DNA of 64,000 nucleotides. It comes from Chloropicon primus. Its lineage: Eukaryota. A model generated the notes under the pieces. The model was given only the letters and a program-made list of their open reading frames with translations. It did not search any database and was not told the origin of the DNA. The position numbers and the translations under genes are program-made. Location: NCBI GenBank assembly GCA_023205875.1, contig CP060754.1, forward strand, positions 1,054,001 through 1,118,000, written 5' to 3'. Position 1 is the stretch's first letter, and every line of letters starts with the position of its first letter. Shown in pieces: positions 1-64,000 of the stretch.

Positions 1-169
1 AGGAGGTGTGTCGTAGGGCGTCTGGCGTATTGTCCGCACGCACCGTGTGATCACTGATCCGCTTGATCTTCTTCTCCAAGCAAAGGACCTTTTGCTTTCT
101 CCACGAGTCCGCTCCCTCGTTCTCGATCCTTGGGTGGGGTAGGGAGTGTGGGGCCTCATCATCGGACAT
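1..169 (-). CDS. 5' part of an unknown protein running off the window edge (MSDDEAPHSLPHPRIENEGADSWRKQKVLCLEKKIKRISDH...)
   Basis: ATG at 169 on the minus strand, preceded by an in-frame TGA, with the frame open to position 1. Divergent from the ALDH gene. No recognisable domain. Confidence 0.4.
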   Translation of the reverse strand, partial: MSDDEAPHSLPHPRIENEGADSWRKQKVLCLEKKIKRISDHTVRADNTPDALRHTS

Positions 170-449
170 CGTGGTGGTGTCCTTGCTCCAGGGGATACGG
201 TTTCGGTTTCATTGCTCGGCGCCGCTCCGGAGGGAACGAGAGGCATCCAATATTGGAAGCACTTCGACTCTGATGAAGGGAGGGTGGGTCATCGGTCGAG
301 GGACTCAGAAGGTTGTTGTTGTGGGGAGACTTTGGGGTGGTCTGCGACAGAGGCCCAGGCAAGCGACGACGAGTGCAACACCGGGTTCTTTGACGTCATC
401 GGATTTCGTGAGGCCAGCGAGGAAACGCGTGTGTTACCCGGCGAGAGCG

Positions 450-2246
450 ATGGAACCGGCCTCGATGACTTCCGGCGCGACAGTGGGTGGTCTCGAGCTG
501 GACGAAGGCATCGAGTCGCTTGCGAGGAAGCAGGCGGAGTGGCGCCGGAAGTCCCCGAGGGAAAAGGCGGGCGTCGCCCGAACGGTGCTCGCAAGCCTGG
601 AGTCCCTCTCTTGGTCCGACGCCAAGTGGAACGGGACGCCGTGGGCGGAGGGGCAGCTGGTGCTCGAGGGGTACGACGCCAAGGCGAACTGCCGGGACTC
701 GCACGCCAAGGCACACGCCGCGAGCCAGAAGATGATTTTCGGGCTTGTCATCAAGAGATACTTGCAAAAGGTCATCAAGGAGCTCTCTGAGGGCGGGTCG
801 GGGTCGGAAAGACCCGCAAAAAAAGTTGGAGCCTACGATGTCTTCCCCTGCGATGCTCTCACCGTGCCTAAGGTGGCGGGCGAGGCGTGGTGCCTCCCGA
901 GCAGTGGGTCGCCAGAGGGCAGGAAGACGGCGCCAGAGGGCGTTTGCTTGGTGTTGGGGGCGGGGAACCAGAATTTCCTGAGCATGATCGACGTCTTGGA
1001 CAGGTTGTTCATGCACGACCAGGTGGTCATTCTCAAGCACCACCCTTTGAGGCCATTCTTGTTCGCCCCCTACGCGTCTATTTTGAGGCCCTTGACGGAC
1101 GCCGGACTGGTGCACCAGGTTCAGGACCAGGGCGTGGAGTTCAGCCAGATGATTTGTGGGCACTCTCTCGTCGATCACATCCACGTCACGGGGTCTGGGG
1201 CGACCCACGACGCCATCTGCAAGACGCTGGAGCGCGCCGGAAGGCAGTCTGACGTCGAAATCACCTGCGAACTTGGGTGCGTAACGCCCTGGATCGTTTC
1301 CAATGGCTCGTGGACCAAGAAAGAAATTGCGTTCCAGAGCAAGACCTTGGCCTTCTCAAAGAAATTTGGCGGTGGAGCGAATTGCCTTTCGCCGCAGGTA
1401 TTGATCGTGGACAACGATTGGCCTCAACTCGGATCCTTCCTGGATTCGCTCAAAGGAAGCCTGAGGTCTCTTCCGACTCCTCCAGCTTACTACCCGGGGG
1501 CCTCGAAGCGGCTTGATGCCTTGTGCTCCCAGTACGCGGATTCGCAAGTGGAGTCGGTGGCAGGAACCCCGCACCCATCGACTTTGAGCACTAGTGGCAC
1601 CTCCACGAAGCCCCTCCTGTCTGTTCAGCTCTTGGATTGCGGCTTGCACGGGGATGATGGATTCAATGACGCTGCCCTGAAAACGGAAGCCTTTGCACCT
1701 GTCCTTTCGATTGTCAGGGTCAAGGCAGGCAACGACACGAGGAGGTTCCTGAGACAAGCCGTAAACATCGCCAACGAGGAATGTGAGGGATCGTTGTCCT
1801 GCTCCGTCTCTTGCCCAGGCGCTGTCGCCGAAGGGAGCTCATTCAATGATGTCCTCGCAGATCTGAAGTTTGGCAGTGTTGGCGTGAACTGCTCCACCAC
1901 CTTTGGGTACGTCGCCACGACTGCAGGAGGTGGTTGGGGCGCTTATCCTGGCCTTTACAGCAAGGATGATTGCGGCAGCGGCAACGGCTATATTGGAAAC
2001 ATTGGCAACAGGTTAGGATACGCCAAGACAGTCGTGAAAAGTCCTTCTGTGAACAGCTTCGCGGACATATCGCAAGTACCGCCTGCGTTGATCTCCGAAA
2101 TTCTCTGCTCTTGCTTTCTGAGCAGCGGCACTTTGCAGGGAGCCGGCCGTGCGTTCTCTGTTCTTGTGAAGGCTCTTGTGAAGGCCTTTGCAGGCCTTTT
2201 CAGCTCGTCAAACGCTTCTAGGGGAGGATACAAGAGAATTGAGTAA
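450..2246 (+). CDS. Aldehyde dehydrogenase-family protein
   Basis: Motifs GVCLVLGAGNQNF, HIHVTGSGAT (NAD binding), ELGCVTPWIV (catalytic Glu), ANCLSPQ (catalytic Cys) and EAFAPVL. Start placed at ATG 450 (MEPASM) by judgement. Confidence 0.8.
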   Translation: MEPASMTSGATVGGLELDEGIESLARKQAEWRRKSPREKAGVARTVLASLESLSWSDAKWNGTPWAEGQLVLEGYDAKANCRDSHAKAHAASQKMIFGLVIKRYLQKVIKELSEGGSGSERPAKKVGAYDVFPCDALTVPKVAGEAWCLPSSGSPEGRKTAPEGVCLVLGAGNQNFLSMIDVLDRLFMHDQVVILKHHPLRPFLFAPYASILRPLTDAGLVHQVQDQGVEFSQMICGHSLVDHIHVTGSGATHDAICKTLERAGRQSDVEITCELGCVTPWIVSNGSWTKKEIAFQSKTLAFSKKFGGGANCLSPQVLIVDNDWPQLGSFLDSLKGSLRSLPTPPAYYPGASKRLDALCSQYADSQVESVAGTPHPSTLSTSGTSTKPLLSVQLLDCGLHGDDGFNDAALKTEAFAPVLSIVRVKAGNDTRRFLRQAVNIANEECEGSLSCSVSCPGAVAEGSSFNDVLADLKFGSVGVNCSTTFGYVATTAGGGWGAYPGLYSKDDCGSGNGYIGNIGNRLGYAKTVVKSPSVNSFADISQVPPALISEILCSCFLSSGTLQGAGRAFSVLVKALVKAFAGLFSSSNASRGGYKRIE

Positions 2247-2296
2247 GGGTCGGGGTCTGCAAAGAAGAAATAAAACCTAAACCACAACAGTTACTT

Positions 2297-5200
2297 TTAG
2301 GATTCAGAGTCACTCTCAAGTGTCATTTTCTTCCTTTTGCTTGGGGGCTTGTAGGTCTTCTTTTCTTTCTTTTCTCCCTCCTCGCCCTCTTTTTCCTTAT
2401 CATCGCCCCCTTCCTTATCTGATTCCTCTGGGTCTCCCAGCAAATCGGTCGACCAAGGGCTAGGCTCCTCCTCCTCCTTTTCCTTCCCTCCTCCAGGTTG
2501 CTTTGCGTCGTCCTCCTCCATCTTCCGCTTTCCCGGACGCGTAGCCCACTTCTCCTGCAAAGCGGCAAGTTTCTCGGCATTCCTCTGAGCCACGGCCTCC
2601 CGCTCTCTCTCCTCCGCCTCTCTCTTCAGCCTCTCTTCATTCTCCTGTTGCTTCAACTCCAAACGAGCGATCTCAACCTCCTCTTCGTATTCCTGGTCAG
2701 CTTTCTGCTTTTCCCTCATGTACGTCTCGACATTCCTCCGTGTTCTCTCCGCCTTGTCTCTCATCAGCGTGAGGTTCTTCTTCAAATCCTTCAGGCTCGC
2801 CCGATTGATGTCCAGCTCCACGTGCTTCTCCTTGTTGTTCTTCAATTCAAAAAGATAGTCGATGAAAAAAGCTGCAAGCTCCAGCCTCCCGATGGCGAAG
2901 TCAAGCTCATGCACCCGCTCGTCGTTCTCCATCGTTTCGGGTCGGTGTATGATCTCATGCGCATGGCCCATAAGAACGACGGCAAGGCAGTACTTCGATG
3001 GCAGCGAGGTGGGCTCGTGGTGAATCGTTTGAAGCAAAAGGGCAGTCGCCTCTTTTTTGTTGCCCGCGGCGTTGAGTGCTTGCGCCATGAGGTTTGAAAT
3101 CTCAACATTCTTCTGCAAATGGAAAGTCCTCTGGCAATAGTGGTAGGTTTTCCAAGCATCTTGGTAATGGCCGTTCTCCAAGTTGATGCTCGCTTTGTTC
3201 TGCCAAGCCTCTGGCATGTCAACAATCTTGATGTCCTGCTTGCTTGCATCCAGAATTTTGTCGAAGATCTTCTTCGCCACGAGACTTTCCCCGAGAAGGG
3301 CTAGACAGACTCCCATACCGAGGGCTGCGAACATGTTCCTCGGACTCGTCGTAACCGCTTGCTTGAACATCGTCAACGCATTGTTGAGCTGCTTCTGGTT
3401 CCCCTCTTTATTTCCCGCCCTCGACTCCTTATAGGCCGCCTGAAGGTACATGCCTCCAAGGGCAGTTTGAGTGAAGTCGTGCTCGTTGGGGCACTTCTTG
3501 TCCATCTCCCTTATGTACCTGTGCGCATCTTTGCTTTTGCCCTTCGCCAAGGAGATCCAAATCAGCATCGCAAGGCACTCGGCACTGTTCTCGTACTGGG
3601 AGAGACCCTGGACACAATACTTGATCGCCTTGTCATCGTAACCCATGGAGAAGCACACTGCAGCGAGTCGCAGTGTGCACTCCAAGTACCCCGGGACATC
3701 CGATAAGAGCTGCTTATACAGGTGGGATGCCTTTTGGAGCGACCCGAGGGCTTCGTGGGAGCGCGCAATGTTGTACCTGATCGGGAAAGAGTAGACCGTG
3801 TTCTCTGCGAGCTTCAGAGCCTTTCCGAACCAGACCAACGCCTTGTCGTGATGGCCGCACCGGTAGTGCATGACTCCGGTGTTGTTTATCATCAAGAGAG
3901 AGCTCTGCTCCGAGTCAGAGTCTTTCCCTTTCGTGTCCATCACGTGGCTGTAGTGCTCCAGTGCCTTTTTGGAATCAAGGCCCGCCAGGAGGTTGGCGAG
4001 GTATTCCTCGAGAAGAACGTTCTTCTTGTCGATGGCGAGGGCCCTCTGAGCGTACTGCACAGCTTTCTGCACCTCGCCCTGAGCCTTGTAAAGGACAGAG
4101 AGATTGATGAGAACCTCCAGGTCACCTTGGCTCGCGTCAGCGATGGCCTCCAGGGCTATGGTAGCCGATTGCACGTTGCCGTTCTTAATAAACACCTTTG
4201 CCATTCCGTGGTTTGGGAATATGTAGTCCTTGTCCTCAGCCTTGGCGCTCCTGAAGCACATCAAAGCCTGGTCCGATTGGTCGGCGAGGTAGTAGACCAT
4301 CCCCAGATAGTAGTAAGCCTCCGCCTTGATGGAAGACTCGTGAGTGTCCGACTCGATCACTTCTTGCGCCAGCTTCGCCACCACGTTGTACTCCCCCCTG
4401 TTGAACAGCTGCTCGCAAATGGAAATGAGATTGAAGGCAAGGTGCGGGTTCAGCTCGTAGGCCGCTTTCAGAAGAGCCAGCCCCCCTTTCAAGTCCTCCT
4501 TGTTCTTCGAGAGGACCTTGAGAGCTCCGAGGCCTGCCTTGGCTTCCGCAGAGGAGTCGTCCAACTGGGCTACCCTCTCGTAACACCGCTCCGCCATGTC
4601 GTGCCTCTTCAGCTGCAGGTAGCAGGCAGCCATCGCGAGCCTGACATAGTTCGGGCACCTCTCGGACCCGAGCGCCCTCAAAATCTTCCCGTAATGCCCG
4701 AGGGCCTCCGTGAACTTTCTTTGCCTGAAGCAGCAGTAGGCGCAGCCCAAGTGGCCGCTGCAGTTCACCTCACCCCCAAACTCCGGCAAGAGAGCGTTCT
4801 CGAAGCACTTCTTGGCACGGGTGTAGTCCTCCTTTGCCAGCTCAAGCTTCCCGTTGGCGATCCAGTGCTCCGTCATCCCCCTCGTCCGGTCTATGGCAGC
4901 CGCGCTCGTGAGGTAGTTCTCCGCCGCGACGAGGCAACTGGCCTTCTCCTCCGGCGTCTTGGCCGACATCGTTTCCTCTATCTTTGCCTCCGCCAGGGCG
5001 CAGAAGGCTTGGACCCGCTGAAGCTTCCCCGAGTTACCGTAGTGCTCCCCCACGTCGTCGCTCGTGAGCTCCTTCAGCATGATCAAGTACTGCTCCTTCA
5101 TGCCCTTGTTGTAGTAGACCCTCGCCGCGTCTATCCAGTACGTCAGCGGCGCCTCCTCTGCCTTGAACAAGTCCACCACGAGCTCTGCGTCTTTCATGTC

Positions 5201-5329
5201 CTCCCACGGAAGCACCACCGTGAGGTCCGAGTTCAGCGAAGGGATGTACAAAACGTCCCTCGCTCCCTCCTCCTCCCTCTTGCCTCCCTCAGGCCTCGCC
5301 CCTTCCTCCACCTCCATTGGCTCCACCAT
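2297..5329 (-). CDS. CTR9: PAF1 complex subunit CTR9 (TPR-repeat protein)
   Basis: N-terminal LYIPSLNSD...DLFKAEEAPLTYWIDAARVYY, long TPR array, NMFAALGMGVCLA, and coiled-coil/acidic C-terminus typical of CTR9/VIP6. First in-frame ATG at 5329. Confidence 0.85.
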   Translation of the reverse strand: MVEPMEVEEGARPEGGKREEEGARDVLYIPSLNSDLTVVLPWEDMKDAELVVDLFKAEEAPLTYWIDAARVYYNKGMKEQYLIMLKELTSDDVGEHYGNSGKLQRVQAFCALAEAKIEETMSAKTPEEKASCLVAAENYLTSAAAIDRTRGMTEHWIANGKLELAKEDYTRAKKCFENALLPEFGGEVNCSGHLGCAYCCFRQRKFTEALGHYGKILRALGSERCPNYVRLAMAACYLQLKRHDMAERCYERVAQLDDSSAEAKAGLGALKVLSKNKEDLKGGLALLKAAYELNPHLAFNLISICEQLFNRGEYNVVAKLAQEVIESDTHESSIKAEAYYYLGMVYYLADQSDQALMCFRSAKAEDKDYIFPNHGMAKVFIKNGNVQSATIALEAIADASQGDLEVLINLSVLYKAQGEVQKAVQYAQRALAIDKKNVLLEEYLANLLAGLDSKKALEHYSHVMDTKGKDSDSEQSSLLMINNTGVMHYRCGHHDKALVWFGKALKLAENTVYSFPIRYNIARSHEALGSLQKASHLYKQLLSDVPGYLECTLRLAAVCFSMGYDDKAIKYCVQGLSQYENSAECLAMLIWISLAKGKSKDAHRYIREMDKKCPNEHDFTQTALGGMYLQAAYKESRAGNKEGNQKQLNNALTMFKQAVTTSPRNMFAALGMGVCLALLGESLVAKKIFDKILDASKQDIKIVDMPEAWQNKASINLENGHYQDAWKTYHYCQRTFHLQKNVEISNLMAQALNAAGNKKEATALLLQTIHHEPTSLPSKYCLAVVLMGHAHEIIHRPETMENDERVHELDFAIGRLELAAFFIDYLFELKNNKEKHVELDINRASLKDLKKNLTLMRDKAERTRRNVETYMREKQKADQEYEEEVEIARLELKQQENEERLKREAEEREREAVAQRNAEKLAALQEKWATRPGKRKMEEDDAKQPGGGKEKEEEEPSPWSTDLLGDPEESDKEGGDDKEKEGEEGEKKEKKTYKPPSKRKKMTLESDSES

Positions 5330-5694
5330 CACGCCAAACCCAACAAGCGACCGACCAAACGAAAGCCCTTGAGACGTACTACACGAACGCACCCTTGCCC
5401 TTCCCTCTTCCTCTCTCTGTCGTGCGGAATACGCCGCCAAACCCAACCCACACGCGCGACGATCGGAGCGATCGCCGTCAAGGTAGAGGAAAGACAAAGA
5501 CGCAGATCTTTAAACCTAAAGGCCGAGGCGATCGATGCGAACGGTGGGGGTGTCCAAAGTTTGGACGAGAACGTGGAGAGGGTTTGGAAGAATTGGCGGG
5601 CGTTGAGGGGATTGGACGAAAGTGCGTCTCAAGGTCTTTCGTTTGGTTGGTCACTTGTTGGGTTTGAGGTTCTGTCAGTGGAGGGATCACCAAC

Positions 5695-7089
5695 ATGATG
5701 GAGGGTGCTCCCATCGTGTCGACCTCGAGGCAGGAGGAGCTGATCAAGGAGTTCGAGCTGAAGCGGCGGAGCAAGAGCATCGTCGTTCCGACGAATGATG
5801 GGCAGGTGCGCCAGCTGCTTCGGTCCCTGGGGGAGCCCATCACGCTGTTCGGGGAGAGGGAGGTGGACAGGAGGGACAGGCTGAGGGGGATACTGACTGG
5901 GCTCGATGCGGAGGGCAAGGGGGTGGCGACCACGATGGAGGTGGAGGAGGATGATGATGTGGAGGAGGTTCCGGTATCGGAGCTGTTTTACACGGAGGGT
6001 ACGGTCGCGCTCCTGGAGCACAGGAGGCGGGTGGCGAAGTCGTCGCTCGAGCGGGCGTCCCGGAGAGTCGCTTGGGCGAACTCGGAGGAGGGGCAGGGGC
6101 AGCTGAACAAGTCACGGGAGCGGCTCACCGGGGCTGCGAAGGAGGTCGGGGAGGACTGCAGCGAATTCGGGGACGACAGGCCGATATCGGACTGCAGCGT
6201 GTCGTCGTGCGGGAGGATCCTCTGCACGGCCAGCTGGAGCGGGACGTACAAGACCTGGGAGCTGGACGGGTGCAAGAAGGTCTCCAGCGTCGGCGCGCAC
6301 AGCGACAGGATCACCGGCGTCGCCCTGCACCCGAGGGCCGCGCTCGGATCCGACTCCGAGACCTTGCAGGTAGCCACTGCCTGCAGTGACGCCGCGGCGA
6401 AGCTTTGGTCCCCCTCGGGGAAGCTGCTTCACGCCCTCGAGGGACACACGGACAGGCTGGCGAGGATAAGCTTCGACCCCCTCGGGACCTCTGTGGCGAC
6501 CGCGTCGTACGACAAGACGTGGCGTCTTTGGGACTGCGAGACCGGGGTCAACCTGCTGGAGCAAGAGGGCCACAGCAGGCAGGTGTACTGCGTGGGGTTC
6601 CAGTGCGATGGATCTCTTTTGGTGTCCGGGGGGCTGGACGCCATCGGGAGGGTGTGGGACCTGAGGACGGGAAAGTGCATCCGGACGCTGAGGGGGCACA
6701 TCCAGGGGATTCTCTCCGCCGACTTTTCGCCGAACGGCCACCAAATAGCGACGGGAGGGGAGGACCATACCTGCTTGGTGTGGGACTTGAGGATGGGCCC
6801 CAACAAGATGAGGCAAGAGCACCTGTACACGATCGCGGCCCATCAGTCTTTGGTCTCCAAGGTGAGGTACGCCCCGGACCACGGCGCGGTCCTCCTCACG
6901 GCGAGCTACGACAGGAAGGTGAAGCTGTGGGACAGCAAGACCTTTTCCCTGCTGAGTTGCCTCGAGGGGCACGAGAACAAGGTCATGGGCGCGGACATCG
7001 TCCCCGCGACGAGGAGCGTCGTCAGCGTGGGATACGACAGGACCATAAAGGTGTGGAAGATGAAGGGGGACGCGGGCGAGGAGGCGTGA
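5695..7089 (+). CDS. PRPF4: U4/U6 snRNP protein PRP4 (WD40)
   Basis: PRP4 motif VPTNDGQVRQLLRSLGEPITLFGEREVDRRDRLR followed by seven WD40 repeats. Confidence 0.93.
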   Translation: MMEGAPIVSTSRQEELIKEFELKRRSKSIVVPTNDGQVRQLLRSLGEPITLFGEREVDRRDRLRGILTGLDAEGKGVATTMEVEEDDDVEEVPVSELFYTEGTVALLEHRRRVAKSSLERASRRVAWANSEEGQGQLNKSRERLTGAAKEVGEDCSEFGDDRPISDCSVSSCGRILCTASWSGTYKTWELDGCKKVSSVGAHSDRITGVALHPRAALGSDSETLQVATACSDAAAKLWSPSGKLLHALEGHTDRLARISFDPLGTSVATASYDKTWRLWDCETGVNLLEQEGHSRQVYCVGFQCDGSLLVSGGLDAIGRVWDLRTGKCIRTLRGHIQGILSADFSPNGHQIATGGEDHTCLVWDLRMGPNKMRQEHLYTIAAHQSLVSKVRYAPDHGAVLLTASYDRKVKLWDSKTFSLLSCLEGHENKVMGADIVPATRSVVSVGYDRTIKVWKMKGDAGEEA

Positions 7090-7139
7090 AACGCGTAACG
7101 CGTAACGCGTAAATCTATTTTATTGTAGTACTTGGGTCA

Positions 7140-7514
7140 TTATTCGAACTCCTCCGTTCTCGATCCGTCTGGGTCCGGACCCAAGGGGTACCGCCCGTAA
7201 CGGTCCTCGCGAATGAGGTAACCGTCATCGTCCCTGTAGATGGACTCGTCCTCCCCCCCGAAAAGGGAGAACACGAGCCACAGGAGGCCCGCCCCTCCGG
7301 CAAGCTTCAACATCGACCTCCGCTTCTCCACGCCTCGGTCCCTGTAATACCTCTGCCTCCGTCCTGGCCCCGGCCTCCTGTAGTCCTCCTCGTACACCGG
7401 CTCCGCCACCACCCGCCTGTCGCCCCTCCTGTTGGCGGCACCGCACCTCCCCCTCCCCCTCAGCCCTCCCCCTGGCCGAGGCTGCACCCCAGTAGTCGCC
7501 CTCGTCGCTCTCAT
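7140..7514 (-). CDS. Small hypothetical protein with probable plastid transit peptide and one TM helix
   Basis: Arg/Gly/Ala/Thr-rich N-terminus (MRATRATTGVQPRPGGGLRGRGRCGAA), hydrophobic stretch LAGGAGLLWLVFSLFGG, GC3-rich codons. Confidence 0.6.
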   Translation of the reverse strand: MRATRATTGVQPRPGGGLRGRGRCGAANRRGDRRVVAEPVYEEDYRRPGPGRRQRYYRDRGVEKRRSMLKLAGGAGLLWLVFSLFGGEDESIYRDDDGYLIREDRYGRYPLGPDPDGSRTEEFE

Positions 7515-7963
7515 CCTCACCAGAGCACCTTTTCCTTGCAAGCGAGGGCTCTTTCGAAAGATCAAGACACGACGTTTCCGACAGAACGCCTCTCCTCTCC
7601 CTCTAACCCCCCGACTTCTCCCCCTCTCTCGTCCCCCCTCTCCCCTCTGTCTCTCTCTCTCTCTGTCCCTCTGTCTCTCTTACTCGCTGGAACGAGGCGG
7701 CGAGGACGAGCGCAGCGAGGCTTGGGTTGGACGGCCGAGGGAGGGACGAGAGTTGGTTTTTCGACGAGAGCACGAAGATATTACTACGCGTGGTCTCCAG
7801 GGCTTTCGTATGACACCTTGTTTGAAGGTTTTGGCGAAGAAACCGTGAAGAAAGTCGTGGCGGCCGGAAAGTCTGTTGTGCAGTGCATGGAGGACGAGGA
7901 CGAGGGCGAGGGGGAAGCATAGCATAGCATTGGTTTTGGTTTTGTTGATAGGAGTGGTCGGTA

Positions 7964-9058
7964 GTGATGGTCGTCGGAAGCCTTTTCGCGGGACTGTTCG
8001 GTTCCGGGTCGCAGAAGAAGGAGGAGGAGAAGGGAAACGGGCTGTTCTCGAACGACAAGTACAAGAGGAGGGAGAAGGAGGCCGCTGTTGTTGTCGAGGA
8101 GGGGGCGAAGAAGGACGTGGAGGAGGCGAAGAAGGGGGGAAAGGCGAGGACCCATTCGCAGAGGCGCGCCTCCACCTCGAGGGACGACCTGCCGGAGAAG
8201 AGGGAGAGGACCATATTCGTCGGGAACGTCCCGTCGACCATAACGAAGAAAGCCCTGAAGAAGGTGTTCAGTGAATGCGGGAGCATCGAGTCGGTTCGCT
8301 TCAGGTCTCAGCCGCTGAACCTGGAGAACAAGATGCCCTACCACGACACGGCCCTGACGAGGCGGATTGCCGCAGTGAAGGGCATGGTACAGGCGGAGAG
8401 GACCCAGAAGGCCTACGTCGTCTTCAAGGCGGCCGAGGGCGCGGAGAAGGCCCTTCAGTTGAACATGACCAAAGTGGGCGACAAGCACATCATGGTCGAC
8501 TTTGCGGGAGCGAAGAGCACGAACATGGACGGGGCACCGGTCCAGTACGACCCGACCATGAGCGTGTTTTTGGGAAACTTGCCAGTCGACGTCGAGGAGG
8601 AGGAGGTCATAACCTTCTTCCACGGGGCGGACCACGTCCCTCAGGTCCAAGGAGAGATAGACGCGGTGAGGGTGGTGCACGACAGGAGCACGGGCCTGGG
8701 GAAGGGCTTCGGGTACGTGCTTTTCAAGACCAAGAACGCTGCGAAGGCGGCCATGCAGCTCAACGGAGAGAAGCTCAAGGAGAGGGAGGTGAGAGTGATG
8801 AAGGTGAAGGCGCAGAGCGGCGGAAAGGGAGGGGGGAATCCCAGCAAGGACGACAAGAGGACGAAGCTCGGGGCGTTCAAGAGGAGGAAGGGCGGCTCCA
8901 AGGCCAAAGGGAAGGCGGCACCTTGGCAAGGAATGAAGGCCAAGAGCAAGATCACGAAGAAGACTGCTCCAGGCAAAAAAGACAAGCTCCTCTCCTCCAA
9001 GGTCAAGAAGCACACGGCAAAGTCCACGACGAGAAAGATGAAGAAGACGAAGAGATAG
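7964..9058 (+). CDS. RBM34: Nucleolar two-RRM protein, RBM34/Nop12 family
   Basis: RRM1 (RTIFVGNVP, GSIESVRFRS), RRM2 (SVFLGNLP, GKGFGYVLF), Lys-rich tail. First ATG at 7967. Confidence 0.88.
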   Translation: MMVVGSLFAGLFGSGSQKKEEEKGNGLFSNDKYKRREKEAAVVVEEGAKKDVEEAKKGGKARTHSQRRASTSRDDLPEKRERTIFVGNVPSTITKKALKKVFSECGSIESVRFRSQPLNLENKMPYHDTALTRRIAAVKGMVQAERTQKAYVVFKAAEGAEKALQLNMTKVGDKHIMVDFAGAKSTNMDGAPVQYDPTMSVFLGNLPVDVEEEEVITFFHGADHVPQVQGEIDAVRVVHDRSTGLGKGFGYVLFKTKNAAKAAMQLNGEKLKEREVRVMKVKAQSGGKGGGNPSKDDKRTKLGAFKRRKGGSKAKGKAAPWQGMKAKSKITKKTAPGKKDKLLSSKVKKHTAKSTTRKMKKTKR

Positions 9059-9094
9059 GTCTTGCTCGTCGTTTAAAATACATTTAATACATTC

Positions 9095-9715
9095 TTATAC
9101 ATGTAACTTTTTGCTCGCAAGCGCGCTGGCGACGAGGGAGGACAAGACGAGGATGGCGAACACGGCTCGAGTCGAGCGGTCCCGCTTTGTGTCGAAGTTG
9201 ACCCGAGGAACCGTTTGAACGCCCTGCAGGGAATCGAGGAATTCCAAGTAGTCCTGGTCCAGCTTGTGGAACGCAGCCCCGGACTGGATCAAGGAAAGGT
9301 ACCTTGCTGTGGGCAGGGGGTCCGTGGGTTCCTCGGCCTGGATCCGCAGCTCCTCCTGGGAGACGAAAGCGCTGGCTTTGATGACCTTTTCACGGCTGCC
9401 TTCGGCCTCGTACGGCTCCACCTCCACCTCGATGACTCTGTACCCGACCTCAGCCCTCACCAGAGCCTCCCACTCCCTTTGGGACAACTCGTACACGACC
9501 CCGTGGACCTGATCAGAAGGAAAATTCTTGGCTTTGCCTTGCCCGTCAACTCCGATCTCGACGAGGTTCCCGTACCCCGCACGATGATCAAAGCACAAGC
9601 AGTGGTCGTTGAGCTTCACCCTGGTCGCCTTCTTCGCCGCTATCCCCCTCCGCTTGCACGTTTCCGGACTCAACATCGCTCCATAGGCAAAGTACGCTCG
9701 CCTCGTCCCCTCCAT
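9095..9715 (-). CDS. Gamma-glutamylcyclotransferase/AIG2-like protein with C-terminal membrane anchor
   Basis: YFAYGAML, VHGVVYEL, EVGY and PTARYLSLIQSGA motifs, plus a C-terminal hydrophobic segment. Confidence 0.8.
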   Translation of the reverse strand: MEGTRRAYFAYGAMLSPETCKRRGIAAKKATRVKLNDHCLCFDHRAGYGNLVEIGVDGQGKAKNFPSDQVHGVVYELSQREWEALVRAEVGYRVIEVEVEPYEAEGSREKVIKASAFVSQEELRIQAEEPTDPLPTARYLSLIQSGAAFHKLDQDYLEFLDSLQGVQTVPRVNFDTKRDRSTRAVFAILVLSSLVASALASKKLHV

Positions 9716-9741
9716 TCAACAATGAGAAGGATGGCGATGAT

Positions 9742-9979
9742 AGTGGTCCAGTTCTTCTAGGGAACCTGTGGTGTCCTCGACCCCGACTCCCCTCCTGTGG
9801 TGTCCTCCTCCTCAAGGATGCTCAGGAGGATCCCCAAGGAATGATCGAATCCCAAGGACTGGCGGTCCGATCGAGCCAATCGTCGCGGGTCTGCGGATGG
9901 TCAGAGCCCCAAGGAGTGGTCCAGTTCTTCTAGGGAACCTGTGGTGCCCTCAACCCCGACTCCCCTCCTGTGGTGTCCT
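9742..9979. repeat. 65-bp direct repeat pair (9742-9806 and 9915-9979)
   Basis: AGTGGTCCAGTTCTTCTAGGGAACCTGTGGTG[T/C]CCTC[G/A]ACCCCGACTCCCCTCCTGTGGTGTCCT occurs twice, 63/65 identical. Confidence 0.95.
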
Positions 9980-10159
9980 GGCATTGTTCATGTCGGAGCT
10001 CCTCTTCGCCATCCTCCTCGATGGAGTGGATGGATTCCCGCCAGGAGGGGAGGGGCGAAAGGAAAAGGGGAGCGAAAGGCGGAGAGAGGAGAGGTGATGG
10101 TTGGTGAAGGGAGCGAGAGAAGAGAGGAGGGGAGGGGGGGAGGGGAGGGGGGAGGGTTG

Positions 10160-13100
10160 ATGCAAACAGCGGCGACACCTCTGAAGGCAGCCGCGAATCT
10201 GTTGCGTTGGGGGTTTGGCTTGGGAAGGAGTCCAACGAACAGGACGGAAGCGCCGCCAAAGGAAAAAGAAAGCCCTCCTCCTCCTGGTGTGGTTTCTCCC
10301 TCGTTTGAGGGGAGGGGGGAGGGGAAGGAGGGGGACAAGGGGGGGAGCCCCTTGGCGGAGGAGCCGGCGGCTTACGACCTGGCGGGGAGGAGGAAGAGTC
10401 TCCCCGCTTTCGGGGGAGCGGAGCACCAGCCTCCTCCTCCTTCCTTTACGGACAAGCTCGGTCTCGCGGGAGGCGCTCAGCCTGTGGGCGGTGGGGGCCA
10501 GGCCGCGAAGCTCCAGGCGCCGGTGCCGGATGCCCGAGACATGATGTCGCCTTACCAGAGGAGGAAGACCATCTCTGGGAGCGAGTTCAACCTTCATGGC
10601 CAGCCAAGCGCGCGGCGATCAGAGTCCAGGGAAGCCGGGTATCTCGGCAGCGACTACTCGCATGCTGTGAACAACTCGGTGCCAAGAAACCCTTACGAGA
10701 ACGTTAAGGCGATTCTGAGGCAGGGGAGGGAGCACAGGAGCAGCTCCGTCGTCGACAGATACTACAGCCAGCAGAGGCAGTACGCGGACCAGTACCAGTC
10801 GTACGCAGGCGAGTCGAGGAGAAGCTCCATGGGCCACCAGGGAACACCCACGGCCGCGAGGAGCTACGGGTATGGGATGGAAAGAGGTGCTACCCCTGCG
10901 AGCACGTCTGCCATGAGAGTGTTCATGGGACACTCTTTGACCCCTCCCGAAGAGCCGTTTGACGCCCCCTCTCACGCCAACGGAGAGAGAGGGATGATGA
11001 TGCTGGCGCAAGGCAGGGCATCCAACGGGGGTGAGATCGCCGCCATGGGCCAGGAGGAGAGGCGGACGAGCGGCGAGGGAAACAGGACTTCTCCAGTTCA
11101 TGCGTTCAAGAGGAGGTCCAGCTGGACACCAATGAGACCGAGCAGTACGGCGTCCAGGCTGAAGACGCTGAAGAGGTCCTTCGTGTCTTCGCAGAGCCAG
11201 CAAGAGCAAGAAGGAAGCAACTTGGACAACGAGTTCAAGTCCCCAACGAAGAGGATGAGGGCTTCTCCTATGCCTGTCTTCACCAGGAGCAACCTCGTGA
11301 CTCCGGGAGATAGACTGAGACGTGAGAGCCAGGACTCTCTCAAGGCAAAGACGCCGAAGTCTGCTCAGCTGACCACAGAGACCGCGAAGAGGATTCTGTC
11401 TACATTGGATTCTTTGACGTCTCCCGGCAGTGGGAAGAAGGAAGAGAGCGCCATCCCCCAGAAGCTGAAGTTCAACTTGCCTGAAGCAGACTTGGGAAGT
11501 CTGTCTCCGCCTCCAGTGGACAGCTTGCGGCACTTCTCTCAGCCAAAGCAGGAAAAGAAGAAGGAGACCTCAAGCACGGCTTCGCCTGCAAGCAAGGCTA
11601 CGGCTACGAGCGGAAAGAAGTGGCCTGCATCATTTTTGGCGAAAAACAAAGCCATGGGCGATAAAGCGGTCGAAAGCGTCGAAAAGGAAATCGAGGCGGC
11701 CAAGGGTGGATTGCCGAAGGACTCCACTCCATCCAAGAAGGCCCCAACATTCACTTTTGGTGATCAGACCAAAACTGTTGGGCATGTGCACGCGCCCCCA
11801 AGCCCAGTATTTGGGCTGCAAGGTGCAGGTGGGATCGGAAAGGAAGCGAAGAAATCCGGCTTCCAATTCAACTTTGGGTCGGGCGCCCCAGAAACGACGG
11901 CCTTCACGTTTGGAGGAGCAGCAAAGCCGGCACCTAAGGGAGCAAACAAGGAGCGTACGTATTCCTTTGGTGACAGCAAGTTGAGCGAGAACGAGAAGGC
12001 ATTTGCAGAGGCGATCGAAGGTGGAAACGGAGGCGTTCTTCAGTCCAACAGGAGCTTCTCCTTTGGAGAGACCAAGGGCGTCTCAGAGGACGGGAACAGG
12101 ACAAGTTCTGACTTGCTTAAGGAAGCAAACAAGAAGGCTGTTGCGGCAGCGTCCGTGCCCTTGCCCGCTGATGGGCAGGAGGACACGGCTATCGGAGGGT
12201 CTCCCACGCCTGCAACACCAGCAGTAAAGGCTTGGCCGGCTTCATTCTTGGCCAAGAACAAGAAGGACAATGACAGCGCAGTTGCAGCTGTTGCGGAAGA
12301 AATCGAGAAGGCCAAGAACCCAGCTCCAGCAGTGTCTCTGGCAAAGCCTGGGGCTCCGACCTTCACCTTTGGAAGCGCCCCAAGCAAGGATGATGCTGAG
12401 AAGGATGCAGAGAAGCCAAAGTTCACTTTTGGAGCTGCACCCCTTGGGGGTGACAATGACACGAAGAAGACGGATCTCTTCTCCTTCGGGTCAACTCCCA
12501 AGGCATCCACCCCGGCGTCTGACAAAAAGTTGCCCTCCTTTTCATTCGGGGCCACTGCTACGGACAAAGAGGCTGAGAAGCCGAAAGAGCAGAGCACATT
12601 CAAAGCGGGAAACTTTGCTTTTGGAGCCTCGAGTAGCAGCATTGCAGCCTCGAGCACCCCAAGCTTTGTGTTTGGGAAGCAAGGAAATGATGATTCGGCG
12701 CCTTTGAATAAGCAAAAGCGCAAGGCCGAGGACGATGCCCCTGCAGCGAAGAAGCCTTTTGCTTTTGGGTCCACAGATTCGCCAGCGATTACGAAGCCAA
12801 AGGAATCCGTTCCAAGCGCCGGGGCCGCCAACCTCTCTTCCCCATTTGCCTTTGGAAGCAGTACCCCTGCGAAGCAGACTCCGTTTGGGTTCCCACCGGC
12901 AGCGAGCACGGAAAAGAAGGAAGAGGAGAAGGAGGAGCCATTCTCCAAACCCAAAAGCAGTGCTCCTGTTTTTGCATTTGGAGCTAGTGCGTCACAGCCT
13001 AGCCAGGCTTCTTTTGCTTCTCCGTCTCCATCTCCATTTGGCAAGCCTGCGGACGCGAAGGAGAAGCCAGCGGAGCCAGCGGCACCCTCGCCGTTTTCTT

Positions 13101-14035
13101 TCACTGCTTCTGCATCAAGTGCACAGGCAACAAAGGCTGCGGAGGCCCCTGCGCTTGGGGGCTTTTCCTCTGCTTCATCGGGCGGTGCTTTCCAGTTTGG
13201 GGCAACGAGCACTCCTCAGTTCAGCGCAGGACCACAAAGCACTTCTGGAAGCACAGATGCGCCCTTTGCATTTGGGTCCACCGCGACGGCAGACAAGAAG
13301 GAATCGAATCAGCCTAGCTTCAGCTTCGGGGCTGGTGCGCCGTCTCCTTTCGGTTCACAGTCTCAAGCTGCCCCGCCCACGCCGAGTGCCTTTGGTGGTA
13401 GCAATCTGAGCAGCAGTGCCCCTGCCTTTGCCTTTGGAAGCAGCAAACCTTCTGAGAGCAAGCCAGACGCCCCATTTGGATCTCCCGGTGGTTTTGGCTC
13501 TTCGGGGCCGGCACCTGCCTCTACGCCATCATTTGGTGGTTTTGGGTCTTCTGGCCCTTCTGCTGGTGCATTTGGAACCCCTGCCCCAGCAAGCACCACA
13601 GCTGCACAGAGCCCATTCACTTTTGGAGCATCTCAGCCAGCCACCCAAGCTGTGACTCCGGCTTTCGGCTCGGTCGCATCTGCACCTGCTTTTGGTTCAG
13701 GGGCGCCCGCGCCTGCTTTCGGAAGCAGTGGTGGTGCACAGCCCGCGGGTTTCGGGGCACCGCCATCTCCTGCAAGCGGAGGATTTGGGTTTGGGGCGTC
13801 GCAGCCTCAGCCTGCATTTGGGGGCCCGGCAGCTTCGCCAGCACCAGCACCTGCATTTGGCGCTCAGATGCCTGCGCAACAGAGCACGGCGTTTGGGGGC
13901 TTCCAAAGCCCCATGCCAAATGCGGGAGGTCAAGGCGGCGCACCGGGAGGGTTTTCCATGGGCATCAGCTCCAACGCGACACCCCAAAGCGGGAGAAGGA
14001 AGGTGAAAGCCAAACCGTCCTGGCGCAAAAAGTGA
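10160..14035 (+). CDS. Nuclear-basket FG-nucleoporin (NUP1/NUP136/Nup153-like)
   Basis: Many FxFG/PAFG repeats in the C-terminal half, TAKRILSTLD motif, basic C-terminal GRRKVKAK. Start uncertain (ATG 10097 or 10160). Confidence 0.8.
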   Translation: MQTAATPLKAAANLLRWGFGLGRSPTNRTEAPPKEKESPPPPGVVSPSFEGRGEGKEGDKGGSPLAEEPAAYDLAGRRKSLPAFGGAEHQPPPPSFTDKLGLAGGAQPVGGGGQAAKLQAPVPDARDMMSPYQRRKTISGSEFNLHGQPSARRSESREAGYLGSDYSHAVNNSVPRNPYENVKAILRQGREHRSSSVVDRYYSQQRQYADQYQSYAGESRRSSMGHQGTPTAARSYGYGMERGATPASTSAMRVFMGHSLTPPEEPFDAPSHANGERGMMMLAQGRASNGGEIAAMGQEERRTSGEGNRTSPVHAFKRRSSWTPMRPSSTASRLKTLKRSFVSSQSQQEQEGSNLDNEFKSPTKRMRASPMPVFTRSNLVTPGDRLRRESQDSLKAKTPKSAQLTTETAKRILSTLDSLTSPGSGKKEESAIPQKLKFNLPEADLGSLSPPPVDSLRHFSQPKQEKKKETSSTASPASKATATSGKKWPASFLAKNKAMGDKAVESVEKEIEAAKGGLPKDSTPSKKAPTFTFGDQTKTVGHVHAPPSPVFGLQGAGGIGKEAKKSGFQFNFGSGAPETTAFTFGGAAKPAPKGANKERTYSFGDSKLSENEKAFAEAIEGGNGGVLQSNRSFSFGETKGVSEDGNRTSSDLLKEANKKAVAAASVPLPADGQEDTAIGGSPTPATPAVKAWPASFLAKNKKDNDSAVAAVAEEIEKAKNPAPAVSLAKPGAPTFTFGSAPSKDDAEKDAEKPKFTFGAAPLGGDNDTKKTDLFSFGSTPKASTPASDKKLPSFSFGATATDKEAEKPKEQSTFKAGNFAFGASSSSIAASSTPSFVFGKQGNDDSAPLNKQKRKAEDDAPAAKKPFAFGSTDSPAITKPKESVPSAGAANLSSPFAFGSSTPAKQTPFGFPPAASTEKKEEEKEEPFSKPKSSAPVFAFGASASQPSQASFASPSPSPFGKPADAKEKPAEPAAPSPFSFTASASSAQATKAAEAPALGGFSSASSGGAFQFGATSTPQFSAGPQSTSGSTDAPFAFGSTATADKKESNQPSFSFGAGAPSPFGSQSQAAPPTPSAFGGSNLSSSAPAFAFGSSKPSESKPDAPFGSPGGFGSSGPAPASTPSFGGFGSSGPSAGAFGTPAPASTTAAQSPFTFGASQPATQAVTPAFGSVASAPAFGSGAPAPAFGSSGGAQPAGFGAPPSPASGGFGFGASQPQPAFGGPAASPAPAPAFGAQMPAQQSTAFGGFQSPMPNAGGQGGAPGGFSMGISSNATPQSGRRKVKAKPSWRKK

Positions 14036-14118
14036 GAAGAGGATTGTATCTATAACTGCCACAAAGGAGTCGTCGTTTAGATAAATGAAACTTTTAACCG
14101 GTGGAAATATATTGGTTT

Positions 14119-17100
14119 TTAATTGTGGTCAAAATATCGATGGAAAGCCAATGTTTCCGGCACTGTCTCCTGTGCCGTCACGCTTGGCCCTACTTGTTTT
14201 GCTTTTCCCGCGCCCACCTTTTCTGAGTCTGAAACGAAGGCGTAGTCGTGGAACGGATTCTTCCCGCGACAAGCAGCCGAGGTTTTTCTTTGGTCTTTGC
14301 TGTTATCGGAAGCATTCATCGCCTCAGGGGCACGTACTGATTCAGGCTCTGCGAGAGAGAAAAGCCGAGCCAAAGTGCTCATCTGCGAATCTGGTGCTGA
14401 CTGCGTCACTGCCACGGTGTTGGCATCTGCTGCTGGGAGCAAATGGTCACCGCGGCCCCCTTGGTGATCGTTGACAAACTCTTGAGCGATCCCCACCTCA
14501 CCGTCCGCGTGTGCCAGTTCTGATTTCCTTGTCTGCTTTGGGGCCTCGTCATTCCAAAGAGCTTTGACAGGGCAGGGAATGGAACGCGGTGTGGCCCGAT
14601 CTTCGCGTTGATCTTGGGTACACACGTCTGACCTCACGTAATCGCCCCCAGAGAAAATGCTTTGAACCATGCTCAAGTCTATCTCTGGGTAGTAAGACCT
14701 GTCTCTGGACAGTGCACCGCTTTTCCCGATCGGCGTCGGCGCGCTCTCAAGATAACCATCGTTCGTGAGATCACTGGCTGCTGAAACCTTGGGCTTCTTC
14801 TTCTCCGCCACCCCTTTGCTGCCCCAATCTTGCACGCCAGTAGTTGGTGCGGGAGGACGCTTCCTGGATTCATTATCGGGCGATGCCACCTTTTTCACTT
14901 TGTCTGCCATCGCAGGCCTTGTGGACGCTTGTTTAGGCGCTCTTCTAATAGGATAGTGATCCTTCAAAAGAGCAGAACCTCTTTCAGGTTGGATTTGGAT
15001 GTCCTTGTGCGTGTCCCTGCCAAAATACTGCGAGGCGATGCACGCGGCCACGTAAGAGCAAGGTTCCTTGCTCTTGGCAATCGAGACTCCAGTAGTGTAC
15101 GGGAAAGGGGTCTCATCCAGTTTTATGCTCTCTGAGAAGACAATTTCGTCGGACTGCGTACACCCAACCAGTATCCAAGCTTGATTTGTAGTGTTGCTCT
15201 TGTAGTCCTCCTCACCTGCAAGAGACAAGACCACTTGCAGTTCTGTCCCGCTCAGCTGCAGCGCGAGATGCAGTTTTGGAGGAAGCTTCTTGAGCTCCGA
15301 CTTGATCTTGGACCCAAATGGGTATTTCTGAAGAGCAGCGCTCTCGATGCTTAGAACTGTTGCCTTCTCCAAGTCGTCCAGCGTTGATAGCCCTGCCTTG
15401 GTGAGGCGGTTTGCGATCACCTGGCCCACACCGGCCATTTGCCTGCAGTGCTGATCGGAATCAGGCCACATCCTTTGCTTCAAAGACTTTGATAAAAGCA
15501 AGCAGTTCGCTGTGGCAGCAAACTGCTTCGTGTGGAGAAAATACTGAGCAGCAGCTCCAGCAATTCTAGGCCCCGTCCTCAGAAATTCCTCCCTCTCGCA
15601 CCTCAGACCGTGGTCCAAAGTAGAGTTGGCCTGGGAAATGCTGAGAGCCTCTTGAATGAGCAGGAAAACTTTCTGACACGGCGTCTTCAGCGATTTCAGG
15701 GGCTTGGCAGGCTTGCCTTGCTGGGGAACGAAGTACTTCAGCCCCCCCTTGGTGTTGAGAGCATTGAGCGTGCGCCTTTCTGCCCTCCTTATGATGGTCT
15801 GATTGAATTCGCTGCTCGCGGCGATCAGCCAGAGAGATCCTTCTAGGGAAAGGTGTTCCTTGCACTTCTGGAAGTTCTTCAGGGTATCCAGCTTCAGGTA
15901 GTAGTGCGAGAGGATCCTTCCGGGCTCCAATTGCTCGACCCTACCCGTCTCCACGTCAATGCTGACCATCTCCAGCGACTTCAAGTCCTCGATCGCTCGT
16001 TTGCACATTTCCCTGAGCAGTTCGCCCGGCCCCATGGCTGGCAACTTCATCTGATTCGCGTAGTACCTCGGCTTCACAAAGATTCTCACGCCAAGAAAAG
16101 TGCTCCTCAGCCACTCCTCGCAGTCCTCGATCGACCTTACGGTGAGGAGGCCCACCTCATTGTTCAGGTGCTCCCGTATCGAAGGCCAGAGATTGCTCTC
16201 GATTTCTTCAAGCCCTTCCATGATGTTCCTGTACCTGTGGACCTTTGATCTCTCTGTCATGATAACGCACTGGCCCTCGGTCTCAAACTGTGGCCTGCCT
16301 GCTCTCCCGGCCATCTGCAAGCAGAGCGATTTGTCGTACTCTTCGTAACAAGAAGCCTTGGAACTCCAATACCTTGTTGACTTCAAAACCACAAGGAACG
16401 CTGGGAGGTTCACACCGTACGCCAGCGTGCTCGTCGAGCAAAGTACGATGATTTGCCTCGACAGGAAGAGCTCCTCCACTATCTTCTTGTCATTCATTCC
16501 TAAGGCGGCGTGGTGGAAAGCGATCCCTTTTCTGACAAGGGACTTCAGCTTTGCATTCTCAAGCAACTCCGCCTGGTGAAGGAGGGTCTCCGCTTGTGAC
16601 TGGTCCAGCAGAAAGTGACTTCGCGCCTTGTCGAATATGGTGCTCGCGCAGTTGGCGGCGTCTTGCCTGGACGCGCAGAAAACGATGGATGACTTTCCCC
16701 TCCCGTATCTGCACAAGACGTCGTAGACATACAAGTTCAGGTTCTTCTCGAACATGAAGTTGTTCTTGCACGGCTGGTACCCAAGAACCGTCGTTCTTAA
16801 CTTCACTGGCCTCATCTCGTCCCCGTAGGACTTCACGGCTTCCGGGGGGCATTGGAGCCACCTGCCAATATCGCCGATGTTCGGCACGGTCGCGGACACC
16901 GCGACGTACCTGATTCTCGATATCGGGAGGTTGGAGGACATCATCTCTGGGATTTGCGAGACGAGCTTCAGCCGGGAAACGATCGCTTCGAGCGTGCTTC
17001 CCCTCTCGTCGTTCAGAATGTGAACCTCGTCGATCAGAACAAGAGCGATGTCCGCGAGGAAGCTCATGAGGAGGTTCTTCCTCTTTCTTGTGATCGCGTC

Positions 17101-17532
17101 AAACTTCTCCGGGGTGGTCAGGATGATGTCCGCCCCTCGAATTTCCTTTCCCACGTCCAAGACTTCCGCTCGTGTCAGGGACACGGCCTTCAGCCCGAGC
17201 CCCCCAAAGTTTTGCTGCCAGTCCACATGCTTCTCGTGGACCAGGGCGTGCGTCGGTGCCAGGTAAATGATCTTCACACACCCCGGGTTGGTTGGGGGCC
17301 CGCCGCCCGGCCTTTGCGTCATCAAGACTCGGGTCATCGCCAGCTCCATGAGGACTGTCTTCCCCGACCCCGTCGGGGAGCCTATGACCATGTTCTCGTC
17401 AGTCTTAAACAGTTGGTGGAAGCACTCGGACTGGATCCAGTTGAAGTACTGAAACCTTCCTTGGAAGACCTCTCGGTACTCCTCAGGGACGTCCGAAACC
17501 GAATAAAGCTGGTCCGCCTCGGTCACGCTCAT
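14119..17532 (-). CDS. MER3: Meiotic DExH-box DNA helicase MER3/HFM1
   Basis: SPTGSGKT, TTPEKFD, DEVH, SAT, YGDEMRPVKL, NNFMFEKNL and QMAGRAGRPQFE motifs, plus a Sec63-like region. Confidence 0.88.
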   Translation of the reverse strand: MSVTEADQLYSVSDVPEEYREVFQGRFQYFNWIQSECFHQLFKTDENMVIGSPTGSGKTVLMELAMTRVLMTQRPGGGPPTNPGCVKIIYLAPTHALVHEKHVDWQQNFGGLGLKAVSLTRAEVLDVGKEIRGADIILTTPEKFDAITRKRKNLLMSFLADIALVLIDEVHILNDERGSTLEAIVSRLKLVSQIPEMMSSNLPISRIRYVAVSATVPNIGDIGRWLQCPPEAVKSYGDEMRPVKLRTTVLGYQPCKNNFMFEKNLNLYVYDVLCRYGRGKSSIVFCASRQDAANCASTIFDKARSHFLLDQSQAETLLHQAELLENAKLKSLVRKGIAFHHAALGMNDKKIVEELFLSRQIIVLCSTSTLAYGVNLPAFLVVLKSTRYWSSKASCYEEYDKSLCLQMAGRAGRPQFETEGQCVIMTERSKVHRYRNIMEGLEEIESNLWPSIREHLNNEVGLLTVRSIEDCEEWLRSTFLGVRIFVKPRYYANQMKLPAMGPGELLREMCKRAIEDLKSLEMVSIDVETGRVEQLEPGRILSHYYLKLDTLKNFQKCKEHLSLEGSLWLIAASSEFNQTIIRRAERRTLNALNTKGGLKYFVPQQGKPAKPLKSLKTPCQKVFLLIQEALSISQANSTLDHGLRCEREEFLRTGPRIAGAAAQYFLHTKQFAATANCLLLSKSLKQRMWPDSDQHCRQMAGVGQVIANRLTKAGLSTLDDLEKATVLSIESAALQKYPFGSKIKSELKKLPPKLHLALQLSGTELQVVLSLAGEEDYKSNTTNQAWILVGCTQSDEIVFSESIKLDETPFPYTTGVSIAKSKEPCSYVAACIASQYFGRDTHKDIQIQPERGSALLKDHYPIRRAPKQASTRPAMADKVKKVASPDNESRKRPPAPTTGVQDWGSKGVAEKKKPKVSAASDLTNDGYLESAPTPIGKSGALSRDRSYYPEIDLSMVQSIFSGGDYVRSDVCTQDQREDRATPRSIPCPVKALWNDEAPKQTRKSELAHADGEVGIAQEFVNDHQGGRGDHLLPAADANTVAVTQSAPDSQMSTLARLFSLAEPESVRAPEAMNASDNSKDQRKTSAACRGKNPFHDYAFVSDSEKVGAGKAKQVGPSVTAQETVPETLAFHRYFDHN

Positions 17533-18070
17533 CCCGTCCGGCGCGCACCAGCTTCTTCTCCGTCCTTCCCTCCACCTCCCTCCCCCCCCCGCGATCGATC
17601 AATCGATCGATCGCCAGAGGAAGGTGTCTCCGAGCTCCCACTCAAGCTCGCCGCGTGAACGAAGCACGCGATCGAATCCCCTGCGCCGCAGCCGTCGTCC
17701 TCTCCCTCCCCCTTCCTTCCGATCGATCGCCCCTCTCTTCTACTACCAATCCGATCGATCGCCCCGCTCTTTCGCGTCCTCCAATCCTTCGCTTCGAGCG
17801 AGGGCTCTTTCGAGACAGCAAGAGAAGACGACGATGCTTCCGCCAGTTGCTCCCTCCGCCCACCTCCGCCCCCGCACTCCCGTCCCTCTCCAGTTCTCCC
17901 CCTTCCCTCCGATCGCAGAAGCGTTATGCCTTGCTCCCCTCAGCCCTCAGCTTTACGATGATCGATCAAATTCAACTTTGGCTTTCCCGACGACGAGAGA
18001 GGGACCAAGAGCGTCCTGAGTTGTCCTGAGGCCGGGAGCGGGTCAGAGAGCGCGGGACAACACCCATGAA

Positions 18071-18203
18071 GTGAGTCACGGCCCCCTTGTGTGCCTGGCT
18101 TTTGAACGAAACCTTTCACTCGTTCATTCGTTCGTTCGTTTCGTGGGTTTGTTGTGGAGAAAAGATTTTGTTTGTTTGACTTTGCCTCCTCCTGTGGTGC
18201 CAG
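18071..18203 (+). other. Probable 5'UTR intron of the ankyrin gene
   Basis: GTGAGT donor, TTTGAC branch-like site near 18175, T-rich tract, CAG acceptor. Confidence 0.5.
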
Positions 18204-18240
18204 AGCAAGGGGTGAAGGGGACTGACGAGGGCGAGGAAAG

Positions 18241-20088
18241 ATGGCGCCTTCGTCGGAGTCCGCGATGGGGAATGGGCAGGGCGAGCACTCGGCGGAAGCG
18301 AATTACTTGAACTCGAAGTTCAAGCAAGCGGCGAGGCGAGGAAACGTCAAGCTCCTGGAGGAACTGAAGGACAAGGGTGCGGAGGTGGACCACTCGGATA
18401 GCACGACTGCCCTGATATGCGCCGTGCAGTCGGAGGACTACGAGTGCTTCAAGTACCTCGTGGGCAGCTGCGGTGCGGACGTGAACGTGTCGAACAGCAG
18501 CGGGGAGACGGCGCTGCACTACGCTTGCTTTCTTGGTCAATCGGAGATGGTGAACTTGCTGCTCGAGAGGAAGGTGGACGTCCACGCGGTCTCGAAGAGC
18601 AACAGCTCTGCGTTCAACTACAGCATGTTCTCCAGCAATCCCGAGGTAGCGCTGAGGCTGCTGGAGGAGGGCGGATCGAACAAGAACGAGGGAAGCCTCG
18701 CCTTTGCTCTTTTGAACGAGCACGACAAGCCCACGATTCTGGCAGCTCTGCTGAAGAAGGGCGGGGCCAAGTCGTTCCACGACGAGCACGGGAACACCCT
18801 CGCGCACAAGGTGGTCCAATCCGAGAGAATGAAGAGCGCGGACTTGCTCCTGACGGCCATGCCTGAGCTCTTCGACGTGGCCAACGCGGAGGGCCAGCTT
18901 CCCTTGCATATGGCCTCCCTCCTTGGAAACATCCGGCTCGTGGAGAAGATACTCTTGGGTCGACGGAAGGAGATGGAGCACCAGCTCTTCTCCGTGGACG
19001 CCCAAGGGAGGTCCGTCGTCCACTACGCGGCGGCCTCGAAGAGGTCAGAGGCTTTGGCGCTCCTGGCGGAAGCCGGTGCGGGGCTCGAAGCGGAGGACAA
19101 GAACGGGGTAAGCGCCCTCACCTTGGCCTGCGTGACGGGAACGGCGGCGAACGTGAAGCTTCTCCTCGGGGCGAGCGAGGACCACCTGGAGAAGCACAGC
19201 CTGGAAGCGCTGAACGCGGCGGTGCACAACCAGAACTTGGAGGCGGTCGTGGCGCTCTGCCGCAACAGCACCGTTGTGCAGTGGGGCCTGAAAGGCTTGC
19301 CGCCCTCTCCGGACAGGTCCCCCTTCCTTCTGGCGGGCTACTACGGCGACGCTTCGATGATCGAGGCGATGGTCGGCCAGCACGAGGGCCTCCTGGACCA
19401 GCAGGACAGCGGGGGGAAGACCATCCTTCACATCTGCGCCTCGAGGGGCAACCTGGGCGCGCTGAAGTTCCTGTGCTCTGTCCTGCACGAGGACTATCTG
19501 AACATATTCACCAAGCTCGGCAGGAACGCGCTGTGGTATGCGGCATGCGGGGGCCACACGGATTGCGTGAAGCTGCTGCTGGAGCACGGGGTGAACAACG
19601 ACATGGGGGACAACTTGGACATCTCTCCCCTCGCTGCTGCGTGCAAGGAGGGCCACGTCGGAGTTCTGCGCACCTTGGTCGATGCTGGCATGGACATCAA
19701 CACGAAAAACACGGATGGCATGACTCCGCTCATGCAAGCGGCCATTTCCGGCCAGGCCAAGCTCGTGAAGGTTCTCCTCGACCTCGGGGCGGATGTGAAC
19801 CGCCCGGACAAGGCCAAGCTGACGCCTTTGCACCACGCGGCGACGGGCGGGAAGGCTCAGATGTGCACCTTCCTCGTCAAAGCGGGTGCCGACCTAAATG
19901 CCGTTGACAAGAACATGAGGACACCCCTTCACAGCGCTGTATACTATGGACGGACCGTCGTCGCCACCGCCTTGCTGAAACTCGGCGCGAACGTGGGCGC
20001 GGTCGACAAGAGGGACCTCACTTGCAGTGCAGCAGCAGCAAGTGTCGGCCACCATGACCTGGCAAGGCTCCTGGACAAGGGCCTCTAA
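18241..20088 (+). CDS. Ankyrin-repeat protein
   Basis: More than 12 ankyrin repeats (GETALHYAC, GMTPLMQAA, TPLHHAA, RTPLHSAV). TGTAA at 20111. Confidence 0.9.
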   Translation: MAPSSESAMGNGQGEHSAEANYLNSKFKQAARRGNVKLLEELKDKGAEVDHSDSTTALICAVQSEDYECFKYLVGSCGADVNVSNSSGETALHYACFLGQSEMVNLLLERKVDVHAVSKSNSSAFNYSMFSSNPEVALRLLEEGGSNKNEGSLAFALLNEHDKPTILAALLKKGGAKSFHDEHGNTLAHKVVQSERMKSADLLLTAMPELFDVANAEGQLPLHMASLLGNIRLVEKILLGRRKEMEHQLFSVDAQGRSVVHYAAASKRSEALALLAEAGAGLEAEDKNGVSALTLACVTGTAANVKLLLGASEDHLEKHSLEALNAAVHNQNLEAVVALCRNSTVVQWGLKGLPPSPDRSPFLLAGYYGDASMIEAMVGQHEGLLDQQDSGGKTILHICASRGNLGALKFLCSVLHEDYLNIFTKLGRNALWYAACGGHTDCVKLLLEHGVNNDMGDNLDISPLAAACKEGHVGVLRTLVDAGMDINTKNTDGMTPLMQAAISGQAKLVKVLLDLGADVNRPDKAKLTPLHHAATGGKAQMCTFLVKAGADLNAVDKNMRTPLHSAVYYGRTVVATALLKLGANVGAVDKRDLTCSAAAASVGHHDLARLLDKGL

Positions 20089-20251
20089 CCAACACCCTTC
20101 ATTCACCCATTGTAATCCTAAGTTCCAAAACACATCCCCCAGAGTGTCTTCCCCTTCCTCCCCCTTTCTGCCGAGGAGAATCAGAATCGTATTGAAGTGA
20201 GCCTCGGGGAACCCCAAGTGAGGCTCGAAAGGTCGGCGGGGCTTGGGAAAG

Positions 20252-21424
20252 ATGGACAGAGGAGGGCGCGGGGGCTACGGACGCGGCTACGGAGGACCGC
20301 CCCGGGGCGAAGGGGGGGGCTACGGGGGAGGCTATGGCCGCGGGAGGTACGACGGGGGTCGCGGGCGGGGGTACGGGGGCGGAGGTCGAGGCCCTCCCCG
20401 TGGAGGACCAGGGGGTCGTTTCGGTGGCCCACCTCGAGGTGGGAACTTCCACCCCTCTGGCCTGACGCCGAACCTGCTCGCGATGTTCGAGCCTCGCCCG
20501 CCACTCCCGTTCAAGACTCCCCCAAAGGCGTCCAAGCCCAAGCTGCCGTACACGGGCGTCTCGGGCTACGTCAAACACTTTGTTGACCCCAAGGAAGATC
20601 CAGTGGCGCCCAAGCCGGAGCGTGTCCTGAACCGGAAGGAGAGGAAGGTCCTGAAGGAGAAGCAGAGGAGGGAGAAAGCGGAGGAAAAGCTCGCGAGCCA
20701 GCTCGCCGAGTACCAAAAGAGGCGAAGAGTCGAAGAGGAGGAGAGGACGAAGCCTGCGGTGGACACTGAGGGGGCGACGGAGGAGGGCGAGGTCGGGCCG
20801 GACCCAGCTGCCGAGGAGAAGAGGGCCCAGGAGATTGCCGCGATGCCGGATCAGGACAAGACGGCCGATCCCTGGCACACCCTCTTCGTGTCCAACCTCG
20901 ATTACGCGGTGACCGCGGCGGACTTGCAGAAGGTCTTCGCGCAGTACGGGAAGATCGTCGCCATCAAGATTGTTGCGGACAAGTCGGAGGAGGGCGCCCC
21001 GAAGCCCAAGGGTTACGCCTTCATCGAGTACTCCTCCTCGAGGGAGATGAGGGAGGCTTACAAGGACGCCGACGGGGTGGAGATAAGAGGGCGGAAGTGC
21101 ACGGTCGACGTGGAGAGGGGGAGGACGGTGGAAAGCTGGAAGCCCAGGAGGCTCGGGGGCGGGAAGGGCGGGGAGACCAGGAGGTCTCGCCCGAAGAAGA
21201 AGGCAGTCAAGCAGGACTCGAGGCCCGCTCCTCGGGACCAGTTCCGGGGGAGGGGCCCGGGTCCAAGGGAGAGGGGAGGAAGGTCAGATTACGCCGACAG
21301 GGGGCCACCGAGGCACCAGTCCCGGGGGCTAGGATACGGCCGCGACCGCGACCGCGACTGGGGCAGGGACCGTGGCGACAGAGACAGGAAGCGGGACCGG
21401 GACGAGAGAGACGGGAGGGATGGG

Positions 21425-21465
<41 letters not shown>

Positions 21466-21736
21466 TAGAGACAGGGGCAGGGACAGGGACAGGGACAGGG
21501 ACAGGTACAGGCCGAGGGAGAGGGAGAGGGACTCTGGTTACGCCTCGAGAGACCCTCGGGACCGTGGCGACAGGGATCACCATCCCCGCGGCGACAGGGG
21601 CCGTGGTGACAGGGACAGGGACAGGGACAGGGATTGGGACAGGAAGAGGCGGTATGATGGAGGATACCGAGACCGCGCTCCGAGCCCAGAAGGGAGGAAG
21701 AGGTCCAGGTACGACAGGGAGGAGGGGGAGATATGA
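20252..21736 (+). CDS. SNRNP70: U1 snRNP 70 kDa protein
   Basis: [56 protein letters not shown], and an RD-rich tail. Confidence 0.93.
21425..21503 (+). repeat. (GACAGG)n coding microsatellite encoding RD dipeptides
   Basis: Tandem hexamers within the U1-70K tail; boundaries approximate. Confidence 0.85.
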
Positions 21737-21972
21737 TTGCGTTGGGTGCGTCGTCGTCGTCGTCGTCAGCGGCGGCGTTCCATGAAATGAAAATAAAGAT
21801 AAAAGGAATTATATAAATACAAAAACAAAAGCGTCTTCTGCGCGCTTGGCTCGCTGCTAAGTTGTACAAGAGGGCCCAAATCTCTGATCGCCCACGCACC
21901 ACACACACCGTCCCCCAACGTTTCCGACGACGACGACGACGTCGTCGTCGTCGTCGTCGTCTACCTCACCCC

Positions 21973-22785
21973 TCACCCTCCTCCGTCCTCGAGGTCCGCG
22001 AGCTGCTCCCTGATCTCCTCGTCCTCGCCGTACTGGATCGAGTTGTCGATGTAGGCCATCAGGTCCTGCAGGCTGTCCTCCTTGGTGTAGTCGAGGGGGA
22101 AGAAGCTCACCATGCTGTACTCGTCGATCAGGCTCGCTATGGCGTCGTTCAGGCGGAGGTATTTGGGCCCCATCCTCGCGTTGAGCTGGCTGGCGAGGGA
22201 TCTCGCGTCCACGTCCAGGAAGTTCTCGACCTCCTCCTTGTTCTCCACCATGTCCAGCTTGGTCAGCACGTTGGTGTGCGGCAGCTCCAGCTGGACCATG
22301 GCGGAGAGGCACGTCATGCACCCCGAGATGAACTTGGTGGTGTCCGTGACGAACTGGGCGTCGAGGAGGTACACCGCGCACACTGACCACCCCCGGTCCC
22401 TGAGGTACTGCACGAAGCGCTTGAACGCGGGGACGTGGGAGTACAGCTCGATCTGCCCGGGGCAGTCGAAGACGAGGTAGTCGTCGTCCCCGTACGACTC
22501 CTCGAAGACTTGGGCGAACCAGTCCTCGAGGTGCTCCTCGAAGTACTCCATGGCGTACACGAGGGCCCCGTTCGGGCCGAGCTTCAGCTCCTCCTGGACG
22601 TCCTCCACTGAGATCAGGTCCCTAATGTCGAGGGAGACGGGGTACTCGAAGCTCTCCGCGGCGGGGTCCAGGTTCACGAAGTGCACCCTCCTCTTCACGG
22701 ACGTGCAGTGCTCCCCGACCTGGGAGCAGTACGTCGACTTCCCGCTCCCCGCGGGACCCAGAACAAGCTGCGCGTACCGACCCAT
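21973..22785 (-). CDS. GPN3: GPN-loop GTPase 3
   Basis: MGRYAQLVLGPAGSGKSTYC, NLDPAAE, LGPNG, FDCPGQIELYSH and IDNSIQYGED motifs. Confidence 0.93.
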   Translation of the reverse strand: MGRYAQLVLGPAGSGKSTYCSQVGEHCTSVKRRVHFVNLDPAAESFEYPVSLDIRDLISVEDVQEELKLGPNGALVYAMEYFEEHLEDWFAQVFEESYGDDDYLVFDCPGQIELYSHVPAFKRFVQYLRDRGWSVCAVYLLDAQFVTDTTKFISGCMTCLSAMVQLELPHTNVLTKLDMVENKEEVENFLDVDARSLASQLNARMGPKYLRLNDAIASLIDEYSMVSFFPLDYTKEDSLQDLMAYIDNSIQYGEDEEIREQLADLEDGGG

Positions 22786-22845
22786 CGATTGATTGATCGA
22801 TTGATCAATCAATTGATCCACAGCCAGCCTTCCTCCAGAGAGAGA

Positions 22846-23196
22846 CTCCTCCTTCCTCTGCTCCTCTGTTCCTCCTCCCTCTGTTCCTCCTTCCTCTTTT
22901 CCTCCTTCCTTCCTCTTTTCCTCCTTCCTCTTTTCCTCCTTCCTCTGTTCCTCCTTCCTCTGTTCCTCCTCCCTCTGTTCCTCCTTCCTCTGTTCCTCCT
23001 TCCTCTGCTCCTCTTCCTCCTTCCTCTGTTCCTCCTTCCTTCCTCTGCTCCTCTGTTCCTCCTTCCTCTGTTCCTCCTTCCTCTGCTCCTCTTCCTCCTT
23101 CCTCTGTTCCTCCTTCCTCCCTCTGTTCCTCCTTCCTCCTTCCTCCCTCTGTTCCTCCTTCCTCCTTCCTCCCTCTGTTCCTCCTTCCCTTTCCTT
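22846..23196. repeat. ~350-bp polypyrimidine/polypurine minisatellite, ~15-bp unit TTCCTCTGTTCCTCC
   Basis: Degenerate tandem array, almost purely C/T on the + strand, between the divergent GPN3 and clathrin genes. Confidence 0.9.
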
Positions 23197-23551
23197 GGTC
23201 GGGTCCCCCCCCTGGTGTGGAAAAGTCGAGATCGCCGACACGATATTTCCGGGAAATCCCCCGGAGCCCCGACCGACGATTTCTAGGGTTTGTCTCCGTC
23301 TCTCTCCCCCCTCCTCCCAACACACAATTATTACACCCCACCTCCAGCCTGGCCTCGGGGGGCACCAAACCAGACGACGAGGAAACGAAAGAAGCCGGAC
23401 ACGACGACGACGACGCGGTTGCGATCGATCGCACACCCTTACCGCACACGACGGACGAGGACAACGAGGAACACGAGGAAGGAAATTGGGCGCGAGGGAG
23501 GAGACGACGACGACGACGGGCTGTCTTGAGTGTGACGGAGACCAGGACACC

Positions 23552-26500
23552 ATGGCCAACGCCGCGCCGATAAGCATGAAGGAGTGTCTGCTGTAAGTGA
23601 AACTTCACGAAAACACGAAAAGGGCGAGAGGAGGACGAAGACGGTTTTTGGGGGAAAGGGAAAGGGGCGAAAAAAAATTGGGGAGGGGGAGAAAGGTTCG
23701 CGCCCTCCCCCGGGACTCGCTCGCTCGACCGTGCCCCTTGGCGTGTGAAATGAAAAGGGTTTCGGACTCCTCCTCCCTCTCGGAGAGGAAGGAATGAATT
23801 GGGAAAAGAAGAAAGAAGCGGTGGTAATCCCCCTCACCTCTTTGCTGACGACGACGATCTGTGGTCTCGATTCTTGTTTTTTTCTTGCTCGCTCTCCACC
23901 AGGCTGCCCAGCCTGGGCATCAACCAGCAGTACATCTCCTTCACGAACCTCACCATGGAAAGTGAGAAGTACATTTGCGTGCGCGAGATGGGTGCAGCGT
24001 CGGGTGGGACGAACAACGTCGTCATCATCGACATGGCGCAGCCCATGCAGCCCATGCGAAGGCCAATCACGGCGGACTCGGCTTTGATGAACCCGAACAG
24101 CAAGATCATCGCGCTGAAGGCCGCGGTGCCCGGCCAAACCGCGGACCACCTCCAGGTCTTCAACCTGGACACCAAGGCCAAGCTGGGAAGCCACCAGATG
24201 CCCGAGCAGGTCGTGTTCTGGAAGTGGATCTCGGAGACCAAGATTGGCATCGTGTCCGCCACCTCGGTGTACCACTGGAACGTGGACGGGAGCTCCGCTC
24301 CGGCCAAGGTCTTCGACAGGGCGTCCAACCTCAACGGGACGCAGGTCATCAAGTACATGGTCACCCCGGACGAGAAGTGGTGCGTCCTCATCGGGATCGC
24401 CCCAGGCTCTGCCGACAGGCCACAGCTCGTGAAGGGTTACATGCAGCTGTACTCGATGGCTCAGAGCAGGAGCCAGGCCTTGGAGGCCCACGCGGCGGCC
24501 TTCGCCTCTATCAAGGTGGGAGCCAACACGTCGCCGAGCACCCTTATCAGTTTTGCTCAGAAGTCCATGGTCAACGGCCAGTTGGTGTCCAAGCTCCACG
24601 TCATCGAGCTCGGGACCCCAGCAGCGGGGCAGACGCCCTTCACCAAGAAGCAGGCGGAGCTCTTCTTCCCCCCGGAGTTTGCCGACGATTTCCCCGTGTC
24701 GATGCAGATCAGCAAGAAGTACGGGCTGGTCTACGTGATCACGAAGCTGGGCCTTCTGTTCGTGTACGACCTGGAGACGGCCACCGCCGTGTACAGGTCG
24801 CGCATCTCGCCCGACCCAATCTTCCTGACCAGCGAGGCGGACAGCGTTGGAGGCTTCTACGCCATCAACAGAAGGGGGCAGGTGCTTTTGGCCACCGTGA
24901 ACGAGCAGAGCATGGTTCCATTCATCAGCCAGTCCCTGAACAACTTGGACCTCGCGCTTGCTATTGCCAAGAGGGGCAACCTCCCTGGCGCAGAGGCCTT
25001 GGTGGGACAGAACTTTGAGCGTCTCTTCGGCCTTGGGCAGTACAAGGAGGCCGCCGTGGCGGCGGCGGAGTCTCCAATGGGAGCTCTCCGTACCAAGGAG
25101 ACCATCGAGAAGTTGAAGGGCGTGCAGGTCCCAGCAGGCCAGACCTCTCCACTTTTGCAGTACTTCGGCACCCTCCTCACCAAGGGCAAGTTGAACCCCT
25201 TGGAAAGTCTGGAGTTGGGAAGGCTCGTGCTGTCCCAGAACAAGAAGCAGTTGCTTGAGAACTGGATGAACGAGGACAAGCTGGAGTGCGACGAGGCCCT
25301 TGGCGACCTCGTCAAGAACACTGGGGACTCGGACTTGGCTCTGAAGATTTACTTGAAGGCCCAAGCGACGCAGAAGGTCGTCACCGCCTTTGCTGAGAGA
25401 GGGCAGTTTGAGGAGCTTGTCAAGTACAGCGGACAGGTCGGGCACAAGCCTGACTACATGTACATCATGCAGTCCCTCCTCATGAGCAACCCCCAGGCGG
25501 CAGCCAAGCTTGCCGTGACCATCGCTCAGCAGCCTGGACCACCAGTCGACGTGAACACCATCACGGACCTCTTCTTGCAGAGAAACATGATCCGCGAGGC
25601 CACGTCCTTCCTGTTGGAGGTCCTGAAGCCTAACTTGCCGGAGCAAGCCATGCTTCAGACCAAGGTTCTCGAGATCAACCTGGTCACCTATCCAAACGTC
25701 GCCGATGCAATTCTCGCGAACAACATGTTTACTCACTACGATCGTCCAAGAGTGGCGCAGCTTTGCGAGAAGGCAGGCTTGTACATGAGGGCGCTGCAGC
25801 ACTACAGCGACCTTTCGGACATCAAGCGTGTGATCATCAACACCCACGCCATTGAGCCACAGGCCCTTGTCGAGTTCTGCGGAACTCTCTCCCCTGAGTG
25901 GGCTCTTGCCTGCTTGAAGGAAATGCTCAGTGTCAATGCTCAGCAGAACTTGCAGTTGGTCGTGCAGATCGCAAAGGAGTACACCGAGCAGATCGGGTCC
26001 TCGGGCATCATCGACCTCCTCGAGGAATTCAAGTCCTACGAGGGGCTTTACTTCTACCTCGGCTCCTACCTCGCCTTCTCTGAGGACCCAGACGTGCACT
26101 TCAAATACATTGAGGCTGCCACCAAGACTGGCCAGGTCAAGGAAGTGGAGAGGGTCACAAGGGAGAGCAACTTCTATGACCCAGAGAAGACGAAGCAGTT
26201 CCTCATGGAGGCCAAGCTTCAAGACGCGAGGCCACTTATCAATGTGTGCGACAGGTTCGACCTCATTAGGGACCTCGCGTTGTACTTGTTCAAGAACAAC
26301 ATGTTGAAGTACATCGAGGCGTACGTCCAGAAGGTCAACCCATCCAAGGCTCCAGAAATTGTTGGCGCACTTTTGGATGTCGAGTGCGATGAGGAGTTCG
26401 TTTCCAACCTCATCCTCAGTGTCCGCTCCTTGTTGCCAGTCGAGCCACTCGTTGCGGAGGTCGAGAAGCGTAACAGAATGAAGCTCCTCACCACCTTCTT

Positions 26501-28946
26501 GGACCACTTGGTCAGCGAAGGCAGCACTGATGCTCATGTCCACAATGCTTTGGGAAAGATCATCATAGATTCCAACAACAACCCAGAGCATTTCTTGACG
26601 ACCAACCCACACTACGACAGCGAGGTTGTAGGAAAGTATTGCGAGAAGAGGGATCCAAACCTTGCTTGTGTCGCTTACAAGCGCGGCCAGTGCGACGACG
26701 CCCTTGTCGATTGCACCAACAAGAACTCTATGTTCAAGCTTCAGGCGAGATATGTTGTCGAGAGAATGGACCTGGATCTTTGGGCCAAGGTCCTTGACCC
26801 AGAGAGCGAGCACCGCAGGCAGCTGATCGACCAGGTCGTGTCCACTGCACTTCCTGAGAGCAAGAACCCTGAGCAGGTGTCCGTGAGTGTCAAGGCATTC
26901 ATGACTGCAGATCTGCCAAACGAGTTGATCGAGCTCCTCGAGAAGATTGTTCTCCAGAACTCTGCATTCAGTGGTAACCCTAACTTGCAGAACTTGTTGA
27001 TTTTGACTGCCATCAAGGCGGACGGAACAAGAGTCATGGACTACATCAACAGATTGGACCACTTCGATGGTCCGGCTGTGGGAGAGATTGCAGTGGGCTC
27101 TGAGCTGTTCGAAGAGGCGTACTTCATTTACAAGAAGTTCGACCTCCATGTTCCTGCGATCAAGGTTCTTCTCGAGAACTTGGGATCCATCGAAAGAGCC
27201 CACGAGTACGCCACCAAGGTGGAGGAGAAGGAGTGCTGGAGTGAGCTTGCAAAGGCGCAGCTCGCGGGAGGCAACATCAAGGATGCGATCACATCTTACA
27301 TCCGTGCTGATGACGAGAGCAACCGCGACAGCGTCATTGCCGAGGCAAAGAAGAGCGACTCTTATGAGGACTTGGTGAAGTATCTCAAGATGGTTAGGTC
27401 CAAGGTCAAGGAGGCCTCCGTGGACACTGAGCTTGCGTACGCCTATGCCAAGATCGGAGAGCTTGGCCACCTCGAGGAGTTCATCGTTTCCACTCCGGGT
27501 ATTAACCTGCAGTCAGTTGGAGACCGCTGCTTTGATGAGGGCATCTTTGAGGCCTCCAAGATCATCTTCACGAGCTTGTCAAACTGGGGAAGGCTCGCAA
27601 GTACTTTGGTGAAGCTGACGCAATACCAGGCAGCTGTCGACGCCGCGCGCAAGGCCAACTCTTCCAAGACCTGGAAGGAAGTCTGCTTCGCGTGTGTGGA
27701 GCAGGAGGAATACAGACTCGCTCAGCTGTGCGGTTTGAGCATCATTGTCAATGCTGATGACCTCGAGGACGTGAGCGAGTTCTACCAGGGAAGAGGCAAG
27801 AACGAGGAGCTCATTGCCCTCATGGAGGCTGGTCTTGGACTTGAGCGCTCTCATATGGGAATCTTTACAGAGCTGGGAATTCTGTACGCAAAGTACAAAT
27901 TAGATAAGCTGATGGAGCACCTCAAGCTCTTCTCGAACAAGATCAACATCCCAAAGCTGATCCGCGTGTGCGAGGAGCAGATGCACTGGAAGGCTCTCTC
28001 GTTCTTGTATGTCCAGTACGACGAGTATGACAATGCTGCGAACGTGATGATGAACCACTCCCCAGAAGCTTGGGAGCATGTTGCATTCAAGGATGTTGCC
28101 GTCAAGGTCTCCAACGCTGATCTGTTCTACAAGGCGATCACCTTCTACCTGGACGAGCACCCTCTCCTTCTGTGCGACCTCTTGGCTGTCCTCTCGTCTA
28201 GAATCGACCACTCTAGGGTCGTGGACGTCATGAGAAAGAGGGAGCACCTTCCTTTGGTGAAGCCATACCTCCTTTCTGTGCAGCAGTCCAACCTCGTGGC
28301 TGTCAACGAAGCGGTCAATGACTTGCTCATTGAGGAGCATGACTTTGAGGGTCTGAGGAACTCCATTGAGACGTACGACAACTTCGACCAGCTGCAGCTC
28401 GCGACGAGAATCGAGAAGCACGATATCATGGAGTTTAGAAGAATTGCTACTCTCATTTATAAGAAGAGCCTCCGCTGGAAGCAGAGCATGCAGTTGAGCG
28501 TAGACGACAAGCTCTACAAGGATGCCATGGAGACTGCTGCGCAGAGTGGCGAGCCTGAGCTTGCAGAGGAGCTGCTCAAGGGTTTCATTGCAGACGGAAA
28601 CAAGGAGTGTTTCGCTGCTTGCTTGTACACTTGCTACGATCTCATCAAGCCTGACATTGCCCTTCAGTTGGCATGGATGAACGGCATGACAGACCATGCC
28701 ATGCCTTACATGATTCAGGTGATGAGGGACCAGACTTCCAAGATTGACTTGCTCATGGCTGAGAGGGCAGAGCGCAAGAAGGAGGCAGAGAAGACGGATG
28801 ACGACTCTTCGAATAGTCAGCAGTCTAATATGTATGCTCAGATGCTCCCCCCTGCTCTCCCCTCCCCAATGCAGTATCAGCAGCAGCAGCAAGCCGGCAT
28901 GTACAACGCCAACGGGTATAACCAACAACAACAGTTTCAACAATAG
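23552..28946 (+). CDS. CHC: Clathrin heavy chain, join(23552..23592,23903..28946)
   Basis: Exon 1 [13 protein letters not shown] splices (GTAAGT, branch TGCTGAC, CAG) in frame to [28 protein letters not shown]. The remainder is a full clathrin heavy chain. Confidence 0.96.
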
Positions 28947-29169
28947 TAAACCTCCAATAATCTTTTGAAATCAAACTTACAAACCTTCAAACTAGACTAC
29001 GGACGACGATCGTCAGCACCTTTGCTTTCCTCCTCCCTCTCTCTTTTCCCTCGACGACTCCAAATCCATTCTCATCTAAAGCCAAAGCCGTTTTCGTTTT
29101 GGCTCGGCAAAGGTGCGGGCTGACGGGAGGGTTTCGGGAGGAGGAGGGGGCGCAAGGGAGTCGAGAACA

Positions 29170-31221
29170 ATGTACCTTCGCGACTTTGTTGCCCTGACCC
29201 TGGCCGTCTGCGCCATCTACATATCCCTGCAAAGGGAGGGCTCCTTTGCGTTCAGGAAGGCGTGGTACCACAAGGCCGACGAGGATCAGACCTTGCTGTT
29301 CGAGTCGGTGAGGCTCCCCCCTCCCTTCCTGTGTGACTTAAACGGGGACGGGAGGATGGAGGTTCTCACGACGACTTACGACGGAAAGCTGCAGCTCCTG
29401 ACCCCCGCCCCTCCAGGGAAGGAGGGAGAGGGTTTCGCGGCGGCGAAGATCATAGCAGAGATCCAGGTCGTCGAGGTGCCCTTGGTCCAACCTGTGCACT
29501 TCGTGGCGGTGAAGACGGGCTTCATCGACGCTCTGCCTAGCAACTTGGTCGCGGCCCCGCGCAAGGAGGTCGTGGTCGTGATGACGACCGACTGGAAAGT
29601 TCATTGCTATGACCACAACTTGAACAAGCTGTGGGAGAAGGACATGGGAAAGCATTTGGACCTTGGGAGGAGTGCCCGAACTCCGAAGACTCACGAGGTT
29701 TCGATCTTGGTGACCGGCCACAAGGTGAGGCAGGATGACAGGGGGATCGTGGTGGTGGGCGGGAGCGTGCTGAGGGGGGATATGCACGGCTCAGGGGATC
29801 TCCTGGCGGACGCGGAGGAGGGCCTGGAGAGGGCCGGGCACGAAGCTGGTGGCTCTGGTTTTGGGGTCACGGAGGAGCAAGTCAGCGGCAGGACGTCCAA
29901 GTTCTTCTCCTACTTCGCCTTCGAGGGCGGATCGGGGGCAATGCGGTGGAAGCACGAGGCGGACGACTTCCACAAGACCGCGATGAACGTGTCCGAGATG
30001 ATCACTCCCCAGCACAACTACAGGCTGTCGGCAAAGGAGATGGAGAGGAAGGAGTTTGGCGAGCTCTCGTGCCAGAAGTTCCGGACCAGCGTGATACAGG
30101 CCCTGCCTCACAAGTGGGAGAGGAGGGAGGACACCTACTTCAAGCTGGCGCACTTCACCAGGCGCAAGGAGTCGAGGGGCAACCAGAAGAAGGAAATCTC
30201 TGGCTCAGCCGGGGGCAAGGGGCCGAGGGCCGCCGGGTTGAACCACGGCAACGTCGTCGCAAAGACTCTCAGCGACGTGGTGAGCGCCTCCTCGGGCAGC
30301 GCCTCCCACGTCAAGGGCAGGAAGGAGAGTGAGCCCCCAAACGTGTTCGTCGCGCACCTGGCTGATGGCATCCACGCCATTCACTTGTACACGGGCAGGT
30401 CCATCTGCAAGCTCCACCTCGCGAGTCCCGGGCTGCATGCGGACATAAACGGGGACGGGATCATAGAGCACGTCCAGGTGTACGGCAAGGACCCGGATTA
30501 CAACTATAACGCCCAACATTCGCACCACCACGCTTTGCCCGGGTGCTCCACCGTGGTGACCGCGGGCATACCGGCGCACACGGTCTTCAACGCCAGCGTC
30601 TGTAAGTACATGAAGAGCAGGTCCACGTTCCTGAGGAGGAACGCTCACCTGGAGGAGCTGGAGGTGACCCATCCCGCGCTTCTGCCCCTGAGCTCGCACC
30701 GGATCGCTGCGAGCCACGAGCGCGCCAGCAGCAAGTACGACCTGGTCTTCCTCAACTCCTACGGGGAGGCGACTTGCTTGAGCAGCCACGGCCACAGGAA
30801 GTGGTCCGTGCAGGCGGGAAGCGGTTGGACGGGCCCCGACGGCCAGTCCGAGGTGGACAGGGTCGCCCCCACCCTCAGAACGATGGAGCTGCGTGTCCAC
30901 GGCCACAACTGGGTCGTCGTGACCGCCGGGGCGTACTCTGCCAACATCCTGTCGCCCAACGGCCACAAGCTGGAGTCCATCGACCTGCCGGGGAAGCCAA
31001 ACTTGGATCTTCAGGTCATGGACTTCAACTCGGATGGGTTGAACGACCTCGTGCTGTGCACGTCAGAGGGTTACTACGGGTATGCGCAGATCAGGAAGTT
31101 CTCCAGCGCCCCTCTGACGGGTCTCCTCGCTTGCCTCCTCGTGGCCATGATCTCCATCTACGTCAGTCTGCACGGCACGGGCAAGGGAAAGACCCGGGGC
31201 ATGGAGAAGGTCCAGGATTGA
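29170..31221 (+). CDS. FG-GAP repeat membrane protein, NERD1-like
   Basis: N-terminal RDFVALTLAVCAIYISLQREGSFAFRKAWY, FG-GAP motifs (DLNGDG, DINGDG, DFNSDGLNDLV), and a C-terminal TM helix. TGTAA at 31246. Confidence 0.8.
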   Translation: MYLRDFVALTLAVCAIYISLQREGSFAFRKAWYHKADEDQTLLFESVRLPPPFLCDLNGDGRMEVLTTTYDGKLQLLTPAPPGKEGEGFAAAKIIAEIQVVEVPLVQPVHFVAVKTGFIDALPSNLVAAPRKEVVVVMTTDWKVHCYDHNLNKLWEKDMGKHLDLGRSARTPKTHEVSILVTGHKVRQDDRGIVVVGGSVLRGDMHGSGDLLADAEEGLERAGHEAGGSGFGVTEEQVSGRTSKFFSYFAFEGGSGAMRWKHEADDFHKTAMNVSEMITPQHNYRLSAKEMERKEFGELSCQKFRTSVIQALPHKWERREDTYFKLAHFTRRKESRGNQKKEISGSAGGKGPRAAGLNHGNVVAKTLSDVVSASSGSASHVKGRKESEPPNVFVAHLADGIHAIHLYTGRSICKLHLASPGLHADINGDGIIEHVQVYGKDPDYNYNAQHSHHHALPGCSTVVTAGIPAHTVFNASVCKYMKSRSTFLRRNAHLEELEVTHPALLPLSSHRIAASHERASSKYDLVFLNSYGEATCLSSHGHRKWSVQAGSGWTGPDGQSEVDRVAPTLRTMELRVHGHNWVVVTAGAYSANILSPNGHKLESIDLPGKPNLDLQVMDFNSDGLNDLVLCTSEGYYGYAQIRKFSSAPLTGLLACLLVAMISIYVSLHGTGKGKTRGMEKVQD

Positions 31222-31245
31222 AGCAGCGAATCCTATTACTAGGTG

Positions 31246-31280
<35 letters not shown>

Positions 31281-31666
31281 CCGTAACGGTTTTGCTTTCG
31301 TTGTTGTACACATAGACACATTCCTATTTATCCCATACCTGCCCTCGCCTCCGTCTCTCTCCCTGTCTGCAGTCTGCACCAGACCAACCCTTGGATCGTA
31401 CAGCGAGTGAAGGACCCCACACGGTCAAGGAAGAAAAGGAAGAAAGACACACACACACACACACACACACCCCTTCATCCCTTCATCCCTTCATCCCAAG
31501 ATCCGAGCCTCCTCTCCTGGCTGGTCATTAAAAAATTCGCAGAGCCCGAGAGAGAGGGTCGGGTCGGTCGGGCAAAACCTACGTGGACGGGTGCGACGCA
31601 CGGAAGCGGAGAGAAGAGAGAGGGAGGGTTGTTGGTTTTGTAGGGAGGGGCGCGGGGAGAGGGAAA

Positions 31667-33661
31667 ATGTTTTTCCTTGCGCGAAAGTCTCAAATTGACT
31701 CGCTGACGTCGACCAAGGACGAGCCGACGCCTATTTACGGTTTGCAAGAGTTGGCGAAATTGGTGTCTTCTGACTCGAGCTCCGTGGACAGCGTGGCTTC
31801 GTACCTTTGCACGACCCGCCTGGCGCACAAGAGCCCCGTGGTGAAGCAGAAGGTGCTCAAGGCGATCAAGTACGTGGCGAGCAAGCCGGAGTGCTCGTCT
31901 TTCCGCTCGGCGGTCCAGCAGAACGCTGGGGCGTTGCGCGAGCACGCGAACTTCTCCTGCGCTGCGGACCCTTTGAAAGGGAACCGGCCGGCCGAGCTCG
32001 TGCGCCAGGCGGCCAAGGAGGCCATCCACGCCATCTACAGCACCGACTCCTCGTGGGATGGCTCCGGCGGCTCGAGGACCCAGGCCATGCAGGGCTTCGG
32101 GACGGGCGTGAGCACGAGCCACGGGAGCGACAACGCGGAGAGCGCGAGGTCCTCCTCCTCCTCCTCCGGGTTCAACAGAGGGGGGAGGGACAGGAGTGGC
32201 TCGGGCGGCTTTGGAGTGAAGCTTTCGTGGGGCAGGTCGAACGGCAACGACACCGCCCCCCAGTTCGCCAGCAGCCCGGCCCACAGCCCGAGGGGATTCG
32301 GCGAGGGGGAGCCGAGCAACAACAACAACCAGAGGGGCGCCTGGGGCGCCTCCCTGGAGCCCCAGGGCGCCCCGGTTCCAATCAGCAGCTACAGCAGCAA
32401 TCAACAGCCTTCCTCCTCCGAGTCCAGCATCCACAGAATGGAGGCGATCTTGGACAAGATTTGCTTGAGGAAGGGAATGAAGCTCCAGCCCCCCGCGGAG
32501 GAAGTGAAGAAGTACGTGTCGGCTGCCCAGGACGTCCACATCGAGGACCTTTGGCTGACCTTGAAGATAAAGCTGTCCCACGAGCCTTGGCAGCAGCAGT
32601 ACATCGGCCTGTGCCTTCTCCAGGCGCTCTTGGGTTGCCACAACAAGACTTTTGGCCAGGCCGTCAGGGACCAGGCGGGGAAGGACTCGGGTTGCGTGCA
32701 GAACCTCTGCTCTGCGCAGAACGCCACCCTCTCCACCAAGGCGAAGAACGTGCTGTCCAAGCTGAACAGGGGTCAAGCCCAGCATGCCGCGCGCGGAGCC
32801 CAGGGGCACCCCAACCCCCAGCCCCAGCCCCAGCCCCAAGGCGTGCCGCAGCCGGACCTGCTCGATCTTGGTCTGGGGGCGCCCGCGGCCCCCGGCCAGC
32901 CCCAAGGGCAGGCTGACCTCCTCCAGGGCCTCGAGGTGGTCGCGGGGGGCGGCCAGAGCCAGGCCGCTGCGCCGGCCGCTGCGCCGGCGAGCGACCTCTT
33001 CGCGGGGCTGAGCGTTTCCAACAACGACGGCCCCCAGAAGCAGAGTCAGGGGGGTGGCCTCGCGAACGCCGCTGCCCCTCCAGCTGTCCAGCAGCAGGGT
33101 GCGGGTGCCGGTGGGCTGTTCGATGGCCTCGATATGAACCAGCAGGGCCCAGCCAAGACCGGTCCAGCGCCAGTCCAGGCCGACCTTTTCGGCGGTGCCG
33201 ATGCAGCAGTGCAGCAAAACACCACTCGGCCGCCGATGAGCCCGCCGCCGATGAGCCCGCCACCCGCGATGCCGCCGCCGCAAGGAATGATGCCGCTGTC
33301 GCAAGGAATGATGCCGCCGTCGCAAGGAATGATGCCGCAAGCCATGCCAGGGATGAACATGAATCCAATGATGCAGCAGCAGATGATGCAGCAGCAGATG
33401 ATGCTGCAGCAACAGATGATGATGCAGCAGCAGCAGCGCCAGATGATGATGCAGCCGCAGATGTATCAGCCCATGGGGGGCATGCACACTGGGATGGGCA
33501 TGGGCATGGGGGGCATGACGCACCCGGCAGGGCCAAAGCTCGGCAGCAACCATACTAGCCCAACGGGGGCGATGAGCGCGGCGCGCAACAGCACCATGAT
33601 AGACGGGCGGGCGAGGCCAGAGCCAGCTTTCGATTTCGTCCAGGACCTCCTTAAGAAGTAA
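31667..33661 (+). CDS. ENTH/VHS-domain AP-4 accessory protein (tepsin/MTV1-like)
   Basis: IDSLTSTKDEPTPIYGLQEL, RLAHKSPVVKQKVLKAIKY, DPLKGN, DLF/DLL motifs, Met/Gln-rich tail ending AFDFVQD. Confidence 0.8.
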   Translation: MFFLARKSQIDSLTSTKDEPTPIYGLQELAKLVSSDSSSVDSVASYLCTTRLAHKSPVVKQKVLKAIKYVASKPECSSFRSAVQQNAGALREHANFSCAADPLKGNRPAELVRQAAKEAIHAIYSTDSSWDGSGGSRTQAMQGFGTGVSTSHGSDNAESARSSSSSSGFNRGGRDRSGSGGFGVKLSWGRSNGNDTAPQFASSPAHSPRGFGEGEPSNNNNQRGAWGASLEPQGAPVPISSYSSNQQPSSSESSIHRMEAILDKICLRKGMKLQPPAEEVKKYVSAAQDVHIEDLWLTLKIKLSHEPWQQQYIGLCLLQALLGCHNKTFGQAVRDQAGKDSGCVQNLCSAQNATLSTKAKNVLSKLNRGQAQHAARGAQGHPNPQPQPQPQGVPQPDLLDLGLGAPAAPGQPQGQADLLQGLEVVAGGGQSQAAAPAAAPASDLFAGLSVSNNDGPQKQSQGGGLANAAAPPAVQQQGAGAGGLFDGLDMNQQGPAKTGPAPVQADLFGGADAAVQQNTTRPPMSPPPMSPPPAMPPPQGMMPLSQGMMPPSQGMMPQAMPGMNMNPMMQQQMMQQQMMLQQQMMMQQQQRQMMMQPQMYQPMGGMHTGMGMGMGGMTHPAGPKLGSNHTSPTGAMSAARNSTMIDGRARPEPAFDFVQDLLKK

Positions 33662-33884
33662 CTAGTAGGTTTTTGTTTGTTTGATAATCAACCTCACCTC
33701 TTTCAACAGGCAAGCACATGCAGGGAGTGTGACGACTGGCTTCTTCGCCGGGTGCGAGTGAGGGAGGAGTTTTTTTCTGAGGGCAGAGGGGGGGGGGGCG
33801 AGGACAACGACATTCTCGTCGACGTCGCTGTTACAGGCTTTATATTCTAAAGATGGCAGACACACGTGCTTCTTCGTTTGCTTT

Positions 33885-34127
33885 TTACTCTCTGTTACCC
33901 GCCTCCACGAGGGACTCCACTCTCAAGAGAACAAATCCGAGGGCAAGACCCGTGAGGGTGATAGCGAACATGACGCCCGCGGTCTCGAAAATCTCGTTCA
34001 CCTGGGACTCTGGAAGCTCCGCGAGAAGGGCGACCTCGTTCAGACCCATGCTCTGAGCGGCCACGCCTCCTCTGCATCCCGCGACGTCGTTCCTCTTGCT
34101 GCTCACAAGGCTTCGGTTCGCCACGCA

Positions 34128-34163
<36 letters not shown>

Positions 34164-34381
34164 AAGGAAAACCTCCTGGTCAGCACACGACGTTGCCGAA
34201 AGGCGAGTTCGAGTTCGAGGCAAAGAGCACCAACGCGTGGAGCAGCAGCAGCCAAAGTCCAGGCCTCCCCTTACCTAGGCCGTTTCGCCCTCGCGAGTCT
34301 TCCAACGTTTCCTGCACCATGAGGCTTGACCCCCGCCGCGGTCCTCACCACCGTCCTCTTTGTCACCGTGTTCGCCAACAT
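33885..34381 (-). CDS. PETM: Cytochrome b6f subunit PetM precursor, two exons (exon 1 34381..34275; exon 2 from 34071 or ~34097 to 33885)
   Basis: Mature PetM motif EIFETAGVMFAITLTGLALGFVLLRVE. Transit-peptide exon MLANTVTKRTVVRTAAG, GTAAG donor at 34274, TGCTGAC branch and (TC)n tract. Two in-frame acceptors are possible. Confidence 0.88.
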
Positions 34382-34649
34382 CACGCACAACCCACCGCCT
34401 GTCTCTCTCGCGCTCGCTCGTTCTCCTCTCCTCTCTCTTCCGTTCACTCCGCCAATGGGCTGCGCTGAGCCACTGAATCTGAATGGATAAAAGATTGGAT
34501 TGACTTCGGATCCCTGATCCTGGGGGGGATCCGAAACAAGCTTTCTTTCGTAACGCTCGAGCAAAATCGAGATCGAGAGGTTAGCGGAGTTGAGGGGAAG
34601 TCTTGTCTTGTCTTTGATCGTCTAGCACGTGTGGAGGTTCATCGTCCTC

Positions 34650-36020
34650 ATGACGTCTCCGTCATCGTCGTCGTCGTCGTCGTCGTCGGTTCGGCAGGTC
34701 CAGGTGAGCCTGGCGGAGTTCCGAGACCTCGCGTCGAAGCAGCTGGACAAGGCCCTCGGGCTCAAGGAGGAGGGGTCGAGGTTGTACGGGGAGGGCCGGG
34801 TCGAGGAGGCCTCCGCAAAGTACCTCGAGGTCCTGGTCATGATCGACGCGGCAAAGTCCGTGGACGCGCTTGGGAGGGCGGACTTCAGGGACCTCCGGGG
34901 GCGGATGGAGGCGGTCGAGCTGGTCTGCCACCTGAACCTGGCCGCCTGCGCGCTCGCCGAGAACAGGTACGAGGCCGCCCTCGAGGAGGCGAGGGCGGCG
35001 CTCTCCATCGACGGCAGGAGCGTCAAGGCTATGTACAGGGCGGGGAGGGCGCTGTTCGCGATGAGCAGGTTCGAGGAGGCCGCGGAAGCCTTGGGGGAGG
35101 CCGACAGGCTGAGCCCGAGCGACAGGAGCATCGCGCCACTGCTCGCGAGGGCGAGGGGGAACGCCAGGAAGGTCCTGGCCAGCCAGAGGGCCGCGTTCGG
35201 GGGGATGTTCTCCAAGAGCTCGTACATCATGAAGCGGAGCCAGGAGGAGGAGGAGGAGAGCGCGGCGAGGGCGGCGGAGCGGGAGAGCGTGGAAGGGAGC
35301 CTCAAGCAGTGCATCCAGGGCGGCAACGAGGTCTCCCTGATCGATCGATGGGTTCACAACGGGGTGGCAGGCCTGCAGGAGGAAGAGGTCGAGGCCCTGG
35401 TCAGGGTCGCGCAAAGGGCCGCGGCCTCGGGGAAGCTCGACAGCGCGAAGGAGAGGGCTCTGGTGGCGAAGCACGGGCTCAGGATCCACGCCAAGGGCCG
35501 CGGCGAGGAGGAGGAGGCTCCTCCGTCTTCGGACCAGCAGGACCTCGTCAGGGTGCAGGCCCTGACGAGGAAGGTTCAGGAGGGGGGGGCACTGGTGGAG
35601 GAGGAGGCAGCCTTCTTGCAGAACTTCAGGAGGGGAGAAATTCTGCGGCTGGAGTCGCAGCTGCGGTCAACGGGCTTGGGGGAGCAGGACAGGATGGTTC
35701 TGGAGGGTCTGCGTTCCCAAGAGAAGAGGTACAACGAAAGAGTAGTGGACTACGAGAAGAGGTCCGAGGAGGTCGAAACATTGCTCAAGCGCTTGGAGTC
35801 CGGGAGAAGAGTCCCCCTGAGGCAACGCCTGCGGATGGACGACCTGCTGAACGAGGAGAGGATCAGGTTGGAGGCCAAGGACGATGAGCAGGGGCTCACA
35901 AGCACGGAGTGGAAGCTTCTGAGGCAGATCCAAGAGGCTCAGGAGGAGAAGAAAAAGAAGGAAGGGGCGAGGAGAGAGAGGCTGGATCAGAGGAAGCAAG
36001 CCTTGCAGATCATGGAATAA
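34650..36020 (+). CDS. TPR-domain (FKBP/Hsp90 co-chaperone-like) coiled-coil protein
   Basis: LKEEGSRLY, CHLNLAAC and VKAMYRAGRA form a TPR triplet. Start uncertain. Confidence 0.75.
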   Translation: MTSPSSSSSSSSSVRQVQVSLAEFRDLASKQLDKALGLKEEGSRLYGEGRVEEASAKYLEVLVMIDAAKSVDALGRADFRDLRGRMEAVELVCHLNLAACALAENRYEAALEEARAALSIDGRSVKAMYRAGRALFAMSRFEEAAEALGEADRLSPSDRSIAPLLARARGNARKVLASQRAAFGGMFSKSSYIMKRSQEEEEESAARAAERESVEGSLKQCIQGGNEVSLIDRWVHNGVAGLQEEEVEALVRVAQRAAASGKLDSAKERALVAKHGLRIHAKGRGEEEEAPPSSDQQDLVRVQALTRKVQEGGALVEEEAAFLQNFRRGEILRLESQLRSTGLGEQDRMVLEGLRSQEKRYNERVVDYEKRSEEVETLLKRLESGRRVPLRQRLRMDDLLNEERIRLEAKDDEQGLTSTEWKLLRQIQEAQEEKKKKEGARRERLDQRKQALQIME

Positions 36021-36121
36021 GAAGAGTAAATTTTTCAAGCTTTTACACGTTATACAGGTAATAGGGTTGGCGGGCACTTTTCCCACTCTTGGCTTTGTCA
36101 CCGAGACAGCAAGGTCTCCCA

Positions 36122-38290
36122 TCAGCGCCTTCGGTGTATGATGCGTCTCTCTCTCCTATGCTCGATGTCTCCCTGCTGCGTGAGGAACACAAGGGACCTT
36201 CTGATGCTCTGCTCCGTGAAGCCGTACTTGATCACGTCATCAATGAGTCTCTTCTCAGAGAGCGAGGCCCCGATGGCGAGGCGCCTCTTGATCTGCTGCT
36301 CGATCTGAGCAAACTCCTCGCGCTGCTCCGCGGTGAAGACAATAGAGTCGACGATTCCAGAATTCGAGGCGTCCACGGTGGACACGTTGAACAAGCGGAT
36401 GGCTTCCCTGACGTGGGACTCGGTGACGTTCAGCTGCAACTGCATCTTGGCGAGACTCTCGCTCACCCTTACAATAGCCTCGAGCTGCCTGACCGTGATC
36501 GGCACCGCGGGAGCGTCCTTCGTCTGGACCGACTGCTCCCTGGCGTTCTGCCTAATCCTGACGTACTCGTTCTGAAGGATCTGCGAAGCGCTCTCAGCCA
36601 TGCGGGGGCTGCACTTGTGCTTGCAGTACTCGATGTACCTCTTCAGGAAGTTGTCCTTGGCGTTGTCGCTGTTGTCCATGATGGTGCTCTCTCCGGCCCT
36701 CCTGTGGACACCGACGATGTGCCTCGCGATCTCCAAATCCCTGTTGAAGGATTTCTCGTCCTTCACGATGAAGATCAAGTCGAACCTACTAAGCATAGTG
36801 GTCTGAATGTCAATGTTCTCCTGCGCGGTCTTCAAGTCGTCGTAGCGACCGGAAGGCGGGTTCGCCGCCGCGAGCACGGCCGCTCGCGAGTTCAGGACCG
36901 TGGTGATGCCAGCCTTGGCGATCGAGATGGTCTGCTGCTCCATGGCCTCGTGGATCGCAACCCTGTCCTCCATTCTCATCTTGTCGAACTCGTCAATGCA
37001 AACGACGCCGCCGTCGGCAAGGACCATGGCGCCGCCCTCGAGGTAGAATTCTCCCGAGGAAGGGTCCTTGATGACAGACGCGGTGAGACCCGCGGCACTG
37101 GAACCCTTACCGGAGGTGTAGACGGAGATCGGCGCGACCTGCTCCACGAACTTGAGGAACTGGGACTTGGCCGTGGACGGGTCACCAAGCATGAGGACGT
37201 TGATGTCGCCCCTGATGCGCGTGCCGTCCGGCAGTCTCTTCCTGGATCCTCCGAACAGGAGGCAGGCGATGGCCCTCTTGATGTCCGGGGAGCCGAAGAT
37301 GGAGGGCGCGATGCTGCCGAAGACTCTGTCCAGGCAGTCGCTCTGGGACGCAAACTCCCTGAAGTTCTGCTCCTCCTCCAGCGTGAAGGTCGGCGAGCTC
37401 CTGCTGCTCCCCTCGGAGTCCTCCTCGAGGCCAACAACGCGGAGGTAAGGCTGGCGGATGGCGAAGTTCTCGTTCTTCCCCTGCTTCGCCTGCATGATGC
37501 TGAAGATTCCGACGGTGGTGACCCTCGTCCCCGGCACGATCTTCTGCACGAGGTGCCTGTCAACGACGAGAAGAATGTTTCTTGGAAGCTCACCGGTCGG
37601 GATGTCCTCGGGGCTCTCCTGCAGCTTGAGCGTCTGCTGGTCGACGTACTTGCTGCTGTCCGGGAGGACCACGAACGGGTCGAGTGGGCACGGCTCCGCG
37701 CCCTCCATCGACTGAAGCTCGCACCGGCGGGGAAGGTTGACCCCCGAAAGGCCAGGCTTGCACACGATCTCCTTGGTGTTCTTGCAGTTCTGGCACTGGA
37801 GGGAAACGTGAGTGGCCTTGGCCCTCGGCTTTCCGGCCGCGGTCACGATGCCCGATATCGTCACCAGCTTGCTCACGTGCTCCGAAGAGAGCTCCCTGAG
37901 GGTCTTGGGCCCGAAGGGCGTCTCGCTGTACAGGAAGACCTGGACCACCTGCTCCGGGGGCTCCGCCCCCTCCTCCTGAAGCGACTGGAGCGACTGGAGC
38001 ACCCTCGCGGAGGCCAACTCCAGCAGCCCGAGGTACTCCGCCGGCTTGTTCACCAGAAGGTCACCGAGCTCGTCGTTGAACTGCCTGATGTGCTCCAGCT
38101 TGATCCGAAGCCTGTCCTTGTTCCTCAGGAGCTGATCCCTATAGATGAACTCGTCGTCCTCGGAACGGAACGTCCTGATGAACTCGGCGAACTTCCTCTC
38201 CGCGATGTGCGCAACGGCGGGAGTGTTGCCCTCGTCCGCCGTGTACCTCTGGTCGCTGTAAAACACATTGCCCTCGTCCCAACCTGCCAT
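36122..38290 (-). CDS. MCM5: DNA replication licensing factor MCM5
   Basis: MAGWDEGNVFYS start, GDPSTAKSQ Walker A, IDEFDKM, SRFD, PITVRQLEA. Confidence 0.96.
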   Translation of the reverse strand: MAGWDEGNVFYSDQRYTADEGNTPAVAHIAERKFAEFIRTFRSEDDEFIYRDQLLRNKDRLRIKLEHIRQFNDELGDLLVNKPAEYLGLLELASARVLQSLQSLQEEGAEPPEQVVQVFLYSETPFGPKTLRELSSEHVSKLVTISGIVTAAGKPRAKATHVSLQCQNCKNTKEIVCKPGLSGVNLPRRCELQSMEGAEPCPLDPFVVLPDSSKYVDQQTLKLQESPEDIPTGELPRNILLVVDRHLVQKIVPGTRVTTVGIFSIMQAKQGKNENFAIRQPYLRVVGLEEDSEGSSRSSPTFTLEEEQNFREFASQSDCLDRVFGSIAPSIFGSPDIKRAIACLLFGGSRKRLPDGTRIRGDINVLMLGDPSTAKSQFLKFVEQVAPISVYTSGKGSSAAGLTASVIKDPSSGEFYLEGGAMVLADGGVVCIDEFDKMRMEDRVAIHEAMEQQTISIAKAGITTVLNSRAAVLAAANPPSGRYDDLKTAQENIDIQTTMLSRFDLIFIVKDEKSFNRDLEIARHIVGVHRRAGESTIMDNSDNAKDNFLKRYIEYCKHKCSPRMAESASQILQNEYVRIRQNAREQSVQTKDAPAVPITVRQLEAIVRVSESLAKMQLQLNVTESHVREAIRLFNVSTVDASNSGIVDSIVFTAEQREEFAQIEQQIKRRLAIGASLSEKRLIDDVIKYGFTEQSIRRSLVFLTQQGDIEHRRERRIIHRRR

Positions 38291-38369
38291 TGTTACCTCG
38301 TGTCGTCGTCGGGGTCGCCGGCTTCTTCTTTTGCTTCTTCTTGCCAACCTCTCGAGAGGCTTTCCCCCT

Positions 38370-38410
38370 CCCGCCAAATTTTCGGGCCCAAAATAATGCC
38401 ATTTTCGCGC
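38370..38410. promoter_or_regulatory. Two E2F-like sites upstream of MCM5
   Basis: TTTCGCGC at 38403-38410 (+) and TTTGGCGG at 38371-38378 (-), 80-120 nt upstream of the MCM5 ATG. Confidence 0.55.
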
Positions 38411-38489
38411 CATTTTTTTTTCTCTGTCTCGCCGATCATTCAAGATAAGAACGGGGGAACGACGAGCAAGAACGAGACAAGAGAGCAAG

Positions 38490-38802
38490 ATGCCGTACAA
38501 GGGAACGAACAGTCAGGTAAGGGAATCGGAATCGATCACCACGACGGCGACGGACGAAAGGAATCCTCCCCTTCCCCTTGCGTTTCGTTTCGTTTCGTTC
38601 TCCTGACTGACACGACGGGGTGAGTGTGTGCTCTCAGGGCAACAACTACACAACTCCCGGTGGGACGAACGGGAACTATGGCGGTTCTTACCATTATTCG
38701 AACCAGAACGGATCGTACTACTATTCGAATGACAACGGTTCGACCTACTACAACAACGGAAGGGGAGGGTCTCACTACTCGCCTCCCCCTGCGAAGAAGT
38801 GA
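38490..38802 (+). CDS. 63-aa Tyr/Asn/Gly/Ser-rich microprotein, join(38490..38516,38638..38802)
   Basis: ATG...CAG|GTAAGG donor, CTGAC branch near 38603-38611, CTCAG acceptor. Product MPYKGTNSQGNNYTTPGGTNGNYGGSYHYSNQNGSYYYSNDNGSTYYNNGRGGSHYSPPPAKK. Confidence 0.8.
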
Positions 38803-39060
38803 GACCCTCGTTCGTTCCTGGCTGGAACGAAGGGCTCTGTGAGGACCACCACCTCTCGGCCTCTCTCGGCCTCTCTCGACGCGACGCGAGGGTGTGACAC
38901 GAGGAGCCCTTTCTTTGGTGTGTGAGGGTGTTTAGCGGACAAGCGGGTGTGCGTCCTGGCGCGTGTGGTTGCCCGTCGTGGATTACTACGCGTTTCCCGT
39001 CGGGGATTTACTTTAGTTTCGTGCTTTATTCTCTCCTCCTCCTCCTCCTTCTTCGTCTTC

Positions 39061-40014
39061 CTAAAGCCTGGCGTCGGAGGCGTCCTGGAAGAAGGCCGCC
39101 TTGTGGTACTCGAGGACGCGCTCGCCCTTCTCCCTTGGGGCTCGGGCGTTCTTCGCCTCCCCCCGCTCCTCCTCCTCGTCCCTGAAGTTGTTCTCGGCCT
39201 TCCACTCCAGCGTCAGCCTCCCGAGCTCTCGCAGCTTCCAGGCCTCGTACTCGCCCTGCTTGTCCTTCTCGTCGTCCGTGTCCACGTCGTCAAAGCTCCT
39301 GTTGTCCGTGCCTCCCTTGAACTCGTTCACCGCCATCTCTTTCACCATCGCTCGGGTCTCTTGCCGCCTTCTCTGCACCTCGTCCGTTGTCCTCCACGTG
39401 GTCTGGAGCAGAGGGCCCTTCCCCTCCGAGCCCCCGCCGGCGGTCTTCCTGTCCTTCTTGGAAACGAACACCGGCTTGATCAGCTTCGCGCCGCCCCCCT
39501 CGCTCGTGTCGGTCTCGTACTCCGAGGAGTAGTACTCGTCAGAGTCCTCCTCCTTGTCGCCCTCGCCAGGCTCCGCCTCGCCAGGCCCCGCCTCCTCCTC
39601 CGCTCGGAGCTGGGCCGCCCTGATCCTCCGCCTCCGCTCCGCGAGCTCCTCCTCGTCCTCCTCCCCCTCGGTGTCCTCCCCCCTCCCCCTCAAGGCGTCC
39701 GGGACCTCGTCGTCCTCCCCGACGCCCTCCCGGTGCCTCCTTCTCCTCGCCTCCTGTCCGCCCCCCCTGTCCGCCCCCCTCCCCGCCAACCGCTGCAGCC
39801 TCCTGTCCCCCTTCCCAGGCTGCACAATCACCGGGGCAGCCGCACCCGTCGCCTTCGCCGCCGTCCCCAGGAGTCCCCCTCCCTGGGACTCCTCCTCCCC
39901 CTCCCCGGACGCCCACCTCGGTACCTGGCCCGCCCTGTAACGCGTCACCTTGGTCGTCCCCTCCTTCTTCTCCCTCTCCTTCTCACTCTGCAAAGCGTTC
40001 CTCGCCAGAGACAT
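39061..40014 (-). CDS. MFAP1: MFAP1-like spliceosomal protein, C-terminally shortened
   Basis: KVTRYRAGQVPRWA, LIKPVFVSKKDRKT, DVDTDDE, EYEAWKLRELGRL and YHKAAFFQD motifs. Confidence 0.75.
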   Translation of the reverse strand: MSLARNALQSEKEREKKEGTTKVTRYRAGQVPRWASGEGEEESQGGGLLGTAAKATGAAAPVIVQPGKGDRRLQRLAGRGADRGGGQEARRRRHREGVGEDDEVPDALRGRGEDTEGEEDEEELAERRRRIRAAQLRAEEEAGPGEAEPGEGDKEEDSDEYYSSEYETDTSEGGGAKLIKPVFVSKKDRKTAGGGSEGKGPLLQTTWRTTDEVQRRRQETRAMVKEMAVNEFKGGTDNRSFDDVDTDDEKDKQGEYEAWKLRELGRLTLEWKAENNFRDEEEERGEAKNARAPREKGERVLEYHKAAFFQDASDARL

Positions 40015-40347
40015 CGTGCCAAATCCTTGCGCCAATCCAATCCAATCAGAATCAGAATCCAATCAGAATCCAATCCAATCAACCGCGACGGACGCGACGC
40101 AGGCGCTTGACCGACCGACGCACTACGCACGCCTCGCCACTCTGCCCTTCCAACTTCCAACTTCCTCCCCAGGGGACCGACGAGTGCAGAGTACAGAGTG
40201 CAGACTTCCTCCTCCTCTTCGCCTTCTCCTTTGCCTTCGCCTTCCGTCCCAACCGAGCACACCGATACACGATCTCCACGCCTTCCCTCCGTCCCACCTT
40301 CACCCCTCTCCCTCTCTCTTCCTCGCCTTGGCCAACGCCCCCGCTCT

Positions 40348-40397
<50 letters not shown>

Positions 40398-40405
40398 CTC
40401 TCTCG

Positions 40406-40418
40406 TTTCGCGCGCAAA
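40406..40418. promoter_or_regulatory. Near-palindromic E2F-like site upstream of POLD1
   Basis: TTTCGCGCGCAAA, about 240 nt upstream of the POLD1 ATG. Confidence 0.55.
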
Positions 40419-40650
40419 TCCCTCGAAAACTGAAAAAGATCGATCGATCGGGGTGGACGCGGCGCTGGACAAGGAGGGGCACACTCGAGTGGGCACTTGC
40501 GGCGCTGGACAAGGAAGGAACCGGGCTCGAGGGATCTCCAGGACCACGCCACACGTCGCGCGCTCTGCCTTGAGCGGAGGAGTGGAAGTCGTGGTGATTG
40601 ATTGATTGTTTGATTGATTGATTGATTGTTTGATTTGGTTGAAGTTGAAG

Positions 40651-43600
40651 ATGGTGGGGAAGAGGGGAGGGGAAGAGGAAGGGAAGGAGGCGAAGAGGCA
40701 GAACACGGGGGTAGGAGGGATGCCGGGGGGATCGCAAGAGGAGGAGGTGGACATGGACGTGGAGAGGGAGCTCCTCGAGGAGGAGAACGAGCAGGATATG
40801 GTGGAGGCCTTCTTCGATGACCAGAAGCCTTCTTCTATGGATGCACCCTCGCTGGAGGACGGGGACTACGGGAGGAACTGGTGCAGGCCGCCCCTCGAGG
40901 AGGACCAGCTGGACGCGAGCACCCAGCCGCTCGTCTTCCAGCAGATCGAGTGCGACTACACGATACAGCGCGCGCACAAGGATTTCGTTCCTCCCGAGCT
41001 CAAGGGGGCAAGCGTGCCCGTTGTGCGAATGTACGGGGTCAACCGCAGCGGGAACAGCGTGTGCGCTTTCGTGCACGGGTTCGAGCCCTACTTTTACGTG
41101 GAGCTTCCCGGGAGCGGGTTCACTCCGGACGACGTGGACGCCTTCAGGCAGTCCCTGGAGAAGGAGATTATTAACTCCAGGGGGGGCGGAGTCACGAGCG
41201 GCTTCAAGAGCGTCACTCGAATCGAGGTCGAGCAGAAGAAGAGCTTGTGGGGCTACAACCCTGGGCAGAACAAGCCTTTCCTCAAGGTCACTACCCTCCT
41301 GCCCCAGTTCGTCTCCAAGTCGAGGACGATCATAGAGAGGGGCTTGAACATTCCTGGTTTGGGCCACCGGGCCTTTCGCACGTACGAGTCGAACGTGCTG
41401 TTTATCTTGAGGTTCATGATAGACTGCAAAATCGTGGGTGGAAACTGGCTCGAGTTCCCCAAGGGCTCGTACCAGGTTCGACAGGGCTCGGACAAGGCAA
41501 CGTACTCGCAGCTGGAGGTGGACGTGAGGTACGACTCTATCGTGAGCCACGCGAGCGAGGGGGAGTTCATGGACCTCGCCAAGCTGAGGATCTTGTCGAT
41601 CGATATCGAGTGCGCGGGCAGGAAGGGGCACTTCCCTGAGGCGGAGATCGATCCCGTGATTCAGATTGCGAACATGCTGACCGTGCAGGGGGAGCCCGAG
41701 CCGAGGGTGAGGAACATCCTTACTCTGGGGAGCTGCGCACCAATCGTTGGCTCGGAGGTCATGTCCTTCGACAAGGAGGCCGAGCTCTTGAAGAAGTGGG
41801 CGGATCTCGTGAGGAAGACGGACCCTGATATTATCATCGGGTACAACATCCTGAAGTTCGACTTGCCCTACCTCATCGACCGCGCGAACAAGCTGGGCGT
41901 GAAGGAGTTCTCCTACCTCGGAAGGGTCAAGAACAGCGTGGTCAGAATGAGGGACACGGTGTTCTCGTCAAAGGCTTACGGTACGAGGGAGAGCAAGGAG
42001 ATCACGATCGAGGGAAGGGTTCAGTTCGACCTGTTCACCGTCATCCAGCGCGATCACAAGCTCAGCTCTTACTCCCTGAACAACGTCTCTGCGACCTTTC
42101 TGGGAGAGCAGAAGGAGGATGTCCACCACTCCTGCATTACTGACTTGCAGAATGGCAACGAGGAAACCAGGCGGAGGCTCGCGGTGTATTGTCTGAAGGA
42201 TGCTTATCTGCCCCAGCGACTCCTGGACAAGCTGATGTACATGTACAACTACATTGAAATGGCCAGGGTCACGGGCGTACCTTTGAACTTTCTGCTGACC
42301 AGGGGCCAAAGCATCAAAGTTTTCTCCCAAATTCTGAGGAAGGCGCAGGAGAGAGGCCTCCTCGTCCCCGCGCTCAAGGGGGGAGGCCAGCAAGACGGGG
42401 TGGCCTTCGAGGGAGCGACTGTCTTGGAAGCAAATGCGGGGTACTACACGAAACCAGTCGCGACCTTGGATTTCGCGTCCTTGTACCCATCGATTATGAT
42501 GGCCCACAACCTTTGCTACTGCACGCTTTTGCCTCAAAGCATGGTCCGCACCTTGAATCCGGAGGACTACACGAAGACTCCGAGTGGCCAATACTTCGTC
42601 AAGTCTTCCCTCTCCAAAGGAATTCTGCCAGAGATCCTCGAGGAGCTTCTCGGCGCCAGGAAGAGAGCAAAAGCTGAGCTGAAGAAAGCGAAGGATGAAT
42701 TCTTGAAAGGCGTCCTCAATGGTCGCCAGCTTGCACTCAAAGTGAGCGCCAACTCCGTGTACGGCTTTACCGGGGCAACTGTGGGCAAGATGCCGTGCCT
42801 GGAGATCTCCGCGAGCGTGACCGCGTTCGGGAGGGAGATGATCATGCATACGAAGAGTCTTGTGACGCAAAAGTATTGCAAGGCGAACGGTTACGAGTTC
42901 GACAGCGAGGTCGTGTATGGTGACTCGGTCACAGCAGACACGGCTCTGCTTCTGCGCGATGATGCTGGGAAAATCGAAACTCGTCGTATCGATTCAATAT
43001 CGTCGAGCTGGAAGCGCCGAGACGACGGCAAAGAGGTTGCGTACGTTCCTGCAGTCCAGGTGATGACGGACACAGGGTTCGCGAAAATCGAGCAAGTTGT
43101 TCGTCACAAGACGAAAAAGCAAATGTATCGCGTGGTTACGCACAACGGAATTGTAGATGTCACCGAGGACCATAGCCTGCTTCTTGAAGATGCCTCGGAG
43201 GTCAGGCCAGTAGATGTTCAACTTGGCACTCGACTTCTCCACGCAAACCTCAGCGATATCGTTGTGAAAGAGCGAACTCTCGTTTCCAAACAAGAAGCGA
43301 AAGTTATGGGGTTTTTCTTTGGCGACGGAAGCTGTGGAAAATACGGATCTGGAATAGATACAAAGTACAGTTGGGCATTGAGTAACGCGGATTACGAGCT
43401 TTTGCTCTACATGCAGCAGCTCTGTCCGTTCCCCACAAAGCTTCTAGACACTTTGAAGAGTTCGGGCGTGTACAAGCTCGTCACGGTCGGAGACGTCAAA
43501 TCGGTTGTAGTGAAATATCGTGCGATGTTTTACAACGAACACCGGGAGAAGATTGTTCCTCAATGCATTTTGAACGCTTCCAATGAAGTTGTTCAGGCCT

Positions 43601-44982
43601 TCTGGACCGGGTATTATAAGGCAGATGGAGACCGTGGCAATCTGAAACCCGAAGAATACCACAATGCTGATTATGTGGATATGCCCTGTGTGCGTTGCGA
43701 TTGCAAAGGGAAAGAGGGCAGCCTCGGGTTGTACCTCGTCGGCCAGAGGCTCGGCTACAATGTCTCGATCAACACGCGGGCAGACAAGCCGGACATATTT
43801 CGGTTGACGTACACCCGGAACACCCAGAGAAGGTGTCCGACGGCAATCAAAAAGATTGTGAATCTCGGAATTACAGAGCAGTACGTCTACGATCTGACGA
43901 CGTCAAACAGCCATTTTCACGTCGGTCCAGGTAGGATGGTTGTCCACAACACGGATAGTGTCATGATCAAGTTTGGGAACAAGGACTTGAAGAAGAGCAT
44001 GGATTTGGGCGAGGAGGCCGCTCAGTACGTGAGCGACACGTTCGTCAAGCCCATCAAGCTGGAGTTCGAGAAGTGTTATTTCCCGTACTTGCTGATCTCC
44101 AAGAAGAGGTACGCTGGGCTCTTGTGGACGGAAACCGAAAAGTACGACAAGATGGACACCAAGGGTATCGAGACGGTGAGGAGGGACAACTGCGCCCTGG
44201 TGAGGAACGTGGTCTCCTCCTGCCTCGAGAAGGTCCTCATTGAGCAGGACGTCGAAGGCGCCGTCAGCTACGTGAAGAGAACGATCTCCGATCTCCTGCA
44301 GAACAAGCTCGACATGTCCCTGCTTGTGGTGACGAAGGAGCTCTCGAAGACTTCGTATGCCGCGAAGCAGGCCCACGTCGAGCTGGCGGAGAAGATGAGG
44401 AAAAGGGACGCGGCCACCGCGCCCCAGCTGGGGGACCGTGTCCCTTACGTCATCATCAAGGGCCTCAAGGGCGCCAAAGCGTACGAGAAGGCCGAGGACC
44501 CCATCTATGCCCTGGAGAACAAGCTTCCGATAGACTACGCCCACTACGTGGACCACCACCTCTCTCTGCCCCTGATGAGAATCTTCGAGCCGATCATCAA
44601 GAACCCAAAGTCCCTCCTGGTCGGGGAGCACACGAGAAAGGTCGTGAACCCGACGGGCAGGAAAACGGGCGGGGGCATGATGGGCTTCCTCACCGTCGGC
44701 GCCAAGTGCCTGGGGTGCAAGACCCCGCTTCCCAAGGGGGCCGGGAACCTGTGCAAGCACTGCAAGTCCCAGGAGGCCGACATCTACACCAAGGAGGTGC
44801 GAGCGCTGAGGGACCTCGAGGCCGGCTTCAACCGCCTCTGGACGCAGTGCCAGAGGTGCTCCGGCAGCCTCCACCAGGACGTCCTGTGCACGGCCCGGGA
44901 CTGCCCCATCTTCTACAGGAGGAAGAAGACCCAAGTCGACCTCGTGGAGCAGCAGGAGAAGGTCAACACCTTCAGCTGGTAG
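40651..44982 (+). CDS. POLD1: DNA polymerase delta catalytic subunit precursor (1443 aa including a 342-aa intein; 1101 aa after splicing)
   Basis: Exonuclease motifs DIEC, GYNILKFD, YCLKDA. Polymerase motifs DFASLYPS, KVSANSVYG, split YGD/TDS, KKRY, KGIETVRRD. C-terminal CysA and CysB clusters. Confidence 0.97.
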   Translation: MVGKRGGEEEGKEAKRQNTGVGGMPGGSQEEEVDMDVERELLEEENEQDMVEAFFDDQKPSSMDAPSLEDGDYGRNWCRPPLEEDQLDASTQPLVFQQIECDYTIQRAHKDFVPPELKGASVPVVRMYGVNRSGNSVCAFVHGFEPYFYVELPGSGFTPDDVDAFRQSLEKEIINSRGGGVTSGFKSVTRIEVEQKKSLWGYNPGQNKPFLKVTTLLPQFVSKSRTIIERGLNIPGLGHRAFRTYESNVLFILRFMIDCKIVGGNWLEFPKGSYQVRQGSDKATYSQLEVDVRYDSIVSHASEGEFMDLAKLRILSIDIECAGRKGHFPEAEIDPVIQIANMLTVQGEPEPRVRNILTLGSCAPIVGSEVMSFDKEAELLKKWADLVRKTDPDIIIGYNILKFDLPYLIDRANKLGVKEFSYLGRVKNSVVRMRDTVFSSKAYGTRESKEITIEGRVQFDLFTVIQRDHKLSSYSLNNVSATFLGEQKEDVHHSCITDLQNGNEETRRRLAVYCLKDAYLPQRLLDKLMYMYNYIEMARVTGVPLNFLLTRGQSIKVFSQILRKAQERGLLVPALKGGGQQDGVAFEGATVLEANAGYYTKPVATLDFASLYPSIMMAHNLCYCTLLPQSMVRTLNPEDYTKTPSGQYFVKSSLSKGILPEILEELLGARKRAKAELKKAKDEFLKGVLNGRQLALKVSANSVYGFTGATVGKMPCLEISASVTAFGREMIMHTKSLVTQKYCKANGYEFDSEVVYGDSVTADTALLLRDDAGKIETRRIDSISSSWKRRDDGKEVAYVPAVQVMTDTGFAKIEQVVRHKTKKQMYRVVTHNGIVDVTEDHSLLLEDASEVRPVDVQLGTRLLHANLSDIVVKERTLVSKQEAKVMGFFFGDGSCGKYGSGIDTKYSWALSNADYELLLYMQQLCPFPTKLLDTLKSSGVYKLVTVGDVKSVVVKYRAMFYNEHREKIVPQCILNASNEVVQAFWTGYYKADGDRGNLKPEEYHNADYVDMPCVRCDCKGKEGSLGLYLVGQRLGYNVSINTRADKPDIFRLTYTRNTQRRCPTAIKKIVNLGITEQYVYDLTTSNSHFHVGPGRMVVHNTDSVMIKFGNKDLKKSMDLGEEAAQYVSDTFVKPIKLEFEKCYFPYLLISKKRYAGLLWTETEKYDKMDTKGIETVRRDNCALVRNVVSSCLEKVLIEQDVEGAVSYVKRTISDLLQNKLDMSLLVVTKELSKTSYAAKQAHVELAEKMRKRDAATAPQLGDRVPYVIIKGLKGAKAYEKAEDPIYALENKLPIDYAHYVDHHLSLPLMRIFEPIIKNPKSLLVGEHTRKVVNPTGRKTGGGMMGFLTVGAKCLGCKTPLPKGAGNLCKHCKSQEADIYTKEVRALRDLEAGFNRLWTQCQRCSGSLHQDVLCTARDCPIFYRRKKTQVDLVEQQEKVNTFSW
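42925..43950 (+). mobile_element. Full-length intein with LAGLIDADG homing endonuclease in POLD1 motif C
   Basis: YGD|SVTADT (block A), VDVTEDHSLL (block B TxxH), MGFFFGDG (block C), FWTGYYKADG (block E), VYDLTTSNSHFHV (block F), VVHN|TDS (block G, +1 Thr). Removal restores YGDTDSVMI. Confidence 0.97.
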
Positions 44983-45413
44983 GTTTTCGTGGTGGGACGA
45001 GAATTTCGTGGTAACATGTTGATCCAATCTAATTATCAATAAGATGATGATGCTGGTGCTGCTGGTGATGATCATCCATCCTTGGTTGCATCGCAATCGA
45101 CGTCCTCTCACGTGTCATGCCCAATGAGTGGGGTTGGTTCAGCACTCCGTTCCATCCACCACACATCACACCCGCCCCCTCTCCATCTTGGAAAGAGAGA
45201 GAGAAGAGAAGAGAAGAGAAGGGAAGCCTCCATCTTTCCAGGTAACAGCTGCTGCTCTCCAGCTCCCTCCCTCCCTCTCTCTCTTCTCTGTGTGTGTGTG
45301 TGTGTAGGGGGAGGGGTACTTTCGCGAACGAAGGTTGAGGAGGTAGGATCTCGGTGAGCACAAGGAGACGGGAGACGGAGAGGGATCACGAACCTCGAAC
45401 ACGCATGGAATGG

Positions 45414-45449
45414 ATCGCATCGCATCGCATCGCATCGCATCGCATCGCA
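45414..45449. repeat. (ATCGC)n pentanucleotide microsatellite
   Basis: About seven tandem units upstream of NOT1. Confidence 0.85.
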
Positions 45450-45880
45450 ATCCATCAGTCGTTTTGCTCTTGTTTTTGAACATTTCCGGAAATATCGTCC
45501 TCCTCTCCGCCCGCCGATTTTTTTGAAGGGATTTGTACAGAGGGCGGAATAGGGTTTCGAGAGGAGCGAGGAACGCCAGAGAGGGATCATCCATTATGGC
45601 TGCCATGCCAGAAAGAAGAGGGACAAACGGCAGACACAAGGGAGGAGACTAGAGAGGTAAGGAACACGGAAGAAAGGGAGACCGGGATGGAAGGCAGGAG
45701 CACGGGACCAAGGGGACGCGTGCGTTCTCCTCCTCGTCCCCTTTCCTTGTCCTCGTCCTTCTTCTTCTTCTTCTTCGGACGAAGGGCGGGACCTCATTGA
45801 TCTCTTGGTGTCTTTTTTGTTGTTTTGTTGTTTTTTTTTTGTGTGTGCCGGCGAGCAGTTTTTAGGTTTGGGTGGAGAAC

Positions 45881-48800
45881 ATGGCGTCTCTACCGCCGGT
45901 GGTGGTGGCGGACCTCGCGAGGCAGCTGCGGAGCTCCCAGCAGATGGCAACGCCTGCGTTTGGGGAAGAGGAGCACCCGTTGCACCGCGTCTATAAGACG
46001 TGCGAAGACTACGGTGTGGCCTCGTACACTTTTTGCTTCTGCAGCCTCGTGGACACCTTTTACGGGGATCCCGGGGAGGGGGTGAGGGGGACCCTCGCCG
46101 CCGTGATTGACATGGCGCACGCGCGGCCTTTCTTCCCGGAGCTCGTGAGAGCCGCTTTGGAGAGGCAGGTGCTCACAAGCGATAGAGTGAACCCCCATTC
46201 GCTAGAGAGGCTGTGCTGCATGCTCGTCAAGCACAAGCTCGCGTTTGCTTGCGCTCTTTTGGAGCTCAAGCAGTACACGGACGCGGTGCACGACATTGAG
46301 GATATCGGGAAGCTGGTGCTCTTGGACTGCATAGCTGAACTGGACGTGGGTTTTCAGCGAGGGCACAAACACGGCATGTGGGACGAGTTCGACGAGGAGC
46401 TGGGAAGGCTCTCGCCGCTTCTTGTCCACAAAGCACTCGTGTTGGTTTCGACCATGGACAAGTCCCACAGCGGAGTAGCGGAGGCAACCGCGAAGCTCTT
46501 TCAGATCGTGTCGTCAAGGATCATGGACAGGGAGGAAAAGATTTATGACAAGCTTTATGAGATCTCTTCCAGGCCCTCTTCCTATGAATTGTTTTCCATG
46601 AAGAAGATTGAAGACATCTATACGCACGTCTGGTCTTGGAAGCTTGTCAAGCCCCTTGTGTATAACTACATGAATAAGCAAGAGGTAGGGGTTGCGGGCT
46701 TGCAGGGACTTCAGAATCTCAAGCCAAAGACCAGTCTTTCGGGAATCATGGAGGAGACTGGTTTTGCTTGCACTTCGACGGCGGGCGTCTTTCAGAAGAT
46801 CACGGGCCAGGTCGTAAGGACGAGCGCGAGGTCAATTGCCCACGTGATTGGCTTGGTTTCGGGTTGCGGTGGTGCCAAGTCAACCCAGGCCTTTGTGGCG
46901 GAGTCTCCTGATGCTTTGGCTCTCATTCTGGGCTCTTCCCTGTCGCTCGAGGGCAACTCGGGCAACATTAGTAGCGAGAGACAAGGGAGTCAGCAAAGTA
47001 GTTCAGGCTGGAATCAGCAAGTTGTTCTTGAAGGCTTGAGAGACTTGGGAGCAAAGCATGGGCTAGATTGGAACGAGGTGAAATATTGCTTTGATTACCC
47101 AAACTTTTATGTCCAAAGCGAAGAGAGCTTTGTGCGGCTGTTGAAAATGTGCAGGGATCTGTCGAAGGAACCTTTCCCCCTAGATGCAGTCTGTGGCAGG
47201 AGGTGGTCCAACACAAGGGGCCAGCTCTCACTTCTGAAGTATGTGCTAGCTCTTCAAGGGAAAGACTTAGATAAGGTATTCCACACCAGATTACCGCAGC
47301 GCGATGGACATGGCAAGGACATGGTGAATACACCCCCTGTCACCCTGGAAGGGGAAAAGGATGAAGCGACCGTTATGATGGAGAGGCGGGGCGGATCCTA
47401 TTGGCTCTCAACCATGGTTCTGGACACCTTGTATGAACTGGGTGACATTCACGGCGAGAACAAGAGGCTGGTAGAGCAGATATTGGAAATTCCAAGGAAG
47501 GAGTGCCCTCATCACTTGCTGATCACCTCGGCGCGTTGCAGGAACAACTGGAGGCTGTCAAACTTAGAAATGGTGTCCAAAATCATGCCGCCATACCTCA
47601 ACGGCCTTCCGGGCAGCATGAAAGTGCTGCAAAAGATACCCCTCTACTCGGTTATTAGGGTCATGACTGAGGAGTACGCTCGCGACCCTACTTCAATCAC
47701 AAGGGCACTGGATATCTGCCAGGAGCTGAAAGCATTGACAGATGTCCTTTGGGGAAGCTGTTATGCTTTCAGGTTGGACCTTGCGGCACTGGCGGCGAGA
47801 AGGGAGTATCTGAACTTGGAAAAGTGGCTGGCAGAAATGATGCTTACAAGGGACAGCAGTCTTTTTGTCACTGCAATCTTGGATTTTATGGGTGAGAAGT
47901 TCAAGCCTGCAGACACTAGGTCGAGCAATCAGATCCTCCTGAGCCCAGAATCTGCTCAAGTTTTCCTCCAATTTCTTCTCAAGCTTCAAGACAACTTGAG
48001 TGAGTCTGAGCAGGCTCAATTGAAGAAGATAGTTGCTCAGATGTCCTCTATGCAGACTGGGCAGGAAAATAGGAATGCGTTTGCAGCAGATGTGGAAGAT
48101 GAGGCAAATGCAAACTTCCAGAGCATTTACAGTGGCCAACAAAGTATCAGGAACGCCATTGCTATGCTCACAAAGTTGAAGAACTCTCCAAATGAAAGAG
48201 ACAACGAGATATTTGCGTGCATGATACACAACTTGTTCGACGAGTACAGGTTCTTTCCAAAGTACCCGGACAAGGAGCTTTGCATTACAGCACAGCTGTT
48301 TGGTGAACTTGTGCAGAATCAATTGGTCTCCTCGGTGACCTTGAGTATCGCACTGCGATATATCCTGGATGCTCTGTCGAAGCCACCTGCATACAAGATG
48401 TTCACTTTCGGCAAGAATGCCCTGGAGCAATTTATGACACGATTGCACGAATGGCCTAAATTCTGCTCACACTTGGTGATGATTCCAAACATAAGGCAAT
48501 CTTTTCCTGCTCTTGTGCAGTATCTGGAGTCGACATCAGGTGGTCAGCGCCAGCTGAACAGAGTGGAGTCTGCAGATGTGACGGGGGGTCAAGGGGAAAT
48601 CCAAAGCATGGCAGACTCTTACGCAAGCTCAAACATCCTGAACATGCTTCAGGGGAACATGGGCTCGCAGTCATTTGATTCTCATGGCCCCATGAAGTCA
48701 TCAAGTACATCAGCAGCTACAGCAGCAGCTGCGGCCGCCGCTGCTGCAGCTGCGGCCGTTCGCACAAGTTCGCAGGGACAAACTGGTCCACTGATTGGAG

Positions 48801-51800
48801 GGGAGTCCGATATGGTTTATCAATCAGGTTTGAACCCCCAGATGTCAAGCGCAAACCTAGCTCTGCCTAAGCTAGACAACGCAATGCCAAATGTCTCCTT
48901 CACACTGAATGCTGAGACGCTGGAGACAGCTGCCTTGAACAAGACCTACCCTGTGCCAACCGATGCGGTCGCAGACAAAATTCACTTCTTGGTGAACAAC
49001 TTGTCAACATCAAATTTGAACCAAAAAGCAGAACACATTAAGGGGAAAGTAACGAGTGAGTACTTCCCTTGGTTTTCAAATTACATGATCGTGAAGCGAG
49101 TTGCTCAGGAGCCGAACTTTCATCAGTTGTATCTCTCTTTGCTGGAAAAGCTGAATTCCAAGGACTTGAATGCAACTCTCATAAGGACAACAATTGATTA
49201 TGTGAAGATTCTTATCAAAAGCGAAAGGATCAAGACACAATCAAGTGACAGGTCTTTGCTTAAAAACCTTGGAAGCTGGCTGGGAAAGATGACAATTGCG
49301 CGTGATAAGCCGGTGCTTCAAAAGGACCTTGATCTCAAGCAGGTGATTCTGGAGGCATACGAGAAGGGGAAAATGATTGCTGTTATCCCGTTTGTTCACA
49401 AGATTTTGGAGCCATGCAAGAGCACCAAAGTTTTTGGTCCACCAAATCCTTGGGTCATGGCGATATGCAGCCTTTGCAATGAAATCTATCAGATGAGCAA
49501 GCTGAAACTGAACCTCAAGTTCGAAATCGAGATGATGTTCAAAGACCTGGAATTGCACTCCACTGACGTGACACCAAGCAACCTTGTCACAGGAAGAGCT
49601 CGGGAGGTCAATGACAACCCTGATTTCACGATTGACAAGAATGCTCAACCCATACCAACAGCTGGTGAAGTGCCAAAACTTTCCCTTGGGGGCCAACGTG
49701 GAGTTGATGGAGGGGAAGGGCAAAGGTCTGGAGGTATGCCTCTCCAGCCTGGCGACATTGCCATCCAAGGAGATTGGGTGAACTTCGTGAAGGTCACAAC
49801 ACCAACGTTCACAGCAATTCCTGGCGCAAAGAGATTCTTTGCAAACGCAATGGACGCGTCAGTGAGAGAAGTGATTGCTCCCGTCGTGGAACGCAGTGTG
49901 ACAATCTCCTGCATGACAGTGCGTGAGCTCGTTCTCAAAGATTTTGCTTACGAACCTGATGAGAACAGAGTGAGGCAAGCGGCACGGTGGATGGTTTCTG
50001 CTTTAGCAAGTAGTCTTGCACTAGTTACTTGCAAAGAGCCACTGAGGGCGACTCTCACCAGTCACATCTGGCAGATGCTGCAGCGTACAGGCATCCGTGA
50101 GGATACTTTGGAGCAAAGCGTGAATGCTGAAGTCGCAGAAAACCTCGACTTTTGCTGCACTGTCATTGAGATGCATGCAATCGAGAAGGCCATGGGAAGC
50201 ATCGATGAAGCAATTCAGAACTCTTGTATGCTGAGGAGGAAGCACGTGGAAACAAGGAGTACGACACAATTTGTTGACACGACTGTGCTGCAGGGGTTGA
50301 TTCCCAATCTTCCAGAGGCTTTGCATCCAAGTCTGGCTGGTGTGAGATCTCAGTACAGAGTCTATGAAGAGTTTGTGAAGATCCAGAGATTGATCACGAA
50401 TCCAAATGAGGCTGCTGCAGCAGCCCCTGTGGTCCTGCGGGGTGAAAGTATGAAGCAAGCGAGGCCAGCTGCTCCTTCAGGGATGCACACCGCTGCCGCA
50501 GCCGGATCGAACGATATCAGTGGCCAGACTGAGACTTTGAGAGCATTGCTTGGGCAGGTGGACAAGTTGAGTATGAAGGAAGGAAGCTCTGATTCTTATG
50601 CTCAACTTCAGCATGACAGTGAGCTGAAGAATCTTGTTCAGACTGTATTCGAGATAATCGACACAAAAGTTCCGGTTTCGAATATTGTTGCAAGTGAGCA
50701 CTGTGCAAAGCAGATCTTCCTATCGATGCTCCAGGGCGTGGCAAACAAGTTGCGCATCGGAATTTATCTTGCTTTTCTTGAAAAGCTCAGCTCCCTGGTG
50801 CCTGGTCTGGATTTGAAGCTCACGGAGTGGTTTGGTGCAATAAGTGAAGACATCTGGTTGCAGCGCGTGGATCTTGCGGAGACGATGGTCAGAAGGGGGC
50901 TTCTGAACTTGAAGGAGCTGGACAGAACGTTGTCCTCGCTGATTGCAGCACGCAGAGGAGGGCCCGCCACGGATTTTGCCATTCATGTCGTGAGGCAGTG
51001 CATTGTCCTCGAGCCGCTTGCGCAGTCAAATGACATGGCATTGACTCTGGAAGTCCTGGCAAAGGTGGCTGCTCAAGGCAGAGGCGGCGGGGCAGGCGAT
51101 GCTCTTGCTCAGCTTGTTGAGCAAGCCAAGCGCTCTTCCCCCGTGACAAAGTTCCCTGCTTCCTCGGCGAAAGACGTCAAGGGCGCTCCGCAAGCGCCCG
51201 CAGGTGCCGTCCCACCAAGTCCAGGTGTGCAGCAGCAAGTCCCTGATTCTTCGGGGACTACTTTCAAGGAGCCGTTCAAGCTGCCAGCAGGTGGTGCCAA
51301 GGACAAGAACTCCCTTCATGAGCAGGTCTCATACATTTTGGACGAGTGGGCGAAGATATCAGATTTGCCAAACAGGGAGAAGCTGGCTGCGCAGTTGCTC
51401 GTAACTTTGCAGCAGAGCGGTTTCTTAAAGTCGGATGAAACTGCAGAACAGTTCTTCACAAGTCTTGTGGAGATTTCTGTTGGCCACTGCTTGAGCTCTG
51501 CCGAGCCCCAACCCAACAACCAACCTGCTGTTCTGAATTTCGAGGCAGTCGATGCGTTTGTGAAGCTTGTGGCTTTCTTGATCAACAGAAGCGCCAGCGA
51601 GTCCGATTCCGTGAATCCAGCGGCAAGAGGAATGAGGCGGGCGTCGCAGTTGTTCAGGGTCCTTGGAGTGGTTGTGAACATCATTCAGAAATCGTCCAAG
51701 GAGAACCCCAGCACATTCAACCCAAGACCATTTTTCAGAATGTTCATTGGGTGGTACATGGAAATCCTTGAGAGCGATGTGTCCGACGAGGTCATCATGA

Positions 51801-52852
51801 TCCCTTCACTTGCTGCCATCGCGGATGCCCTGCTGGCCCTCCAGCCCTTGCGCATCCCCGTGTTTGCGTTTTCGTGGCTCGAGCTGGTGTCCCACCGATG
51901 CTTCATGCCCAAGCTTCTTCTAGCGACTGGGCAGAACGGGTGGCCGCACTACCAAAAGCTGCTGATCGCGCTCCTGCAGTTCCTGGAGCCCTACTTGAGG
52001 AGCGCCGAGCTCACCGAGTCCATAAGGTTGATCTACAAGGGAACGCTCAGGATGTTGCTGGTGTTGCTCCACGACTTCCCGGAGTTCCTTTGCAAGTACC
52101 ACTTCCAGCTCTGCGACGTCATCCCTGCGAGCTGCATCCAGATGAGGAACTTGATGCTCAGCGCCTTCCCGAGGAACATGAGGCTGCCCGACCCCTTCAC
52201 TCCAAACCTCAAGGTGGACCTCCTGCCCGAGATTTCGGAGTCCCCAAGGATCGTCGTGGACTTCAACGCTTCCCTGATGGGCCTGCAGGTCCCTCTGAAC
52301 ACGTACTTGAGCATGAGGCAGCCCGCGAACTTTTTGTCGGAGCTCCCCCAGCAGCTCCTCTTGCCGCAGGTCGAGGCCCTGAGCACGGGCACCAAGTACA
52401 ACGTGCCCCTGATCAACGCGCTCGTCCTCTACATCGGCATGAACGCCATCCACAAGGGGCAGGCCATTCCGATGGAGATGTTCCAGCAGCTCGTCCTGGA
52501 CCTGGACGCGGAGGGCAGGTACATCCTTTTGAACGCCGTGGCGAACCAGCTGAGGTACCCCAACAGCCACACCCACTACTTCAGCTGCGTCCTCCTCTTC
52601 CTCTTCGCAGAGTCGTCTGTGGAGATCGTGAAGGAGCAAATCACCCGAGTCCTCCTGGAGAGGCTCATCGTGAACAGGCCCCACCCTTGGGGCCTGTTGA
52701 TCACCTTTATCGAGCTCATCAAGAACCCAAGGTACCAGTTCTGGTCCCACGGCTTCACGCGCTGCGCCCCGGAAGTGGAGCGCCTCTTCGAGAACGTGGC
52801 CAGGTCCTGCATTGGTGGCGAGCAGAAGGAAGAGCCAACTAAAGTAACATAA
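45881..52852 (+). CDS. CNOT1: CCR4-NOT scaffold subunit NOT1
   Basis: LAALAARREYLNLEKWL, CMIHNLFDEYRFFPKYP, RSLLKNLGSWLG, AFPRNMRLPDPFTPNLKVDLLPEI and RPHPWGLLITF motifs. Probable 5'UTR intron starting at 45657. Confidence 0.96.
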   Translation: MASLPPVVVADLARQLRSSQQMATPAFGEEEHPLHRVYKTCEDYGVASYTFCFCSLVDTFYGDPGEGVRGTLAAVIDMAHARPFFPELVRAALERQVLTSDRVNPHSLERLCCMLVKHKLAFACALLELKQYTDAVHDIEDIGKLVLLDCIAELDVGFQRGHKHGMWDEFDEELGRLSPLLVHKALVLVSTMDKSHSGVAEATAKLFQIVSSRIMDREEKIYDKLYEISSRPSSYELFSMKKIEDIYTHVWSWKLVKPLVYNYMNKQEVGVAGLQGLQNLKPKTSLSGIMEETGFACTSTAGVFQKITGQVVRTSARSIAHVIGLVSGCGGAKSTQAFVAESPDALALILGSSLSLEGNSGNISSERQGSQQSSSGWNQQVVLEGLRDLGAKHGLDWNEVKYCFDYPNFYVQSEESFVRLLKMCRDLSKEPFPLDAVCGRRWSNTRGQLSLLKYVLALQGKDLDKVFHTRLPQRDGHGKDMVNTPPVTLEGEKDEATVMMERRGGSYWLSTMVLDTLYELGDIHGENKRLVEQILEIPRKECPHHLLITSARCRNNWRLSNLEMVSKIMPPYLNGLPGSMKVLQKIPLYSVIRVMTEEYARDPTSITRALDICQELKALTDVLWGSCYAFRLDLAALAARREYLNLEKWLAEMMLTRDSSLFVTAILDFMGEKFKPADTRSSNQILLSPESAQVFLQFLLKLQDNLSESEQAQLKKIVAQMSSMQTGQENRNAFAADVEDEANANFQSIYSGQQSIRNAIAMLTKLKNSPNERDNEIFACMIHNLFDEYRFFPKYPDKELCITAQLFGELVQNQLVSSVTLSIALRYILDALSKPPAYKMFTFGKNALEQFMTRLHEWPKFCSHLVMIPNIRQSFPALVQYLESTSGGQRQLNRVESADVTGGQGEIQSMADSYASSNILNMLQGNMGSQSFDSHGPMKSSSTSAATAAAAAAAAAAAAVRTSSQGQTGPLIGGESDMVYQSGLNPQMSSANLALPKLDNAMPNVSFTLNAETLETAALNKTYPVPTDAVADKIHFLVNNLSTSNLNQKAEHIKGKVTSEYFPWFSNYMIVKRVAQEPNFHQLYLSLLEKLNSKDLNATLIRTTIDYVKILIKSERIKTQSSDRSLLKNLGSWLGKMTIARDKPVLQKDLDLKQVILEAYEKGKMIAVIPFVHKILEPCKSTKVFGPPNPWVMAICSLCNEIYQMSKLKLNLKFEIEMMFKDLELHSTDVTPSNLVTGRAREVNDNPDFTIDKNAQPIPTAGEVPKLSLGGQRGVDGGEGQRSGGMPLQPGDIAIQGDWVNFVKVTTPTFTAIPGAKRFFANAMDASVREVIAPVVERSVTISCMTVRELVLKDFAYEPDENRVRQAARWMVSALASSLALVTCKEPLRATLTSHIWQMLQRTGIREDTLEQSVNAEVAENLDFCCTVIEMHAIEKAMGSIDEAIQNSCMLRRKHVETRSTTQFVDTTVLQGLIPNLPEALHPSLAGVRSQYRVYEEFVKIQRLITNPNEAAAAAPVVLRGESMKQARPAAPSGMHTAAAAGSNDISGQTETLRALLGQVDKLSMKEGSSDSYAQLQHDSELKNLVQTVFEIIDTKVPVSNIVASEHCAKQIFLSMLQGVANKLRIGIYLAFLEKLSSLVPGLDLKLTEWFGAISEDIWLQRVDLAETMVRRGLLNLKELDRTLSSLIAARRGGPATDFAIHVVRQCIVLEPLAQSNDMALTLEVLAKVAAQGRGGGAGDALAQLVEQAKRSSPVTKFPASSAKDVKGAPQAPAGAVPPSPGVQQQVPDSSGTTFKEPFKLPAGGAKDKNSLHEQVSYILDEWAKISDLPNREKLAAQLLVTLQQSGFLKSDETAEQFFTSLVEISVGHCLSSAEPQPNNQPAVLNFEAVDAFVKLVAFLINRSASESDSVNPAARGMRRASQLFRVLGVVVNIIQKSSKENPSTFNPRPFFRMFIGWYMEILESDVSDEVIMIPSLAAIADALLALQPLRIPVFAFSWLELVSHRCFMPKLLLATGQNGWPHYQKLLIALLQFLEPYLRSAELTESIRLIYKGTLRMLLVLLHDFPEFLCKYHFQLCDVIPASCIQMRNLMLSAFPRNMRLPDPFTPNLKVDLLPEISESPRIVVDFNASLMGLQVPLNTYLSMRQPANFLSELPQQLLLPQVEALSTGTKYNVPLINALVLYIGMNAIHKGQAIPMEMFQQLVLDLDAEGRYILLNAVANQLRYPNSHTHYFSCVLLFLFAESSVEIVKEQITRVLLERLIVNRPHPWGLLITFIELIKNPRYQFWSHGFTRCAPEVERLFENVARSCIGGEQKEEPTKVT

Positions 52853-52942
52853 CATAGTGTATTTGTATTAATATGCAGCATAGAAAAACCTTTCCCCTCA
52901 TCCCACCAACAAAACACACACAAAGGCATGCATTAAGAATAA

Positions 52943-54571
<1,629 letters not shown>

Positions 54572-54738
54572 ATATCGAAAATTCGTTGAGACTTTCGTAC
54601 AAGATTGTTAGGAAACGAGCGTGCCACCCTACCTTCTCTTCTTCCGATCCAACAATAAATAGTTACACTCTCCCGACCCGCCGTGGCCTGCCGCACTCCC
54701 AAACTAGTGGTACACAGAGAAGAAGCAAAAGTTCGGTC

Positions 54739-55743
54739 TCATAGCTCTTCCTTCGTTTCTCTGCTTAAGATTGGCAGCTCCTCGGGCCCCCTTCGCTTCG
54801 CCACTGGCCCTTGCCCTTTCGCGTTGAAGCCAGCGATCGAGCCCGTCAAGTCCATGTCCTTCGTCATGTGAAGGATAAACGTTCCGGATACAATGGTGAT
54901 GAAGCCACTGAACTGCGTCGCGACCTGCCTCGTGGTTTGCTGCTCCTTGAACATGATAGTCGACGCGATGATCACAAGGACCGTGAACATAACATAGTAG
55001 ATGGGCGAGACTATTGCGCTGTTGAACAAGTCCAAAGCCTTGTTCAGGTAGTTTATCTGGATGACCACACAGCAAGCGACGATGACCATGCACAGGTACG
55101 TTGCGGGGTACCCAAACTGGTTGTTTCCCTCGAAGGTCATCTTGATCGCCATCCCAAGGGCCTTGCAGCTGATGACCGACAGGGAGCCAAACAAGGAGCA
55201 TATTCCCACGTTCACGAAAATGTGTGTCTTCCCAAACTTTGGAGCCACCTTGAACATGAGGTAAAGGGCCGCCGACACCGCGCTCAAGGCATACAGCAGG
55301 AAGTCCGGCTGCAAGGCGAGAAGGAGAACCTCGTTCACGCCCGACATCTCCCTCTCCTCCGGCGCGTGCAAGGTAATAGAAACCGAGCCAGCTATGCAAA
55401 GCACGCAGCCCACCATACCGAACACGTTGAGCCGCTCCTGCAAGAAGTGGTGCGCAAGAATGGCACTCACGACGATGCTCAGAGCCCCGAGAGGAGTCAC
55501 TAGAATCGCCGGAGCGAAGGCATACGCCGCGAAGTTGGCCGCTTCTCCCAGTATCATCGATATCATCCCAATCCACCACAGAGGTTCCTTGAGGTAACCA
55601 TACCCTCCCTGTCCCGCCCTTATGCCCGAGGCTCCCGCCTTCTTCAGGCCCTTCTTCTTCACGACGAAGGACGACCCGATGAACGCCGAGCTCGACGCCG
55701 CAAGCACCAGCCCTATGAAGTTGTCTTGCGACTTGTCCGCCAT
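54739..55743 (-). CDS. NIPA-family magnesium transporter
   Basis: GLVLAASSSAFIGSSFVVKKKGL, YLKEPLWWIG, ANFAAYAFAPAILVTPLGALS and QINYLNKALDLF motifs. Confidence 0.93.
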   Translation of the reverse strand: MADKSQDNFIGLVLAASSSAFIGSSFVVKKKGLKKAGASGIRAGQGGYGYLKEPLWWIGMISMILGEAANFAAYAFAPAILVTPLGALSIVVSAILAHHFLQERLNVFGMVGCVLCIAGSVSITLHAPEEREMSGVNEVLLLALQPDFLLYALSAVSAALYLMFKVAPKFGKTHIFVNVGICSLFGSLSVISCKALGMAIKMTFEGNNQFGYPATYLCMVIVACCVVIQINYLNKALDLFNSAIVSPIYYVMFTVLVIIASTIMFKEQQTTRQVATQFSGFITIVSGTFILHMTKDMDLTGSIAGFNAKGQGPVAKRRGPEELPILSRETKEEL

Positions 55744-56082
55744 CTCTCTCCTCTCTTCTTTCCCCTCCGGCTCCAGGACACGAGGAAGCAAGGCAATCAG
55801 GCAATCACATCACATTACACATCAGGAGGAGGGAGGGAGGCAATGACGAGGGCAAGGGCAAGGGCAAGGGCTGGGGGGGGGGGAATGAAGTCGACTCCTC
55901 CGCCACGTTGCCTTCTCACCCTTTGGTCTCGGCGATGAAAAAGACAAACGCAGGGGATTGATCTTCTTGATATTATTGGTTCGTTCCCAAATCCATCCGA
56001 GGACGGAGGAGGAGGAGGGGGCTCGTTTGGTTCGATGGTGTTATTACGTACGCACGCACGCACGCACGATGGTGTGTTTTAT

Positions 56083-57543
56083 TTATCGAAGATATCGCGG
56101 GAGAGGCCTCGCCTTGAACTCCATGTTCTTCCTGAGGTTCCGGATCTCCATCAATTCTGCCTTCTTGCGCTCCTCTTCTTCCTCCCTGCCCTTTTCTTCC
56201 ACCTTCAATCGCCTCAGCCTCTGCTGGTCGTTCCAGTTCTTCCTCTCTGCGGCGCGTGACGCTGATTTGAGCTTCAGCGGGACAGGGATGATCACCCCAG
56301 ACCTTTTCTGCTGGTTCACCTTGACTGGTTTGAAGGGCTGCCTCCTCGTGGTGGTGCACAAGGAAGGGCGGGCCTTGAACTGGGTCGACATTCTTTTCTC
56401 CATGTTCTCCTTTTCTATTCTTGTTTTCTCTATGTTTTTCTGGGCCTTCTCGTGCAAGTGCACGGCCCTGAGGTTGAATGGCTTGGGCTCCGTGGGCGAC
56501 TTGGCCTTCGAGGCCCTGGTGCTCGGGCGCAAGTTGTCGAATGGGTTTGGAACGTTCCTGGCTCTGAACGAGCTCTGGCGTTGCTTCAGCTCCATCTCCT
56601 CCCCTTCAATGATTTTCAAGAGCTCCCTCTTCTTCTTCATCCCCCTCGTCTCCGTCTGAAGCTTGAACGGCTCGAACGAGGTTGTGTGCCTCCTCTTGGC
56701 CTTCGCCTTCGCGATCTTCTTCCTCTGCACCCTGAGAGTTGCCATCTTCTCGCCCGCCTCGGTCGGCTTCCCCTTGGGCCAGCACAGGCCCGCTGCAGCT
56801 CCCATGGACTTGGTTCTCGATCTCGTGTGGAAAGCAGGCGAGGACACGCTGGCTTTCGATGTATTCGAGAGAAGCTTGGACGCCGTGGTGCGCTTGCGGA
56901 CGCCCGCCTTCTTCACCCTCATCCCGCACAACCGGGAGGTCGCGCTGGTCTTGACCCTCTGCCGGGTCAAGAGCCTCTTGCTGGCCCTCGTCTTCGTGGA
57001 GAGCATCGGGCTTTGCGGAACGGTTATGTGCAACCCAGCGTTCGTCGCAGCAGTCTTGCGAGGCTGGGCTCCGAGTCCCCTGCTTTTCGTGCAGGGAGCG
57101 GTGGCCACGGCAACTCTCGCCGCAGACGTGGATGCCAGGCAGTTCGCCCTGCTCTTCTCCTCAGCCGAGGCAATCTCTGGCGCCTTCCCATTCTCAACCT
57201 CCGTCTCCTCGAAGACGCTCTCCTCCTCCTCCGGACCCAGGGCGTTGAAGATTGCGCCCAGACCCTCGCCCTTCGCCTTCGCCTTCGCCTCCGTCTCCTT
57301 CCATTCCTCCTTCGAAGGCGAGGAGGACGCGTAAGTGCAAGCACGAGACCTCGGAGAGGTCAAGTCCGTATCAATGAGCCCCGCATTCAGCTTCGAGAAC
57401 CACTCTTCCGCCTCAAGCTCCTCTCGCTTGCACTTCTCCTGGAGACTATTCGCCCCCGCTTCCGTTTCCTCCGTACGAAAGTCGTGATACCTCGGAGCGC
57501 AGAACTCGTACCTCGGATCTATCGTTCCCTCCTCCCTTCCCAT
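56083..57543 (-). CDS. TPX2: TPX2-family microtubule/spindle protein
   Basis: Plant-type Aurora-binding IDPRYEFCAPRYHDF, ITVPQSPML, EPFKLQTETRG, PKPFNL, and C-terminal LRKNMEFKARPLP. Confidence 0.8.
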   Translation of the reverse strand: MGREEGTIDPRYEFCAPRYHDFRTEETEAGANSLQEKCKREELEAEEWFSKLNAGLIDTDLTSPRSRACTYASSSPSKEEWKETEAKAKAKGEGLGAIFNALGPEEEESVFEETEVENGKAPEIASAEEKSRANCLASTSAARVAVATAPCTKSRGLGAQPRKTAATNAGLHITVPQSPMLSTKTRASKRLLTRQRVKTSATSRLCGMRVKKAGVRKRTTASKLLSNTSKASVSSPAFHTRSRTKSMGAAAGLCWPKGKPTEAGEKMATLRVQRKKIAKAKAKRRHTTSFEPFKLQTETRGMKKKRELLKIIEGEEMELKQRQSSFRARNVPNPFDNLRPSTRASKAKSPTEPKPFNLRAVHLHEKAQKNIEKTRIEKENMEKRMSTQFKARPSLCTTTRRQPFKPVKVNQQKRSGVIIPVPLKLKSASRAAERKNWNDQQRLRRLKVEEKGREEEEERKKAELMEIRNLRKNMEFKARPLPRYLR

Positions 57544-58081
57544 CTCCTCCTCTCCCCCTCAACACCTCTCTCCTCTCTCCTCTCACCTCTCTCTCTCTCT
57601 GCAGCGCCACTCTGCTCTGCTCTGCTCTCAACGTCCCCCTCAACGAATCCATCGGCAGAATAGTGTAAACGGCCATCCACACCTAAAGCAGAAGGAGACC
57701 GTCCCCAGGGGTCCACTGGGGGGCCATTGGATGCGGTTTCGTTCGGGATCCACCTCCACGACGTCTCCAAGTTCTCTCTCTCTCTCTCTCTCTTGTCCAC
57801 CACACCCTGCCTCTCTCCTGCAGCGCTGGTCCTTGTCCTCGTCCTTGGTCGGTGTGTCACCGCTTCCCCCTGGCTGGCGTCACCTTGGGCGGAAGGAGGC
57901 CGAGATGGAGGGTTCCATCGGAAGTTCACGAGGCTACATTTCACTCTGAATCTCTCACAATTGCGCCTTGGCCTTCCAACTCGTCCTCCAACTCGACTCG
58001 TCCTCCATGCCCCTCCTCCCTCATCTTCTTCCTCTCTCTCGAGGATTTTCCCCAGGAGCAAGAGAGAGAGAGGAGAGGCAG

Positions 58082-58300
58082 ATGGAGGCCAAGACGGAGG
58101 GAGACTTGTTGTGCGAGAGGAAGTGCAAGAAGCTGGCGTGCGCGATACAAAAGTGCCTGTCACGGAGGAGGCCGAGGTCACAAAAGAGTCGCCAAGTGTA
58201 TCAGAACGAGTGCTTGGGGGAGATTAACAAGCACAAGGAGTGTTGCGAGAAGGCCAAGCGGGAGGTGTTGCACAAAAGGGAGGAGAAGCTAGGTAGCTGA
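58082..58300 (+). CDS. CMC4: CMC4/p8-MTCP1-like small cysteine protein (probable mitochondrial intermembrane space)
   Basis: CKKLACAIQKCL (Cx9C) followed by ECLGEINKHKECC, matching the CMC4 pattern. 72 aa. Confidence 0.72.
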   Translation: MEAKTEGDLLCERKCKKLACAIQKCLSRRRPRSQKSRQVYQNECLGEINKHKECCEKAKREVLHKREEKLGS

Positions 58301-58310
58301 GCCGAAGAAG

Positions 58311-59365
58311 ATGCGTCGCAGGGGGATAGGGATGCACGGGCTGAAGCAGAAGCAGACTGCCAAAACGCACTATCGCCAAGTGGGGGAGCAGCTCGCGAGC
58401 GAGAGGCTGGCCACGATGGAGGAGCAGCTGAGCAAGTTCAGAAAAGTTTTGGAGGACTTTGCCTTCAGGCACAAGGAGGACATCAAGAAGGATCCCATCT
58501 TCAGGAAGCACTTCCACGAAATGTGCGCGTCGATCGGCGTGGATCCCTTGGCGTCCAACAAAGGTGAGTCACTGGCGAAACTCCAAAAACTCCAAAACTC
58601 CTCGTCCTCGTCTCACAACCTCGTTGGGCGCTGCTGCTGACACGCGTTTCGCCTCGACCTGCAGGAATGTGGTCCGAGCTCTTGGGCTTTGGAGACTTTT
58701 ACTACGAGCTTGGCGTGCAGGCGGTCGAGGCCTGCATGGCGGAAAGGCCGCTGAACGGCGGGCTCATGGAGATCGAGGAGCTGGTAGTTCGGGTAAGGTT
58801 TACGGGGTCCTTGGCGGTCGTCCTTTCGACGCGGCGGGCACCGCGCGCGGTTGCCGATCGCTGCAGCATCCCTTCTGACTGCCATTCTTTCCTTCTTGAT
58901 TGGTCTGGGCTGAGCAGGTGAACAAGAGGAGGGGCCACAAGGTCGACGCGGTGAGCAAGGACGACGTCGTGCAAGCGATACGAAAGCTGGGCAAGCTAGG
59001 GAGCGGGTTTAAGCTGCTGAACATCGGGACGAGAACAGTTGTTCAGAGTGTTCCGGGGGAGCTGAACAGGGACCACAATCAGGTCCTGTCCCAAGCGGAG
59101 TCTCAGGGGGGCTGGGTCAGGGGCGTGGACCTTGAGAAGAGCCTTGGCTTCACGCCGGATAGGGTGCAGCAAGCGTTACAGGTAAATCCTTTCCTTTCCG
59201 TCTCCCGCGCTTCTCTTTTTGCTGTCATCAACGCGTGTGTGTGCGCGCGCGCTAACCCGGACCGTAACTCTTTGCGAACAGGCTCTGCTGAATGAGGGGC
59301 AAGCTTGGGTGGACGATGGCCACGAAGACGGTGAGAGAAGGTACTGGTTTCCCTACTTGAGCTGA
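58311..59365 (+). CDS. VPS22: ESCRT-II subunit VPS22/SNF8, join(58311..58563,58665..58792,58918..59181,59282..59365)
   Basis: MRRRGIG, MCASIGVDPLAS, LGFGDFYYEL, VQSVPGELNRDH, AWVD...YWFP. Three GT-AG introns join in frame to give 242 aa. Confidence 0.92.
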
Positions 59366-59584
59366 GAGAGGAGCACAGGGGTGTTCTCGATGGTGAAGCA
59401 AGGGTCGAAGTTCCGCACACCGAGGCGGGTCTTTCACACCACACTCCCTTGAGGCGTTCCGAAAGGACGCACAAACACTTTTTTTCTTGTATTTCGATAT
59501 TTTTATATCTATTGTATGATACACTACACTTTGCAAGTTTTTATGTACACGCCCCCCTACGAACTATGTTGTCGAGTCCCCTGA

Positions 59585-60202
59585 CTAGGCAGACACGACG
59601 GGCCTCGTCCTGAACCGGAACTCCTGGCCTTCCCACTCCCGCTTCCTTTTGTTCCTCTTGATTCTCGAGGATATCTTGAGACCCTTGGAGTAAATCCACT
59701 TCTCGAACGCTTTCGAGGAAGCCTGGGCTCGGACGAAGAGCTCAAGCTCCTCGTTCGACAGCACCTTGGTGTAGTTCTGCCTCTTCTCGTTCGAGCAGAT
59801 GTGCGACGTCGTCAGCATCCCGGTGAACCTGGAAGTGAACGTGTTGAGAAGAAACGCGGACAGGTCCTCGCTTCCGTCCAGGTTCTGCAGTGTGCAGAGC
59901 TTCCTACCCAGCTCGTAGAAGAACTTGCACCTGTCCCTGAGATCCACGCACTCTGCTTCCCCCTGAAGCTCGTCCCGAAGCTTCTTCTTCAGAAACTTTG
60001 GCAGGTGGGGCTTGAGCATCTTCCTCCTCGACAGGAAGTCCGCCAACCAAAACGGCAGGTTCACATTGCTGCCCACGGGAAGGTCCTTGCTGTCGCAGCT
60101 CGGGTCGAGGGCCCTTCCCAGGCCGTACACCGAGGTGTTGAACACCGTCGGAAGCGTCTCCTCCTCCGCCAGGATGTCATCCACGTCGTAATACTTCGCC
60201 AT
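59585..60202 (-). CDS. GINS3: GINS complex subunit PSF3
   Basis: YYDVDDILAEEE, LPFWLA and VDLRDRCKFFYELG motifs. E2F-like TTTGGCGC at 60467. Confidence 0.88.
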   Translation of the reverse strand: MAKYYDVDDILAEEETLPTVFNTSVYGLGRALDPSCDSKDLPVGSNVNLPFWLADFLSRRKMLKPHLPKFLKKKLRDELQGEAECVDLRDRCKFFYELGRKLCTLQNLDGSEDLSAFLLNTFTSRFTGMLTTSHICSNEKRQNYTKVLSNEELELFVRAQASSKAFEKWIYSKGLKISSRIKRNKRKREWEGQEFRFRTRPVVSA

Positions 60203-60703
60203 ACCTCCTCTTCCCCAAATCAATCAATCAATCAATCCCAAATCAATCCCACAACCAATCCAATCGCGGCGGTTTCCTCGTTTCAACGTGACCGATCCGA
60301 CGAGTTCGTGCGTCCCTCCTGCCTCCTCTCTCCTCCTCTTATTGATCCCCCTCCCTCTCCGCGACTTCCTCCGCCTTGGTCCTCGTCCTCGTCCTCGTCC
60401 TCGCCGTCGTCCCTCGTCGCCTCGCCCTCGCCGTCGGCTGCGCCTCTCGAGTTTGAACCCCTTCCCTTTGGCGCCAGCCACCTTCAGTGTAAACATACCG
60501 TACACTCACGGAGGGAACCACAGAAAAAGGAGAGAGAGAAAGGGGATGAAGTGATGGTGTCCCATGATCCTCGTTCTCTTGTCTTGTCTTGTCTTGTCTC
60601 TCTTTCTCAACCCAAAGCAAGAGGCTTGGGGGAAGCTCTGTGTCTTCGTCTTCGTCTTCGTCTTCGTCTTCCCTTCTTGTGTTGGCTGTGTTGGTTGTTG
60701 GTG

Positions 60704-61012
60704 ACTGATGAAGGGAATGCCAGGCTGCTCGGGCTTCCTCTCCTCCATCGTGGGTCGGGAAAGAGAAAGAGAAAGAGAATGGATGGATGGAGAGCCTTGG
60801 GTGGCCGAGGAGGAAGGAAGGAGCTCTGTGTCTTCGTCTTCCCTTTTGTGTTGGGTACTGATTAAGGGAATGCCAGACTGCGTCTGGCTCCTCCATCGTG
60901 TCGGTAAAGTTTGGTTCAGTGGGGTTCACTTTTGTCGCAAAAGGCGGACGAAAGGGATCGAAAGTGACCTTTGGGCCGTACCCTGGTGTCTCCCTACTGA
61001 TTAAGGGAATGC
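60704..61012. repeat. Three copies of ACTGAT[G/T]AAGGGAATGC (60704, 60857, 60996) within a degenerate duplication
   Basis: Copies 1 and 2 also share the flanks CTCTGTGTCTTCGTCTTC, TTGTGTTGG and CTCCTCCATCGTG. Confidence 0.85.
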
Positions 61013-61448
61013 TTGGCTGGCCATGCTGGACGCCAGGGGGATCTTGAGGCTGCTGACGAGGCCAAGGGGAAGACGAAAAAGGAAAGGGAGCGAGCAGAAT
61101 AGGAGGTTAAGCGGTTAAGCGACCCCCCAAACAGGTCCGAACGCTGTCATCGTTGAAAAATTCGTTCGATCCTCTTTCCAAAGACCCCTCACTTGACCCC
61201 GCGGTCTTGCTGTGAGGTAAGCCAAGGTGTACCAAGCTGACAAAACGCTGTTGCCTTGCCTTGGCTGGCCACAACCTTGTAGGAGGTTGTGGTGGATGCC
61301 CGCGCACGCAGGGTAGACACGGGAGGAAGGCCAAGGTGACTGTGTGCCGGGGAGTCGGCATGGCAAGAGGGTTGAAGGGTTGAGGGACAGAGGAAGCAGG
61401 GCATTGGGTTAGGAAATTGATTGACTTTGTCAAGGAGGTGTGACAGGT

Positions 61449-61865
61449 ATGCCCAAGCGAAAAAAAGCGGAAACGACGAGCGCAACAGAAAAGCAAGGGG
61501 AGGCCAAGCCGCTCGATAAAAATGTATTCAAGAAGCTTCTCGAGGAGAAGCCCAAGGGCAAGCAGAGGAAGAACACGAGGAAGACCGCCCCAGACCCCCG
61601 GCTTGACCCGAACATCGACCCCAAGAGGGCCAAGCGAATCATAGCGAACAGGGAGAGCGCGGCCAGGAGCAAGGCGAAGCAGAAGCAGCACCTGGAGAAC
61701 TTGAAGAACATGCACAAGGCCCTCAACCTTCAGAAGACTTCCATCCAGCAGGAAATCGACAGCGTCCACGCGGACGCCAGGAGGGTGGAGAAAGAAAACG
61801 AGGAGCTCCTCAAGCGTCTCCAAGACTATCGGGCGAAGGAAGGCGTGGTGGAGGAAGCATCGTAG
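61449..61865 (+). CDS. Small bZIP transcription factor
   Basis: DPKRAKRIIANRESAARSK basic region followed by a heptad zipper. Probable 5'UTR intron at 61217..61446. Confidence 0.85.
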   Translation: MPKRKKAETTSATEKQGEAKPLDKNVFKKLLEEKPKGKQRKNTRKTAPDPRLDPNIDPKRAKRIIANRESAARSKAKQKQHLENLKNMHKALNLQKTSIQQEIDSVHADARRVEKENEELLKRLQDYRAKEGVVEEAS

Positions 61866-62062
61866 CTGGTCGGGGGGCTCGGCGACGACTCGCTTGCTGC
61901 AGCGACACAAGCTTGCGATGAAGAGAGAGAGACAAGTTTTTTGGTTATTCTTTGAATTCAATTCTTATTCTTTTTTTGCTTTTGTTGTGAAGCGGAGGAG
62001 CCAGAGAGCTTTTGTAAGGTACATTACAGAGGGGTCAGCCAGCCAGCCAGTGGTCTCCTGCT

Positions 62063-62629
62063 TTACATGTTGTACTGAAACGTGCTCTGGTTCTGGACGC
62101 TCCCTCCAAAGACGTTTGCGATGTTGAGGAGCCCCGTTTTCACTCTCACGTGCCCGTTGCAGTCCGGGCAGGTCTGGGTTCCCGCCAGAGCCTTGAACGG
62201 CCTGCTCGGAATGCGGCAAAGCGCGGCCTTCTTCAGGATGTCCTCCACCTCCTCCGCCAAGTGAACCCGGTAGGAACTCGCGTCCTCCAGCTGGTCCGCA
62301 GTCGGAGGGATGTCGAAGGTCCCCCGAGGACCGCTGTAAGGGCACTTGTAGTAGTCCTCCTTCTTCCCCTGCTTGGTCGAAACCTGGTCGTGGAGCGCAG
62401 AGAACGCCGCAGGCCTCCTCCTTAGGGTTCCTGTTCCCCTGCACCTGTTGCACACGATACGCCCTGTCCCATTGCACCTCCTGCAAAAGTTGCTGTTCGT
62501 TCCCAACTGCAGCACAAGCCAAGACTCCCGCACGATGTAGTACACGGAACTCCCCTGAGCGACCGCCTGAATGATCTGGATGATCTCTTTCAATCCAGCA
62601 TTGATCGAACCGTCATTCTTCCCCACCAT
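62063..62629 (-). CDS. DnaJ-type zinc-finger (CxxCxGxG) protein
   Basis: CRRCNGTG, CNRCRGTG and CPDCNGH motifs. No J-domain seen. Confidence 0.75.
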   Translation of the reverse strand: MVGKNDGSINAGLKEIIQIIQAVAQGSSVYYIVRESWLVLQLGTNSNFCRRCNGTGRIVCNRCRGTGTLRRRPAAFSALHDQVSTKQGKKEDYYKCPYSGPRGTFDIPPTADQLEDASSYRVHLAEEVEDILKKAALCRIPSRPFKALAGTQTCPDCNGHVRVKTGLLNIANVFGGSVQNQSTFQYNM

Positions 62630-63081
62630 CACGACGACAACCACACCACACCACGACGAAGATGAAGATGAAGATGAAGACTCCACTCTCCTTCCCTCCA
62701 ATAAAAAGAAAAAAAACCAAAGAGTCGCGTCGTTTCCCAAGGAGATCAAAGCTTGGGCGAGGCTTCCGCTTAGACGACGAAAGGTTCACGTCCCCTCCTC
62801 CTCCTCCTCCTCCTCCTCGTCCTCGTCGTCCTCGTCGTCCTCGTTCCTCGTTCCTCGTTCTCTCTCCTGCGCAGCCACCTTATCTCTTCTCTTCCTCGCT
62901 TTCAGAAGAGAGAGAGAGAGAGAGAGAACTTGTGGCACGAAAGTTAAGGACGAGTGGGGGAGAGGAGAGGAACGAGGGCGAGACAGACAGAAGCGTCTTC
63001 TCTTCGGCTTTCGAACGATATTTTGTTTGAAAGAAACGGCGCTCTGGTGAGGATTTGACGACCGGAGTGGTGTGTTTAGGG

Positions 63082-63672
63082 ATGATGGACAGGTTGGGTT
63101 TGGGTGTGTTGAGGACGGCGAGGAGGTGGGGAAGCAGGTGGCCAGGGTCGTGCAGGTGTGAGAGGACCATCGCGAGTGCGTTGGAGAAGACCTCGAGCTG
63201 CGGAAGTGGCGGAGACGGTGCGACGGAGAGGGGTGGAGGCCAGGCGAATGCGAAAGTTGAGACTCGCAATGGCGGTGGAAGCCTCCGCTTGGGTTGGGAG
63301 AGCAGCGTCGCTGGCAGGACTCTGGACGCGTTGTCGATGTCGCGTGCTTGGAGCCCCCTGACGCAGGCGAAATCGTATTCCGGAGGAGCCGAGGAGGGGG
63401 AGAGGGGCTACTTTCCGCTGAGGAACTCGGTCGCGAAGACTTTCAACTTGAAACCGATAGAGCTTCCCTACCCAAAGATGTTCAAGAAGCGGCACAAGAG
63501 GATGCTTCAGAGGCTCGAGTTTGCTAGGCTGGAGGTCGCCATTAGGAAGAGAAACACGCGGGAAGCCAGGGCCAGGAAGATGGAGAAGAGGCGAGAAAAG
63601 TGGAGGGCCGCGGTGAAGAGGAAGGAGGAGTGGGAGGCGTACTTGAAGTCAAAAGAAGAGCAGCAAGTGTAA
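63082..63672 (+). CDS. Hypothetical basic protein, possibly mitochondrial
   Basis: Arg-rich presequence-like N-terminus, highly basic helical C-terminus, GC3-biased codons. Confidence 0.6.
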   Translation: MMDRLGLGVLRTARRWGSRWPGSCRCERTIASALEKTSSCGSGGDGATERGGGQANAKVETRNGGGSLRLGWESSVAGRTLDALSMSRAWSPLTQAKSYSGGAEEGERGYFPLRNSVAKTFNLKPIELPYPKMFKKRHKRMLQRLEFARLEVAIRKRNTREARARKMEKRREKWRAAVKRKEEWEAYLKSKEEQQV

Positions 63673-63728
63673 ACAAACAAAACAAAGGTATATATTCCAC
63701 ACGGGTATATGCAAAATATGTATTCACG

Positions 63729-64000
63729 TTATTCTTTGCCACGGACGCTCAAGCAGAACTTGCTGCCCTTCAGCTCGTACTGCGAGAAGTTGGTGTTACT
63801 GAAGCTCCACTGCAGACCAAAGTTGTCGATCTCATAACACCCCTCGGCGAAAATACAGACCGTGGCTGCCACCTCCTTTGTCTCCAGAGGCTGGAGATCA
63901 TAAAACTTGTGAACAAGCTTGCCGCACCAGCAGTACGGCAGGCACCCCAACAAGTCGTTCCTCTCCGTCACAATAGACTGCCCGTTCGCGGAACTCTTGT
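63729..64000 (-). CDS. 3' end of a gene, possibly TRAPPC8/Trs85
   Basis: Frame open from the window edge. PYCWCG...LQPLETKEVAATVCIFAEGCYEIDNFGLQW resembles the Ig-like C-terminus of Trs85 (recognition only). Confidence 0.5.
   Translation of the reverse strand, partial: KSSANGQSIVTERNDLLGCLPYCWCGKLVHKFYDLQPLETKEVAATVCIFAEGCYEIDNFGLQWSFSNTNFSQYELKGSKFCLSVRGKE

What the first reader, a model, noticed from the sequence alone, without database searches (positions are those of the whole stretch)
42925..43950. Intein in the catalytic YGDTDS motif of a nuclear DNA polymerase delta
Seen in sequence: a 1026-nt (342-aa) in-frame insertion splits motif C as YGD|S...HN|TDS. All splicing residues are present (Ser1, block B TxxH, block F Asp, terminal His-Asn, +1 Thr), and excision gives a normal ~1100-aa POLD1. 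Established knowledge: this is the site used by archaeal PolB inteins (Thermococcus Pol-2 type) and giant-virus PolB inteins (Mimivirus type), which also start with Ser and use +1 Thr. Nuclear inteins are sporadic and best known from fungal VMA1/PRP8, RNA polymerase subunits and a few protists. Inference: the essential lagging-strand polymerase of this alga depends on protein splicing. This may be undescribed for this lineage and could make replication conditional on splicing.
Basis: partly seen in the sequence, partly recalled or inferred. Interest (0 to 1): 0.95.

Follow-up and report, generated by a model that had tools for sequence, protein, structure and literature searches.

The report
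Known intein in algal polymerase delta
A 342-residue intein with a homing-endonuclease domain interrupts the catalytic YGDTDS motif of the nuclear DNA polymerase delta gene of a Chloropicon primus-like green alga; it is predicted to splice itself out of the protein, likely came from a giant-virus polymerase, and its presence was already noted in a 2023 paper.

Summary
Window 42925-43950 is an open 342-codon insert that splits motif C of a 1443-aa DNA polymerase delta catalytic subunit as YGD|S...HN|TDS.

It is an intein. A high-confidence model (pLDDT 94.8) matches intein-endonuclease crystal structures (PI-PkoII, Z 29.0). All core splicing residues and both LAGLIDADG aspartates are kept. Eight of eight other POLD1 proteins aligned, including five close relatives, lack exactly these 342 residues. 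A transcriptome-derived protein contains the whole insert, so it is not an intron.

Its relatives (55-63% identity, over 1,775 proteins) sit at the same site of giant-virus-type PolB. One such gene lies between two NCLDV capsid genes. The intein's GC3 (0.58) falls between viral inteins (0.29-0.37) and the host exteins (0.81 and 0.90). A virus-to-alga transfer is therefore likely.

The endonuclease domain looks relaxed. It has a lineage-specific 13-residue insertion and 15 nonsynonymous against 4 synonymous changes versus a metagenomic variant.

The protein is 1442/1443 identical to Chloropicon primus QDZ18123.1. PMC10710043 (2023) names that accession as an intein-bearing DNApol delta. The finding is real but already known. 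Splicing itself remains untested.

The parts
40651..44982 (+). Intronless ORF for the DNA polymerase delta catalytic subunit precursor (1443 aa plus stop)
   Evidence: Pfam: DNA_pol_B 3.7e-143, DNA_pol_B_exo1 7.4e-67, zf-C4pol 1.4e-19, POL3_N 8.1e-8. It is 1442/1443 identical to QDZ18123.1.
40651..42924 (+). N-extein (758 aa), ending ...VVYGD
   Evidence: GC3 is 0.809. Residues 300-758 are 84-92% identical to five intein-free POLD1 relatives.
42925..43950 (+). Intein, 342 aa (P0001)
   Evidence: The gap is exact in 8 of 8 other POLD1 proteins. GC3 is 0.579.
42925..43275 (+). N-terminal part of the Hint splicing domain (about residues 1-117). It holds Ser1 (42925-42927) and block B T80-E-D-H83 (43162-43173).
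   Evidence: The model shows beta strands over residues 7-87. Mini-intein matches score Z 13-16. Columns S1, T80 and H83 are invariant in 132 of 132 sequences.
43276..43830 (+). LAGLIDADG homing-endonuclease domain (about residues 118-302). Motif 1 is KVMGFFFGDGS with D134 (43324-43326). Motif 2 is AFWTGYYKADGD with D234 (43624-43626).
   Evidence: I-DmoI scores Z 11.4 and E-DreI Z 12.1 on residues 118-302. PI-PkoII motif 2 is aligned. D134 is kept in 132/132 and D234 in 129/132.
43639..43677 (+). Lineage-specific 13-residue insertion (residues 239-251, NLKPEEYHNADYV) just after LAGLIDADG motif 2
   Evidence: Residue 239 is a gap in 125 of the 131 other family members, and residues 240-251 in all 131. 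Model pLDDT is lower here, 73-84. Seven nonsynonymous changes fall in it versus a metagenomic variant.
43831..43950 (+). C-terminal part of the Hint domain (about residues 303-342). It holds block F D323 (43891-43893) and block G H341-N342 (43945-43950).
43951..44979 (+). C-extein (343 aa), starting with the +1 Thr (43951-43953) of TDSVMIK and holding the C4 zinc-finger domain
   Evidence: GC3 is 0.904.

Best explanation
The in-frame 1,026-nt insert at 42925-43950 encodes a 342-residue intein (a Hint splicing domain enclosing a LAGLIDADG endonuclease domain) that splits motif C (YGD|TDS) of the nuclear DNA polymerase delta catalytic subunit, and it is predicted to excise itself from the translated precursor by protein splicing.

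Shown here:
- The insert is there and open.
- It has the intein fold and all core residues.
- It is absent, to the residue, from the closest POLD1 relatives.
- It is present in a transcriptome-derived protein.
- The host gene is a cellular POLD1 among nuclear housekeeping genes.

Inferred mechanism (class-1 splicing, from established intein chemistry):
1. An N-O acyl shift at Ser1.
2. Transesterification to the side chain of Thr+1.
3. Cyclisation of Asn342, helped by His341.
4. An O-N shift that restores the YGD-TDS peptide bond and so the metal-binding catalytic motif.

Inferred history: the element likely entered from the same site of a prasinovirus-like giant-virus PolB through its homing endonuclease. 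It became fixed, and its endonuclease domain now evolves under relaxed constraint.
For: Fold:
- The AlphaFold model has pLDDT 94.8 and pTM 0.93.
- Best structural matches are PI-PkoII 2cw8_A (Z 29.0, rmsd 4.3, 312 aligned), TliVMA intein 7qsu_A (Z 26.5, 304 aligned) and PI-PfuI (Z 20.8).
- Mini-inteins score Z 13-16, and free LAGLIDADG enzymes Z 11-12 on residues 118-302.

Sequence:
- A profile of 10 intein-only sequences hit 8 PDB sequences at E<=0.01. All 8 are inteins: the TFIIB intein at 2e-8 and PI-PkoII at 6.1e-8.
- Pfam Intein_splicing scores E 1.4e-7.
- Core residues are kept.

Empty sites: 8 of 8 other POLD1 proteins lack exactly the 342 residues. Five of them are 71-86% identical over their full length.

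Not an intron:
- P0220, an MMETSP-sourced protein of 1137 aa, is 100% identical over residues 307-1443 and includes the whole insert.
- Contigs of runs X4 and X5 bridge both junctions, and no joint was reported.
- The insert ends TC..AC.

Not a chimera:
- A second protein record from a different contig (QDZ18123.1, 1,876,603 nt) is identical to the window's protein through the insert and both junctions.
- A 3,964-nt JGI contig encodes a 932-aa protein that includes the whole insert (P0221).
- X6 bridges the N junction, and a diverged X9 contig bridges the C junction.

Cellular host:
- The extein is 62% identical to Klebsormidium POLD1, 86% to P0222, and 35% to the viral PolB of L036.
- It carries zf-C4pol.
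- Neighbouring genes are MCM5, MFAP1, NOT1, clathrin heavy chain, U1-70K and PRP4.

Viral kin:
- More than 1,775 relatives were found, and 119 of the 119 other listed rows lack zf-C4pol.
- 122 of 131 full-length relatives have the same YGD|S..HN|TDS junctions.
- 124 of 129 host proteins are closer to viral PolB.
- The intein-bearing PolB of L009 lies between two Capsid_NCLDV genes.
- BFVD's best named hit is an 'unknown phycodnavirus' DNA polymerase at 54% identity.
- The tree places the query inside a 40-row clade, support 96/91.

Composition: intein GC3 is 0.579, exteins 0.809 and 0.904, and viral inteins 0.29-0.37.

Endonuclease relaxation: 15 nonsynonymous against 4 synonymous changed codons in the intein, versus 2 against 13 in the C-extein (Fisher p 3.6e-4).
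Against: - No protein-level evidence of splicing was available.
- The window's own Pfam score (31.9 bits) is below the curated cut-off of 35.8.
- Nine residues, plus 14 inserted positions that relatives lack, depart from columns that are at least 90% conserved. They include W47M, N153S and H329S next to block F. Their effect on splicing is unknown.
- That X4 and X5 are RNA is the tool's guess. That MMETSP data are transcriptomes is recalled, not shown by a call.
- No whole genome is held for this window, so a second, intein-free POLD1 copy could not be searched for directly.
- The donor is unsampled. The query sits on a long end branch (0.99) at the base of its clade, and the branch uniting the other 39 rows is weak (72/23).
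- GC3 also varies between host genes (NOT1 0.638).
- The synonymous/nonsynonymous count rests on low-depth contigs of one metagenome, which may mix lineages. Eight further differences were not shown.
Confidence: 0.85

Rival explanations
1. The segment is a spliceosomal intron or otherwise removed at the RNA level, and its open frame is incidental.
For: The published average for Chloropicon primus, to which the window's protein is 1442/1443 identical, is 0.50 intron per gene (PMC6731263, passage read). The RNA status of X4 and X5 is only a guess.
Against: The ends are TC..AC. The length is a multiple of 3, and the chance of the frame staying open is 2.3e-8. The published mean intron size is 152 bp, against 1,026 bp here. 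An MMETSP-sourced protein contains the whole insert. X4 and X5 contigs bridge both junctions without a joint. The encoded protein has an intein fold at Z 29.
Confidence: 0.01
2. The host gene is an endogenised giant-virus PolB that brought its intein along, as in Klebsormidium or Tetrabaena (PMC10710043), and is not the cell's own polymerase delta.
For: All close relatives of the intein are in virus-type PolB. PMC10710043 describes such viral-like intein-bearing polymerases in nuclear scaffolds of other algae (section 8 read).
Against: The exteins are 62% identical to Klebsormidium POLD1 and 86% to P0222, but only 35% to viral PolB. zf-C4pol and POL3_N are present. Extein GC3 is 0.81 and 0.90, against 0.38-0.43 in viral PolB. 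The flanking genes are cellular housekeeping genes. The top hits of the extein search are plant and algal POLD1 proteins.
Confidence: 0.02
3. The intein is splicing-dead, a fixed non-excising insertion or pseudogene, and polymerase delta function comes from another copy.
For: There are departures from conserved columns (W47M, H329S and others). There is no protein evidence. The genome could not be searched.
Against: All core catalytic residues are kept. The frame is intact over 1443 codons. The C-extein shows 13 synonymous against 2 nonsynonymous changed codons versus a variant, which points to purifying selection. No second NCBI-sourced close POLD1 appeared among the 120 rows listed. The gene appears to be transcribed: an MMETSP-sourced protein covers residues 307-1443.
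Confidence: 0.07
4. The transfer ran the other way, or the intein is ancestral: an old cellular POLD1 intein seeded the viral PolB inteins and was lost in other Chloropicophyceae.
For: The query branches at the base of its clade, not deep inside it. The branch uniting the remaining 39 rows is weak at 72/23.
Against: Only one cellular host stands against more than 1,775 virus-type hosts. Five of five close POLD1 relatives have empty sites. The intein's GC3 lies between viral and host values. More distant outgroup inteins are also in virus-type PolB.
Confidence: 0.1

Closest known systems
Chloropicon primus DNApol delta intein (QDZ18123.1), noted in Gallot-Lavallee et al. 2023, PNAS, PMC10710043
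   Same: It is the same element. The window's protein is 1442/1443 identical, and fully identical across the intein. The paper lists this accession as an intein-containing KOG0969 protein (passage read).
   Different: The paper gives one bracketed sentence in its main text. The two supplementary files held as text have 0 occurrences of 'Chloropicon' or of the accession. The following are worked out here and were not seen in the text read: the insertion site, the empty sites in relatives, the closest viral kin, the codon composition and the endonuclease relaxation. Other supplements of that paper could not be seen.
PolB inteins of prasinovirus-like / phycodnavirus giant viruses (e.g. UniProt C1IWE3, 'unknown phycodnavirus' DNA polymerase fragment)
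   Same: The insertion site is the same (YGD|S...HN|TDS in 122 of 131). Identity is 55-63%. The architecture is the same, and the models match at TM 0.90-0.91.
   Different: The hosts are viral PolB proteins of about 909 aa without zf-C4pol, only 35% identical to this POLD1. Viral copies are 317-330 aa in most cases and lack the 13-residue insertion. The viral population is polymorphic: 9 occupied and 67 empty sites among 76 scored.
Mimivirus PolB intein, the 'pol-c allele' (Ogata et al. 2005, PMC549080)
   Same: It is inserted exactly at YGD|TDS, the site called pol-c / position III (passages read). It is a viral pol-delta-like PolB host. A Megavirus PolB is among the fold matches.
   Different: It is much more distant in sequence (26% identity for the Megavirus hit). 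Its host is a virus, not a cell.
Anaeramoeba nuclear DNApol alpha/delta/epsilon inteins (PMC10710043)
   Same: These are nuclear replicative family-B polymerases that carry inteins (passages read).
   Different: The eukaryotic lineage is different. Relatedness and site identity to this intein were not tested here.
PI-PkoII (2cw8) and TliVMA intein (7qsu), archaeal intein-endonucleases with solved structures
   Same: The two-domain fold is the same over nearly the whole length (Z 29.0 and 26.5).
   Different: Identity is 22%. The hosts are archaeal. PI-PkoII is 537 aa and has extra domains.

Membership tests
Intein (Hint-domain protein-splicing element, class 1) | Hint (hedgehog/intein) fold formed by the N- and C-terminal parts | tested here: met
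   The model has pLDDT 94.8. Z is 13-16 to mini-inteins over residues 1..342, and Z 29.0 to PI-PkoII.
Intein (Hint-domain protein-splicing element, class 1) | Nucleophile at position 1 (Ser/Cys) and block B TxxH | tested here: met
   S1, T80 and H83 are present. Each is invariant in 132 of 132 family members.
Intein (Hint-domain protein-splicing element, class 1) | C-terminal His-Asn followed by a +1 Ser/Thr/Cys; block F Asp | tested here: met
   H341 (130/132), N342 (132/132), D323 (132/132) and +1 Thr.
Intein (Hint-domain protein-splicing element, class 1) | In-frame insertion at a conserved host site that is precisely empty in homologues | tested here: met
   8 of 8 other POLD1 proteins have YGD directly followed by TDS.
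Intein (Hint-domain protein-splicing element, class 1) | Score above Pfam's curated threshold for PF14890 Intein_splicing | tested here: inconclusive
   The window's intein scores 31.9 bits against a cut-off of 35.8 (E 1.4e-7). Its viral relative in L009 scores 37.3 bits.
Intein (Hint-domain protein-splicing element, class 1) | Actual autocatalytic excision and extein ligation | not testable with these tools
   This needs a protein-level experiment.
LAGLIDADG (double-motif) homing endonuclease domain | Two LAGLIDADG helices, each ending in an acidic residue, in an alpha-beta-beta-alpha-beta-beta-alpha pseudo-dimer fold | tested here: met
   D134 and D234 are kept. I-DmoI scores Z 11.4 and E-DreI Z 12.1 on residues 118-302. 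Motif 2 aligns with PI-PkoII. Pfam LAGLIDADG_3 is only weak (E 0.0038).
LAGLIDADG (double-motif) homing endonuclease domain | Site-specific DNA cleavage of the intein-less allele | not testable with these tools
   The 13-residue insertion and the excess of nonsynonymous change suggest, but do not show, loss of activity.
pol-c allele of family-B DNA polymerase inteins | Insertion between YGD and TDS of motif C | tested here: met
   The definition of pol-c is from PMC549080.
Eukaryotic DNA polymerase delta catalytic subunit (host protein) | Exonuclease and polymerase domains plus a C-terminal CysA/CysB zinc-finger domain; nearest homologues are POLD1 | tested here: met
   Pfam hits. The top named hits are plant and algal 'DNA polymerase delta catalytic subunit' proteins at 70-75% identity.
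Spliceosomal intron (considered) | GT..AG ends and absence from mature mRNA | tested here: not met
   The ends are TC..AC. An MMETSP-sourced protein includes the insert.

The most novel reading that the evidence does not exclude
A pol-c intein jumped from the DNA polymerase of a prasinovirus-like giant virus into the equivalent catalytic site of its green-algal host's own replicative polymerase. The two exteins are only about 35% identical. The intein then became fixed, and its homing endonuclease is now decaying. This would be a concrete, datable case of virus-to-host intein homing in a eukaryote. It would leave chromosome replication dependent on protein splicing.
Probability: 0.55. Interest if true: 0.6.

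Novelty: already known. Interest (0 to 1): 0.35.

Why it matters
Nuclear inteins in replicative DNA polymerases are rare. A 2018 survey found DNA-polymerase inteins only in viral DNA and 'no intein overlap ... between virus and virus host' (PMC5784728, passages read).

This alga's essential lagging-strand polymerase carries one in its metal-binding motif. Cell division should therefore depend on splicing.

The element's kinship with giant-virus PolB inteins gives a clean example for the idea that viruses spread inteins into eukaryotic genes (PMC10710043).

Its existence is already in print. The added value here is the anatomy, the empty sites in sister lineages, the viral clade and the signs of endonuclease decay.

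Tried and rejected
- Whole-genome search of the window's assembly: no genome is held.
- Red-alga lead: the literature searches 'intein' with 'Cyanidioschyzon' or 'red alga' gave nothing relevant.
- The look-up of sequencing runs listed no holder on record as RNA. This is no evidence on expression.
- A 20-kb read-laying request was meant to test whether X4 and X5 behave like RNA. The RNA status of X4 and X5 therefore stays a guess.
- Read laying on four marine metagenomes showed no contig joining 42924 to 43951. This is a blank, not evidence that empty alleles are absent in nature.
- A single-protein scan of viral contigs found only 4 loci at 32-34% identity.
- The metagenome-contig scan found 12 loci, the best at 46% identity, so no close variant.
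- The protein-atlas search gave only generic LAGLIDADG/intein clusters.
- The two supplementary files of PMC10710043 held as text have 0 occurrences of Chloropicon or the accessions.
- The search of earlier findings returned nothing in three look-ups.
It was still queued, so nothing came of it.
- Foldseek against 'pdb' was never run because the machine was busy. The VIA-align wide search was used instead.
- An earlier notebook phrase, that a 16-nt core is identical between window and virus, was too strong. The best viral allele shares 16 of the central 18 nt and 33 of 48.

Full report
**1. The observation**

- The + strand is open from 40618 to 44982. From the ATG at 40651 it encodes 1443 residues.
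- Positions 42925-43950 translate into 342 residues without a stop. They begin SVTADTALL and end GRMVVHN. VVYGD stands before them and TDSVMIKFG after them.
- With the insert's base composition, 342 open codons are expected by chance at 2.3e-8. The other two frames carry 16 and 8 stops. The insert ends TC...AC.

**2. The host gene**

- Pfam finds DNA_pol_B (3.7e-143), the family-B exonuclease domain (7.4e-67), the C4 zinc finger of polymerase delta (1.4e-19) and POL3_N.
- A search with residues 300-758 returned plant and green-algal 'DNA polymerase delta catalytic subunit' proteins at 70-75% identity. It also returned five unnamed metagenomic proteins at 84-92%.
- Inside a script, the exteins with the intein removed are 86% identical to P0222 and 62% to Klebsormidium POLD1. 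They are only 35% identical to a giant-virus PolB.
- The neighbouring ORFs are ordinary nuclear genes: MCM5, MFAP1, NOT1, clathrin heavy chain, U1-70K, PRP4 and a Sec63/DEAD helicase. None of the 27 ORFs scanned showed another intein at E<=1e-5.
- This is the cell's own POLD1, not an endogenised viral polymerase.

**3. The organism and prior description**

- An exact look-up put the window's protein in a cluster of four sequences.
- One member is QDZ18123.1, 'catalytic subunit of DNA polymerase delta [Chloropicon primus]'. It is 1442/1443 identical, and the only difference lies outside the intein.
- Window GC is 0.575. The published genome averages 57.5% GC, with chromosomes of 0.37-1.88 Mb and 0.50 intron per gene (PMC6731263, passages read).
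- A full-text search for 'Chloropicon' plus 'intein' found 2 papers, and only this one is relevant.
- The two Chloropicon genome papers have 0 occurrences of 'intein' in their main texts.
- The 2018 survey of eukaryotic inteins listed DNA-polymerase inteins only for viral DNA (PMC5784728, passages read).
- The existence of this intein is therefore already in print, as a one-line remark.

**4. Is it an intein?**

- Alone, the insert scores E 1.4e-7 on Pfam Intein_splicing. That is 31.9 bits, under the curated 35.8.
- Stronger tests followed. A profile of ten intein-only sequences (alignment A3) hit 8 PDB sequences at E<=0.01, and all 8 are inteins.
- A model built on 54 aligned relatives has pLDDT 94.8 and pTM 0.93.
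- Against 48,161 PDB representatives the model matches:

| Match | Z | Notes |
|---|---|---|
| PI-PkoII | 29.0 | rmsd 4.3, 312 aligned |
| TliVMA intein | 26.5 | 304 aligned |
| PI-PfuI | 20.8 | |
| PI-SceI | 15.5 | |
| Many mini-inteins | 13-16 | |
| I-DmoI / E-DreI (free LAGLIDADG enzymes) | 11.4 / 12.1 | on residues 118-302 |

  (all)
- The anatomy is Hint-N (about residues 1-117), a LAGLIDADG endonuclease domain (about 118-302), and Hint-C (about 303-342).
- Conservation across 132 aligned family members:

| Residue | Kept in |
|---|---|
| S1, T80, H83, D134, D323, N342 | 132 of 132 |
| H341 | 130 of 132 |
| D234 | 129 of 132 |

**5. Empty sites, and the RNA and chimera tests**

- In alignment A1, all 8 other POLD1 proteins run YGD-TDS without a gap. 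They lack exactly the 342 residues. Five of them are 71-86% identical to the window's protein over the full length.
- A cluster member sourced from MMETSP (transcriptome assemblies, from recall) is 100% identical over residues 307-1443, intein included.
- Contigs of runs X4 and X5 (marked 'RNA?', a guess) bridge both junctions, and no joint was reported.
- Further independent DNA support:
  - a second protein record from a different contig (QDZ18123.1, 1,876,603 nt), identical through the insert and both junctions;
  - a JGI contig;
  - a metagenome contig that bridges the N junction (X6);
  - a diverged contig that bridges the C junction (X9).
- The intron and chimera readings are rejected.

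**6. Relatives and likely origin**

- The intein has more than 1,775 relatives in proteins of 600-2000 aa. Among the 120 rows listed, only the window's own protein carries zf-C4pol.
- Of 131 relatives covering the full intein, 122 have the junctions YGD|S...HN|TDS.
- Of the 129 whose exteins gave a BLAST hit, 124 are closer to a viral PolB (median 73% identity) than to this POLD1 (median 36%). The other 5 are short fragments or distant proteins at about 30-37%.
- One close relative (P0145, 57%) occurs on IMG/VR viral contigs, some labelled GVMAG.
- In L009 the intein-bearing PolB lies between two Capsid_NCLDV genes and next to a topoisomerase II gene.
- BFVD's best named hit is a DNA polymerase fragment of an 'unknown phycodnavirus' at 54% identity. 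Pandoravirus, Marseillevirus, Megavirus and Heterosigma akashiwo virus PolB follow.
- Among the 83 loci then held, 76 sites were scored. Nine are occupied and 67 empty, so the viral population is polymorphic, as expected of a homing element.
- The best viral allele shares 33 of 48 nt around the site with the alga, and 16 of the central 18.
- A careful tree was built from 49 rows. Five long rows were left out, and 132 inteins had been thinned at 82% identity. It places the algal intein inside a 40-row clade with support 96/91. The intein sits on a long branch (0.99) at the base of that clade.
- GC3 is 0.579 in the intein, 0.809 and 0.904 in the exteins, and 0.29-0.37 in five viral inteins.
- Taken together, a transfer from a prasinovirus-like PolB into the host's POLD1 is the most economical history. 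The donor is not sampled and the direction is inferred.

**7. State of the endonuclease**

- The algal intein has a 13-residue insertion (239-251) directly after LAGLIDADG motif 2. Residues 240-251 are a gap in all 131 other family members, and residue 239 in 125 of them. Model confidence is lower there.
- One marine metagenome (X9) holds contigs 91-97% identical to the intein, and one of them bridges the C junction.
- Among the differences listed, 15 of 19 changed intein codons are nonsynonymous. All 15 lie in the endonuclease domain, and 7 lie in the insertion. In the C-extein, 13 of 15 changed codons are synonymous (Fisher p 3.6e-4).
- This fits relaxed constraint on an endonuclease that has no empty target left. 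It rests on low-depth contigs of one sample, and 8 further differences were not shown.

**8. Mechanism**

- Shown: the precursor ORF, the fold, the residues, and retention of the insert in a transcript-derived protein.
- Inferred from established class-1 intein chemistry:
  1. Ser1 makes an ester.
  2. Thr+1 attacks it.
  3. Asn342 cyclises with the help of His341.
  4. An O-N shift restores YGD-TDS.
- The two aspartates of this motif bind the catalytic metals (established knowledge of family-B polymerases). An unspliced precursor should therefore be inactive.
- Whether splicing is regulated is unknown.

**9. Verdict**

It is a genuine pol-c-type intein in a nuclear POLD1, and its presence is already published. 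Interest is moderate to low. The most novel reading still open is a documented virus-to-host homing event with later endonuclease decay.

Noticed in passing
window 43639-43677: There is a 13-residue insertion (NLKPEEYHNADYV) right after the second LAGLIDADG motif. Residues 240-251 are a gap in all 131 other family members, and residue 239 in 125 of them. It is also the most changed stretch in a metagenomic variant, with 7 nonsynonymous codons.
   Followed up: partly
window 43299-44195 (run X9): One marine metagenome holds contigs 91-97% identical to the intein, and one of them bridges the intein/C-extein junction. A diverged lineage therefore carries the same intein at the same site. Two other metagenomes (X7, X10) hold 100% identical intein pieces.
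   Followed up: partly
loci L005-L083 (IMG/VR): The prasinovirus-like PolB gene related to P0145 is polymorphic for the intein. Of 76 sites scored, 9 are occupied and 67 empty. In L009 and L036 the gene lies beside NCLDV capsid paralogues and a topoisomerase II gene.
   Followed up: partly
not in this window (reported in PMC10710043): The same paper reports a second intein in the DNA polymerase zeta of Chloropicon primus (QDZ21998). Whether it is a paralogous copy of this intein at the same motif could not be checked here.
   Followed up: no
L085:1235-6151: A 1639-aa family-B polymerase without the delta zinc finger sits on a 559-kb metagenome contig. It carries an intein 46% identical to this one.
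   Followed up: partly
window 36122-38500 (-) and 40651-44982 (+): MCM5 and POLD1, both replication genes, lie about 2 kb apart with only an MFAP1-like gene between them. The 40063-40650 spacer between MFAP1 and POLD1 is rich in CT/GA dinucleotide runs, seen as SLSL and RERE translations.
   Followed up: no
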